From Podarcis bocagei (taxonomy: Eukaryota): a DNA stretch of 64,000 bases. The position numbers and the translations under genes are program-made. The notes below the pieces were generated by a model. That model was given only the letters and a program-made list of their open reading frames with translations, did not search any database and was not told the DNA's origin. Below, in pieces: positions 1-64,000 of this stretch (position 1 is the first letter of the stretch; every line of letters begins with the position of its first letter). The DNA lies in NCBI GenBank assembly GCA_964188305.1, contig OZ076887.1; one strand, given 5' to 3'.

Positions 1-2120
1 GTTAATCCTATGAAATGTATTTTGATCTTTATCTATTGAAATTCAGTAGGAATCTGTTTGTTTGAATTATCAACTCTCTTTTATCTGTGTAAGTGCTGCA
101 TCATTTTTTGCATCTTGTATAAATATTTTGTTACCTGCTATCAGGAATCAGTAACTGCCGTACTCAAGTTGGAAGATAAAAAGGGAATTCCTTGAAAAGG
201 TGGCAGTTGAAGATGAAATCAAGACATTGACAAGAGCACCTAATTTCTCCTTGATATTGTCAGCTAGATTTGTCTCATGTCTTTGCTTCATCATGTGCAT
301 TATATTGCAGAATTTTATCATGTCACCTCTTATTTATTACTTTTCAATATTGCAGTGGTTTAACTTTGTGTTAGAATGGTGTTTTCTGCTTATAATATTG
401 TTGAGTAGGTAGCAATAAAAAGATACTGACATTTGATATTAAAGCACTTGGTATAGTATTTTTGGTTCATACCAGACGTCTACAATTAAAAGGTTTTTAG
501 TTAGCTAGCTAATGTTAATGAGTTGAAAGACTGGTAAAAATAGCTTATAGTATATCATTATCACATGTTTATAAGGTTTGGTAAATGAAATTGCCATACA
601 CTAGTGCATCATGTATTAAAATGTCCAAAAAGTTTTAATATAATATAATTTTAGTATAAAGGAGATCTATATTGATTGAAAGGACTGCATTTAAAATAAA
701 AGCAGGGAGGCATTTTGTCCCAAATGTTGCAGGGCTGTTTCTTCTGAAACATTTTCTATTGCCTGAATAGGTAGTAAAATGGAAATGTTTGACCTTGATA
801 TAAAGGATATTATTTCCTAAAGAGTTTGATTTTTCCATCAAGTGATAAAATCGGAGGACATTTTTGTTAACGTTGCAGGTTACTTTTTATATCTGCATTT
901 GCTTGCCACTTACCCTCTAAGTTGCTTCTTCAAGTCTCAGATGCTGTGGTGCTGAATCCCAGATTGGCTATTGAAACTAAATAGCTGACTAGTCAGAAAA
1001 AGACACAAAAATATTAATCTTCAGCTACAGAGAGAGGCAAGTCAAGGGTTGCTGTATGGAAGACACTCCTAGTTAAGTGGTTCTCATGTGGTTGGAAGAA
1101 CATGTCAAGGGCACTACACACTGCCCTCACTATAGGCAGGATTCTGAAGTGCTGCCAGTGACAATTTGTATGTTAAAGTGCCATGCCATTATAACATCTG
1201 TTTTGCTGAAGCCTCGCTGCTTCCATTTCTTCCTTCATTCTCCTAGCATCTGCTTATGGTTCCTTAAGTGGCCTGACAACTGTTTAAGGCCTATGGAAAT
1301 GAATTAAGTCACACTTGGTGGTAGCATTTTAAGCATTTAGTGCTTCGTATACACAACTGGTTTGTTTTTATTTGGTTCTTTGTAGCTGCAAGTGTTACAA
1401 ATGTTGCTTGCTGAAGGTAATCATATGATTGCTGAAGGTAATCATAACAAAGCTACAATATCTGAGAGTTTCCCACGAACTGAAAGAATAATATAAACCT
1501 CTAGTTCATGGGAAACTCAAAATACTGAAGATTTGTTATGATTCACTTCAACAAAACCTCCCGTGTAACTTTGAACCTTTAGTTCCATCATCTAACTTGG
1601 CAATCTAAATATTGTGTTAATGCAAATTAGTTAGGATATGACATGCAGCACAAGCGTCTATATAGTATAAATAAAATATATTCCACTTAAGGAAAACCAA
1701 CAACTTGCTGTGTGTCACACAGTAATGAGAATCTCTGGATCTTGATTAAACACCAGCTGCCACATCTGAAAAAGCCTCCTGAATGCCTAGGAACAAAGTG
1801 GTTATGCTGTGCACTTATAGGATATACATTTGCTTACTTGGCTTAAGAGGAAATAGGCACCCAGGAGTCAATCATGTTGTCCATGTTCCATCCTCGCTCA
1901 TGTGTAAATTAGGTGAGAAGAGGATAGCACACAAAACTTAAGATTTGTCATCAAAAAACAGCAAGACACCCCCTGTTGAAGGAGCAATAATATAATTGTA
2001 ATTGTATCATTGTAAACTGGAACTGTTATTGGGATGAACCCATTCTGTTTCTTCAATGGTAAGCTTAAATGGTGGCATTCAGAAATCCTGTTTACTTTAC
2101 ATGCCAGGGAACTGTTAGAA

Positions 2121-2258
2121 CAGCTTTTCCATGCCTTGGGGTCTCAGATGTTGATGTTAGATTACAAACCCCATCATCCCCAGCCATTATGGCCAACGAT
2201 CAGGGATGATAGGGGTGGTAGTCGAGAAACACCCAGGGACCCAAAATTGAGAATGCTG
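2121..2258. mobile_element. Palindromic hAT MITE, older copy
   Basis: Core ccatcatccc...gggatgat; 8-bp TSD tgttagaa / tgtttgaa. Confidence 0.7.
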
Positions 2259-3454
2259 TGTTTGAAGCTTGCTTTGTTACTCTGCAAGTATGCATGCAAT
2301 AAACAGAGTATCAGTTCTGTGGATCTCTGCATTCCCAAACTTGGGAGGTTTGATTTTAAATTTAAGCAATCATTAATTCCAGTTTAAAATAAAATAGGTT
2401 TAGTAGTACTGCAAAGATTCTTTCTTGTACAGTTCGTGAGATCATACCCGTATTTCTGCTTTCAATGTGTATTAGGGCTTATACAAAATATGTCTTGGCC
2501 TCTGGTGTTGCTCTTGATCTGTAGCTAGTATAGCGCTACAAATATTTAGCTTTCTGTTGACCTTTTGAATTGTTTGCACCTTGGTAAAAGTGTGTGTGTG
2601 TGCATGATATAAAATATTTTGCCTGGTACTATAAATGCCAAACGTTCTGCCATGGTCACTAACCTTCAACAATGGAGAGGTCAGAGAAGATTTTTTCCAA
2701 CCCTTTAGGACTCTGTATAAAGGGCATTGCATTATACATTGGGGAAACTTCTCCAAAGCCCAGAATGTTCACATAGTAAGTTGGTCCCATTCAGACAAAT
2801 TCTTTTTAAAGATCTGCAAGGACTTTGTATGAAGTAGAATGTGATAAAAGAATACAAAACAAAGTGGTCACCTTTAGAAAACAAAAGGCAGCAAAAGGGG
2901 GAAGAGAAGGTATGACAGGCACACTAGGAACACAGAAGAAAGAAATTGCTTTGAAAACCATGTTCGTATTTCCCCATAAATCATTCTGCTGAGATCATTT
3001 CAAAATGGTGTTGGACTTCCCTGTGTGCTTTTAGAATGAAGTCCTCATGGTGTGCTAGAGGAACAAATCGCCTTTGTGTTACTGGCTTACTGTGGGTGAC
3101 AAAGATTGAAAGACACAGGCTTTCTTAATATAGTCTGCTCTGATTTCATATCAGAAAATGCATAAGGGTGTTGGAGGATTTTACACTATTTTTGCTTTGC
3201 TTTGCTTTGCTTTTATTGTTACTTTCTGTGATGAAGTATTGGCGTTCTAGTATTATTCCCTCTGACAGGTGAACATAAATAAATGGCAGGAAATGATAGT
3301 GAAGCAATTAAAAACAAGCCTTAGTGTTTATTTAGCTTAGTGGTAGAGCACATTCTCCATTCCCTCCATGATGCTTCTTTTGACCGTAGAGGGATGTGCA
3401 ACACAAAGCAGAACAGATGGGAACTCGTGTGTTTAAGAACATTAGAGAAGAGTT

Positions 3455-3640
3455 GTATGTTAGTGGCATAGCAGATGCTTTGCATGCAGAAGGTTCCACA
3501 TTCAATCTCTGAATAGCTCAGATAGGAATGGGAAAGATTCCTGTCTGCAGCCCTGGACCCCTTCAATGTAGACAGTACTGAGCTTGATGAGCCAGAGGTC
3601 TGACTTAGTATATGACAGGCTGGTATGTTCATATATGTTC
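3455..3640 (+). mobile_element. tRNA-derived squamate SINE, degraded
   Basis: Head gctttgcatgcagaaggttcc...ttcaatc and tail gtagacagtactgagct.gatg..ccagaggtctgact.agtat...tatgttc. Confidence 0.65.
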
Positions 3641-3674
3641 AACTGATTCCCTTCTCCTTCCTTAGCTTCCTTTC

Positions 3675-3835
3675 AGTGGTGTCCAGACTTTTTTCAAAGA
3701 GGGCCAGATTTGATGAAGTGGAAGGCTGTGAGGGCCGACCACAGGGCCAACCAAAGTTGTTGACCTTTAGAATTGATTAGGATTTTACCCCAGGAAATAA
3801 ACTGCCACAGGGGCCGGATTAAACCGGCCAGCGGT
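3675..3835 (+). mobile_element. hAT non-autonomous element, truncated
   Basis: Terminus cagtggtgtccagactttttt...gggccagattt and subterminal gggccggatt motifs. Confidence 0.6.
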
Positions 3836-4164
3836 TTACTAGAGAGGATTATTTTAATTTCTTGCTGGTTAACTTGCGCCATACAAATGTTACTAGACTT
3901 GGCTAAACGCATCTTCCTCGAAGGGTCTGGAGCTGTGGAGCCCATGAAAACATGTCAAAGAAAAGAAATTGTTTCAATTCATTCCATCCTTTATGCAATC
4001 TGAGGATCAATCCCAGCATATTAATATAATATACTGACAGGATTCCTACTTTATCTTGTTGCTTCTGGTGTACCAATATCCTCCAGAAGGTTTCATATCC
4101 CTGACAATTTTACAAGACTGGAATATAGGCACTTAAGATGATCTTTTTGGTTTTATCTTTCTCC

Positions 4165-4296
4165 TACACCTTTGGCCCTACAGATGTTGCTGAACTACAT
4201 CTGCCATCATCCTTGGCCATTGGCCATGCTTCTTCTTGAGGCTGAGGGGAATTGTCATTCAGTTACATCTGGTGCGCCAAAGGTTCCCCACACCTC
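4165..4296. mobile_element. Palindromic hAT MITE, older copy
   Basis: Inverted ends acctttggc..cagatgttgctgaactac / ttcagttacatctgg..gccaaaggt. Confidence 0.7.
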
Positions 4297-5726
4297 TCCC
4301 ACATTAAGGAATACAATTAATGGGTGAATTCTCCATGAATCAGCAGAGATGTCTGCAGGTGCATTGTGGGGAATAAGTCTTTTTACTCCCTTATCAGTAT
4401 TACCGGGCAGATTTGGCAAGTAACTTTGGATAGAAAATAACTCAGGTTACAGCATACTGTGCAGTTCATGGTAGGAGATTTCAAGGATTGTTGAAGGCTA
4501 TCTGTTGGGACTGTGGATTGAAGTGAAGATTATTTGAAGTGGTTTTAGGAGGAAGAAGTTGGAAAATTGCCAGTCTTCAGAGCTTAGAACCCTATCAGTT
4601 GCAGGACTTTGAAAGCAATTGAACTTTGGGTGTGGCTGTGGCCTTTAACACAGCAAGGACTTTGAAGCAAAGAACCCTCTCTGGACTCAGAGAGGGAAGA
4701 CTATTTGCAACATCTGTAAATAATGTGTATAGTGGTATACGTTGGTGTTGGCCTACTAAAGGCCAACACTTCTAAATGGCTGTTTCCTTTGGTGAGCTTA
4801 ACCATTTGACTGAGTTTCCGCAGCACATGTAGCCAACAACCCCAACATCCCATACAAATAACTTGAATTCCAAAATGAGTGGTAGAGTTGTGTACCGACA
4901 TACTGGTGATACCTCCAAGTAGCAGTGTAGTTTATAAGGAACAGAGGACATGCCGAGAAATTTGCCCACATTTGTTGATTTATTTGAATGGCCTAAATTT
5001 TTCAAAAGAGTAGCAGGGCCAGAAAAATTACCAGAACTTATATGTTGTTTCATGCATAAGTATCACTATATAGAAGGTGAATATACAATATGGCCATTGT
5101 AAAACATAATAGTGTGGAACATTATCCCTATTGTTTCTTTTTCTTATTCCTATTAATCTGATATCTAAAATGATTCTTCAGTGTTTCCAAGCTCAAACAT
5201 TTCTTAATTTAAGAGAAATTAATTCTCTAGACCACTGAAATGAATTTGCAGTTAATGTCACCCTATATCCTTGGGGCTAAAGACTATTTTTGTATAAAAA
5301 TTGCTTTGTTCTGAAAAGTAAAGGAAGAAATTAAGTTGGAGATTAGAACATTTTCCCCAGGTGAGGCTGATCAGACAGTAGAAGGTCTGACAAAGAAAGG
5401 CCAGAAATGTTTTGTCCTTAGAAGCTGAAGAAAGGAGCGAGGAGAAGAAAAAGCACTCTGAAAAAGCACTCCGGAAGCAATCTTCCACTGATGTACTGGG
5501 ATAAACTGTGATCCCTGAGAGAGATAGCTCCTGCTTCTATTCCCATCAGCGAAAAGCCATGCTTGACAAGATTCTTCTCTAGAGATTTGTCTTTCAAGAA
5601 TTAGAAGTTTTTCATCTTGGATGTTTTTAATCATAGACAAGAAAATTAAGCTATAGTAATATACCAGATACAATGAAAGCTCAAACATATATGCTAGCCC
5701 ACAAAAGGAAAAGACTTACTTGTATA

Positions 5727-5968
5727 CAGTGGTACCTCGGGTTACATACGCTTCAGGTTACATACGCTTCAGGTTACAGACTCCGCTAACCCAGAAGTAG
5801 TACCTCGGGTTAAGAACTTTGCTTCAGGATGAGAACAGAAATCGTGCTCCGGCGGCGCAGCAGCAGCAGGAGGCCCCATTAGCTAAAGTGGTGCTTCAGA
5901 TTAAGAACAGTTTCAGGTTAAGAACGCACCTCTGGAACGAATTAAGTACTTAACCCGAGGTACCACTG
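5727..5968 (+). mobile_element. Tc1/mariner (Tigger-like) MITE, family A, copy 1
   Basis: TIR cagtggtacctcgggtta / taacccgaggtaccactg, TA TSD, internal tandem 16-mer ggttacatacgcttca. Confidence 0.92.
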
Positions 5969-8586
5969 TACAATAAACTATTTAAAAACGGTCCTGCAAC
6001 AGATTGACACAGTTACATCTCTCACTGGTTTTTAAAGAACTTGTGGGCCTTTTGTTTGAAAGTGGGGCAACCAGTGTTATGTCAGTGGTAAACAAGTTAG
6101 TGAGAATCTGTCTTTTTATATGTTCCATAGTCACATTGTCTTAAAGTGTTAGAAAGGTGAGCCATTTTGTATATTAGTTGACAGTATTGTGGTAATTTTT
6201 TTTAAAACCAAACATCCCTTTTCGTCTGACATAAGTTGAAGCATTTGTGGGGCACATTACACACCATTCATATTCTTATTTTCAAAGAAAATAACAGACA
6301 GAGTTCCTGGGAAGAAGATAATTCTGCTGCTTTGCCCACATCCCTTTAATTCAGAAGACCAAATTCTGAAAAGTGTGACAGTGATTCACTTAACTCAAAA
6401 ATTTGATCATGCCTGAAGCTTGAGATTTTTCCCCTTAGCATAGAAGATGAGAATAAAGAAGCTGAAAAATTATAGGGTTCCTCAGGGCTAATCACAATCA
6501 CATTCATGAGGGTTGGGCCAAACATGATTGCATTTACAAGTGCACGTTTTTCCAGCTGATGCTTTTAAAACTTTTTAAATCATGTAACTTTAATTAAAAC
6601 TACTGCAGTATTTATACTGGAAGGTTGAGTGCACTTGTGCAAAGCAAATGGTAACTCATTACAAGAGGTTTATTCCTTTATAAATTACTTAAATGTAAAT
6701 AGTTGGAGACCAAAATGGACTTGTTTACTAGGCTTATGCAGCTAATCATTACCTTTGATTTGTCACTTGGAATCTTAGCATTCTGATATTTTCTCTTAAT
6801 GGAGAATTTATTCTTACTCTGTTCTCATACACACAACCTGTCTGATTTTGTTTTCTCCTTGTGGTACCGCAAGCATGTGCATTATGATCCCACCCCCCCC
6901 CCGGAACATTTTGTAGTACCTTTCCACTCCAAATATATGGAAAAGGCATTGTTCCCCCACCCCAAAACCAGGGATTCAGAAGGCTCAAAGGTTTATTTGT
7001 TGGATTATTTGATTTTTAAAAGTCACACAAGTAAAGACTACTACTCAAACTTTGAGAGGCTATTTCCTCAGCTGGTTGCAACAACAGTACAGTATTCAGA
7101 ATTTCAGAAACTGATTCCTTGAGCAAAGTGGGCTGAAAGAGCAGATATTTCCTTTGTAGTTTAAGTGTTTATAATCCACACTTTCATAAAAATATATCAT
7201 GGTGGTATACCACATACATAACAAAACCCGTTAAAACATAAATAGACATCAGTTAATTTCTGCTGTATAGATTAGAACATGCCTCTGTAGACTAGATCAT
7301 GCAGTGCCGATTTGTACCTGTGAATTATTTGTGGCTTGGCCAGGCAAATACCATGTGTGTGAATTGGCAGATTGCGCAAACAGCTGGCAACAGTTTAGTG
7401 ATAACAGCAGCACTTTCTAACTTTTTAACATGGAAACTTGCTGCTGACTGTATCTGTGAAATTCTGCCACAAATCTTTGTTCTAAGGATGATGAATATCC
7501 CACAGATAGGTGCTGGTATGCTTACTTATTTCATTAACAATTAGATTATAACTTTGTGTGCATTTGATTACACATGAGTTTGCCCTACAGACCTATAGGT
7601 GCATGCTTCCTGGTCTATATTAGCCTGGTTCACACAATGGTAAACAAGAAACTATGTCTTACTATGAATAGGCAACAAGCTCAATTGCACCCATTCCTTT
7701 CCCCCCTGTGCTATACAGGAGATAACCAGAGCACTGTCTTAGTATCACATGATAATCAATGCTTATGGTTTGTTTCACTACAGTTAACCACAAACAGAAA
7801 ACAAGGGTTGTTCTTGGCTTTCTGATTCTGGCTTGTTTGAGGAAAACAATTCATACTAATCCAGTGCTCTCCTTTGTTTCCTCCTGGTGGAGTACAGGCG
7901 GGGAGAGGGGCTGGTATGATTAAAATAATGTAAACTGCTTGTTCACAGTAAGCCATGGTTTGCTTTAGACCGTGGCTTTCCATTGCATGCGGACAGTGAC
8001 ATTGTAAACTATGCAAACTTAAGCAATAATGCCAATGCGTTGGATTAGGAGATCATACAGTTTCTGAAGTCTTGAAGGTGATGGGATATCAGTCCGCACT
8101 TTCAGAAATGTGCATGGGGGGGGGGAATGCCCAGTTCTCCTCCCCACCCTGTGAGTCAGTGACTCTTAATGGGAAAAAGGAGCCCTCACTTGTTTAAGCA
8201 CTCCCTACAAACCAGGATCAATTATGCTTTATGTATAGAACAAGGAATGAGAGTGTACTGCTAGCTCTGCCATCAGCATATATTCATTGAGTGCTAGCTT
8301 TAGAGACCTCATACATAGAGAGAGACTCCTCTTGTTCACACACAAAACATGAACTTTGGGGGTGGGACTTCCCCAACAGTGTGATATTGGGTTAGGCCAA
8401 TATTCACTACTTTTGTAGAGAGGCAATTGCTGTTCAGAGCAGAAGGGTTCAGCCACAAGCAATTCTTGTTTTTGTTTCAATTAACTTTTAGACAACTTTT
8501 TTGTTTGGCCTGGAAATTTGATGTTTAAGTTGATTGATGTTCCAAGAAAGCAGTCCAATTTACAAATTGATGTTCATGTTAATATA

Positions 8587-8797
8587 TAGTGGTACCTCGG
8601 GTTACAAACACTTTGGGTTACAAACTCCGCTAACCCGGAAGTAGTACCTCAGGTTGAGAACTTTGCCCCAGGATGAGAACAGAAATTGCGCGGCAGCGGG
8701 AGGCCCCATTAGCGAAAGTGTGCCTCAGGTTAAGAACGGTTTTGGGTTAAGAACGGACCTCCAGAACTAATTAATTTCGTAACCTGAGGTACCACTG
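8587..8797 (+). mobile_element. Tigger-like MITE family A, copy 2 (diverged)
   Basis: Same TIRs and internal sequence as 5727-5968; TA TSD. Confidence 0.88.
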
Positions 8798-9967
8798 TAA
8801 TAGCAGAAGTATATATACATTATTTGAACTCTTAATGGTACTTCTTGGCTGTAAACTGATTTATCATATGCCTTTTGACTGGTTAACTGAGTAAATAAAT
8901 GGTGTATTATCAAAGCCTCAACAAAGATAGTTTCCTATCCACTCATCCTGAGTTGCTGGCTGTTTGAAGTAAAAACCATTTTTAATATTTTGCATTTCTG
9001 TTCCCTTTTAAAGTAATAAACTAGGATCAAACAAACTTCCAAAAAAAGAAGCAAACTTGTTTTTAATTCACAACTTCACAGATTGAACTGACTAAAGTTG
9101 GTACCTACAAATTAATAAACTAAACTTTTTCCTGGATTAAGGCTTGCTGCATACTTCAACTATTAAGAATATATTTACCGTAAGTGTTTCCTAACCCTCT
9201 TTACTTAATTTACAGGGACACATATGTTAGCAAAGAAGTAGTAGCAATTTATAAATTATGCTTGTAAATCTGTTACATGAACTTCTTGCCATTGCTTTTG
9301 TGCCCTTTCCCAAGAATATAAATGCAGTGTGCAAGCAAGCAGCTTTCCTATTACTAGTTGGGCCTTGACATTTTACGGTTTCAAGTGTTTTCTCAGTGTT
9401 GACTGTTTGCTGTTTTTATTTTACTAAGAAATGTATACTCCACCTGATTTAAAGAAAAAGTGCTCGAAGTATGTCATAAATGAGCAATAAAAAGGAAAAA
9501 TAAAACCAAAGAATAAATTAAAGCAACCAATTTGAAATGTTTTGGGTTTTATCTGCAGATTAGCAAAAGACACCTTAGGACTTTCCACTGTGCTCCCTTT
9601 CTTTCTGCTGCTTTGAGTTGGCATTGAAAGCTGCATTGAGAAGCGGTAAATTGCTTAAAATTGGACAGATGCTTGTGAGACTAGGATATCTTCTTATGTA
9701 GGCTGTTCCCACCCTTTACCTGAGGGTCTCCAGACATTCAGGTTGTTTGGGGAGGAGGGTGCAATAAGGACAAGGGAGTCATTGCATGAGATGCCTTTTA
9801 GTTACAAAACAAACTGGTGCTCTAGAATTAGTTGAAACTTGCTTTGTACCACTTTAAAAGATGGTGCTTAATACTCTGAATCCATCAGGTAAGCCAAAAG
9901 GTTAAATGACTGTTAAGTAGAATCGTATACATGCATGATAAGTCTGAGATGTGATGAAGGGACTAAT

Positions 9968-10011
9968 TAATAAGATCTAATTATCGTTCTAATAAGATCT
10001 AATTATCGTTC
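9968..10011. repeat. Perfect 22-bp tandem duplication
   Basis: taataagatctaattatcgttc x2. Confidence 0.9.
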
Positions 10012-13000
10012 GTATGCAAAGCAAAGTTTTACCACTTTGTGGACAGCATAAATGGAAATTGACAAGGAAGTGATGAAAGTCTGTTCAAGTTTGGACCAAT
10101 TTCCTGTTAATCCTAAACTTGGAAGACTTGGGTGAAAAGCATGTCCAGGCTACAGTTCTGCTACTGTGGTATTTCAAAGCAAATAATTCATCAAACTTAT
10201 AAAGTATTGGGAGTTTGAAGTTTATAGTGGACATGTTGAGAGGTCATATTTGTGATTTTAGCATACATAACTGTCTCAGTAAGCCCTACTTATTGCATAT
10301 ACACTTGAAGGATATCTTGTATAGTCTTGTTAGACTCCTAATTACTAATGAAACTTGCCTTTAGATGTGTGACCTTTCACTTGGTTAAGTGCCATTTGGT
10401 ATTCTTGTAGGCTATAGAGCAAAACCAATAATGTGTTTTGCATTTAACCACAATTCCAGTTAGCTTACCATACTATCAGCAGTGAGGTGTGGTTGAAGAT
10501 TTTCCATGGGGGGAGAAAACCGAAACAAAATATTTCATAAGATTAGTAAAATAATGAATAGATAATACCAGTCAAACTGGGAACTTTTAAAGTAGTGATT
10601 CAGTGGATGGTATTCAGCCATGTTTTACTCGGGGAATTAATTAGCACGAATCTAAGTTAGATTTATTTTAGTAGATCAATTCTGATTAAAATTTGGTTGA
10701 ATACTATCCACTGTGTTTTTCAGCTTATACTTTTGCAAAAGTCTATCTAACACATAGCTCTCTGGGCATGTTAAAATTAATGTGTTAGTTGGTTTCAGTG
10801 CTTTATTCTTTCTTAATTTAAACCACGCAAAGGAAGCACGTGCTATTCAGTTGTTGTGTCTTACAGTATTTACAAGGATTACAAGCAAGAGTTTCCAATT
10901 AAAGCTTTGAATATAATAATTAAACCAAAATAGTTTCTTTCTCACATGCCATCCACATGTAGAGCAAACATGTAAAGCAGGGTTTCTCAGCCTTTTAAAC
11001 TCACGCCCCTTTTAAGCGAATATAAAAACCCCACAGACCCCCTTCAAACCTGGCTCCCAGAATTGTTTTATTTTGATTTTAATTTTCAAAAGGATTGAAA
11101 CATGATCTTTAATTATAAATAATATGTTGGGCTTGACAATAAGAATGAATCAAAGTATTTATAATTTTAAAAAAACATTTATTTTTTAAAAAGCCACATG
11201 AAATTTTAAATTTGGCTTCAGTTATTATTAATGTGAACTTTGATGCTGCATGCTTATCACAAACTTTTGGATTTTTGACTTTCACATCAGCATGCTTAAT
11301 AATTTTGTGTGTGTGTGTGAGTGAGTGATTAAGACACAAGTTTTGTTTAGCATTATAAACACTGTTAGACTGCAGTTTTCCCACTCTTAGATGAAACACA
11401 GGTTCTGCAATTGTGTTGCTACTGTAAAAGAAAAAAGACTTCCCCGAAGAACCGCCAGTTCTGGAGGAGGAGGCACAGAGCAGATGTCTTCCCAGATAAT
11501 TTCGGTAAATGGGGAGGAGAATATATTCATATCAGTTCCCAGTGTTGCCATGGTAGTTTTTGCCGCCGATCAGCTGTTGGTTCCATCAGTTTCAGCTCTG
11601 CACTGATAAACTTTTTAATCTAAGCAAATCAATAGTTGCTTGGATAGCTCATTATAGACACCATTATTCCTTTTTTTCTTTTAAAGCTAATACTTGGAAA
11701 ATATTGCTTCCAGCAGAACAAAAGCTGGAAGTGAATTATACCCGTACTTTTACGCTCCCTAACCTTTCAGCTTCTCTTTGGAACTACTGTATCATGTCTA
11801 TAGTTGGTTTTTCACTTTACCAATGTTTTCATAGGTATTACTTTCCTAAGGAGAGCAATTCCTCAGCTTCCCTCTTTGGAGTCACTCTTAAATGTATGTT
11901 TATGGTTCTCTTCTCCCTGTGCCTGTTGCTGCATGAAGGGCCTTATGTTCTTCATCACACACCAGTTGTATAATTGTTTAATCTTAACACTTAGTACAGT
12001 TGTGTTAACTCTGCTTGTCAGCTCATTAATCACTTAGTATAAAAACTTGACTACTCTGCTTCATAACAGATTGCACAGAGTTTGTCCCTTTCAAGGACAT
12101 GCCTGCAAATGCTATGAACTGAACATGCCCATAAAGGCCAGGAAATGAATACTTAGTTTTGTCATTGTCACTTTCACTCTTAGATTAGACAACTTTTTTG
12201 TACTGCTTATCCTTGCATCCTGGGAGCCTCTCTGAATTGGAAATCATTTGAAGATAGTGACATAGAAGATATGCTGCCCTTGGCATTATTATAAAGTGTT
12301 TATGTATTAGCAGGGAGTTCTCCATCGCTTTTTCTCCTCTTGTTGAATCTAAATTTTTTGCCATAGTACTTTTGAATTAGTACTAAAACAGATCCTACCC
12401 TGGTTGGTTTTATACCTTTTCAACTTTGTAATTTGACAGTAGTTCGAAGTTGATTTTAAGATGATGGTTTGTTGCAGTTTGGTAACTATAGTTTCCAGGT
12501 TTAGACATAGCAGGAAGCCGTGGTTAATTAACCAGGAGATTTTTGATTGTTGCAGACTGAGAAGGAAGAAAGGCCACAGAATGACGTTAACAACAGAAGT
12601 GCAGGCACAAGGCTTGTGTGTGTGTCTTCATTTATTTAGCCTAGATCATATACCTCTGACCAGGCCACTGTTTCCTTTGTTGAAGGCTGCTTCTACAATT
12701 TTTAACAGCCTTTTCAAAGGGGGCTTGGAACACCTCTTTTGTGAGAGATATCCCAAATATTATACTTTGCCCGCCGTAGAATACAGAGATTAGCACAGTG
12801 CTTGCTTTAGCAGGAGCCAATATGTGTTTGGGGTTGCCGTTTAGTATACCTTCACTAATAAGGGAAAATAATGCTGCCCTGGGGGCTGTCAGATTGATAT
12901 TACAGATTGAAGAATGAGATATTACAATGAACAAATTTTAGTCTTTGGAAGAGTAAATGGCTGTTAGTAGCAAGAGAAAGGTAGATGACGGCATGCCTCA

Positions 13001-13034
13001 TTCACAAAGTTTCTGTCCTTAAGTTCCTTAAATA

Positions 13035-13496
13035 TCGTATTTTTCGCTCTATAGGATGCACCGGATCATAGGACGCACCAGACCATAGGAGGGGGAGAAC
13101 AGGGGGGGGGGGAATCTTGTTCTCCCCCTCTAAAACAAGGTTCGCTCTGTGCGTTCAAGGTGCGTTCACCCGGAGCCCAGCGGCGCTCCGCCTTCCTGCT
13201 GCCCCCGAGCTTGTGGGGCTGGCGGTGGGGGGAAGCGTTGCAGCCTTCCCCCCACCTTCGTACAGCCTTCGTAGCCTCTGCAGGGCAGCGGGGTGAAGGC
13301 ACCCCGCTGCCCTGCAGAGGCTTTGTGCAGCTAACCCCAAGCTAGAACAGCGAGACTGAGCGCTGCACAGCGCTCGGTCTCCCTGTTCTGGCTTTGGGCT
13401 TAGCCGCGCAGCCTGCATTCACTCTATAGGACGCACACATATTTCCCCTTAATTTTTGGAGGGGAAAAAGTGCGCCCTATAGAGCGAAAAATACGG
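13035..13496. mobile_element. Tc1/mariner (Tc2/pogo-like) non-autonomous element
   Basis: TIR cgtatttttcgctctatagg..gcac / gtgcgccctatagagcgaaaaatacgg; TA TSD; GC-rich interior that explains the ORFs called here. Confidence 0.85.
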
Positions 13497-14899
13497 TAGG
13501 TTTTTTAATCATATCTAACCAATTCCACATGTGGAATAACTTCAGTCAGAGTTCCCCAGCCTCTTTGGACCAGGGGGCACATCTAGAAATCTTGGAATTG
13601 TTGTGGGCACTGTAAATTCCCATATTGCAGAAGAAACTGTCAGTGCTCAGAACACCTCCTGCCAGTGGCGAAAACATGCCACACACACCCTAAAACTGAC
13701 AAAAAAGCAAGTAACACTCTCCTTCAATAACACCCCAAAGCCAAAAAAAAACCCCCTCAGCCTCAAAAAATAATAATAATGGTTTAAGCACAGGGCCCAG
13801 GCAAGCTCTAAAGAGTTTGAGGATGTTGTGGTGCCCATGGGTGCCAGCTTAGGAGCTCAGGCTTAAGTAAAGTTCAAGATACTTAATATTTTATATTGTA
13901 CTTTGATATCTGAAATGATCATAAAATAGTATTCTAATATTAAATACTTAGTAAAATTTCTGTAGATTTACTAGAATAAAATTATTTTGCAGCATTTCTT
14001 AAACAGTCAATTTTTGGATTTTCCTGGGAAATGTATTCCATTATTCCCATATGTGGAAGTTTGTTGTGTGGGGATAGCGGTAGATAAATAATAGGTCAGA
14101 GAAGAGATATGAATGTGGAAGCGTGGTCTGGAACTATGAGGAAGGGGCAAGTTGCCATGCACATACATATTCTAAATCCCCTAAACATGGAAGATGTTAA
14201 GGTGCTGTCTTCATGTTTTATGTACTGCAGCTGCAAGGATGAAAGCTGAGTGTCTGGATTTTATGCCATGTACTTCCTAATGCATGTAAAAATAGCAGCG
14301 CCGCTCCCTGTTGCTGAAGAAAATGCTTCCCTTATCTGAAAATTTCTTTTTTGTAGGTATACAGCTGCATCCCTTTCTGTTTTGCTTGTTATAAATTGAG
14401 GAAGGCATTGCAGAGTTCAGTTGAGGCTTCCATTATAAGAGAATCTAATGTTATGTAAAATTGGATTGTAATGATATGAACAGGTTCTTGCCACTATCAG
14501 CATCTGTGTAACTTCTAAACAAATATGTAATTTGTACCATCCAAAGAAAGGAAAAAGAAAACTGTTGTTTCATAAAATAACTCTCTTTTTAATTTCTTGA
14601 AGAAATTAGTGACCTCTACATATCCTTCAGCTGGACTTCTAAAAAATGCAGAAAGCAATACTAGCAATAGCATTCCATTTTGTAGTGCAGTTGTGCTTGC
14701 TACTAGCCACAAAAAAATGGTACTAGCCCACCTGCCTAAACGTTCAAAAATAAATAAGGTCTGGCCTATCTCGTTCCTTCCCTGGGCTTATGTCTTGCAG
14801 AGAGAAGAATTTGAATATCCTCACAAGGATATCGCGTCATGACTCAGTCAGCACAACCCTCTGATAGAAAAGTTGCACATAGTGGCCATAAACCCACAG

Positions 14900-15240
14900 A
14901 AACGAAAACAGCAAGGAGTCCTGTTGCACCTCAGAGATAAAATACCTTCTTTATAGCAATAAGGTTTTGTGGACTAGTGTTCACTTTACCAGGTGCACAG
15001 AATGTTATCCATGGGTTGGCAGGTACATCTACACAATAGTCACAAATTGAAAGGAAATGCAATAAATTCCATGTTGGTTGGGTTAAGTCTTATGTATACA
15101 AAACAATTCATTATTATCACAAAAGTGTTGATTTTAAGTCCACAAAAGCTTTCACGATAATAAAGTTCTTGGACTCTTGTAATACGTTTAGAGACTATAT
15201 TTTTGCTGCCACAGGCTAACATGGGTGCTCCTCTGGAAAT
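14900..15240. mobile_element. Old, degraded Penelope-like pLTR remnants in opposite orientations
   Basis: Minus-strand ...agtccacaaaacctta...gaggtgcaacaggactcc (about 14910-15000) and plus-strand aagtccacaaaagctt...aataaa...caggctaacatgg (about 15136-15240) resemble decayed Penelope termini. The hammerhead GAAA has decayed to AAAA. Confidence 0.5.
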
Positions 15241-15649
15241 TGTGGAAGGCACCAGCTAAGCTTCATGGTGAATAATTTCTTCCCTTGGTATCAGTGGTAC
15301 TTGGTAGTGGTTAGCTCTTGCTGGATTAGTGCCAGCATGTGGGAACTACAGTATACAGTAATAAGGTACATATTCCAGTTATCTAAGCCAAACCATGAAT
15401 TAGCACAAAAATGTGAGCTTATTGGCTCTTGGAAGACATGATCGCAGCTGCTTTACTCCTTTTCACTTGTTTTGTTGTTGTGCTGCACTCAGCTAAGCTT
15501 AGTTCTGCCAGACAAACTGCAAGTTGTAACCCTAGGACAAACTTTGGTTACAGTTCGTGGTTAGTCTGGAGAGAGCTAAACCAGAATCCTGTACCTGGAT
15601 GTCACAGCAAGTCGTAGAATCATAGCAGGAGAAAACAAGCTTGCTTCAT

Positions 15650-16118
15650 TTTCCATGTGACAGCCCTTTAGGTATTTGAAGATGGCTATCATATCTCCTA
15701 TGGGATGTGGGTGGCACTGTGGTCTAAACCACTGAGCCTCTTGGGCTTGCCGATCAGAAGGTCAGAGGTTCGAATCCACGTGACGGGGTGAGTTCCCATT
15801 GCTCGGTCCCAGCTCCTGCCAACCTAGCAGTTCAAAAGCACACTAAAAAGTGCAAGTAGATAAATAGGTACCACTCCGGCGGGAAGGTAAACAGCATTTT
15901 CGTGTGGTGCTCTGGTTCGGTGTTCCGTTGTGCCAGAAACGGCTTAGTCGTGCTGGCCACATGACCCAGAAAAACTGTCTGCGGACAAATGCCGGCTCCC
16001 TCGGCCTGTAAAGCAAGATGAGCGGCACAACCCCAGAGTTGTCTGTGACTGGACTTAACTGTCAGGAGACCTTTACCTTTATCATATCTCCTCTCTCTCC
16101 TGTTTTCCAGGCTAAACA
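15650..16118 (-). mobile_element. Short CR1 ORF2 3' fragment split by a Sauria SINE
   Basis: Removing the SINE and one TSD copy gives a minus-strand sequence resembling FSLE.RR..GDMIAIFKYLKGCHME, the CR1 ORF2 C-terminal motif. Confidence 0.75.
15702..16079 (+). mobile_element. Sauria SINE, full length
   Basis: tRNA-like head (A box tggcactgtggt, B box ggttcgaatcc), body gtgcaagtagataaataggtacc, tail acctttaccttt. TSD tatcatatctcct at 15687-15699 and 16080-16092. Confidence 0.9.
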
Positions 16119-18310
16119 AGTCAGATCATGGCTTAGCTCAGCAGAAAAGAGGAACAAATTGGTTGCATTCTCCTGTCCAACAGCTTGCATGTTCTCACTA
16201 AGCTATAGTTTGGTTTAGCATGATGTGTGAATCAGGCTACTGTGCAGAAAAACCTCTGTTGATATATAATGCAGAAAATTATGCCGTTTAGTATCATCAT
16301 TTCTTTAATAGGAAGGGAGCACAAGCAATTGGAATGCCATTAAAAGTTCCTGGTTCGTGAAAGCATTTCATAAAAAGATTTAATACTACTACATAAATGC
16401 AAGGCTTTAGAAGTACAAATGCTTCAGTAGCTATTTTTTTCTGAGGCCTAGTTGTTAGGTTGCTGATGAATGGACAAATCTGTGTCTGGACTTGGAGACT
16501 GAGGGAGGAATTCAACACCAAGCTGTTAACAAATGTTCCATCTGTGCAGCATATCAGCTTGCCAGATGGAACGATCCCACCTTCCTTCTCCATGTGTTGT
16601 TCTGGGTTTCTCCTGACCCCCCCCCCTCCTGAGCTTATTTCAGGGGGTGCACAGGGGGAGTGGAGAAGCCCCTTGTACAAGCAGAAACCCTTGTGTAGAG
16701 CTTCAACTGATGGAGTTCATTAGGAGAATCCTGCTCTATATGTCTAGACAAGGCTTAGAACTATCCTCTCTGACACCTTTTGTAACATGTAGGATGTTAT
16801 TGTATGGAGGGAACAATTAATAGTTATTTATCTGAATATTATAGACTGTAGATATTATAGCTGTGTATAATATAAATAATTTTATAATATAAATATTATA
16901 AAATATTATAAAATAATAATACAAATAAGACAGAGTAAAATCATTTTCTTAATTTGGTTACCTCTTTAGTATTTTATTCTTGTTCTTTTTATTATAACAG
17001 CTTCTGTAAGCTTTGAAAATCAAGAAAACACATTTTTTGAAAAACAAACAAACCCCAAGTCTCCAAATAAGGAGTCCATACCTGAAATTCAGATAGTGCA
17101 GTCTAGGTTTATCATATCGTCTGCTGCTTTGAGAACTAGGATTATTTTTAGATGTAAGAAGGTAAATAGCAAACAATTTATGTTCAGCTGAGAGTTATGA
17201 TAATGGCTGAGATATTGTAGAGTACTAGAGATTGCTAGCAGTATGGTGGCGCTAAAGCATACTTCAAAAAATAGCAATTGTCTCCAGTTGATAGGTCCAG
17301 CAAAAGGCAAGCAATGTATAAATACTATTTTCCATCATGAAAATGTCACTGAGCTCTGGTATGAATAATGTAGGTTACCTTCAACAAAAATGTAGTGTAC
17401 CTATTCTTGATATACTTGTACATCACTTTACATAAAGCCATTAGTGTGCAAATATTTCTGGAACTGGAGTCCATTACCCTACCCTTTTTCTCTGTGACTT
17501 GAAAATTAACCTATTCATTTGCTTCATGGTGTCTTATTTGTTTCCTTACTGTTTGTTTCCTTGTATTTTGAAACTCAGTCAACAGCGTTTAAACTATTCT
17601 TTGCCTTAAAAGATGACACACAAGCTGTTGCTTTTTCCAGAATTGATAGCCCTGTTATTAAACACATACACAATGTCTGTCTTGCAATTTTGGTACCAGA
17701 ATATGAATATTTGAAAAATTCTATGGAGACTTAAAATTGAAACTAGCCTACCTTCTTAATGCTCAAAGTTGAAAATATCTCTGTCTGAACCATTTAAACT
17801 CTGCATCTTCCTTTTTTAGCTGGTCCTGAGATTTAATGGCTTCTCGGGGAAGCTGTAGCTTACTGAATTACTTCAAACAATCTAACTTCCAAGCAAATGG
17901 CACAAAAGTGCAGCATACTAACAATGCAGGTGTTGACTTAGCCTGCTGGTTTAATTTTTGTGATTTTTCCTCAAGGTAGATAATCTGTGCAAGTTGTTGG
18001 CACAGAGTGTTTGTACTACTTGAGTGGAATAAGCACATAGAAACTTTGAAGGTCTATGCTTGATTTTAATATTCAAACTGAGGCGTGTGTGTTCATTATG
18101 GCACTTAGAAATGTTATGTTTAATGCTCCTTTGTTTCACTTTGTGCTGTGGTAGGTAAATAGTATCACTGGGTTTCCTGCACACAGCAGCAGGCAAAGTG
18201 TTTGATTGAGAAGTAGGGTGGTGTAGGAGTTGGAAACTTCCATTGGCCCAGTTCTCTGAGGTAATCTGCTACGGTTACCTTGTTCAACCTACATTTTACT
18301 AGCCTTAATG

Positions 18311-19310
18311 GAATCAAGATACACTATGTCCACAGCATTCCCCTGATCCATCAAACTTGTAACTCCATAAAAAAGAAGAAATTAGATTTGTTTGGCATGA
18401 CTTATTTTTAAAAAACCCATGCTGGGTCTTAGTAATCACAGCATCCTTTGCTAAGTGCTCACAGATGGACTGTTTAATTATTTGTTCTAGGACTTTTTCT
18501 GGTATCGTTGTCAAGCTCACCAGTCTTAGTTACCCATGTCTTCTCCACACACACTCTTTTTGAAGATGGGGACAACATTTCCCCGCCTCCAGGCTGCAGG
18601 GACATCACCTATTCTCCATTAATTCTCAAAGATTATAGACAGAGGCTCTGAGATTAAATCCTCAAGCTCCTTTAGTATCATTGGGAGCAGCTCATTAAGT
18701 GCATCAGGTTGTTTACATTCATTTAAAGTAGCTAGGTCTTCCCTCACCACCTCTTTTCCTATCTTGCACTGCAGTTCCCTTATTGCATTGTTTATTCTGT
18801 TCTCACCAAGTTCAGCACTGCTTTCCTTTTGGGTGATGCCTCCCACTTTTCTTTCTTGTTGGAATTGTATGCATTTGTGCCTTCAGTATTTCACCTTTAA
18901 GAAACTTCCATCCATTTTTGGATTCCCTTAGCTTTGAGTATTTCTGACCATAGGAGTTCACCCAGTAGTTCCTTAAGCTTTTTGAAACTGGTCTTCTTAA
19001 AAGTCCAGACTGCATGTGTGACTACACTTAGCTTTCCCTTGCCTCTGCATCACAAAACCCAAGAGGATATGATCACTTCGTCAATTAGATCTTCTCTGTT
19101 GGTAAAGGCCAAGTGCAAGATAGATGGCTCCTTTGTTGCTTCTTCCTTCTTCTGGGAAATGAAATTATCTGTGAGGCAAGGGAGGAATTTGGTGGACCTT
19201 ACATTCTTGGCAGAGTTTGAGTTCCAAAAGATGGGGCAGTTGAAGTCTCCCATGACTCCAATATCTCTCCTTTTAAAGTGTTTGGTAATCTGTTGTTTAG
19301 TATGTTGAAT
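18311..19310 (-). mobile_element. CR1 LINE ORF2 fragment (endonuclease to RT start), frameshifted and internally deleted
   Basis: Minus-strand peptides VMGDFNCP..WNSNSAK...FL.CL.DNFISQ...LAFTNREDLI (APE endonuclease), GWKFLKGEILKAQ, and SLTTIPEKVLEQIIKQ...QHGF.KNKSCQTNLIS (RT). Confidence 0.92.
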
Positions 19311-19687
19311 ATTTGGTAATTTGTCTGAATCTGCTCCACAGTTCCTACTAGGAAAGTGATGGGAAGAATACAAGGTTGTTACCAAAGCCTTCTTACCCAG
19401 TAGAAGTACTTCTTGCCCAGTAACAGCCCTTGTGCTGCCTGATGAAATTTCAGAAGTCCATCTACATTTTCAATCTTAAATTATCTTTGGTTGTAAGGGT
19501 GAGAGATGAGTTTCATTTTAAAAGAAATGTTACAGAAGAAAGTCATGGAGATATTTACTGTAGTGGTTAAAATGGAAGCTCTGAATTAGAAGACAACATT
19601 GGTCTGTTTCAGAGAGAGAGGCTCCTCCAGTAGCGTTGAGACTAAGTAGTATATGTTTACTTGGAGAGTATATCTATTCCTTATTGG

Positions 19688-19904
19688 CAAAATAAAAAAA
19701 TTCCTTCCAGTAGCACCTTAAAGACCAACTAAGTTAGTTCTTGGTATGAGCTTTTGTGTGCATGCACACTTCTTTGGTATCTGAAGAAGTGTGCATGCAC
19801 ACGAAAGCTCATACCAAGAACTAACTTAGTTGGTCTTTAAGGTGCTACTGGAAGGAATTTTTTTATTTTGACTATGGCAGACCAACACGGCTACCTATCT
19901 GTAA
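19688..19904 (+). mobile_element. Penelope-like element pseudo-LTR fragment in inverted (foldback) arrangement
   Basis: About 87-bp inverted arms (19688-19774 and 19784-19870). Flanked by a 14-bp direct repeat ctattccttattgg (19674-19687 and 19905-19918). Contains a hammerhead motif and the tail ...cagaccaacacggctacc typical of vertebrate Penelope pLTRs. Confidence 0.85.
19774..19817 (+). ncRNA. Minimal type I hammerhead ribozyme (Penelope-associated, short stem III)
   Basis: Stem I ttggtat (19774-80) pairs with ataccaa (19811-17). Core CUGAAGA at 19781-87, palindromic stem II gtgtgcatgcacac at 19789-802, GAAA at 19803-06, palindromic AGCU in place of stem III. Predicted cleavage after C19810. 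Confidence 0.8.
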
Positions 19905-20305
19905 CTATTCCTTATTGGGTTTTGGTAGGGGATTAGTGTAATTGAACTGTTCTCTTCTGAACTATAACATTTCCCCACTTCAGCCTTTCAGATACAAATG
20001 GATTTGAACTATAGATACTAATGTTGTGTTGCTTGTTGTGGTGCTAGGTAGTGATACACCACATCTGTGGAGAGTTGTAACATTCAAGTGAAATAATTAG
20101 TCTTTCTGTCATGTGTCGCTGAAAAGTGTATTTATGAAGATGATTTGGCTACTTTTATTTTTCTCCAACAGAGCACAACTATTTACTTCAGCAGTTGTTT
20201 ACTTTTATTCTTGTTCTAGTCTGTCTCTCTCGCCCCTAAATAAAATAAACCGGTACTAACTACCAACAGGAATATTAAGCTCTCCTTTTTCCCCTCTTAC
20301 TCCAG

Positions 20306-20346
20306 GTCCAGCAAGACTATGAATCTCTGTTCCAAATGCTTTGCTG
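20306..20346 (+). CDS. ZFAND3: ZFAND3 coding exon 2 (41 nt), second half of the N-terminal A20-type zinc finger: (G)SSKTMNLCSKCFA(D)
   Basis: Polypyrimidine tract and acceptor tttttcccctcttactccAG, donor GTAAGT at 20347. Translation SSKTMNLCSKCFA matches the recalled vertebrate ZFAND3 sequence CPCGFWGSSKTMNLCSKCFADFQKKQ. It ends in phase 1 and joins exon 3 in frame (G+AT=Asp). Confidence 0.96.
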
Positions 20347-21918
20347 GTAAGTGGAATGTAAAGGTTTGGTTTTGAGATCTCTCTCTCTCTCTCTCCTTTT
20401 TAAAATAGGCAATCTAAAGCACATAGTTGGCATCCCCCTTGGAGTTTATGTGTGGGTGTCTGTTTCTTAGTGTGTGTGCATGAAATCAGATTCTCCTCAC
20501 TCCGGTGCTTCATTTATTTGCTCAAGTTTGTTGAAACAATCTCCAGTGTGTATAAAAGCAAGAGCCTCTTGCGTACAGGCACCAATCAAGCCTTCACTCA
20601 GCAAAGTTTACAGAACTCTGGAATGCCCTTGAACTAGACAACTCCTGTCAAAGCTACTCACATTAAGAGTTCAGATTGCAGTTTTAGAATTACTAGTTCA
20701 ATAGAGCAGGCTTTAATTATGTTAATTGGAACTAAGAATTGTGTTTGTAGCTCCAGTACTGGATGGGAAAATATTTCTGTTCCACCTGTAAGTCTCTAGC
20801 AATAGAAATATATTTAACTATATTGTCTAATGGTGGAAAATAACTCAATTTCCAACCTACAGCTTTGTTGCCTATAATCTCTTGTCACTATATAAAGTAC
20901 TTTTTACCGTGTTTCATTTTGTCCTCTCATAACAGTAGTCACTATTATCCGCGTTTTACAAATGGAGGGCAAAGGCAAAGAGACAGACAGATATTTGCTC
21001 AGACGTGTGCAATACTGCAGTTGAGCAAGATTGTGAATTCTGTTCTTGTTGGTCTCATCCAGCCCTCTGACTTCTTTAAGTCTGACCTCTAATTTGGAGC
21101 AGAGATTCTTAGTTCCCATGTTCTGCAGCCCTGTAACATTATAATCATATGACCAATGGAAATAAACCATTATAGAATTCTGTGGATTGACATACATAAT
21201 GTAATATATCTACAAGCTAAGTCACTCTTGGCAAGTCCCATTATGTAAAGTGGGGGAAAGAGTGGTGTAATTTAAAGAGCGGTTGTGAGGATAAATGAAT
21301 GAGATGAGTATTGTAAAACCTTTGAGTACACAAAATGCAGTCTGCAATAGAAGAAAGTAGTAATAGTAGTACCACCAATTGAATGAACAAAGCCCTTTGT
21401 TGTGCCTTTGCTGCTTTTAAGTTACTAGGCTGTTGTAACAAAGTGCTCTTGAGATATTTAGCTTTTGCTGCTCTTGTTACAGTATCAGAATTACAAGGTA
21501 GCACTATATTAGCAGGAACACTTTTGTAGATAAGTCTATAGTTGAATTTGGTTGTGTAATTACAAGTGTTGATTTTTAGAATGTTGAAGTATTTCAGAGG
21601 CATGCACAAGATATCAGCTGTTTCTCAAAGAAAGAAAATATGTCAAAGAACCATGACAGATTAAATATTAGGGTCATTGTTTTGTTTAAAATAGGCAGGA
21701 GCAGCAGAGACCATAGATTTCTATTGAGATATAACCACAGTTTTTATCTCTGCAGGAGATAGGCAACTTGGAGTATGCAAAGAGGAACATTCTATAAAAC
21801 CCCATCACCCAATATTGGATATTTTGTAGCAGAAACCATAAGCCTTAAAAATTTAGCTTTGGAACTAAAGCAAATTTTATGAAATGCACTTAATATTTAT
21901 TACTATTTATTAAAATAC

Positions 21919-22051
21919 CTCAGTTGGTAGAGCATGAGACTCTTAAGTCTCATGGTCATGGATTCAAGCCCCATGTTGGGGAAAAAGATTCCTTTATTTC
22001 AGGGGTTGGACTAGATGACCCTTGAGGTCTCTTCCAGCTGCGATTCTGTGA
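21919..22051 (+). mobile_element. tRNA-Lys-derived SINE with CR1-type 3' tail
   Basis: Head ctcagttggtagagcatgagactcttaa (tRNA-Lys CTT-like) with a degenerate B box, followed by the CR1 tail ggggttggactagatgaccctt...gattctgtga. Confidence 0.75.
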
Positions 22052-24421
22052 AATATATATCCCATCCTTCTTGCCAAAGAAGTCCAGGGTGGGTGTAGGC
22101 CACAGATGCTTATGCTACAATAAATTTGCCTACCTTTTAAAGCCCTACGGTATTCCTTTTCCAGCAAAACCAGATTCAGACGGACACCATTTTACATGTT
22201 GTCCATGTTTACATGTAACAATAAGTTATGAACCTTTACTTAATAAACTCTGCTAGTGTAGACAGCTGGATCACTTCCTATTTGCTCCTCCCTTCAGGCT
22301 AGTGAATAAACAAGCCACAAAAGGGTCGGCTTAGTGCTGTGTCCAAACCCAGGATTGTGGTCTTTTTTTTTACACTTATCAGAGAGTTAAGCATAAACGT
22401 TTAGTGCAAATATAAGGTGGCTGCCTAAATGCCAATTGTGTTCCATCATCATATTGTGTAAAAAGTCCTCTGATAGTATTATGACTGGCATTTTGCCTCT
22501 GAGACTTGAAAACAAGTTAATGTAGCACCCTGGGATTTTAGCCAGGCCACTTAAATAAGAAAAATGTTCAACTTTAATACAATGTAGAAGGTTAAAGGAA
22601 TGATGGGCTTTACTTCTCATATACTGAAACGCTCTAAAATGGGTATTTTTATAGTGCAATTTTTTCATGTTTACATTTAATTAGAATATTGCAAACTGAA
22701 TGTATAAAGGAAAACCTGAGAGTTCTTGATTTTCACTTCATTTTCTTTCTCTCTTTTTTTTAGAAAAAAGAAATCCACACAATGAAACAGGTTAGTAAAC
22801 CAACAAAATTAATTGAACTCCTGTAAAACAATTGTGCTATCCATGTCCATTGCACAGCCCAACACCCTTTGCTCCAGATCATAGAAATAAGAATGGAAAT
22901 ATGTAAATGATTAGGTCAAGTGAATTACACAAAAAGTGGTTGTTTTAATCCTTCATACTAATTTTTCCATATTTCACATTTATTGTGATCTCATACATCC
23001 TATGGGATTAGGGAATATGCCTAACTGTCCTGAGGGTTTGCTGTACAGCACTCACGGGACAATCTCTTAAGACTGGAGTAGGTAGGAAAAAGGAGAACTC
23101 AGGAAACTGGTTTCAGATTTTTGAAATGGCAAGTAATAAGCGACAAGATCAAAAGCTGCTTGGCAACCCCATTTAACTTGCTGTAAACAGTAGGGGCTCA
23201 GTATTCAAATAAAGGAAATAATGTAAAGTTTCACATAGAATTGGCTTAGAGTATTGGTGGCACAGGTGGTAAGGTTTTGATGTCTTGTTGCTGGAAGCCC
23301 CTGTTTGAGACCCTTCTCAACACCTACTAAATTGCTTAGTTGTGTCACTTTAATAAGGTCACTGGGCAGCTGGAGTGGCAGATCTTCTCGCCATAAACTG
23401 CTGACCTAAGAAGTTTACCTATTTTTTGGATAAACTTCCATACTGCCCTTCAGCCATATATCTCAGGGTGGTTCACAACATGAAAATACAAGATAAAAAA
23501 CACAAAATATATAATAAAAGCAGGAAGAAAAAACAACCAATCCCCACACTCCCCATTATTCTAATTTATTATGCTCACACAATTATAAAAATAAATCAGA
23601 GAATTGCAGTTGATACAGTTTCAGATTAGTGAATTGAACCTAAATCTTTGCCGTTACTCTTTTTACTTTATTGTCTTTTCCTTGTATTCATTGGGCACTA
23701 TCTGTTTTGCAGAACATGTATTTGTGCTTGTGTAATGGAACTTTCTGAGGTTCCCACAACCCTCCAGAACAGATTTGGGAAGGGCATGGGGTGTGATGGG
23801 GAGATAGGAGTTCTGTTGTTTGAGCGTCAATCTTTATGCTGACACAAGTTAGTTGGATACTGCCCACTGCAGCCTTCAGGTAAATATTTAGTCTTGTTTT
23901 GCATTAACTGAAGTACTGAACCTGATAGAGCAATTTGGTTACTACAACAGACACCCTACATAATAGTATGTAGAGACAGGGTGTGTGGAGTGATGGGAAA
24001 GTTTTAAATGTGCTGCCTGAGTTACTAAGCAATTGCCCCATACAGGCTCCCTGCATCTTGTAGGTTATCATAAAGGGGAAACAGATAAGAGTGCTATACT
24101 CTCCCCACCCCCAATTCTCCAAATCTGGACTCTTTAGCCCAACTACTTATGATGTGATGAACAACAATAAGGCTGAGAGAAATGTTTCTTTACTTTCCTT
24201 TACTCTGAAGGAATGGGAAGCGGAGGGGACAAGTGGAGATGACAAAAGACTTAAAAGGGAACAGACCTACTGTCTTTCCAAACTATTTCCGAGCCACAGC
24301 AGTAGATTCTGAAAAATATGCTAATGTGTTCATTGAAAATATTTTATAAATGTGATGGTTAATTAAGCAGCTTAAAGCTACTGCATCTCCAGCGGATCTT
24401 TTCTTTGTCAGTTGTTAATAG

Positions 24422-24424
<3 letters not shown>

Positions 24425-24460
<36 letters not shown>
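24425..24460. repeat. (AC)n microsatellite
   Basis: Seen directly. Confidence 0.95.
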
Positions 24461-24462
<2 letters not shown>

Positions 24463-24655
24463 TATCAATGTTTAATTGTTTTTTTTAATTTTTTTGTGTT
24501 TTTAACAGCTTTTTTTGCTGCAATCCACCTTAGATCTCTGTCAGGAAGAAAAGCAGGATATAAAGTGTTGTTGTTGTTTTGCTGCTACTACACCAACAAC
24601 AACACAGTTTTTTGACCACAGAGTAAGGAGAGGCATTTAAAGTAGAAACTGAGGG

Positions 24656-24819
24656 CAGTGACGTAGCGTGGGTTGTCAGCACCCGGGGCAAGGCAAGTAA
24701 TTTGCGCCCCCTAACCCGTGGATTTTAGCAGGGGGCAGAGAGCTGCGAGTGCGAGTGCCCCCCCAGATGTTGCGCCCGGTGCGGCCGGCCCCCCCTGCAC
24801 CCCCCACGCTATGCCACTG
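24656..24819. mobile_element. GC-rich hAT MITE, recent insertion
   Basis: TIR cagtgacgtagcgtggg / cccacgctatgccactg; perfect 8-bp TSD actgaggg; CpGs retained. Confidence 0.9.
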
Positions 24820-26651
24820 ACTGAGGGCATTCTCAATTTAAAAAGTGACACATTATAAACACTGGAGAAGGGAGAAAGTAGTTTTGTAAGATGATTAAAG
24901 GAAGAACAATTCATTTATTGTGCCATGAACCTTCATAGGCAAGTCTTTCAATTTGTACGAAGCTTCAGTAATTTTTAATGTTTCAGTTTGTGCCTTCTGA
25001 TGTACAAAATGCTTTGAGATCATTGCTCCTTTCAGTTGCCTTATGAAGTAGATCACTATTGTTGTTGCTCTAAAACATTGGTTTCTGAGGCCTGAGGGAT
25101 TGTAAGACATTTTTCCAGCGAGTCTATAGTGTGCAGAGATAAAAGCCCCATACCTGATCCACTGGTTGATACTTGATAGCAAGACTTTTTTATCCATACT
25201 GCTACATAATAGGAGTATGCATTGCAGCTGCACAGCATGCCCTAAAATAGTAAGCCTGAATAATGTGATTGATTTGCTTTGAGCTACATCATGAAATCTT
25301 CCCTTTCGGCCAGCTGTTCTGGCAAGTTAAAATAATATCAAATATAAACAAATTCTACAAGATAGAAGAAAACATTATTGTTGACAGTGGAGCGAGTTTA
25401 AATGCTTTATTCCAGAATAGATTTTTATTTCGGCACCTTGGCTTTTTTTTATATTAGTTTATGTATGTCTGCGACAAGAAAATAGAATATAACTGTGCGC
25501 TAAATGGAATCTCTCCTGTAAAGTGGGTTTACTTAAATCAAAATTGTCTTGGTTTTATCTTCACTATAGGTTTAGAAAACTATAAAAGCTGCTTTAGTGC
25601 CCAATCATTATGCTTCAGATTAGTGCTTCACCTCTCTTTGTGGCAGGTTGAAGGACTCAACGTGTCATTTTATGGGCTTATCAAATTGGCTCATTAAGTG
25701 ACTAAAGGCATCATTCTCTTCTTTAATAGAAGAACTTTGTGCGCTCTTTCATCTCTTCCACCTCACCCTGCCACCTGACTCCTGAATTGTTTTTAGATTC
25801 ACAGTGCTCCCTGCTGCTGGTACAAGAATCTAGAACTGTGTAGGACTTTATATTCATCTATCACTTTAACAGGCTCTATTCAAAAACCAAATGTGGGTGT
25901 GTTACGGAGATAATGTGAAGCTATTGTTTAACCTACATACAAGCTTGACCCTCTTGGTCCTGGCACTAGAGTCTTAAGTTTCAACAATGCTATCCACTGC
26001 AATGCAAATATAGCACAATTTGCCCTGGTAATGTTTCCTTAAGAATTTCCAAATACTGGCAATTTGAATATTTCAGATCTCCCATTCTATATTGAAATTT
26101 AGTAGCTGGCTGTCAGCGGAAAGAAATTTCCAGATGCACAATAGCAGAGTAGGACGTGCTTGCATTCCATGAAAGGGGGAGTTGTGCTCTGAGCTGTCTG
26201 TTCAAGAACATCCTCTTGTGAATAGGAGGGCTGCAGTACAATTTCTCCTGCATTAAAGCCTGATAGAAGTTGGCACCTCAATTTGTGTTTCTCCATTAGG
26301 CCAGTGCTTTGTGGTGTATTTTAACAGCATTCAGGCTTGCCTTTATAGCCGTAGCCTGTTGAGTGTCTAGTGCAAGACTGTTGCTGAAGTCATTCTCCGA
26401 CTAGCATTGTGAAGCTGGCAGTACTCTGTGTTCCTGTCTGTTTTATACGGAACTGATTTAGCATGCTTTTAAAAATGTTAGCAGCATAACTATTGCTTTA
26501 AATGGTAATAAATGTACCCCATAGCTGTATAAGTGTAGATAACAGATCCATCTTTCCACTCAAAATGTATGTAGGTCTTTAAAATATCCAAAATGCTTAC
26601 ATTATATAAGCTGACTTGTTGTGTTTTGCTCACAAATTAACATTTTTAGAT

Positions 26652-26777
26652 CAGGGGAAGGGAACAAGTGGACCTTCAGGTATTGTTGGGCTCCCATTAG
26701 CCCCAGGCAGCAATGGCCAGGGTTAATGAGAGTTATAGTCTGACAACATCTAGAGGGCGCCACATTACCCATCCCTG
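26652..26777. mobile_element. Palindromic hAT MITE
   Basis: Termini caggg...ccctg; perfect 8-bp TSD ttttagat. Confidence 0.78.
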
Positions 26778-29577
26778 TTTTAGATTAACAATTGAGTTAC
26801 AACAGTGCAGAATGAGAAGTTGAGAGGGGGTGAGTATATTCCAAATCTGATGATAAAATCTATTTAAAGTAATACCTCTGGTCATCACATTCGGTTCCCG
26901 GATGGATTACAAAATGGAGATAATAAAGCCACACAATAAAAACAGCCAGCAGATAAAACCAGAGCAGTCAGCAAGAGTTTAAAATGCAGAAAAATACTTT
27001 AAAAGCCTGAGAGACTAAAAAGGGTTTTGCCTAGCACCAAAAATGAAGAAATGTTGGTGCCAAGTAAATGTCCCTGAGGATGGTGGTGCATTGATTGAGT
27101 GCCATAGCCAGAAGGGCTCTCTAGTTGGCATATGCTTCAGGTCTAATAAGGGAGAAGGAGACAGGGTGATATCTTAGGGTTACAGGATATAGGGTTGAAA
27201 GCATTCCTTCAACTACTTAGATTCCAACTATTAAAAAGGAGAGTTGGATCCAATTACCCATTCCATGGATGGGTCCCCCTTTATTAACTTCCTTGAGAAC
27301 CTTTGATATGTTGTTGGAATATCATATCAATATGGCTTAATCTAGGACATTTTAATTCTGTAAAATGTTACATATTTACTGTTAAATGGTAACTGTTGGA
27401 TGCTAGCCATCCTAAAGGTCTGAATCCTGCTTTAGCTTTTTGACACTTCCCCATTCTGGTCCTTTGAATGCCTGGCAGACTTCACAAACCATCACTGAAG
27501 TTTTGTGGTCAAAGACATATGGAAAGCCTTTCACAAATATATGTGTGTGTGACGCTGTGCATTCTCCTCTCCAATTAAGTGTGTCTGATTTGTGTTATGA
27601 CTTCGTAATAGTCTCGCTTCATACTTCTTCTTAATATTGTGTTCTCAGTTCTTGACCATTAACCTTGCTCTGTGCAAGGCCTGCTGAAACATCATATCTA
27701 ATTTAGTCCCCTGTGTGTGCATGTTCTCAGATGACTTAGTTGTGAAGAGACTTTTCTATGTTGACAGTGTGAAGGAAGCTAAGGGCTGGTCAGTATGATT
27801 TCTTTAGTTCATCATCATTATTATTATTATTTTGATAGCACCTGTTCTTTTGTTGCATGTATGCTGACTGGAGTGGGAGAGAAGGAATCTTCTCTTCTGT
27901 CCATGTTTAGCAATTTAGTTGAATTATGGAAAAACTTGTCCTCTGTTTTCTGTATTTGCTCATTTGGAAACCTTGTATAGTTTATAAAGACACTAGTGAT
28001 TTGTTCCCCAGCCTCCCTGTAGAGTTGGTTCCATATTACAATCTAATTCCACGTCCGTGTCGTGCACTCCTGAGCCGTTAATTTGTACATTTCGATGCAG
28101 TTTGTTTCATCGTGTTTTTGTAATCCAAACTGAATGTAACGAGCTGTGTGCTTTTGGGACCTTGCCTTGCCTTGCCAATTAGAACAAGTGGTTACTGAGA
28201 GAGAGTATGTTTTAAATAAAACATGGCACCGCTGAGTGGGATTAAAATCCTTTGGGAGTAAAAGGAACTGTTTAACTCTTTCTCTTCAAAAAGGAGACCA
28301 ACCTATGAGAGAGTGAATTTGAAAATGCCAATAATACATTCCTTTTTTGAAGGGTAGCCAAATTCATCCTTTCTTATTGTCATAATGTTTGTCATTAGAA
28401 ACATGCATTATTCAGAGTTGTTTGTGGTTTATAGAAATACAGTACAATGCTCCATGTCTTCAAGGCTTCTGCTAATTGATAGCAAGCGGGGTGGGTGAGC
28501 GAAAGACAAGAATTACCTAAACACCCTCTTTCTTTATTGCTCTCCCGACTTAGAATGACAAGCAATTAAAATACTAACCTTGATAGACCTAGAATCATTG
28601 TGGCCTCCAAGAATTATGGTGAGAAGATTAATTTAACTTGTTGCTGGCATTAATTGGCTTGTAATGAGCACTGGCCTCCTGTGAACACTTTCAAAATAAG
28701 AAGGTCATACTGAACTGCTAATAAACCCTGTTATAGGTGGGGTAGGAGGTGGCCCAAGGTGCCATCATTTCAATTCAGTAAGTATACCATTCCCAACAAA
28801 TTTCTTGACTGTTACATAGTATTGTTTGTCAAGACAGATATATATATATATATCTATACAGGACTTCAGGGGGTGTATCTTCCGTGCTGACTTCTTGCAG
28901 CATTGCCAGAAACTAGCCACTGGTGTCTTGTGTACATTATGATTCACCAAAAACAAACTTACCTCTTGAGAATGGTAGAAAGTGTCAAAGAATTACTCAA
29001 GGATACACAGAGTAAAATAGAAACCATTTATTTTCTTGTAAGCTCTGTTTACCTCAGGACAAAGTTGTTTCCAGTGAAACAATATGAACCATATTTCTTC
29101 TTTACTTCGATAATGGTTAGTAGGTCTTAGGCCTTGCCCTCTTCCCGGAGTTGTTTATCTTCTTCTAAAAGGAAGACACAGGCAGTGTACTTGGAGGCAA
29201 TGCCTTTTTGTGGGTTACCTTTAAAGCACAAAAATGCAGTTCATTTCTGTATAGCCCATCGCCCATTGTATTCCTGACATGATTGTGACTGCATCTTTCT
29301 TCTTATTTGTTAAACTGTAATGGACACTCCTGGCTTTATGTATAATGTAAAATGATGACCCCAAATGCCATTTACCCACTTCGTTTTAGGGGCCCTATAA
29401 CACACTATGCAGAGGCAAAGCCTGGTTTGTTAGAGTAATGCACAGAGGCAAGTACAAATTAAGTCATATTAATTTAAAAACCTGCTTTCTGATCTCTCAA
29501 ACATTTTTTCTCCATGTGTGGAAGGTGCCTAACTGGAATTCACAAGTTTGAGTTCAGATACTGGAATATAAGAAGTA

Positions 29578-29803
29578 CAGTGGTACCTCGGGTTACATAC
29601 GCTTCAGGTTACAGATTCCGCTAACCCAGAAATATTACCTTGGGTTAAGAACTTTGCTTCAGGATGAGAACAGAAATTGTGCTCCATCGGCGTGGCAGCA
29701 GCAGGAGGCCCCATTAGCTAAAGTGGTGCTTCAGGTTAAGAACAGTTTCAGGTTAAGTACGGACCTCCGGAATGAATTAAGTACTTAACCCGAGGTACCA
29801 CTG
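29578..29803 (+). mobile_element. Tigger-like MITE family A, copy 3
   Basis: Same TIRs and internal sequence; TA TSD. Confidence 0.92.
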
Positions 29804-32677
29804 TAGTGCCTTTGACTGCAACTGGTGTTCATAAGTGATGTACGAAAGACACATTGAGGCCTTTCTTCCAGCTGACCATAGGCATTATTAAGGAATGTAG
29901 GTGAAGTGTTGTTTCTTTTTGAGCGTGTTTGTGTGTGAGAGAAGGGGGGGGGTAGTTTGCAACTTCAGAACAAATATCTAAAATTGTGCTAAAAAGCAGT
30001 TACGTAGGAAGGAAACCAGGACACAGGCTTGAGCATTGGCTAATGGATCTCGGCAGCCTACTGCTTTAGGAGATGAGTTGCCAGATGCGCCAATAGTTCA
30101 CTACACAGTGCATTACACTCTTCAGGTCATGTGCTTTCAAAAGCATGAAAAACTGTTGCCAGGTCAGGGCAGAATCATAGCAGAGCATTTGTCACTTCAG
30201 GAATAAAATTTGAATTCCCTGCTTCTGTTTCCCTCTTGTGGTGCTTCTTACAAGAGCAGCAAAACACCTATCTGATAACCTATATCCATTTCCGCTCCCC
30301 CCAAAGTGACTGGCTGAGAAATTATCTTGAAGATAATAACCAGGCAGTGGTGCTTTCTGAAGTATATGTTTATAAATCTCCCAATAGTGTGGGCTTAGTT
30401 AACAGTTTTAATGCAGCTTTTCTGAGCATGTTTGCTATTCATTGTCTTAACTACAAACCTCATTGATGTATTGTGTAGTTTGATCCATAAAGAGAATTTC
30501 AGGATCTTTTTAAGAAGATGTTTTTATGCAGCTAGCATCTTAAATTGACTAACTCCCTTAAAAAGAAATATGCAATACTTCACATTCACTAGTCTATGCT
30601 TGAAAGCAAGATCCTTCTGAATTTTGTCTTTATTATGCCAATTCTAAAGTTTAGTTACATCAATTATGAATTGATATTATTTAGCCCCATTCCTTTGAAT
30701 GCAAGTTCTCTAATATTGCAAGATATCATATATCAAGTATATAGTTAATACTGCCTCTATCTTCTTTCATGTTCATATCTGGCAAATGTGAGATGTCCAG
30801 AATTATACTAACCAATATTAGTTTTTATTACAGTTATGTAACTCCCTTAGCTTCAGTATTGTAGCACACAAGCAGAGACCACCACTCATGTCTCAGGGAA
30901 CTCAATTGATCAGTTTATTGTTTGGTTAATAACACTGTCATTTTCTTGGATACCACAGAGTTAGGCACTTACTAAAAAGAGATCAGTTGCCAAAATAAGG
31001 AGCAATGCTCTGTACATGAGTTCCTTCCTAAAAGAGCATTATGAAGGTAGCAGTACTGTGTCCTCTCTTTAAGAGGGCATACTTGGACCCAGGAGTGCTT
31101 AACAACTATTGCCCATGTCATGGAATTTGAATCAAGTAGTATTCATCCTTGCTCATGCCACATCACCAATAATAAAGATTCTGGAATTGGCCCTTCATTA
31201 CAATTGATGCAGAATTGTTCTTTGATACACAACTAGATCGTGTTGTCTCAGCAATAGTGACTGCATGATAGTTTCATAATACGTGTGTGTGTGTGTTTTG
31301 TTAACAACACTATTTCTTTTCAGATTTTGTTGGAAATGCAGGTTTTGACTTTACTTGGTTTTGCTGTTTCATCTTATTGCAGCCTGTTTTGATGTCATTA
31401 GACTCAATGGAGGACAGTGAAAAGGCTGTGCTTGAATAACCTGATTACCTTTTTCGTTACACAGATGAATTACTAACTGTTGATTCATTTGCCATTTGCG
31501 ATCCATGGAAAGGGATAGGATTGCATATTCTGCCAGCGTTATGCAGTGTAAAATGATGTAGCGATATTAAGGCAAGCCGTAGAATGTTTATATACATACC
31601 AGAAGAAACTATATTTGGTATTAAACTGAGAAGTGGCTAAACTTTACTTTGCCACGTGTTAGCAACCTGATGCGCTGTTGTAGCTGTTTTAATTAAACCT
31701 ACAGTCTTACCAGATTTCTGGCTGAAATTTTCCAGAAGTAGTTTAATTCAGCGCCCTTCCCTTCAACCATGACTCTGCATTTTTGGGTGCATAAGACACT
31801 TGACCTTAAAAAAACCCCAAAAAGCTCAGAAGCAACATGGGCTGGAAGCTTAGAATGGAAATAGTTCTAATTAAAGAGCAACATATGGCCTTATTCAAGA
31901 GTAAAAAGCTTTTGATAATAGTTCTGAGGGTTTAAAAGTCAAATTAAATATGCATAGTCAATCAGTTTTTGTTGATTTGCATAATGCATAGCAAGGACTG
32001 CTTCACTGTATACATTAGGACTTTCTGTCTAAACACAAAATGTTACAGAATTACTGGCCTTGCTTCAAATACTGAAGACAATTGTATTTTAATGCTTACA
32101 TTTTTACTTTCTATATTTAGCATGTTTAATTTTAATAATGCCTATAGCCATTGTGTTGGCTCCCACAGATGAAACTTTTATATGCTGACCCTAAAGGCAA
32201 GCATGCTTAGGAAGTAATAATGCAGTTTAACTCACATTTAGCGCTACCAGTGGCCTCACAACTACACACATATAAAAGTGATGCATTTCCTACCCAGCAT
32301 TCTTACGAGTGTATCTGTTGGTCCTATCACCCACAGCTGTGTGAATCAGCCCTTTAGCTTTCTGTAGCTTATTATATCTAACTAGTAGTTTTATGCAGCA
32401 CAAGAGACTCTTCTCAAACATAAATGTACCATTATGAAAAGGAGTTGAGGGCCTTCAGATACTGTTTGACAATTAGATGTTAAGACCCCTATAGTATTTA
32501 TTTTTAAATGATCCCTTGTTTTTCCCCAGAAATGCTGCTTCCAGATGTGTGTATATAATCAATAACCCTCTTTTTATACCATCCGTGGTTGAAGGCTACT
32601 GCTGTTGTCTGATAAAAGCACCTCTCTGTGTCACATAACTATAAGCAGTAGACTTTGCTAAGAAGTCATAGTCTATA

Positions 32678-32904
32678 CAGTCATACCTTGGAAGTCGAAC
32701 GGAATCTGTTCTGGAAGTCCGTTCGATTTCTAAAATGTTCGGAAACCAAAGCGTGGCTTCTGATTCCTGAAGCCAATTGGAAGCCACGCCGGACGTTCAG
32801 CTTCTGAAAATCATTTGAAAACCGTAACACTCACTTCTGGGTTTTGATCATTCAGGAGCCAATTTGTTCAGGAGCCAAGACATTTGAGATCCAAGGTATG
32901 GCTG
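32678..32904. mobile_element. Tigger-like MITE, family B
   Basis: TIR cagtcataccttgga / tccaaggtatggctg; TA on both sides. Confidence 0.8.
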
Positions 32905-33079
32905 TAGTTTACATTTACATGATTTTATGATGATCTTGTCCAAGGCTTTCTGCCTTAAATATGTACATACCACACTGAGTTGCTTTCTGAGAGTGGTGTG
33001 GCGAAAGCAACCTCTCAATTCAAGGCAGGCTCTCCAAAAGTATTCATCACCTCTCTTAAAATCTGGCTTCCTCATCACT

Positions 33080-33272
33080 TATTTATGTATTTATTTATTT
33101 GCTACATTTGCATCTTACCTTTCCTGCAAGATATTCAAGTGTCATCCATACTCTCCTGCCCTTCATTTTATCCTCTCAGCAACCATGTGAGGGAGGTCAG
33201 GCTAGAAGTGTGTGACTGGTCCAAAGCCACCATGTGAGAGTTTCATGGCTGAGTAGGATTTTGAATCCCTGG
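33080..33272 (-). mobile_element. Old core/MIR-like SINE fragment
   Basis: ttttatcctc.cagcaacc.tgtgagg.aggt.aggct...gtgtgactggtccaa..ccacc...ttcatggctgagt.ggatttgaa with a (ttta)n end. Confidence 0.55.
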
Positions 33273-33306
33273 TGCAACTTACTCAAAAGCTCCTTAAATC
33301 ACAGTA

Positions 33307-33465
33307 ATGGGCATGGCACAGCCAAGGGAGGGCAGGGAGGGGCAGCTGCCCCCAATCAATAAAACCAATAAAAATACATAGCACTGAGGTTCTGCCCCCA
33401 CAACAAATTGCTTCCCCCCCAGTAAAAGGCCTGCCCCCTAACAAAAATCCTGGCTTACGCCCATG
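33307..33465. mobile_element. hAT-type MITE
   Basis: Termini atgggc...agccaagg / cctggcttacgcccatg with repeated ctgcccc subterminal motifs. Confidence 0.6.
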
Positions 33466-34346
33466 TTGCTCAGTGTAACGATTTTAATCTGATCACCTTT
33501 TCCCCCTCTGTGTTTACATTTGAATAAAAAGTACCTGTAAATAGCGCAGTAGTAGTAGGCAGCTTTTCATTCTGGGCACCAAAGAGCCCATCAATCCATC
33601 TCACAAACCATCTCACAACAGGTATGCCACCTAGTTATTGCTGTTGTTTCCATTAATGCATAAGGCAAATCTCCTTTCCATCTGGGTTCTTAGAGCAGCC
33701 TGATACCCCTTTTCATGTGACCTCACCATGCAATTGATTTGACACCGTCTGATCTGCTAGTGTGAGGCAGGTATGAGATTTCCAAGGGAATTGGGCAAGA
33801 CTTGGCTCAGAGGGCTTATGGCAGGGAGTGAAAGCAACTGGGGCATCTGGTAGGACTGCTTATTCCTTTCCCTTCTGAGTTGCAGATGTCTTTTGAACAT
33901 GTTTGGAACAGTTCACAGCCAATGAAGACACTGTCCTTTTGCCAGCTGAAGCAAGGTTTATGTTGCCTTAGAGAAGGCTGCTTCTGGCACATACTGTTCT
34001 GGTATCTGTTGACAATTAGAAGCTAAAACCTCTGTAGTTGCACTCCAATGGCTTTCTTGGCACTTAGACTAATATTTTTCCTTGATAAAAATGAATTTGT
34101 CTTCTGAATTATACCTGTTGATCTGAAGCAAATGGAAAATGTTCTGCGTGAAGTCTCAACCTTTTACCTTTCTGATTTTTCCTGCTGACTGTAAACTGAA
34201 ATTATTGTTGTTAAAAGAAATTCTCTCCTGTGTAAGTTAATATTGGATTGTACAGAAAAGGTATTAACAGGCTCTCAGATGTGCCCTGCCCTATTAGCAA
34301 GAATATACAGTGATACAAAAATGAATTTGTCAAGAGTTTTATAGCT

Positions 34347-34478
34347 NNNNNNNNNNNNNNNNNNNNNNNNNNNNNNNNNNNNNNNNNNNNNNNNNNNNNN
34401 NNNNNNNNNNNNNNNNNNNNNNNNNNNNNNNNNNNNNNNNNNNNNNNNNNNNNNNNNNNNNNNNNNNNNNNNNNNNNN
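34347..34478. other. Assembly gap
   Basis: Run of N. Confidence 0.99.
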
Positions 34479-34758
34479 CTTCCCTGCTAGAATATTAAAA
34501 TTAATTGTAGTATAAGCAGGGCCTTGCTTGAAGTAGAATCCTCCTACAAAGATTATAGTGTGAATTTATTTCTGTACTTTGTGCTTGCTTTATTGCATGA
34601 AGAAATTGCTGTCTCACACCATCAAGGGTATGAGGCATGAGAGTGGTGGAGGACATATTACAAATGTTCGGGTTAAGAGATCTTTTATATTATTGTCCAT
34701 GTCAGATCTAGGTAACCTAGCTGTTAATACTTTCATCTTTAAAGAACGTAGTGTAAGC

Positions 34759-34945
34759 AGTTACAGATAGGTAGCCGTGTTGGTCTGCCATAGTCAAAAT
34801 AAATAAAAAAAATTCCTTCCAGTAGCACCTTAAAGACCAACTAAGTTAGTTCTTGGTATGAGCTTTCGTGTGCATGCACACTTCTTCAGATACACTGAAA
34901 CAGAAGTTGCCAGATCCTTCTATATAGTGAGAAGGTGGGGAGGGT
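34759..34945 (-). mobile_element. Penelope-like element pLTR, second copy of the same young family
   Basis: The reverse complement of 34759-34893 matches 19777-19906 except for the length of the T-rich tract. Confidence 0.85.
34856..34893 (-). ncRNA. Minimal hammerhead ribozyme motif, antisense to ZFAND3
   Basis: Minus strand reads gtat-CTGAAGA-a-gtgtgcatgcacac-GAAA-gctc-atac, with a 4-bp stem I. Confidence 0.72.
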
Positions 34946-36203
34946 GGGTAGTGGAAGCAGAGTAACTTTGATTGTGTGTTCGCGTGCCACAGTTTCCTTC
35001 TTTTTACCTTCAAGTTTTCTTAATGTAATGCATATGACAACACTCTTTGACTAGAAGAGGGTGGGGTTTTTTTTGGCTCTTTTGTTTATTTGCAACTTGA
35101 TCAGCCTTGCTGTTCAAACATACATTGGCACTGCCATGAAAGCTTGGATTCCACCTTGTTCCAGTAGTGAGATGCATGCCAGTCGTCTGCAACTAGATCT
35201 ATGGCTGGCATCCAAAGAACAACTTTAGGCATGCCTCATGTTTTATTTAAACAGCAGGTCCTTATGCCATAAAACAGATTTTTGAAACTCTCCTCTGGTT
35301 CAAAGTGAGTGCTACATGGCATGAAAGCCAAAAGCCCTTTAGACACACACAATGAGTTGTGCATTACATTACGAGTTGTGCATTACATTTCTTTGGACCT
35401 TGGCCTGTGTGAGTATTGTATAGTTACCATCCTATGTTATGTGCCTGTCATGGATGAGAACATTCAGCCCATGGCTGCACATCTGGGTGGTCTTCACATG
35501 AAGTGAATAGAAAGTTAGAAGTGAAGGGAAACCCACCCCAACCTTTATAAGTTGAAGTGAATCTAGACTTGCTACTGTCACCTACAAGCTGTAGCAAATA
35601 GGCTGATGGATGTTGACCTCAGGTCCAACTTAAGTGGCTAGATAGCAGGCCACTTGATCTATTCTTTGCAGATTTTGGAATGTCTTTTTAAATGTGTTTG
35701 TCACCTGATTAAAGAAACTTAGATGATTTATTACATGACCTCTTAATGTATTAAATTTGAAAAAAACACAATAGTTGAACAATGAGAAAAAATAAATATT
35801 TGTATTTAATTTGACTTTATTTAGAATATTCATTTCCTGCCTTTCAACAAAATTCTTAGGGTAGCTAACACTCAAATACATTAATAAAAATACAAAGAAG
35901 GCAAAATATCAAAAATACAGGATAAAAATGCAAATTCCTAGAAATGGAAGTAGCCTCAAATCCCATGACAAAGATAAACTTTAGGTGCATAATATATTTT
36001 AGGCATGGGGGAATGAAAAGCTTTTTAGCTGAATCCAAAAAGATATCAAGGAAGATGCTAGGTGACCCTCCTTGGAGAGGGCATTCCAACCATTAAAAAT
36101 GTTCTTCCCCAAAGCCACCTGCATTTCACTTGGCAAGGGGGCACATAGAGAAGAGCTCTCAAATTCTAGAAAGATGCATGTGGAGACAGACAATCCTTTA
36201 AGG

Positions 36204-36317
36204 TGGGATGAGGAACATGTGTCACAACAGATATGGCTGCATTTCAGCTCCCATCAACTCCAGACAGCATACCGGGGTGATAACATCTGGAGGAGGAACA
36301 CAGGTTCCCCACTCCTG
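36204..36317. mobile_element. Palindromic hAT MITE
   Basis: Perfect 8-bp TSD ctttaagg; family core ctcccatca...acatctggagg...caggttccccactcctg. Confidence 0.75.
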
Positions 36318-38290
36318 CTTTAAGGTGACCTGGTTCTAAACAATAAATAGGCTTCAAAAGTTAAAACCAGCACTTGGATTTGCTTGGAAGCAGACTGGAG
36401 CCAGTGCAGTTGGCAAAGCACCCGCATGAGATGCTTCTACTGTTCAGTCCCAGTTAGCAAAGTTCTATATAGTCTGCCAGATTGATTGCACGTTGTGTCG
36501 TGCTGAAGTAGAAAATCTGTATAAAGTATAAAGTTGTGGGTTGGTTTTTTATTTTATTTTGATCTTATTGCCTTATCAACCGACACATATTTTACAAGAC
36601 GAATCCCCTTGCAGTTCAGTTTGCTAAAGCAAAGCATGGTATCTGCACAAGGAGAGGTGTGTAGAATTGAGGATTAAATGTTTCATCTCTACATGGCTGT
36701 GGTTTATGCTGCCACCTATCTGGCTTATTGTTTCCTCCTGGATACATTATTTCCCCACTAAGCAGCTTTTCATATCCTTGCTTTTAGATCTTGCTTCCAG
36801 AAGTGAGTGATGTTTGCAGAGCTGTCTGTTTGCGGTACACTGCAGCATGCATTAAGCAGAAATCTCTGTTATTTGGAGTTGAAGTTTTCATCTTAAAGCC
36901 TTGATGGAGATCCCTGTCTCATGTTATCAGTGTTGAGAATTCTTCACAAATCTGAAGAATTCAGCAACCTTGTCTCTTTTAAATCTGCATGTCCCAGCCT
37001 TGTTGGGGTATTATAATGGCATATATGGGGACTTCCTGTAAAAACAGATGGATATTAATTTATTAAATAGCTTCCTTTTTGGTATTTACTCTTAAGAGGG
37101 AGGAAATAAGCAACATTTTTATTCTTAAGTTTGTAAATATCCTGTAACCTCACCTCTCTTCTGCTGCCTTCCCATATGTATCTGTGGGAAATGTGATCTG
37201 CATTTTTAAAGTACCAGCCTGCTATTTATGCTGTCTGTTATTTAAATTGATTGGGTCTTTTCTTTTAACTCTTGTAATGGGGTTTCAGAACTGTTTTGTT
37301 TCCTGGTCTAAGCTTTTTAAATTTGTTCACCCTTGAAGAGCACTGAGCTATGTGCCGAATAAATAGTTTGTGTCTCTGCTTATTACCTTTTCTGAGAAAA
37401 GAAAACAAGTTTTAAAGCCGCAGCTGACAGTGCTGGTTGGATCTACATGATTTTTATTTTTTTTAATGATGGAGGGATGAAAAATGGAAATGGGAACTAA
37501 ATTCAGTGAATCGTCAGAAGGTGACTAAAACACGATTTAAATTTTAGTGATGTTGCCAGGTTCTGTCACTCCACTTATTCTGCTCAGAAATATATTATCA
37601 GATCAGTGTTTGGAAGAGAACTCTCATCCAGTTTGGCTGTTTTTAATTAGGGTAAAGAAATTGGAGTGTAATGTGATATTGGGTGTTCCTCCCTCCCTTT
37701 ACCAATTATATCTGACCCAGGTTAGCCACACTAAGTGCAGATATAATAGTGCCAAAAACCTAGCTGGTTCCTAAAAGGAAGTGGTAGAGTAGATGGATTG
37801 GGGTAGGGAGTTTTGAGGTATGTGTTCCTGAGATTTCAGCCCTACTTAATAATGGCAATATAGTGTTGTGTCTGTAGTGGTCCTCCTAAAGCATATATTA
37901 ACTTCCTTTCCACTTTATTGTGTAGTGGAAAAGATTGAGGTGACCAAATGGAGCCCCCCAGTATTTTGTACCCCCACTATCCCTTCTGGATTTCACTGAA
38001 AACTCACTTAAAGTAACAAGCCAGGGTAGGCACACAACCCTGTAGCACTAGTAATTTTCTAGGTAGGGGGAAATCTTGTAAGCTGCTAGATGGCAGAATC
38101 AATGCTATACGAAAATCCAGCATTCACCGGGAAACAATTAAAAAGCAAATGGTTGGAGTGGCCTGGAAAATAGAAAATATAGATATATTTTTCTGAGGTG
38201 GGTGGATGTTCCCCAGATGAATATGCACTGTGTCTGATTGGAAGGGCTGGTAGGAAAGGATGTCTACTGCTAGATACCCACTACTCTTGT

Positions 38291-38560
38291 CAGGGGAGCC
38301 AACTTGGGCCCCAGGTTATGGGTGCTCAGTGCACGTGACATCATGACAAGACGGCGCACCCCCCAGCCTTAGAATATGAATTGTGGTGGCACCAGAAGTT
38401 GGGTTATGAGGTCTCGGAATGCCTCGGCCTCAGAGATGCTATCTGAGGCTTTGCGAGACCTCAGAAATTGCGTTAGGGGCCATGCGGTGTGGGTGCTGAG
38501 CACCCACAACAATTTTTTGTGGGTGCTTGGGCACTCAGAGCGCCCTATAGTTGGCGCCCC
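38291..38560. mobile_element. hAT-type MITE with internal hairpin
   Basis: Termini caggggagccaact / agttggcgcccc; repeated gggtgct(c/g)ag motifs; internal inverted gaggtctcg...cgagacctc. Confidence 0.6.
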
Positions 38561-38679
38561 AACTCCAGCAAAAATAGTGAGGCTTGCTTTCTGTATAGTG
38601 GATTGTACATGTATCCCTTCACTCTTCCCAATAGGTGGGGGGGGGCCCGCAGGGCGGAGAGATTTAAAGTCAGTTAGTT

Positions 38680-39337
38680 AAAGGCGAAAGATTTATACGA
38701 TCTGAAGAGAAACCAGAGTATGGGCATGGTTGACCAGTTGGTGTTAAAAAAGGATAGAACGTTCTTCATGTACGCTACAACAGCAGCAAGAATACTTATT
38801 GCAAAGTATTGGAAGATGCAAGACTTGCCCACTTTGGAAGAATGGCAGATGAAGCTGATTGACTGTATGGGACTGGCAGAAATGACTGGCAGAATCCGTG
38901 ACCAGGGAGAAGAGTCGGCAGAAGAAGAGTGGAAAAAATTCAAGGACTATCTACAAAAATACTGTAAAATTAAGGAATGTTGAATGATGTTGGATTGAAA
39001 TTAAGTGGTTTCTAGCTGTAATGGTACAAAGGAATATGATAAAATGGTTTTCTTTTTATAAGTAAGAATTTAAGGTTATAATAGCCTAAGATGTTGGAGA
39101 GAAAATAAGGTATTTTCTTGTTTTAAAGCTGTAATGCTTTGAGATATGGATTTGCTGCACAAATAATTTGAACTGGATATACAAGAAGGGGAGGTATGAG
39201 GAGGTCAGGGAAATATGTTATGAGAAAATAAGTGGTGAAATTTATGTGTTTTTAACTTTTTTCTTTTTATGTCTTTTTTTCCCCTTTTTGTTTGTAAAAA
39301 ATTGGAAACTTTAATAAATATTTTTTTAAAAAATATA
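38680..39337 (+). mobile_element. 5'-truncated L1/Tx1-clade LINE: ORF2 C-terminus, 3' UTR and A/T tail
   Basis: ORF 38720-38983 ends ...AARILIAKYWK..DLPTLEEWQMKL...EWKKFKDYL, typical of non-mammalian L1 ORF2 ends. AATAAA near 39313. 16-bp TSD ttaaagtcagttagtt (38664-38679 and 39338-39353) with a TT/AAAG nick site. Confidence 0.88.
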
Positions 39338-39362
39338 TTAAAGTCAGTTAGTTGACCTAGGG

Positions 39363-39496
39363 CAGGCTTCCTCAACCTCGGCCCTCCAGATGTTTTTAGA
39401 CTACAACCCAGCATCCCGGACCACTGGTTCTGCTAGCTAGGGATCATGGGAGTTGTAGGCCAAAAACATCTGGAGGGCCGAGGTTGAGGAAGCCTG
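39363..39496. mobile_element. Palindromic hAT MITE (about 134 bp), young copy
   Basis: Perfect 35-bp inverted termini caggcttcctcaacctcggccctccagatgttttt; 8-bp TSD acctaggg / atctaggg. Confidence 0.9.
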
Positions 39497-42400
39497 ATCT
39501 AGGGAAAATCACGGGTTGGGTACCATAATGTCTTCAGATAATGTCTTCTTGGAGCCTGCCAAAGTTCCCTGTAACTTATAATTTTTACTTTTAGGAATGG
39601 GCCTTTTTTGGCATTTTTCTTTGGTTGGATGGGTTTGCCTATTTGGAGGTAGAGTAGCTTTATTTTTCTTTTTGCCTATACTTTATTTGGTTTTGGGGAG
39701 TTGTAGTTGTTTTGCCTGTTAAAAGGGGGTTCTGAGCATGAGCAGTTCTTGTTTGTGAAATTCGTATATTGCGGTGCCAAATGAGAGTTCCTTAGATTTC
39801 CAACTGTGATCCTGGGCCTTGAAATACTGTGTAAATAACTTGCTTTTCCTAAGAGTTAGAAGTAAAAAAAGGTCTCCTATTTCTAGCTCAGACTGGTTAA
39901 CCTGAATAAAAGATCCATGCTGTTTAAATAAGCTCTTACGTTGATAGCTTCATAAATTATCACTTTGCTAAATAGAGATGTTAATATGTTCAAACAAGAT
40001 GTTGTTCTTGAGGCAAAAGCAAACTGAAGTGGTCTTGGACTTAAAATACATTTTAAAGAAATGTTTATACTGTCACTTGTCAGTGGCAGATGCACAGTTT
40101 TCTTAAGCTTCCTTCTGTAGCTAAGGCCACTTTACATAAACAATTGCCCCGTCGGGTTTCTTGAAAGGCCCAAAATAGCTATTGGACTGTCTATTGGTGG
40201 CTTGCAAGTGCTTTGTGCAGTTTTTATTTTGTTAGTCTGCTGATGGAAAGGCAGGCTGTTCAATAATATGTGGTGTGAGCTGTTGCACACAAATGGCTTG
40301 GCACATGGAATAGCTAGCACATGGAATAGCTGCTACATTGACACCTTCTCAAGTGGCTTCTGTGCGGCTGTCATCTTTAGCAAAGTAGGGGACACGGAAG
40401 GCCTGTGCAGAGAGCGGGAGTAGCTGGGTACACTTGCCTCGGGACTTGGAGGGCTAAGTTGGTCAGGGGCCCCAGCCAGGGTCCGGCTGCTTTTGGGTTT
40501 GAGTTTATATGTGGCAACCACTTGTGTGGGGGTTCAGTTCCTGGCCCCTCACATTGATGGAGTGTGCATAAGTCTCTCCTGCCCCTGTTCTGACCTGCCC
40601 CTGTTTCACCCCCTTTCTGCTCTTCCAGGTCCAGAAGGACCTGCGCATTAGCAATCACACATCAATTGAATGGGCCTGAAATGGTCACCACCTGTATAAC
40701 TTTATCCTAACAAGACTCTCGCCCCAGAGCCTCCGATAAGCTTTGCAGGGATCTGGGAACATGAGTTCGTTTTTTTCCTTTCTTGTTCTAGTCTCTGACT
40801 TGCTGGACTCTTTCCCCAGAACATTTAATTTGGTGGGGGGGGGGAGTATTTTTTTAGTAGTGGTAGGTATAGTAAAAGAAGTGATGTACCACCCATTAAT
40901 TTTTCCCAACTGTGCAGATACTTTGAAAAGAAACTTGGATTAGGACAATAATTTTACCACTGTGTTGCATCCATTTTATATAGATCCTAGTCACAGAATA
41001 TTGCAGCACCTCTTTTATAATTCACATGTGATTGTAAGCAATTCTACCTCTTTGTATCAATAACAAAAATCCTCTGAGCATGTTTTACCTTTCCGATCCG
41101 TGCAGTAATGGATGGCTGTGAATGTTTTATCAGAATACTCTATATGCCTTGGTGCATCCTCTTCTCCCACCCCCACCTCGTCTGTATGTTTCTCAAGCCA
41201 TGTGTATTCTGTCATTTTAAGGAGGAGGGAAGAACTGTTTTCGACATGTACATCCCTTCCTGATTTGACAGCTCTAAGAGGAAAATCTCTCTCTACTGCA
41301 GCTAGTGGAGTAACAGTTGACCAGCTCCATTGAATGTGACAGTGAATGAATGGAAAGAGAAATGTGAGAGTAGAAAAAAGAAGGTGACAGCATCATAATG
41401 CAGGAGATACTTGTGAGAGAATATTAGGTCTATCAGTATATTGTGCGGTGTCAAGGGCACAGAAAAAGCTATTGACACTTGTACAGATCCTGTTAACTAA
41501 CTCTTTTTGCTCATTTTTAGAACATCCTTGGTTGAAATTTAATTTGTTAGGTTCATATAAAAGCTTTCTCCCCCCCCCCCACCATCCTTCCATACCATGT
41601 AAGTGTACGGAAATGTATTTCCGTTGTATAGTTTTCTCCATGGTTTGTAGAAGGCTTTTAAGAAACCTGTCCCATCTTCTCTATAGGAGATAACAGTAAT
41701 TCTTCCAGACCCACTTCCTAATTTTTCTATGCTGTAATTGTAGACATAGTCATAGGCTGACAATTACTTTGCCTTTAGAGCATGCTTCCAGGTTGCTCCT
41801 GACATTATGTGTATTTTTTTCTCATTAGAGCAGTAAATGTGACAGTTACTCATAGCACACAGTGGAGAAATCAAGAGGTTTGTCACAGATGAAATTTGGC
41901 AGCAGCATGCTGTTATCTATCCACTCCAAAAGTAGAAGCAAAGTTAGGCTCTATTGTATAAAATGATTTTTGTCCTTAAGTTGTTATTTTTTTAAAGTGG
42001 CCCTGCAGAAGAGGAGAAATAGGCTCCATCATGTTCAGGGGTAGGTGGATAGTTGAGTTTATTAAAGTGTCATGTGTCCAGTTCTGCTGGGACCTGAGAC
42101 ATACAGGGGAAATGGAAGGAAGAAGCAGGTGAGGAGCCATAAGCCCTGCTGGCTGAGCTTTGAAAGATGTCATAGCAAAGAGCTGGGGCCACCTGAGGCC
42201 TTATGTAGTCTGCTAAGGCATACCTTGCCATTGGTTCCTCAGAAGGTAGCTTTGGTGCCTTGAAGTGCCCATATTTGCAAATGCTTCGGCGCGTGCTGAT
42301 TTCTGCACTGAAAGGGATGGAGATGCTATTGGGTATGTTGTGCTCTGTCTGAGAAAGGCTGGACACTGATGTGCTCAGACCAGGAGGGCCCAGGGTGGGG

Positions 42401-45400
42401 GAGAGTGCTGAGTACCCCCTGTAGAATGTAATGGCTTGTACCACACAAGCTCATAAAACTAGCAGTGAAACTATATTTTGTGTGTGGCTGGGAATTAGAT
42501 TAGGCCAGAGAGTGAGATCCTTTTCATCTCCAGCCCCTGTGGGTCAGAATGATGCTGGGTACCCGCTAACTGATTGGAGATGCAAAGCATTACACACAGT
42601 GGTATTCAAGCCTCAGTGATCAGCTGATAGTTTGCAAAGTTAAGTGCATGGGGCTTTTATAAGGCCCAACAATCAGCTGATGGTCAGCACTTGCAAAGTA
42701 TTATACCTAGAGCTTTGCAGGTGCTGCCAATCAGCTGGTTGATGGCACCCACAGACCTGTTTTGGCCCAGCTGCATCTTTACGTGCCCTACACCTGATGT
42801 TATGTATGGTGTTACATGTAGGGCACATGGGCATGGTTTGAGCAAAATTGTCTTGCAAATCAAACGTGGCTGGCAAGCCTAATTAGGCCTGTGGGCATGG
42901 GGTTCCTCACTGCTGGTTTAATTCCTTCCACTGAGAGCCCTCTAATCAGAAGCCACTCTCCTGACATCAGAAGGACATCTTCAGAAGGTGTTAATCAGGT
43001 CACAGCTTATGTGAAGAATGCTGCCCTTTAGATACCTAGGCTGTTCAGGGATTTTTCTCCCAAACTCAGCACCCTGAATAAAGGTCAAAGACCATCCTTT
43101 GTACTGAGTAATAAGATCAGTTTCAATTAATAAACTGGCTTGCACATTCTTCACCAGTTGAAACTTCAATATGTACATTTCCCAAGGCAGCACTGCCTGG
43201 CATAATGCATATTGTAGTAATTAAGCTTGGATGTTAATAGCATGGATTACTAGAGCCACTTTATCTGCTTCCAATAAGGGATGTAGCTGGTAGATGAGAA
43301 GCACTTGATGCCACCAGTGATTCTCTAGCAATGATGGATCTAGAAGTACCCTCAGGATACCTTGATCAGGAGATATGAACCCATATTAGAATAGGCTGCA
43401 TGTTTGTTGGTTTGATAAGTCATTAACCAGCATCACCTTTGCCTTATCTGAATTGAGCTTCAGTCAGTTTGCTTTCATCCACCCCGGTACTGACTCCAAG
43501 CATTTTCAACTAATAAGATAGGCAAAATGAGGAAGAGGAAGTAGAATATGTTTCACTTTGTTATTTTATTTAAGGCTGGCACACACAGAATGCCTATTTC
43601 AACAGCCAATCAGCATCTATTTCGATCTTGAGCCATATTCTTCTTGTTTATGGTTCTAATTCTGATACAGTAGACGATTAGCCATGAAAACTTAACAAAT
43701 CGTCCCTTTTGCAAAGCCAGTGTACCGTTGATTACTGGATGCTGAGGACAAACAGGGTTTCACTAGCATGCCTCACTCAAAAGCTTTCCAGAGGCATCTG
43801 GCTGACTACTGTTAAAGGCAGAATGCTTAATGGTTGGTATCGCATGCCCATTGTTAAGTTAATGGAATATAAATTTTTAGACAACAAGCATCTTAATTGT
43901 CATATGATACATCTTAGGCGAAAACTTTATTTGATTTCCCAGAGTTTTACTGTAAGTGTTTGTCTCAGTGGAAGCACTGATAACGTTTTTTTAGCTCCTG
44001 ATATTTCCCATTATCTCATTTTTTTAAAGTTTCAAATTGAGGTTAGGCAGCTGGTTATGATGCTGTCCCCCAAACTGAAGACTGCTGTCTAGAGAACTTC
44101 CAGTACATGTCCTGGAGCTTCTAGCAATTTTCTTCTAACAATTCACCCCACAGCTCATTCAAAAACATTTTTAATACCCCCCCACCAACTTTTTTATTTT
44201 AAAAGAACCTTGCTGTGCTCCACACTCTGCTCCAGAGACTCAGAAGACCTGTGTGTTTCACTGTGCACGCATATGTGCATCTTCCTGGTCAGCTTCCCTT
44301 CCCCAGGTTATATTTTGTCTTCCAAGTGGGATGGACAATGGGCAGAGGAGAGGGAGGAGCCATGTGCACTTCTTTTCAGCTTGCTCTTTAAAAGTCTTGC
44401 ACTTCAGGTCAGTGTTCCCATTGTTGAACACTCACATGTCTGCATGGCTCTCTGATAAAACTATTGTTGTCAGCATTGTCCTTGATATGCATTGCATACT
44501 TAGCATTCATTGAAGTACTGTGTTGATAAAGTAGGAAATCTTCAAAAAAAAAAAAAAAAGGATGGCCATCTAACACACAAGGATGACAGCACATGAAATC
44601 TGTAAGCTTGGATCTAATTGATTTTAAAGTCATTTGCTTATATAGTTATACATAGTTTGCATAGTTAATAAGCTGCTGTTTTCTAAAAGGCAAGCACTTA
44701 TAACTGTCAGAAATCTGTTGAAATTAGTTGGCAATTAAATATAAAGTTAAATATTGGCTTGGTGAACTGTGTTCTTGCATCCTTAATTGACCTGCATGAT
44801 GTGTTTAATGAGCTGTATGTGAAAACACTTTTTTTGTAAAAAAAAAATAATGAAAAAAGAATAGGGTTACTTAAAAAAACAATGCCCTTGCACACTTTCC
44901 TCTCTCAGGATGTATACAGCTACTTTTTGAAAGTGATTCTGGATCCCTTGGTAATCCATTAGCCATTCAACTACTGCCCTCAGTGCTATGAAGCTCTGAA
45001 GTCTCTTGCGAATGGGGCATGTATGAGCTTCATATTTTATAAGCAGAAATTTGAAACATATCATGCCCTAGAGAAAGGTCAACTTAATCCTTTTGTATTG
45101 TGAGTAGTAAGTAATTTATATTTTCTTCCACTAGAAAAGCAGTTTAATGGCCCTTTAGGTAATGTTTAATAACTGAGAATGCAAGTTAAATTGACCAGCT
45201 GCTACATCTCTGCCCTCTTTGTAATGACATGTGAGACTGTGAGAAATTTCACACTCATTTTGTTTGATTATTCTAATTGTTTCTTTTAAATGCAAAGCAT
45301 GAAAGAGTTCCCACAACTGAGAATAACCTCTCTAAATCAAATGTAAATCCTATGGTGTATGGAAACTTGCTAATGTTCAGGATGCTTAGACAGTATTTTA

Positions 45401-45906
45401 GTGGACCGGTTAAGGAGGGATGTATTCAGAATTCCCCTGTGCTTGGATGAAATCTGTGATACATAGCAGAGCACCTAGTACTTCTCTGTATTCCAAAAGA
45501 AACTTACCCAGGTTGCTTGTTCAATGAAGTGGCACAGCATATTTTGCTATGCTGAATTTTTTCTTCTTCTCCAGTGCATGTTTATATTGCTTAAGATGCT
45601 TGCAGGCAGCTGCATCACTAAGAAGTTGCCCATTCCAATCACTCTCTACAGACAGAATCAGGTTCAGACACGGGAACAGTTGGATTTTTGTGGGGGTTGA
45701 ATGCCTGAAAAGCCGTGTTACAGTTCCACCAATAAAGAACAACTTTTATTTGTTAATTAGGGCGACAGAAAGGCAGCTATTGAGAGAATGGTTGCTTGCT
45801 TTTGTCACAGATATTGGTGACTTGCTTACAATACTAACTTACTTACTAACTTACTTATTACCAGCCTCCCCCGCCCCTAATGACCTTCTACTAGGGAAAA
45901 TATGTA

Positions 45907-46138
45907 CAGTGGTACCTCGGGTTACATACGCTTCAGGTTGCAGACGCTTCAGGTTACAGACCCCGCTAGCCCAGAAATAGTACCTCGGGTTAAGAACTTT
46001 GCTTCAGGATGAGAACAGAAATCGTGCTACGGCGGCAGCGGGAGGCCCCATTAGCTAAAGTGGTGCTTCAGGTTAAGAAGTTTCAGGTTAAGAACAGACC
46101 TCCGGAATGAATTAAGTTCTTAACCCGAGGTACCACTG
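45907..46138 (+). mobile_element. Tigger-like MITE family A, copy 4
   Basis: Same TIRs and internal sequence; TA TSD. Confidence 0.92.
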
Positions 46139-47192
46139 TATATGTTTCATTTGTTGTCATGATTTAGCAGTGTCTTAAAATTGGGGGGGGGGTGCTCCTT
46201 TGTTAGGAGGCTTCTAGTTGTCCTATATCTATTTAATGTTATTTATCATTACTTAAAATATGAAGAAATCAAGATGTTACTATCAAACTGTGTGTTTTTC
46301 TAGTTCTGTACACACTGGATGTGTAATTCTCAGCTCCTGTTATTCCCAAACTGCTCACTGCATCTCCTCATGAGGCAGTGCTCTGACTTTGCCTTCTTCT
46401 AATCCAGGATACATATACCCAGAGAAGAAACTCTCACAGAAAACGTGGGGGAGCTTATGTGTGGTTAACTCTGCTGCATGCTAGTTTTAGCTCACATTCC
46501 ATCTTGGCCAGATCCTTGTAGCTGGTGCTACAAGGACTGCTAGAGCTCTTCTGTCATGGCGTGTAGACTGAGGGAGGCCATATTGGGTAAATATCAAGGC
46601 AAGAAGAGAAGGAGAGAACACGTTAGCATTGTTTCTGTCCTGTCCAGTCCACCACAATCTCATACCACTGCAGAGCCCTAGAATTCTGTTTACCAAGCCG
46701 TTTTCATCAGTATTTCATCCTTGATTTTGACCCTTTGTACACACACAAGTGCCTCCTTTAGAATGATCATATATGTAAAAGAAAACCTCTTAGAAAAAAT
46801 TAGTACATTTCTCAAGAGAGAACATTTTGATCATTATGTCTCAATTATGAAAGTTCCATATAAGTTTCAGATACCACCATTACTGCTCTTTGGGGCCAGA
46901 TTAAAATTGTTCTGATTTCCTGGACATTTTATGATAAACTATATTAATCCACTGAATATCTCTGATATTTTATATGTTTAGATTTTTAGGGTATATATAG
47001 TTTTGACTGTTGTGTCATTCACACACACATACACACACACATATGCAGAGAGAGAGAGATTTCAATCATTAGCTCCATTAAATACTTATTTTGGTAGAAA
47101 GATAAGTTTTTGTAAAATGCACACTTTTAGTATGTGTAGGCATACGGGGATATCAACAATTTTAAGTCATAAAATATCTGCTAGGTATTAAA

Positions 47193-47322
47193 CCAGCCTT
47201 CCCCAGACTCTTCAGAAGGTTTGAGCTACAACTCTCATCAGCCCCAGCCAACATAGCTAGTGGTCAAGAGATGGTAGGAATTGTAATCCAAAACATTTGG
47301 ATCAACATAGGCTGAAAGAGGC
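47193..47322. mobile_element. Palindromic hAT MITE, degraded
   Basis: Core ctacaactctcatcagccccagcca...gatggtaggaattgtaatccaaaac. Confidence 0.6.
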
Positions 47323-48294
47323 TTATTCTGCCTTTAGGATGCACCATGCTATGAGTTTGCACAGCTGGTCTTTAATCTGATTATATTTATCTGAATTGAC
47401 ATTGATCAAATAACAGAAATAATATGCTGTGTGGTTTTCATATTTTAATTCACCAATATCTGCTGTTTTATAGGTGTTCTTCTAATCTCTCTGAAGTAAA
47501 AATTACCCATTAACAGTTAATGTTAAAACATTTTCCCCCTTTTATCACAATCTAGGTTTTCTACTGCTTACAAATGGTAAATTTGGTGCACTCCCGTCAA
47601 GTTGCAGTTAATATTGGGACTTTATCATTTTTCCACTGCGAGTCTTTTGTTTAGTTCCAGAACCCCAAACTATTATTTAGTAAACCTGCAAATAAAAATC
47701 TTAAATCTGTCACGCATCTGTTGGTTCTGTAGCAGCAGCCTATGAAAACTTGCATCTCTGACTTTACAGGTCCCTGTCATACTCCACAATGCGTACTGAC
47801 CTTTCAGATTTCATTTAAGCTCACTTTTGTGCTTGGAAATCAGATGCATAAAACTCCACGTTTTTTTTTTCATTTGGCTCTGCTAGCCAGAAACACCAGT
47901 TCTTCTGTTTAGTAGAGATATTGTTAATATTCACAGGACTATCAATAGCTAGTGGCTCTCATACTGCTTTCTGCCTTCAAACTGCAATTTGAAGGAGTCC
48001 AGTAGAACTGATTAACTGAAACGTGAAATTTTGGTTTACAATTTCACCAGACTAAAACAAATGATATGACATGTAAAGTTAGCCAGGGCAGGTTGAGAGG
48101 GGACAGTTTGGCTGAAGCAGGCATTGATGTTGTGTGCGCACTTCCTCCCACATGCTCTTCTATGCTGATGACTTATCTGTATTTCTTCCCCCTGATATTA
48201 ATGCATTTATTTGCACTATCCTGTTTTAACTGGGGTTTTGTTAGCCCCACTGAAGGCCGTTTTTGCAGTGGGAGGTAGGATACATAACGTAAGC

Positions 48295-48341
<47 letters not shown>
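48295..48341. repeat. (ATAG)n microsatellite
   Basis: Seen directly. Confidence 0.95.
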
Positions 48342-48342
<1 letters not shown>

Positions 48343-50028
48343 CATAAGCATACAATCCTTATCTGCATAATTTGCTTACAATATTTGAAGCCGCACTATA
48401 GCACTCTGTCACAGTCCAAGGGACTGCTATGACAGATCTCTTGCAATATGTTATACTTCCAAGTGCTTTGGAATAACATTGCAGCCAACCAGGTTTCACT
48501 CTTGAGCCTTGCTTTGGATCACTGCCACTATGTCTGCCGACATCAAGGTGAGTGGGAGTTCCACAAACATTGAGTTAAGAGAACACAAATCCACACACAT
48601 CTCAGTTCCAGTACTTTTTTTTTTTTTTACTAGAGAGAACACTGTTCGAGGCAGTGTTTTATGGGTGGCAAAAATGTAGAACAATCCCAAAAACAAAGGG
48701 AGAACCTACCAAATAAATGTATGGCTTATTCAGAAAGAAACAAAAAGAAATGTAAAAACAACAAATGAATATTGTGATGGCATAAGCATTCATAAATCAG
48801 TCCAGTTTTATTAGACACAACAGACTTGGATAGCTATCCCAAAGGCAAAACAGTATCTTAAGTAATACAGGTTACTCTCCGCTTATACTTGTTCGACTTG
48901 CGCTTGACCGCGTATACGTGTGGTGCCAGGAGATAATTCAGTAATTCAATTCATACTCAGAAATGGCAGGAGAGAGCTGGAGAGTCCTTGTGGCTTGTGA
49001 GGAGACCCTCCCTGGAGCCTGAAGAGGATGTCAGTAAGGGCGGAGAAAGCCCCAAAGAGACTGGAGGCACAGCGGGGCTTTGTTTAGGCTGCTCAGCCTC
49101 TCCGCCTAACAGCTGACACGTGGGGTAGCGGAGCATCTGCCGCTTTTTTGAATGTCCTCCAGCCTCCTGCTGGCCCCAGAGCTTCAGTTCTAGTAGTGGA
49201 TACAGTGAGAGTGGCACAGAGGGCTTTTAAAGGGTGTTTAGAGCTATGATTCTTGTTCTTCTAGTGACTAGCTGTGCATATAGCTGTATTGGGCATCACC
49301 CAAGGATTGGGGAGGAGTGGGGCATCGCCACATACTTCATCAAGCTCCAAAGCCTCTAGAACCAGAACATAGATTTGGCACCAGTATACAACTGTGACTG
49401 AATCTCAGTTAGGCTGCATGGCAAATGGAACAAAGGACACTGAATTTTGCATGGATACAGAATATACCAATTCCCATGCAACATAGTACCTTCCTGCCCA
49501 ACCGTCTTGGGTAATTGTTTCTTGAACTTGTGTTTTTGTGCAGGCATATTCCTAATGTAAATTGGAAGTGCTGTCTCTTTTATGCAGATTATGGGTTTTA
49601 TAAACTTACTTGCCTTGTAGGAGGTTTGACTCACTGCATTATTTAACAAGATAGAACTCTCTGTTTAAATACCAAGTAGTTAGTACTATATAGTTTTGCA
49701 TGCATTACATCCCAAAGTTAAGCTTAATTTTAGTTCTCAAAATTCATTAACCAAGGAGGAAAACAAAAGGCTTATGCATCAAAGCATCTATGCAGAAGGA
49801 AACGGGACAAGTGAAGAATTAAGCTCCGTTTCCTGTTTGTCATTCAGTTAGTCCGGCTGCATTTCCATTAGAGCTACTTCAGCTGGTATTTCTAGCTGGT
49901 TATTAGTGTGCCCAGCGAGCCATGGTTTGCTGGAGAAGCTCAGAGTTTTCAAAAATAGTGCCTGAAACCTTGATCATCTTAGTTTTGCTGAACTGGTGCT
50001 CCTGATTCTTAAAACACTTTAAGATACC

Positions 50029-50029
<1 letters not shown>

Positions 50030-50083
<54 letters not shown>
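50030..50083. repeat. (ATT)n microsatellite
   Basis: Seen directly; explains the poly-Ile ORF. Confidence 0.95.
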
Positions 50084-50084
<1 letters not shown>

Positions 50085-51017
50085 GCAGATCAAAATAAAA
50101 GCAATCAGGAAAAGTATACAGTAATAATTTTCTGTCATCTCTTTGTGGAAGAAATTCTGGTAGAAGAAATAAATACATACCTCTGTCTTCCTTCCTGCTT
50201 TATGTGAAGAGGAAAGATGGGAATTAAATGATCTGAGACGGTTTCAATTTATTTCCATTTGTTTATTGCCCACACTTCTCCAGGGCTTTGCATTCTAAGA
50301 TTTCTTATATTATCACTTTATAGTTAGGTACCTGGATGCTTTTCCATATTGTCTGAAAGGTAAGGTGAGATGTGTATCAAAGCATGACCTCTAATTCCGA
50401 AGGTTCTCAAATTGAGCTACATTGAGATGCTCTGCAGAAAGGTTGCAGTACAATTGATAATATCTGCTGGGCTCTGCATTTGATTTATTTTTTCTGTTTG
50501 AAAAATATTTGAGTTTGTTTGTTTGTTTTTTGTATCCACCCCCCCAAAAAAACTGGATTGTGGAATAGGCTAGCAACACCCTGGTTTCAGGCCTGTGGCT
50601 TTCACCGTATGTAGCTGGTGCAGTTTGCTGATTTTTCCGTAAAAAGTTTCTTATGGAGGGGCCTTTCTCAACAGCTTGGCCTAGGGTCTGTGACTTTTAT
50701 ACCATGGTGCTGTTTTATCAGCGACGTTTATGGAATATTTCTCTCTTTCCTTATTTAGCTAGCATATTTAAACCCCTCATTGGGATTGAAAATATTCAGT
50801 TCAATTCAATTTGCCATATAAATTTAAATGTGGTAAATAAAAATGAATAAATAAAACTACAGAAGTGCACCCAGCTCGTTAGAAAGCTAACACTGCAGCT
50901 ACTAGAATGAGTTATGTACATATATAGATTTGTGGAACCAAAACTAATGTATGGGGGGAGAGTTTTGAGAATAGCTCAACGTTTGCCTTTCAGGCGTATT
51001 TCATAATGTTGGCCCCC

Positions 51018-51425
51018 ATCTGTCTCAAGAGACAGTGGAGTGTGCCTCTGGGGGTAAAGTCAAACTGCTGCATTGGTAGCACCAATATGACCTCCCCAGG
51101 GTGCAAGCCTGAGCAGTGTGCGTGGAGGTTCTAGGCTGCCCAGACGACAAGACCCCACATTTGGCCCCACTAATGTAGTGCAAAGAAAAGCAGAGCAATA
51201 CGTTTGGCACCACCTTGGCTGCAGGTGTTGCTCGAAGGAGGAATACAAGGTGCCATCAAACCATCTTAGGGACTCCCCTTTGGATTTATGTAGGGTTTAC
51301 TCCTTAAGCTTTTATTCTCCCGAAGATATCCCGCAAGGCATCAGAGGTCTAGCATCAGAGTTTTCCTTCTCCTAGATGGGCTACCTTCCCAGGTTGACAG
51401 GCCCCGTCTGCCCCTCACTTCCCTC
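51018..51425 (-). mobile_element. RTE-clade LINE 5' UTR region or RTE-derived non-autonomous element
   Basis: Minus strand carries ...gcccatctaggagaaggaaaactctga..., a motif recalled from RTE 5' regions; GC-richer than the flanks. Confidence 0.55.
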
Positions 51426-52755
51426 TCCTGCTTTGAAATGCAAGCATTAAAATTCTTACAATGTTGAATGCATGTGACGTTCCTGTCTTGCTTGTAATTA
51501 AGTAGTTAAAACATTTCTTCTGTTGATAGCTGTGCTTCCCGATATGGAGCACTTAGATTTACTGCCAGTTAAAAAATTCTGGATTGACAGCAATTGAAAT
51601 TTAGATTTTGGTCATAAATGGAAATATAATTTAGAGTGCAGCCACGTCCAAGTGTATCTGAAGGAAGCATCAGATAGCGGAACCGTTATTAACATGAAAA
51701 TCTCTTTGAGCTTAAGTCTTTGACATGCTTTGTCTAAAGTGTTTAGAGAACTGGACAAAAAAAGCTTGTTCTGTGGAGTGTAGGCAACTACTGGTTTGTA
51801 CACTGAAACAACACGCTAAATAGAAAGACCTGTGAAATTAATGACCACCTTCTCACTGGAAAAAGTGTAAGAGGGGTGTCTTCCCATTTCTCTTCTTCTC
51901 TCTCCCCTCCACCTTTCCTGCCCATTACAGAGTTTCATATTATCCAGATTGCTATGGTTCGCGTTGCTAAATGAGCTTTGTAGCACTAAGTTAATTTTCT
52001 GCCAGTATTGCTTCTGGCTGATGACTGTGGGTGTTTGTATATCCATTAAGTATGCTGCCAGGATGCATCCACCATTTTCCACCTCTTCCATTAAATGGCT
52101 GTCAGCAGGTTTACAGAACTGCTCTCTTACTCTGCACTAATTGCAGAAAGGCTGGTGGATGTGATGAAAAAAACAACCCACAAAAAAGGAGCAAGATCTT
52201 GTTCAGAGATCTCAAAAAGTAAATAGAAATGCCATCAGCAGTTAAATCAGATTTCACATATAGTCACAGTGTGATTAGCAGGATGATGATATAATTTCTT
52301 TTTAAATTCTTACTTTGCAGAGCAAACCTATCTACTGCCACAACTCCACATATCAAATAAAATATGTTCGGGCATACACAACTGAATATAGGTAGAGTTG
52401 TGGATAAGGCATGCCTATTAAAGTAGTGTACATTCCCTGCTGGTTTTACAGTTGATTTCGAAATGGAAACCTGTTAAAATGGCATCAAATGTTATCTAGC
52501 TAAGATAAATGAACATGAAGAGAATGAATGGATTTTACTTATAAAATTCAGTATGTCAGAAACCCCCTGCTGGCAGGGAGTATCTAAGGAAAGACTGTAT
52601 GAAGCATGCAGACTTTGGTTTTAGGCTTCAAGCCTAAACAATAATAAAATAATTCACACATGGAGTTTTGTGTTTGGTTACTTTGCCTGTGTGGCTTTTC
52701 AAGTCCAGGTATGTTTCAGTTTTGTATATATTTCAAAATAAAAACGTATGTTTTA

Positions 52756-52939
52756 CAGTGGTACCTTGGCAGGTCTGTTCTTAACCTGAAACTGTTCTTA
52801 ACCTGAAGCACCACTTTAGCTAATGGGGCCTCCCGCTGCCGCTGCGCCTGAAGCAAAGTTCTTAACCCGAGGTAATATTTCTGAGTCTGTAACCTGAAGC
52901 GTATGCAACCTGAAGCATATGTAACCTGAGGTACCACTG
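52756..52939 (-). mobile_element. Tigger-like MITE family A, copy 5 (reverse orientation, internally deleted)
   Basis: Reverse complement of family A; TIRs cagtggtacct / aggtaccactg; TA TSD. Confidence 0.88.
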
Positions 52940-54324
52940 TATATTGAATTTAAAAGTTATTAACATGAATCTGAAAGATGACAAGGTTTGTTTGCCTGTG
53001 GTTTTGTTTTGTTAAAACAAAAATAAATTTGTTTGCAAGCAAAAATTAATTAGCTTGCATCGTTTTTGCTCATTTCTGACTGGACTGGCTCTATCAATTA
53101 TTGGAGGAATAATATGCTGCATTATTATAGGTAATCTATCAGAAAAAGCCATGTTTCTTTTTTTAAAAATGCAAAAGCTAATAAATCATGCTCCTGAAAG
53201 ATGCCGTTGCTGTTGGCAATTTGGAAGCCACTCCCATATGTAAGACAATTGGACTTTCAGCCTCATAGATTGAGTGTTACCCAACCTGAGGTCCTTCATA
53301 TTTTCTTAGATTAGAACTACTATCACCTCTGATCATTGACCAGGTTAGCAGGGATGATACTAAGAAGCGTGATTCAGTTGGAACTCCACATGTGCCCATA
53401 TATTTTACTAGGCTTTACTCGTGAGTAATGAGTGTGGTGCCATTGCAGAGGAATCTGACAAACGTACATTGGCTTAAGCCAAATCTTCTCCCAAAGCAGC
53501 TGTGCAGGGAATTGTATCTTTGCCTGAGCTACAACGTAAGGGCAAGCCTAATTAGTCCTCAGAACCTTTGCCATGCTATAAAAGCATTATTCAGCTCTGA
53601 GAGATTTCACCAGTAAATGGATTTAGGCTATTTACATTTCCTGGGAAATATCCCCACCTTTCCCCACAGGGTACACCTCAGCCCCCTTGCTGTGAGCTCA
53701 AGTTGGCCAGAGACCTCTTGTAACCTCCACTACCACTGTATGCTGGGAAACATATATTGATATGTCTGATTCAGAACTTGCGATAATTAGCACTCGGTGT
53801 CCTTTCCATCCATCACTGTCATCAAGGTAATTGCCCTGTGTGCTAGAACTAATGCCCGCCAGGAAGCTTCTTTCTGGTAACTGGGCATCTCACAGATACT
53901 CAAACTACTCAGCTTTATGAATTCTCAGGAGGCTGTTCCACACTTCCTTCTCTGCCCTGTGGATGCCTGCGGGACCAGACCTTTCTTCAACTCGCCCACA
54001 ACCCTTCTCCTTGCCTCATCTCCCCCATCTTTTTGCCTCTCAAACCATGCTTGTTGTTTTCTTCAGGTTTAGATGGAAACCTTGAGGTAAGCACAAGGCA
54101 GCGTTATCCCATAAGGAAAGCCTTTCTGGTATTCTGGGGAACTTCATCAGAAAGATCTTTAGGAGCCCTAGGTGGGAACTGGACTTGGGATTGGGCTGTC
54201 TTATGAGCCACCTCACTTGAGCCTGTCAGGTACCTTTTTAGAAAACAAAGTCAGCTAGCTGTGTCTGCAAACTTCAAGGAGCACGCCGCATGCGTTTTGA
54301 ATTGTTCCAATCATGCACACTGGG

Positions 54325-54469
54325 GCTGCATGCACACTGTACATTTAAAGCACATTCTCTCCCCCCCCCCATGGGAATGGTAGTTGATCCATCACAGAAC
54401 TACAACTTCAGCACCCTTGTCAAAGAATTGTTAGGGTGTGATTGTTTTAAATGTATGTTATGTACGCAG
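54325..54469. mobile_element. Palindromic MITE (PIF/Harbinger-like)
   Basis: Inverted ends gctgcatgcacactgtacatttaaagcac / tgttttaaatgtatgttatgtacgcag. Confidence 0.5.
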
Positions 54470-54544
54470 TGTTACCCCCAGTCCAGTGAAACTCAAACTG
54501 TCTCTTCTCTTTACTCTCTCTTCTCTAGGACAGATAGATATTAT

Positions 54545-54667
54545 AGCACATGGTTTAGGGAAGTCTTTAATGTTTGAAGTTTTATTCTGTTTTTAGTGTT
54601 CTGTTGGGAGCCTCCCAGAGTGGCTTAGGAAACCCGGCCAGATGGGCGGGGTATAAATAATAAAATT
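54545..54667 (+). mobile_element. LINE (L2-like) 3' end
   Basis: cccagagtggct..ggaaacccggccagatgggcggggtataaataataaa, a typical squamate LINE tail. Confidence 0.6.
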
Positions 54668-55404
54668 CCATCCATCAACTGAAAAATTAAGAGTTACCAA
54701 TTACTGTTAATCTAGTACACAACAAGGGAAGATTAGCCCGGTGTGTACTTGATATGAAAGTTTGTAGCTCATCCCTTTGTTTATGGCCTTGAAGAACTGA
54801 TCTCCCTCCTCTGCCTTTTTCCACTATTCTCCTGTTGTGTGACTTTTTTGGGGGGGGGGTAAGCCTATTGGCGCACTCTCTCTCTCTCTCTTTATTGACC
54901 TTGAGAAAAAATACAGTTAAATAATACTAAATCTTATTTCTAAGCAATATATTGAGCTTTTTTAAAAAAATTAAAGGCATTGTTGCTTGAACACAATATG
55001 AAATTGCAACCTCTTATAGAATAGTTGCCTTTATAGAAAAATAGTAGGATAATGATCCTTCAAGGTCAGTTAAGAACTCCTTTGAGAGAGCAATTAATTT
55101 ACCAATTCAAAAGTAATTTGAATCTGTGCTTTAAGTTAGTTTACCGTACTCAAGTAGATGAATACTAGTTTAGATATTGCAGATCTATCATAATTCTGAT
55201 ATTTATCCATTAAACAAGACTATTCATTTCTGTTCTCTAAGGAAGTAGAATTCAATGACTGAAATATCAGGCATAATCAACAATAATGACTTGAACACAC
55301 AAATGTATGAAGTGCATAGTAATGAAAGGTAGTTTGTTTAGAATTAAATAAGGAAAGGTTCTATGCTGTTGAATCTGATGTTTCAAAATTAGCAAATGCT
55401 AGTG

Positions 55405-55567
55405 TAGGCAATGACCGATTTATACATGTACGATATGTGCGTGGCTGCTCGTGTGCACATCGCAGCAACCCAGAAGTGGCCAGAAAAGGGGGAAGCATGG
55501 GGCGGAGTTGGCTTAGGCATGCTTTGACCCAGAATGCAACCCCAACACAAATCAGGGGTTGCCTGTA
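55405..55567. mobile_element. Degraded Tigger-like MITE
   Basis: Imperfect TIR aggcaatgaccgattt / aaatcaggggttgcctgta; CpG-rich interior. Confidence 0.5.
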
Positions 55568-55828
55568 CATAGCATATTTATAAAAACAAGCCTGCCGCAT
55601 ATTTCTGAGTTTGCTTTATGATTTAACCGTGGCATGGATTTTAAGCTTCTGACTTCTACTTCATTCAGATGGAAAATGTCTTAGGGATGGATCTAAATTG
55701 ATTGAGCATAAGGACAAGAATCTAACAGTCACCATTGATATTTCTGATGTAAATGCATAGGAATCAAAGAAAGAAATGAGCAATAAAATCAAATCCATGC
55801 CCTCAAGAGTATTTTTTTGCACCTAAAG

Positions 55829-56095
55829 CAGGGATCGGCAAACTTTTTCAGCAAGGGGCCAGTCCACTGTCCCTCAGACCTTGTGGGGGGCCAGACTATA
55901 TCTATTTAGATCTATATATGTATATATATATATGAACGAATTCCTATGTCCTACAACTAACCCAGAGATGCATTTTAAATAAAAGGACACATTCTGCTCA
56001 TGTAAAAACATGCTGATTCCCGAACCATCTGTGGGCTGGATTTAGAAGGCGATTGGGCCAGATCTGGCTCCCAGGCCTTACTTTGCCTACCCATG
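55829..56095. mobile_element. hAT (Charlie-like) non-autonomous element
   Basis: Termini cagggatcggcaaac / tttgcctacccatg; imperfect TSD acctaaag / accccaaag. Confidence 0.75.
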
Positions 56096-59000
56096 ACCCC
56101 AAAGCATATCTTGAAAATACCTGTCCAACCTTTTGCTTCGACTTCTTCAATAAATTTTTTCCTACTATTCAAAATGATTTCTTTTTAATCATAATATGAT
56201 AGTTACCCACTCCCTGCCCCATGTCACATCTCATGCCATTCAGGTTTCATGACTCTCGGGAGTGGCTTTTGAGGGGAAGAATGGCAGAGAGCTCCATTGT
56301 GCATGTTAAGCCTTGCTTCCATTTCTTTTGATCCAAGACAGTGGTTGGATTCTCCACTAAACCACCATGTCAGAAAGCAAATGGATCTCCCTGCTTGTTG
56401 CTTCTAATGTCATCTTTCTTGATCCCCAGCAACCAGCCTGCACATTTAATGCGGTTTACAGCAGATGAAATCTCAATGGCTTCCCCATTATAGACTATTG
56501 CTTAGTTTTTTTGTTGCTTATTTTGGCTTCTCCAGTATTTCATGCATGGCAAGGTACTTGCTGTGGTCAAATCCTATGGATGTTGAATTCCCCAAGGAAT
56601 AGGTCTAGCTGAAATTAGGAAGCAGCACCGCTGAATATCTTCCTACATAATTACCTGAGTTCTAAGGCTGGTACCTTTTCAGAGAGCTAAATTGAGTTTT
56701 TATAGTTTCTATTCAAGGTAGAGGTATTTCTTAATTTCCTATTCATTTTTAGCAAATTGCTATCCTTTCAAATTGTTCCTCGTAGCATTGAGAAATCTAG
56801 GCCAGTAGGGTGTGCTTAAAATACAATCTCTGGAAAGACGTTATAGAACCGGTGTCTAAATACAGGTTCTCTCGCTCTTCTTGCTGAATTCTTTTAATTG
56901 TTTATTGGTCTAAACCAATAAAGTGTTTTTAAAAAGCCAAACACCATTTCCCTATCTCTTAGTTTTTATAACTCATACAATGTGAAAATAAGAGTAAGTG
57001 TAGTTTTGCTTTTCTAGTTGTTCTAGAATGTTTTAGGGTATTGAAAACTGTAGTTGGCTTTCTATTCATTTTATAAGTACTGAGTCAGACCAGCTTTGAG
57101 CAGATTCAGTTAGCTGAGTGTACCTTTTTGTCTCTTGGCACATAGGATGAGATTTGTTGTTTTCATGCTGCTAAAACAAATTTTGGACTGAATCTTAAAT
57201 TGTTAATTTTATATTTCTGCTTTGAATCCAGTACAAGCACACTTGAGAGTGTGACTAAACTTATCATGGTGGCTTTTATATTGCCTTGTTATCAACTTAA
57301 ATCGCTGCAGGTAGGAGTCATGGGGTTTTATTTTTACTTAAAATGTAACACTGACATTTCTGAATTTACCAGCCATACCATATTTTAAAAGGTTAATCAC
57401 CTTTTCTAATGTAGGTTGGGTTTTTTTTTTACTAGTCATATTGTTCAGACGTTGACCCACTCTTGGTGAATTTTATCATTAGCACTTGGTTCAGGGCATA
57501 GCTGCAAATAAATGCCTCATTGAAGATTTGAGCAGAGTCCATCAAGGGCACGTGAACCCTATTAAACTTGGCTTTGTTACCAACAGCTTTCTGGCTCTCT
57601 TGTTTCTTTGACAACTGGGCTTACTTCTCTTTTGGGTCATTTGTATGGTTCTGCCTTGCTCGCTACCAGATGAGCAGTGTAACCTGCTGAACAGCACCTT
57701 TCCCCTTTCACTGAGTGATGGTGTTTCATGTTAATGAAAAAAATTACGTTTGGATCTGTTAAACGCATCTGGAAGTAGCTGTCTCAATTTCATTTAATAT
57801 TCTAAACCTAAGGTAATACACATTTCAAATTGTCTGAATTTGAAATAAAATAGAACTTTTGAGGGAGAAATCAAAACACATGGGTTCAAATTCATATTTA
57901 TATGATTAAGATAATGGCCACATCCAAGCATTGAAACATAGTCATAAGAACACACTGCATTCACATATTGTAACAATCATGGTTTTTCATTATGTCTCAA
58001 CATAGGAAAACACTGATTTGAATCTTGTTCAGTATCTTTGTTAACAAGCTCATAGTGTTCTAAATTGAAGCTTTTATTCTCCTTCCCTTGAACATGGGGG
58101 AAGAGGAGAGGGGCTGTGCAAGTCCAAAGCTTGATGTGGTACATATCTAATTCACGGGTGGGTAACCTGTTGTCCTCAAGATGTTGGACTCTCAACACAC
58201 TAGCCTCATCTAGCATGGACAAAGATGATGGGAATTCCCCAAGTTTTAACTGCAGTAAAAACAGAGTATTCTCTTAAAACATGACCCAAGATAATTTCAT
58301 CATTTTTCAAAGCCATGAAATTGATCTTTTATTCATATTTCAAGAGAAGGGTGTCTCCCCAGCATGACCGCTATGTAATCTAGGATGATTACTGCAAGTA
58401 TTGCCTATTCTCTACAAAGTGAAACAAAGGCTATAGGATGAATGAATGCCATTTCCCTTATTTAAAGCAATTCATTACCTTACCTTAACATACAATGCTA
58501 TGGCAAGCTCTGCAGGTATCCAATTTCTACTGTTCCTTAAAGAACCAGTTCAGTGTAGCAGATCAATGTAGAAAGTTTAAATGTGACCTTAAGTTCATAT
58601 ATTTGGTAATCTAACTGTGTGGCTTTGGCAATATCCTTTCTGTCATACTTGAACTTACTTCTTTAAGCGCCTTGAAGAACAAATCAAACACAAATATTAA
58701 GAAATAAAGCACAGACCCTATTTACCACTTATTTCTCTGCATATTGTGTTATTTTGTGAGCATTTCCATTCTAGTTTGGGAAACCTTAAGCCAATGACCA
58801 TAATATGAATATTTTTGTGAGTGGAGATAAGTGCTATTTGCATGAAGTATAAAGCTTCATTAAACACATACAACTGCCATGGTCAACACATTTTAATTAT
58901 TTTGCTAATCAAACAAGGCCCCACATCCAAATATACAGCAAACCACCAACAGACCACAAATACATCATCATTGTCTTAATCAGAACTTGCATTGGCATGG

Positions 59001-60650
59001 GGTTCCAATTTACTTCAGTGGTCTAGAGTTTTGTATAACCTAAGATTCACAGAAGTAATGAAGTCATTTCAGTACTCCACAACCAAGCAGCTATGGAGGA
59101 AATCATTTTACTGCTGCTTTGATGCCATTTTATATTACGGTATTTGGGATAACGTTGGTAGTGAGTGGTCTGTTCCTCCACCACCATATCCCTACCACCA
59201 CATCTGCTTAATTCAAAATATAGATTATGCTCCATCTTGAAACTACCTGGCACTTCTTAAAAAAAATAAATGAAAGCGTTTTGAATTCCAAACAAACACC
59301 ACTGATAGAAAATTAGGCAATAGTAAACCTTAATTGGGACTCCGTGAGTTAGTCTAGAGAAATTAATTAAAAATAATAGACCAATGTTCTTAAATGCTAG
59401 GATTCTCCCTAGACATCTAAAAGGGCACCTGAGTGAGGACTGTGTAGATGCTAGCAGTGCTAGAGGCACTAATTGATAATGTGCTTTATTTAAAAAATAT
59501 ATGAAATTTTGCATGCTCTTTTATTTGAAGTGGGCAAAGTAAATATGAAACGTAATTGAATTTTGCATCCATTGGTTAGTAAGCCTACTTCTGAAATCTT
59601 TTGAGCTTTCACCAATATTGCACTAGGGGTTCTTTTAGCCTACTCAGTTTCTCAGTTGCCCCACACTGGCAACTTGCTGTTTCAGTATATTTAACAAGCT
59701 CTTATAATTTACCTGAATAGATTTTATTCTGTCTGCTAGAGTATTTCATTTCTTTTAATGAAGTAAGTAAAATTAGTTGTTTCTGTTCATTAGTAGTCTA
59801 GGTAGAAACATGTGTTCCTGATATCCTCAAGGAGAAATTGGAGAAAATCAGAATAGGTAAACGACCCTTGTATTTTAGCAAACAAAACAATGATTCAAAG
59901 GTGTGTGTTTACTCTCTTGTTTGGTTGGCCATGTCCCCTCTAGGCATCTCTCATGAACAAGCCCTGTTGAGTTTACCCATTTCTAAGGTATTTTTGTCAC
60001 TTGGGTTTATTGGGCATCCAAAATTTATTTTGGTTTCCCAGTATTTATAAACCAGCAGAGATAAGAGACCAGTTATTGTTCATAAGAAAGGTAAGAGACA
60101 CATTTAGAGGAGTTCATAAATTTACCTGGACTTGTAGTAGCCAGGAGCCTTCTATTTCAGTGCTGTCCTATGTGCTTCATTAGGAAAACACCTATTAATA
60201 CTCTGAGACTTTCTGAGGAAAGAATTTGGTTCATACAACAAAATGGACTTGTCTTGAATGGGAAAAGATTGTGTGCTGTGCTACAAACATTTGCTTTCCT
60301 TTACTACAATTTTTGCTGTTACTTATGAAATACCGTATTTTCCCCTCTATAACACGCAGATTTTTTTCTCCTAAAAAGGAAGGGGAAATGTCTGTGCGTG
60401 TTATTGAGCGAATGTGTGGTCCCTGGAGCCGAAAAATCAGGCAAAAATCAAATCGCGCTTCACAGAGAAGGGAAACGTGAAAAGAGGAAGCGTCTGCTTT
60501 CCTGCATTCTGCCTCAGGGTCTTACTGCCCACCCTCCTCTGTTTCGTTGCTGTGTTTGCTGAAACAGAACAAAGAGCAGGGAAAGCCCCTCCCCTCCAGG
60601 CAAGCAGAGGGGAAAGCAGAGTGTCGTTCCTTATTCCTCTCTGTGCTCAG

Positions 60651-60801
60651 NNNNNNNNNNNNNNNNNNNNNNNNNNNNNNNNNNNNNNNNNNNNNNNNNN
60701 NNNNNNNNNNNNNNNNNNNNNNNNNNNNNNNNNNNNNNNNNNNNNNNNNNNNNNNNNNNNNNNNNNNNNNNNNNNNNNNNNNNNNNNNNNNNNNNNNNNN
60801 N
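60651..60801. other. Assembly gap
   Basis: Run of N. Confidence 0.99.
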
Positions 60802-60925
60802 NGAAACTTTTGCCTTTCTTTCCTCCCTCCCGTTAAATCCCTCTCCTGCATTCTTAGCCAGCTGCTTCTCTGCACACCCCTCTCATGTCCCTTCTTTGTT
60901 TTTCCTTCGCTCCCCACTTAAAATT

Positions 60926-61310
60926 TGGTTACAAAGCATAGATCCATATGGATCCTCAGGATCTTTGCATTGGGTCACCCCAAATTCACCATCAGATCAC
61001 ATAGCATGTCCATGGCTACAGCCTACACCAAAAAAACACACGCACCCACTATTGCCTGGGGCTGCAATGGTGCAAAAACGTGGTTACAAAGCATGGATCC
61101 ACAGGGATTCTCAGGATCTTTGCATTGGGTCACCCCAAATTCACCATCAGATCACATAGGCTGTCCATGGCTACAGCCTGCACCAAAAAAATCACGCACC
61201 CACTGTTGCCTGGGGCTGCAATGGTGCAAAAGCGTGGTTACAAAGCATGGATCCACAGGAATTCTCAGGATTTTTGCATTGGGTCACCCCAAATTCACCA
61301 TCAGATCACA
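60926..61310. repeat. About 155-bp tandem repeat, about 2.5 copies
   Basis: Units start tggttacaaagcat at 60926, 61081 and 61235 and are highly similar. Confidence 0.93.
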
Positions 61311-61636
61311 TGTCTGTGGCCACAGCATGAAGCACAAAAATGATACATTCACTGTTTCATTCAGAATGTTTTTTCCCTTGTTTTCCTCCTCTAAAAACGA
61401 TGTGTGTGTTATGGTCAGGTGCGTGTTATAGAGCAAAAAATACGGTAGCTAGCCTTTATTAAAAGTAGCTGTTTACAAAATTATACAACTTGCCCGTAGA
61501 AAGCAAGATGTTTCTGCTTGGAATAGCGCATACTGGGAGATGCTTATAAGTAGGTTATTTTCCTAATAATGCTGTATCTTAATAGTTGTCATATAAATGT
61601 TCCATGCAGTATCTCATCTCGCGGGGTGTGCTGTGT

Positions 61637-61830
61637 GGTAAAGGTAGAGGACCCACGTATGGTTAAGTCCAGTCAAAGTCAACTGTGGGGTTACTGCGCA
61701 TCTCGCTTTCAGGCCGAGGGGGCTGGTGTTTGTCCACAAACAGCTTTCTGGGTCAAGTGGCCAGCTTGACTAAACCGCTTCTGGCGCAATCAAACACCGT
61801 GAAGGAAGCCAGAGCACACGGAAACCCTGT
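61637..61830 (-). mobile_element. Sauria SINE, 3' half
   Basis: Reverse complement matches the 3' half of the copy at 15702 (tggccac.tgacccagaaa.ctgt, tggacttaac, acctttacc). Confidence 0.8.
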
Positions 61831-63683
61831 TCTGTAAAATTAACAGAATATAGAGCAGTTGTAAGGAAAATGGGATTGTTAAGGCTGACTCCTTGCTGTA
61901 GGATGAAGCAGAAAGAAGTGTAATGAAATGCTTCTTCATTTCATTGCATAATTTGTATCTTTCATGTTAAAATTCCTAAAAGGAATAACAAACTGGAATA
62001 AATTAATTTTGTGCTGGGGCATGTGTCTTTATCCAGTTTTAAAAGAAATAGTATCAGGTCCTCATTTGGTTCTTCCCTTGTTCTACCTTAAGCTGTTCCT
62101 GTTGAGCTTAATATAGTATAAAACAGCATTTTATTGAATTCAAGATCTTGCAGATTCTGAAGAGCAGGCTGTTTTGTTATCAACTTGGGCTTAATAAGCT
62201 CTAGTTAAAGGCATCATTTCATAATTTATTGCCAATTCTTAGGATATAGGAGTGAAATAAAATTGAAGCATAGCTTGTGTTAACAGAAGAAACCAAAGGC
62301 AATCCTTAAAGTACACATGTGGAAATCAAGCTAAGAATAATTGACACTAGTATAAATCTGCATAGCAAATGTAAAGGATTTCACTGGGCTTAAAATGAGA
62401 CAACATATTTCCAGGCTTCATGTGATTTTCCTTGTTGATGTTTCTTATTTCCTCATTGAATATGGCTATAATGTAATATAAAACTCAGAAATGAACTACT
62501 GGTTAAGTAGCCCATGATCCAGAGGAATACTTTGTGTACCTTCATTTTTCTAGGTTTTTTTCTTTCCAGGACTTGCCTTTACAGAATTCACCAAAGTTTT
62601 CTCTTAATTTCAAATGCAAACCATTCTCAGTTTTTGTTAGGGACTTAAACCTGAAATTTTGAAAATAAATGGAGTTCATTAGAATTGGTCCAGTATCAGC
62701 ACAGATGAAGCTGAACATATCATGATGGGTTTTAAAAACATGCATAGTTACAGATCTAAGTTGTTTCCTGGTTGATATCACAAATAGACAAGTTTGCAAA
62801 ATCCTTTATTGGCATTGAATAAATGCTGTGGTGATAGTCATGCACAAGAGGATAAAATTATGCAATATTTACGTTGGCCAGTTGCTTTTTCTAAATAAGG
62901 ATAATAAGGCTTTAGCTGCCATGCCAATCAGACACCTTAGAAAGAGGTGATGGCTTGGTGGAAGTTACCGATCAGTTGATCACATAGTGTTAGTAGGTAG
63001 GAAGAACTGATATTGATGTTTTGTCTTATAAAGAGAGCCTTTGCAAAAAAATGAATTGTTATTTGTTACATACCTTGGTTAAATTCAGTATTCATTTGCA
63101 GTTCACTGTAATCTGAGAACCAAGTTAGTTAACGACCTAGCCTCGTTTTAGGAGGCAACAAGTAATTTTGCCTAGTTTCCTCATTAATTGCATTGTGCAT
63201 AGAAACTCTCACAACTAATGTCAACTAGACAGGATGTTTGTCACATAATTTGCCTTTACCTGATTTCTTCTTTAATTAACTGCTGGTGGGAGAAGCCACA
63301 TAAGAATTGTAGCACGGCAAGGGAGGTAGCCCTTTTCTCTGGAACAAATTTTTCAGGGGCTTTGGATGTGTGTGTGGAGGAAATCAGCATAAATTTCTGT
63401 TAGTAGCTCCAGTCCACTGGAGCCAAAGCACTAGTTGGATTGTGCACTAAATGTGTATCTTGCCATTCCACTGGAACAGCACTCAGTGATTATACCAAGT
63501 TCAGTAATAATGTATTGGTGCAATGAAGGTAAGTTTAATATCTTAGGGCTTAGACTAATAGGATTAAATCACAGTTTATAGGGATGATTATATTGTAAAA
63601 TACAACATATTGTATGTGCCCCATTGGACAGAAACATGTTTTGTAGTCAATAATCCCATCTCCCCAATTTTGTGTCCTGTTAG

Positions 63684-63863
63684 ATTTTCAAAAGAAGCAA
63701 CCAGATGATGAGTCCACTCCCAGCACAAGCAGCAGCCAATCAGATTTGTTCTCTGGAGAAACAAATAGTGACAACAGTAATACCTCCCTATCTACGCAGA
63801 CTGTTAACTCCAACCAGCAACTTTCGACAGAACTGAATGTAACTTCACCGAGTAAAGAAAAAT
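63684..63863 (+). CDS. ZFAND3: ZFAND3 coding exon 3 (180 nt), Ser/Thr/Asn-rich linker: DFQKKQPDDESTPSTSSSQSDLFSGETNSDNSNTSLSTQTVNSNQQLSTELNVTSPSKEK(C)
   Basis: Acceptor ttttgtgtcctgttAG, donor GTAAGT at 63864, open frame, phase 1 at both ends. Closely matches recalled mammalian ZFAND3 DFQKKQPDDDS.PSTSNSQSDLFSEETTSDNNNTS...TELNVTSPSKEEC and appears one codon shorter. Confidence 0.96.
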
Positions 63864-64000
63864 GTAAGTGTAAGGAGAGCAAAGTAGGCTCTGCTCTTTT
63901 CTAGCATCTGTAGTTTTCAGCCTTTAAGAAGAATGTAGTGATTTCTTTGGGAAACTGTAGAAAACTGCATGAGAATGATAGTTGTGTGACAGTTGTAGGA

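Follow-up and report, generated by a model that had tools for sequence, protein, structure and literature searches.

The hammerhead motif in intron 1 of the gene that we take to be ZFAND3 is very probably the standard minimal hammerhead ribozyme (min-HHR) of a very abundant Penelope-like element (PLE) family, carried in by a young palindromic insertion, masked by its own inverted arm and without a role in the gene. The analysis covers a window of 64 kb, by which we mean the whole stretch of DNA that was examined (64,000 nt), in which the motif, the insertion around it, a second copy of the same element and two coding segments of the host gene can be placed.

The host gene is represented in the window by two coding segments:

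20307-20349, + strand: exon 2 of the host gene, encoding the peptide SSKTMNLCSKCFA, with AG/GT borders
~63686, + strand: exon 3-like segment encoding the peptide DFQKKQPDDESTPSTSSSQS, in the same gene orientation as exon 2

Judged by these two peptides, the gene is presumably ZFAND3. The earlier note had placed the motif on the sense strand about 490 nt upstream of exon 2, and this position is correct, as exon 2 begins 490 nt downstream of the motif, which lies on the sense strand of the intron. Simple-sequence tracts are also present, with (CT)n at 20370-20395 just 3' of exon 2 and (ATAG)12 and (ATT)18 at 48295-48341 and 50030-50084. At 60926-61311, beside a run of N at 60651-60802, a 154-bp unit is repeated in 2.5 tandem copies (94% matches), and the overlapping long ORFs found there are probably repeat artefacts.

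A letter-by-letter reading of the window places a minimal type I hammerhead motif of 44 nt at 19774-19817 on the + strand, composed of the following parts, all but the predicted cut taken from reading the sequence:

19774-19780, + strand: 5' strand of helix I, uugguau
19781-19787, + strand: C3-A9 box, CUGAAGA
19788, + strand: unpaired A between A9 and G10.1
19789-19802, + strand: helix II, GUGUG-CAUG-CACAC, a 14-nt palindrome forming 5 bp and a CAUG loop
19803-19806, + strand: G12 A13 A14 A15.1 (GAAA)
19807-19809, + strand: G15.2 C16.2 U16.1 (GCU)
19810, + strand: C17, with the predicted cut at 19810/19811
19811-19817, + strand: 3' strand of helix I, auaccaa

Each nucleotide of the catalytic core (C3 U4 G5 A6 N7 G8 A9, G12 A13 A14, the pair A15.1-U16.1 and H17) was found by direct reading and again by a descriptor, and the claim of the earlier note that a minimal hammerhead with all core nucleotides occupies these positions holds letter by letter. 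The 7-bp stem I, the palindromic stem II and the tetramer AGCU in place of stem III, which it had also described, can all be read in the sequence. The pair that closes helix II, G10.1-C11.1, is G19789-C19802, and the palindrome gives 7 nominal pairs. The palindromic tetramer AGCU (19806-19809) stands where helix III would be. When folded on its own, the 44-mer adopts the hammerhead secondary structure (-12.7 kcal/mol, z -2.7), with helices I and II formed. Only these two helices are available within one molecule: the monomer has no helix III because an A-U pair would have to close a 2-nt GC "loop", so that only two copies can pair there.

The descriptor required the core boxes, a G-C pair closing helix II, palindromic 15.2/16.2, H17 and at least 4 bp in helix I, with an extra base allowed. 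In the 64-kb window it matched the site at 19774-19817 and the second element copy only, and it matched none of 300 composition-matched random windows. We conclude from the random windows that the motif is real and not a product of chance.

The hammerhead sits in a retroelement insertion of 217 bp at 19688-19904, or 231 bp with the duplication, which can be divided as follows:

19674-19687, no strand assigned: left copy of the target-site duplication, 14 bp, CTATTCCTTATTGG, from the direct repeat and the empty-site contig
19688-19774, - strand: left inverted arm, derived from the 3' part of the element in antisense and lacking the tail, from the inverted repeat, a 1-mismatch match, blastn (to 19774..19690) and alignment
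19775-19783, + strand: spacer of 9 nt between the arms, from the inverted-repeat search
19777-19870, + strand: right sense arm up to the tail-less 3' end, from blastn and alignment
19871-19904, + strand: optional 34-nt 3' "tail", on the right arm only, since the left arm stops at the mirror of 19870
19905-19918, no strand assigned: right copy of the target-site duplication, 14 bp, CTATTCCTTATTGG, from the direct repeat and the empty-site contig

The inverted repeat is 92 nt long, with arms at 19683-19774 and 19784-19875 that are 97% complementary and 9 nt apart. A three-piece alignment shows the right arm to be the element from just 5' of CUGAAGA to its 3' end (...CTATCTGTAA), and the left arm, in reverse complement, corresponds to the element between a point within the CUGAAGA box and a point 34 nt before the 3' end. 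The hammerhead of the left arm is incomplete; it lacks C3-G5 and has A at the G12 position (T at 19755 on the + strand, a CpG site). In the alignment, both arms carry a length variant of a T run that is absent from the second copy, and they differ at a single CpG over 86 shared positions, which argues that both arms come from a single event. The three bases at 19774-19776 deviate from the family sequence and provide extra helix I pairs at this locus only.

The following intron holds another copy of the element, in antisense orientation relative to the host gene:

34761-34947, - strand: second copy of the same element, 187 nt, without inverted arm, from the repeat scan, blastn, descriptor and alignment
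34893..34856, - strand: hammerhead of the second copy, with an identical core and a 4-bp helix I (GUAU/AUAC)
34960-34948 and 34760-34748, no strand assigned: 13-bp duplication flanking the second copy, CTGCTT[C/A]CACTAC, with one mismatch, read in the sequence

The right arm is 96% identical to this copy over 19777-19904 (blastn). No other sense-strand copy of the element was found by blastn in the 64-kb window, and no tandem head-to-tail copies are present there, the only arrangements being the head-to-head pair and the single copy. No PLE ORF, of the kind that codes for RT plus a GIY-YIG endonuclease in full-length elements, was found among the window ORFs of at least 130 aa.

Two public sets of DNA contigs and two public sets of bulk RNA raw reads were compared with 19300-20290 at a likeness of at least 90%. 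Identical 30-mers occur at three places in the window itself. In the two DNA runs, 8,141 and 11,600 contig pieces matched 19674-19911, and the summed word depth over this interval was ~10^6, compared with 22-30 for the unique sequence on either side. These genomes hold thousands of copies of the family, which is very abundant, and many of them are at least 99% alike. As one copy of a highly repeated family, the motif is not gene-specific. No further copies turned up when collections of metagenome and viral contigs were scanned for exact 25-mers, and a full-text search of papers with a 20-mer of the motif gave no match, so that the family was not found in the papers searched.

The site is empty in a related species, in which one contig of 228 nt joins 19673 to 19905 with a single 14-bp target; the insertion is therefore young and lineage-specific, and, because it is absent there, the motif has no conserved role. 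Genomic copies of the family have loose ends behind 19870/19871 and behind 19905-19907, which defines two 3' ends 34-35 nt apart, and each arm of the insertion at 19688-19904 uses a different one of the two. The upstream consensus of the family, obtained from overhangs before 19777, equals the sequence 5' of the second copy and gives the family a helix I of 4 bp. Judged from this consensus, the 7-bp helix I at our locus is a junction accident, made by the three junction bases. Within the motif, C17>U is the sole variant common in the family, and it conforms to the hammerhead rule.

The motif agrees closely with the min-HHRs of metazoan PLEs. Their published hallmarks are G10.1-C11.1, an enlarged helix II, a helix I of 4-5 bp, palindromic 15.2-16.2 and no real helix III (PMC4209133), and they occur in thousands of dispersed copies, mostly in truncated elements and sometimes as opposite-strand pairs, reptiles included (Cervera & de la Pena 2014, PMC4209133). 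Our motif has the type I topology, the full core, an unpaired nucleotide between A9 and G10.1, G10.1-C11.1, a helix II that exceeds the canonical 4 bp, a family helix I of 4 bp, and a palindromic AGCU (15.1-16.1) that pairs only between two copies, with no real helix III. It also shares the massive dispersed copy number and the opposite-strand pairs, and its earlier assignment to the Penelope-like minimal type I kind thus agrees with these hallmarks. It differs from the class in the 7-8 bp helix I of 19774-19817, obtained through the junction bases, and in being fully complementary to the adjoining arm. Cleavage by such min-HHRs was undetectable for the single motif and weak in dimeric constructs (PMC4209133). 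A passage in a review restates the dimer view, citing Lunse, Weinberg & Breaker (RNA Biol 14:1499) for dimer cleavage (PMC6765202).

A second comparison is with the Poseidon element of Anolis carolinensis (PAc). Its template RNA carries a hammerhead with CUGAGGA, one extra nucleotide, helix II, GAAA, palindromic ACGU and C17; cleavage by this ribozyme requires the protein of the element, and no RNA-seq ends were found at its site in vivo (PMC11167929). Reverse transcription begins at two internal start sites, whose spacing explains an optional genomic "tail" of 30-40 bp, and the enzyme cleaves and extends both DNA strands (PMC11167929). Our element resembles PAc in CUGANGA, the one extra nucleotide, helix II, GAAA, a palindromic tetramer and C17, with an ATG within helix/loop II. 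Its genomic copies likewise end at two sites 30-40 nt apart, 60-95 nt 3' of the ribozyme cut site, and RNA-seq ends at the ribozyme site are absent here too, in family-wide reads. Unlike PAc, it has no detectable sequence similarity to the printed template RNA in a comparison by eye, and no shared strings were found with the Poseidon_Ac consensus in the supplement of PMC11167929. The ATG in loop II opens a frame of only 9 codons and the copies seen are non-coding, unlike in PAc. The 3' tail, in which a PAc-like AC-rich stem-loop was sought, differs as well: it forms a weak hairpin of -4.1 kcal/mol, no better than shuffled sequences, and has no significant stem-loop.

Two other groups of hammerheads share some of these features. 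Animal non-LTR retrozymes (PMC7229834; bioRxiv 10.64898/2026.07.22.740005) are likewise short, non-coding, PLE-related units with type I hammerheads and have monomeric dispersed copies in introns. They are, however, defined by head-to-tail tandem repeats that give circular RNAs, and we rejected membership in this group since the window has no tandem arrangement. Retrozymes are also reported to be depleted from introns (bioRxiv 10.64898/2026.07.22.740005). The amniote intronic hammerheads HH9 and HH10 (RF02275, RF02277) resemble our motif in that they lie, in sense orientation, within introns of protein-coding genes. Unlike it, they are single-copy and deeply conserved, with stable helices and loop-loop contacts, and are active as monomers, whereas our motif is a repeat copy that is absent from a related species, has no helix III and matches no model.

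We propose that the hammerhead is carried in the 3'-terminal (pLTR/ORF-junction) region of a PLE family that was recently active in the lizard lineage. Two 5'-truncated copies of one template RNA would have been joined head to head with their 3' ends outward, reverse transcription having begun at the tail-less start site for one copy and at the tailed one for the other. Such a product would result if the PLE enzyme nicked and extended both DNA strands, as the in vitro work on Anolis Poseidon suggests. The locus carries the PLE insertion signature, namely an optional 3' tail of 30-40 bp (that is, two alternative 3' ends), the 14-bp and 13-bp duplications, truncated arms, a head-to-head layout and an empty site. 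The link to PLEs is thus argued from motif architecture, tail signature and insertion structure, in a window without a full-length PLE carrying RT/GIY-YIG. The family may be a non-autonomous derivative and not a truncated autonomous PLE, given the 9 codons opened by the ATG of loop II.

Folding in context gave a hairpin of ~95 bp (-163 kcal/mol, z -22) in which every ribozyme base pairs with the left arm. When the left arm was barred from pairing, the ribozyme-competent fold reached -24.6 kcal/mol versus -157.5 for the hairpin, a gap between the two states of ~130 kcal/mol. On this model the inverted copy almost certainly locks the ribozyme shut. Because the antisense arm would be transcribed first in the ZFAND3 pre-mRNA, there should be no co-transcriptional window with a free ribozyme: the sense hammerhead would zip into the ~95-bp hairpin as it emerges, and the thermodynamics suggest that the catalytic fold would never be adopted within it. 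The hairpin could be opened by helicases, by ADAR editing or by proteins that bind during transcription. As published for the class, cleavage by a free hammerhead would still depend on a second copy or on the PLE protein. The ribozyme would thus serve the life cycle of the transposon and not ZFAND3, and the only effect of the locus on the gene is most likely to add a long dsRNA hairpin to the intron.

RNA from the family is plentiful, with a depth over the element of ~600-700x in each of the two runs. These reads come from other copies, because no RNA reads were seen on the unique intron flanks in the two runs and 98-99% of the element reads continue into sequence unlike the locus at 19688-19904. 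No pile-up of read ends was found at 19810/19811 family-wide at ~600-700x, in standard libraries with reads from other copies and with a calling procedure that reports only ends reaching a fifth of the local depth. The lack of ends at the cut site in RNA-seq is thus a weak negative.

The same reads carry a pattern reminiscent of RNA editing. Strand-specific A>G changes occur in RNA only at 19828 (in a UAG context), 19839 and 19840, in 10-43% of the family sense reads of the two runs versus less than 0.1% of DNA depth in same-species contigs, with mirrored T>C changes at 19719 and 19730. The pattern is a candidate for ADAR A-to-I editing of dsRNA formed by family copies. Alternatively, a few highly expressed copies carrying G could produce it, a reading suggested by the A>C change at 19881, whose strand specificity in the element RNA reads is just as strong.

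We weighed three alternatives against the PLE insertion. It is extremely improbable that the string has no ribozyme ancestry and resembles a hammerhead by chance, as a piece of repetitive DNA. In favour of chance, the Rfam hammerhead families (Hammerhead_1 RF00163, Hammerhead_3, HH9, HH10 and Hammerhead_II) had no match at gathering score in the whole window and none at E<=10, whether searched with 301 nt or with the 51 nt in isolation; the Hammerhead_1 search proposed by the earlier note accordingly returned no family at either threshold. The descriptor, however, was absent from all 300 random windows yet present in both complete element copies, the motif shows, apart from its bare core, features by which PLE hammerheads are diagnosed, and the sole common family variant inside it, C17 to U, is one that the H17 rule permits. 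We therefore rejected a chance origin. Accepting the motif as a ribozyme, one may ask whether it is active in the ZFAND3 primary transcript, cutting intron 1 during transcription at ~490 nt upstream of exon 2, either by dimerising in trans with the RNA of other copies or with help from the PLE protein; we regard this as highly unlikely. In its favour, the core is intact at every nucleotide and has C17, helix I reaches an unusual length here (7-8 bp), family RNA is abundant (~600x) and hence trans partners exist, and the min-HHR of Anolis PAc does cleave in the presence of its own protein. Set against these points, the upstream arm can pair with the motif over its whole length, with the gap of ~130 kcal/mol; single min-HHRs had no detectable cleavage and dimers were weak (PMC4209133); the 64 kb hold no cis partner; read ends do not pile up family-wide at the cut site; and the 7-bp helix I is peculiar to the junction, the family having 4 bp. 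Cleavage of ZFAND3 intron 1 is thus unsupported, though not strictly disproved, given the hairpin, the need for a dimer without a cis partner, the empty site and the lack of read ends. The suggestion in the earlier note that the hammerhead cuts intron 1 or releases small RNAs likewise finds no support in view of the inverted-arm pairing, the missing cis partner and the empty site.

A third alternative takes the ~95-bp intronic hairpin itself as the relevant feature, a dsRNA substrate that would be edited by ADAR and/or diced into small RNAs, with a possible local influence on the processing of intron 1 or a role as a source of siRNA against the PLE family. The hairpin is near perfect, the A>G changes at 19828, 19839 and 19840 are confined to RNA and mirrored by T>C at 19719 and 19730, and a search of 301 nt with the Rfam miRNA-precursor models (E<=10) gave many matches. 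The latter merely reflect the hairpin, and all of their scores lie far below the gathering thresholds. The editing-like signal, moreover, comes from other family copies, there being no reads on the unique flanks of this locus, and it may stem from a few highly expressed copies carrying G, as the A>C at 19881 is just as strand-specific. We consider this alternative unlikely and retain the reading of a PLE ribozyme masked within its own insertion.

Little consequence for ZFAND3 is expected under the PLE reading, as the motif is transposon cargo in a recent insertion and is predicted to be locked in a hairpin. A broader and very doubtful idea is that palindromic, "self-masked" Penelope insertions are the form in which sense hammerheads are tolerated in introns: unmasked ones, able to cut pre-mRNAs, would be selected against, masked ones would survive in the form of dsRNA hairpins edited by ADAR, and under some conditions an active ribozyme could be freed in host transcripts such as ZFAND3 when the hairpin is edited or unwound. 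This idea is compatible with our data because of the editing-like signature in the family RNA and the reported depletion of retrozymes from introns. For "intact" minimal hammerheads in vertebrate introns in general, the repeat and folding context should be read before regulation is proposed. In the PLE reading, the locus is of modest value as an illustration of how a ribozyme can mask itself and offers a clean natural record of PLE integration, with two copies of one RNA placed head to head, each arm corresponding to one of the two sites at which reverse transcription was found in vitro to start in the Anolis element.
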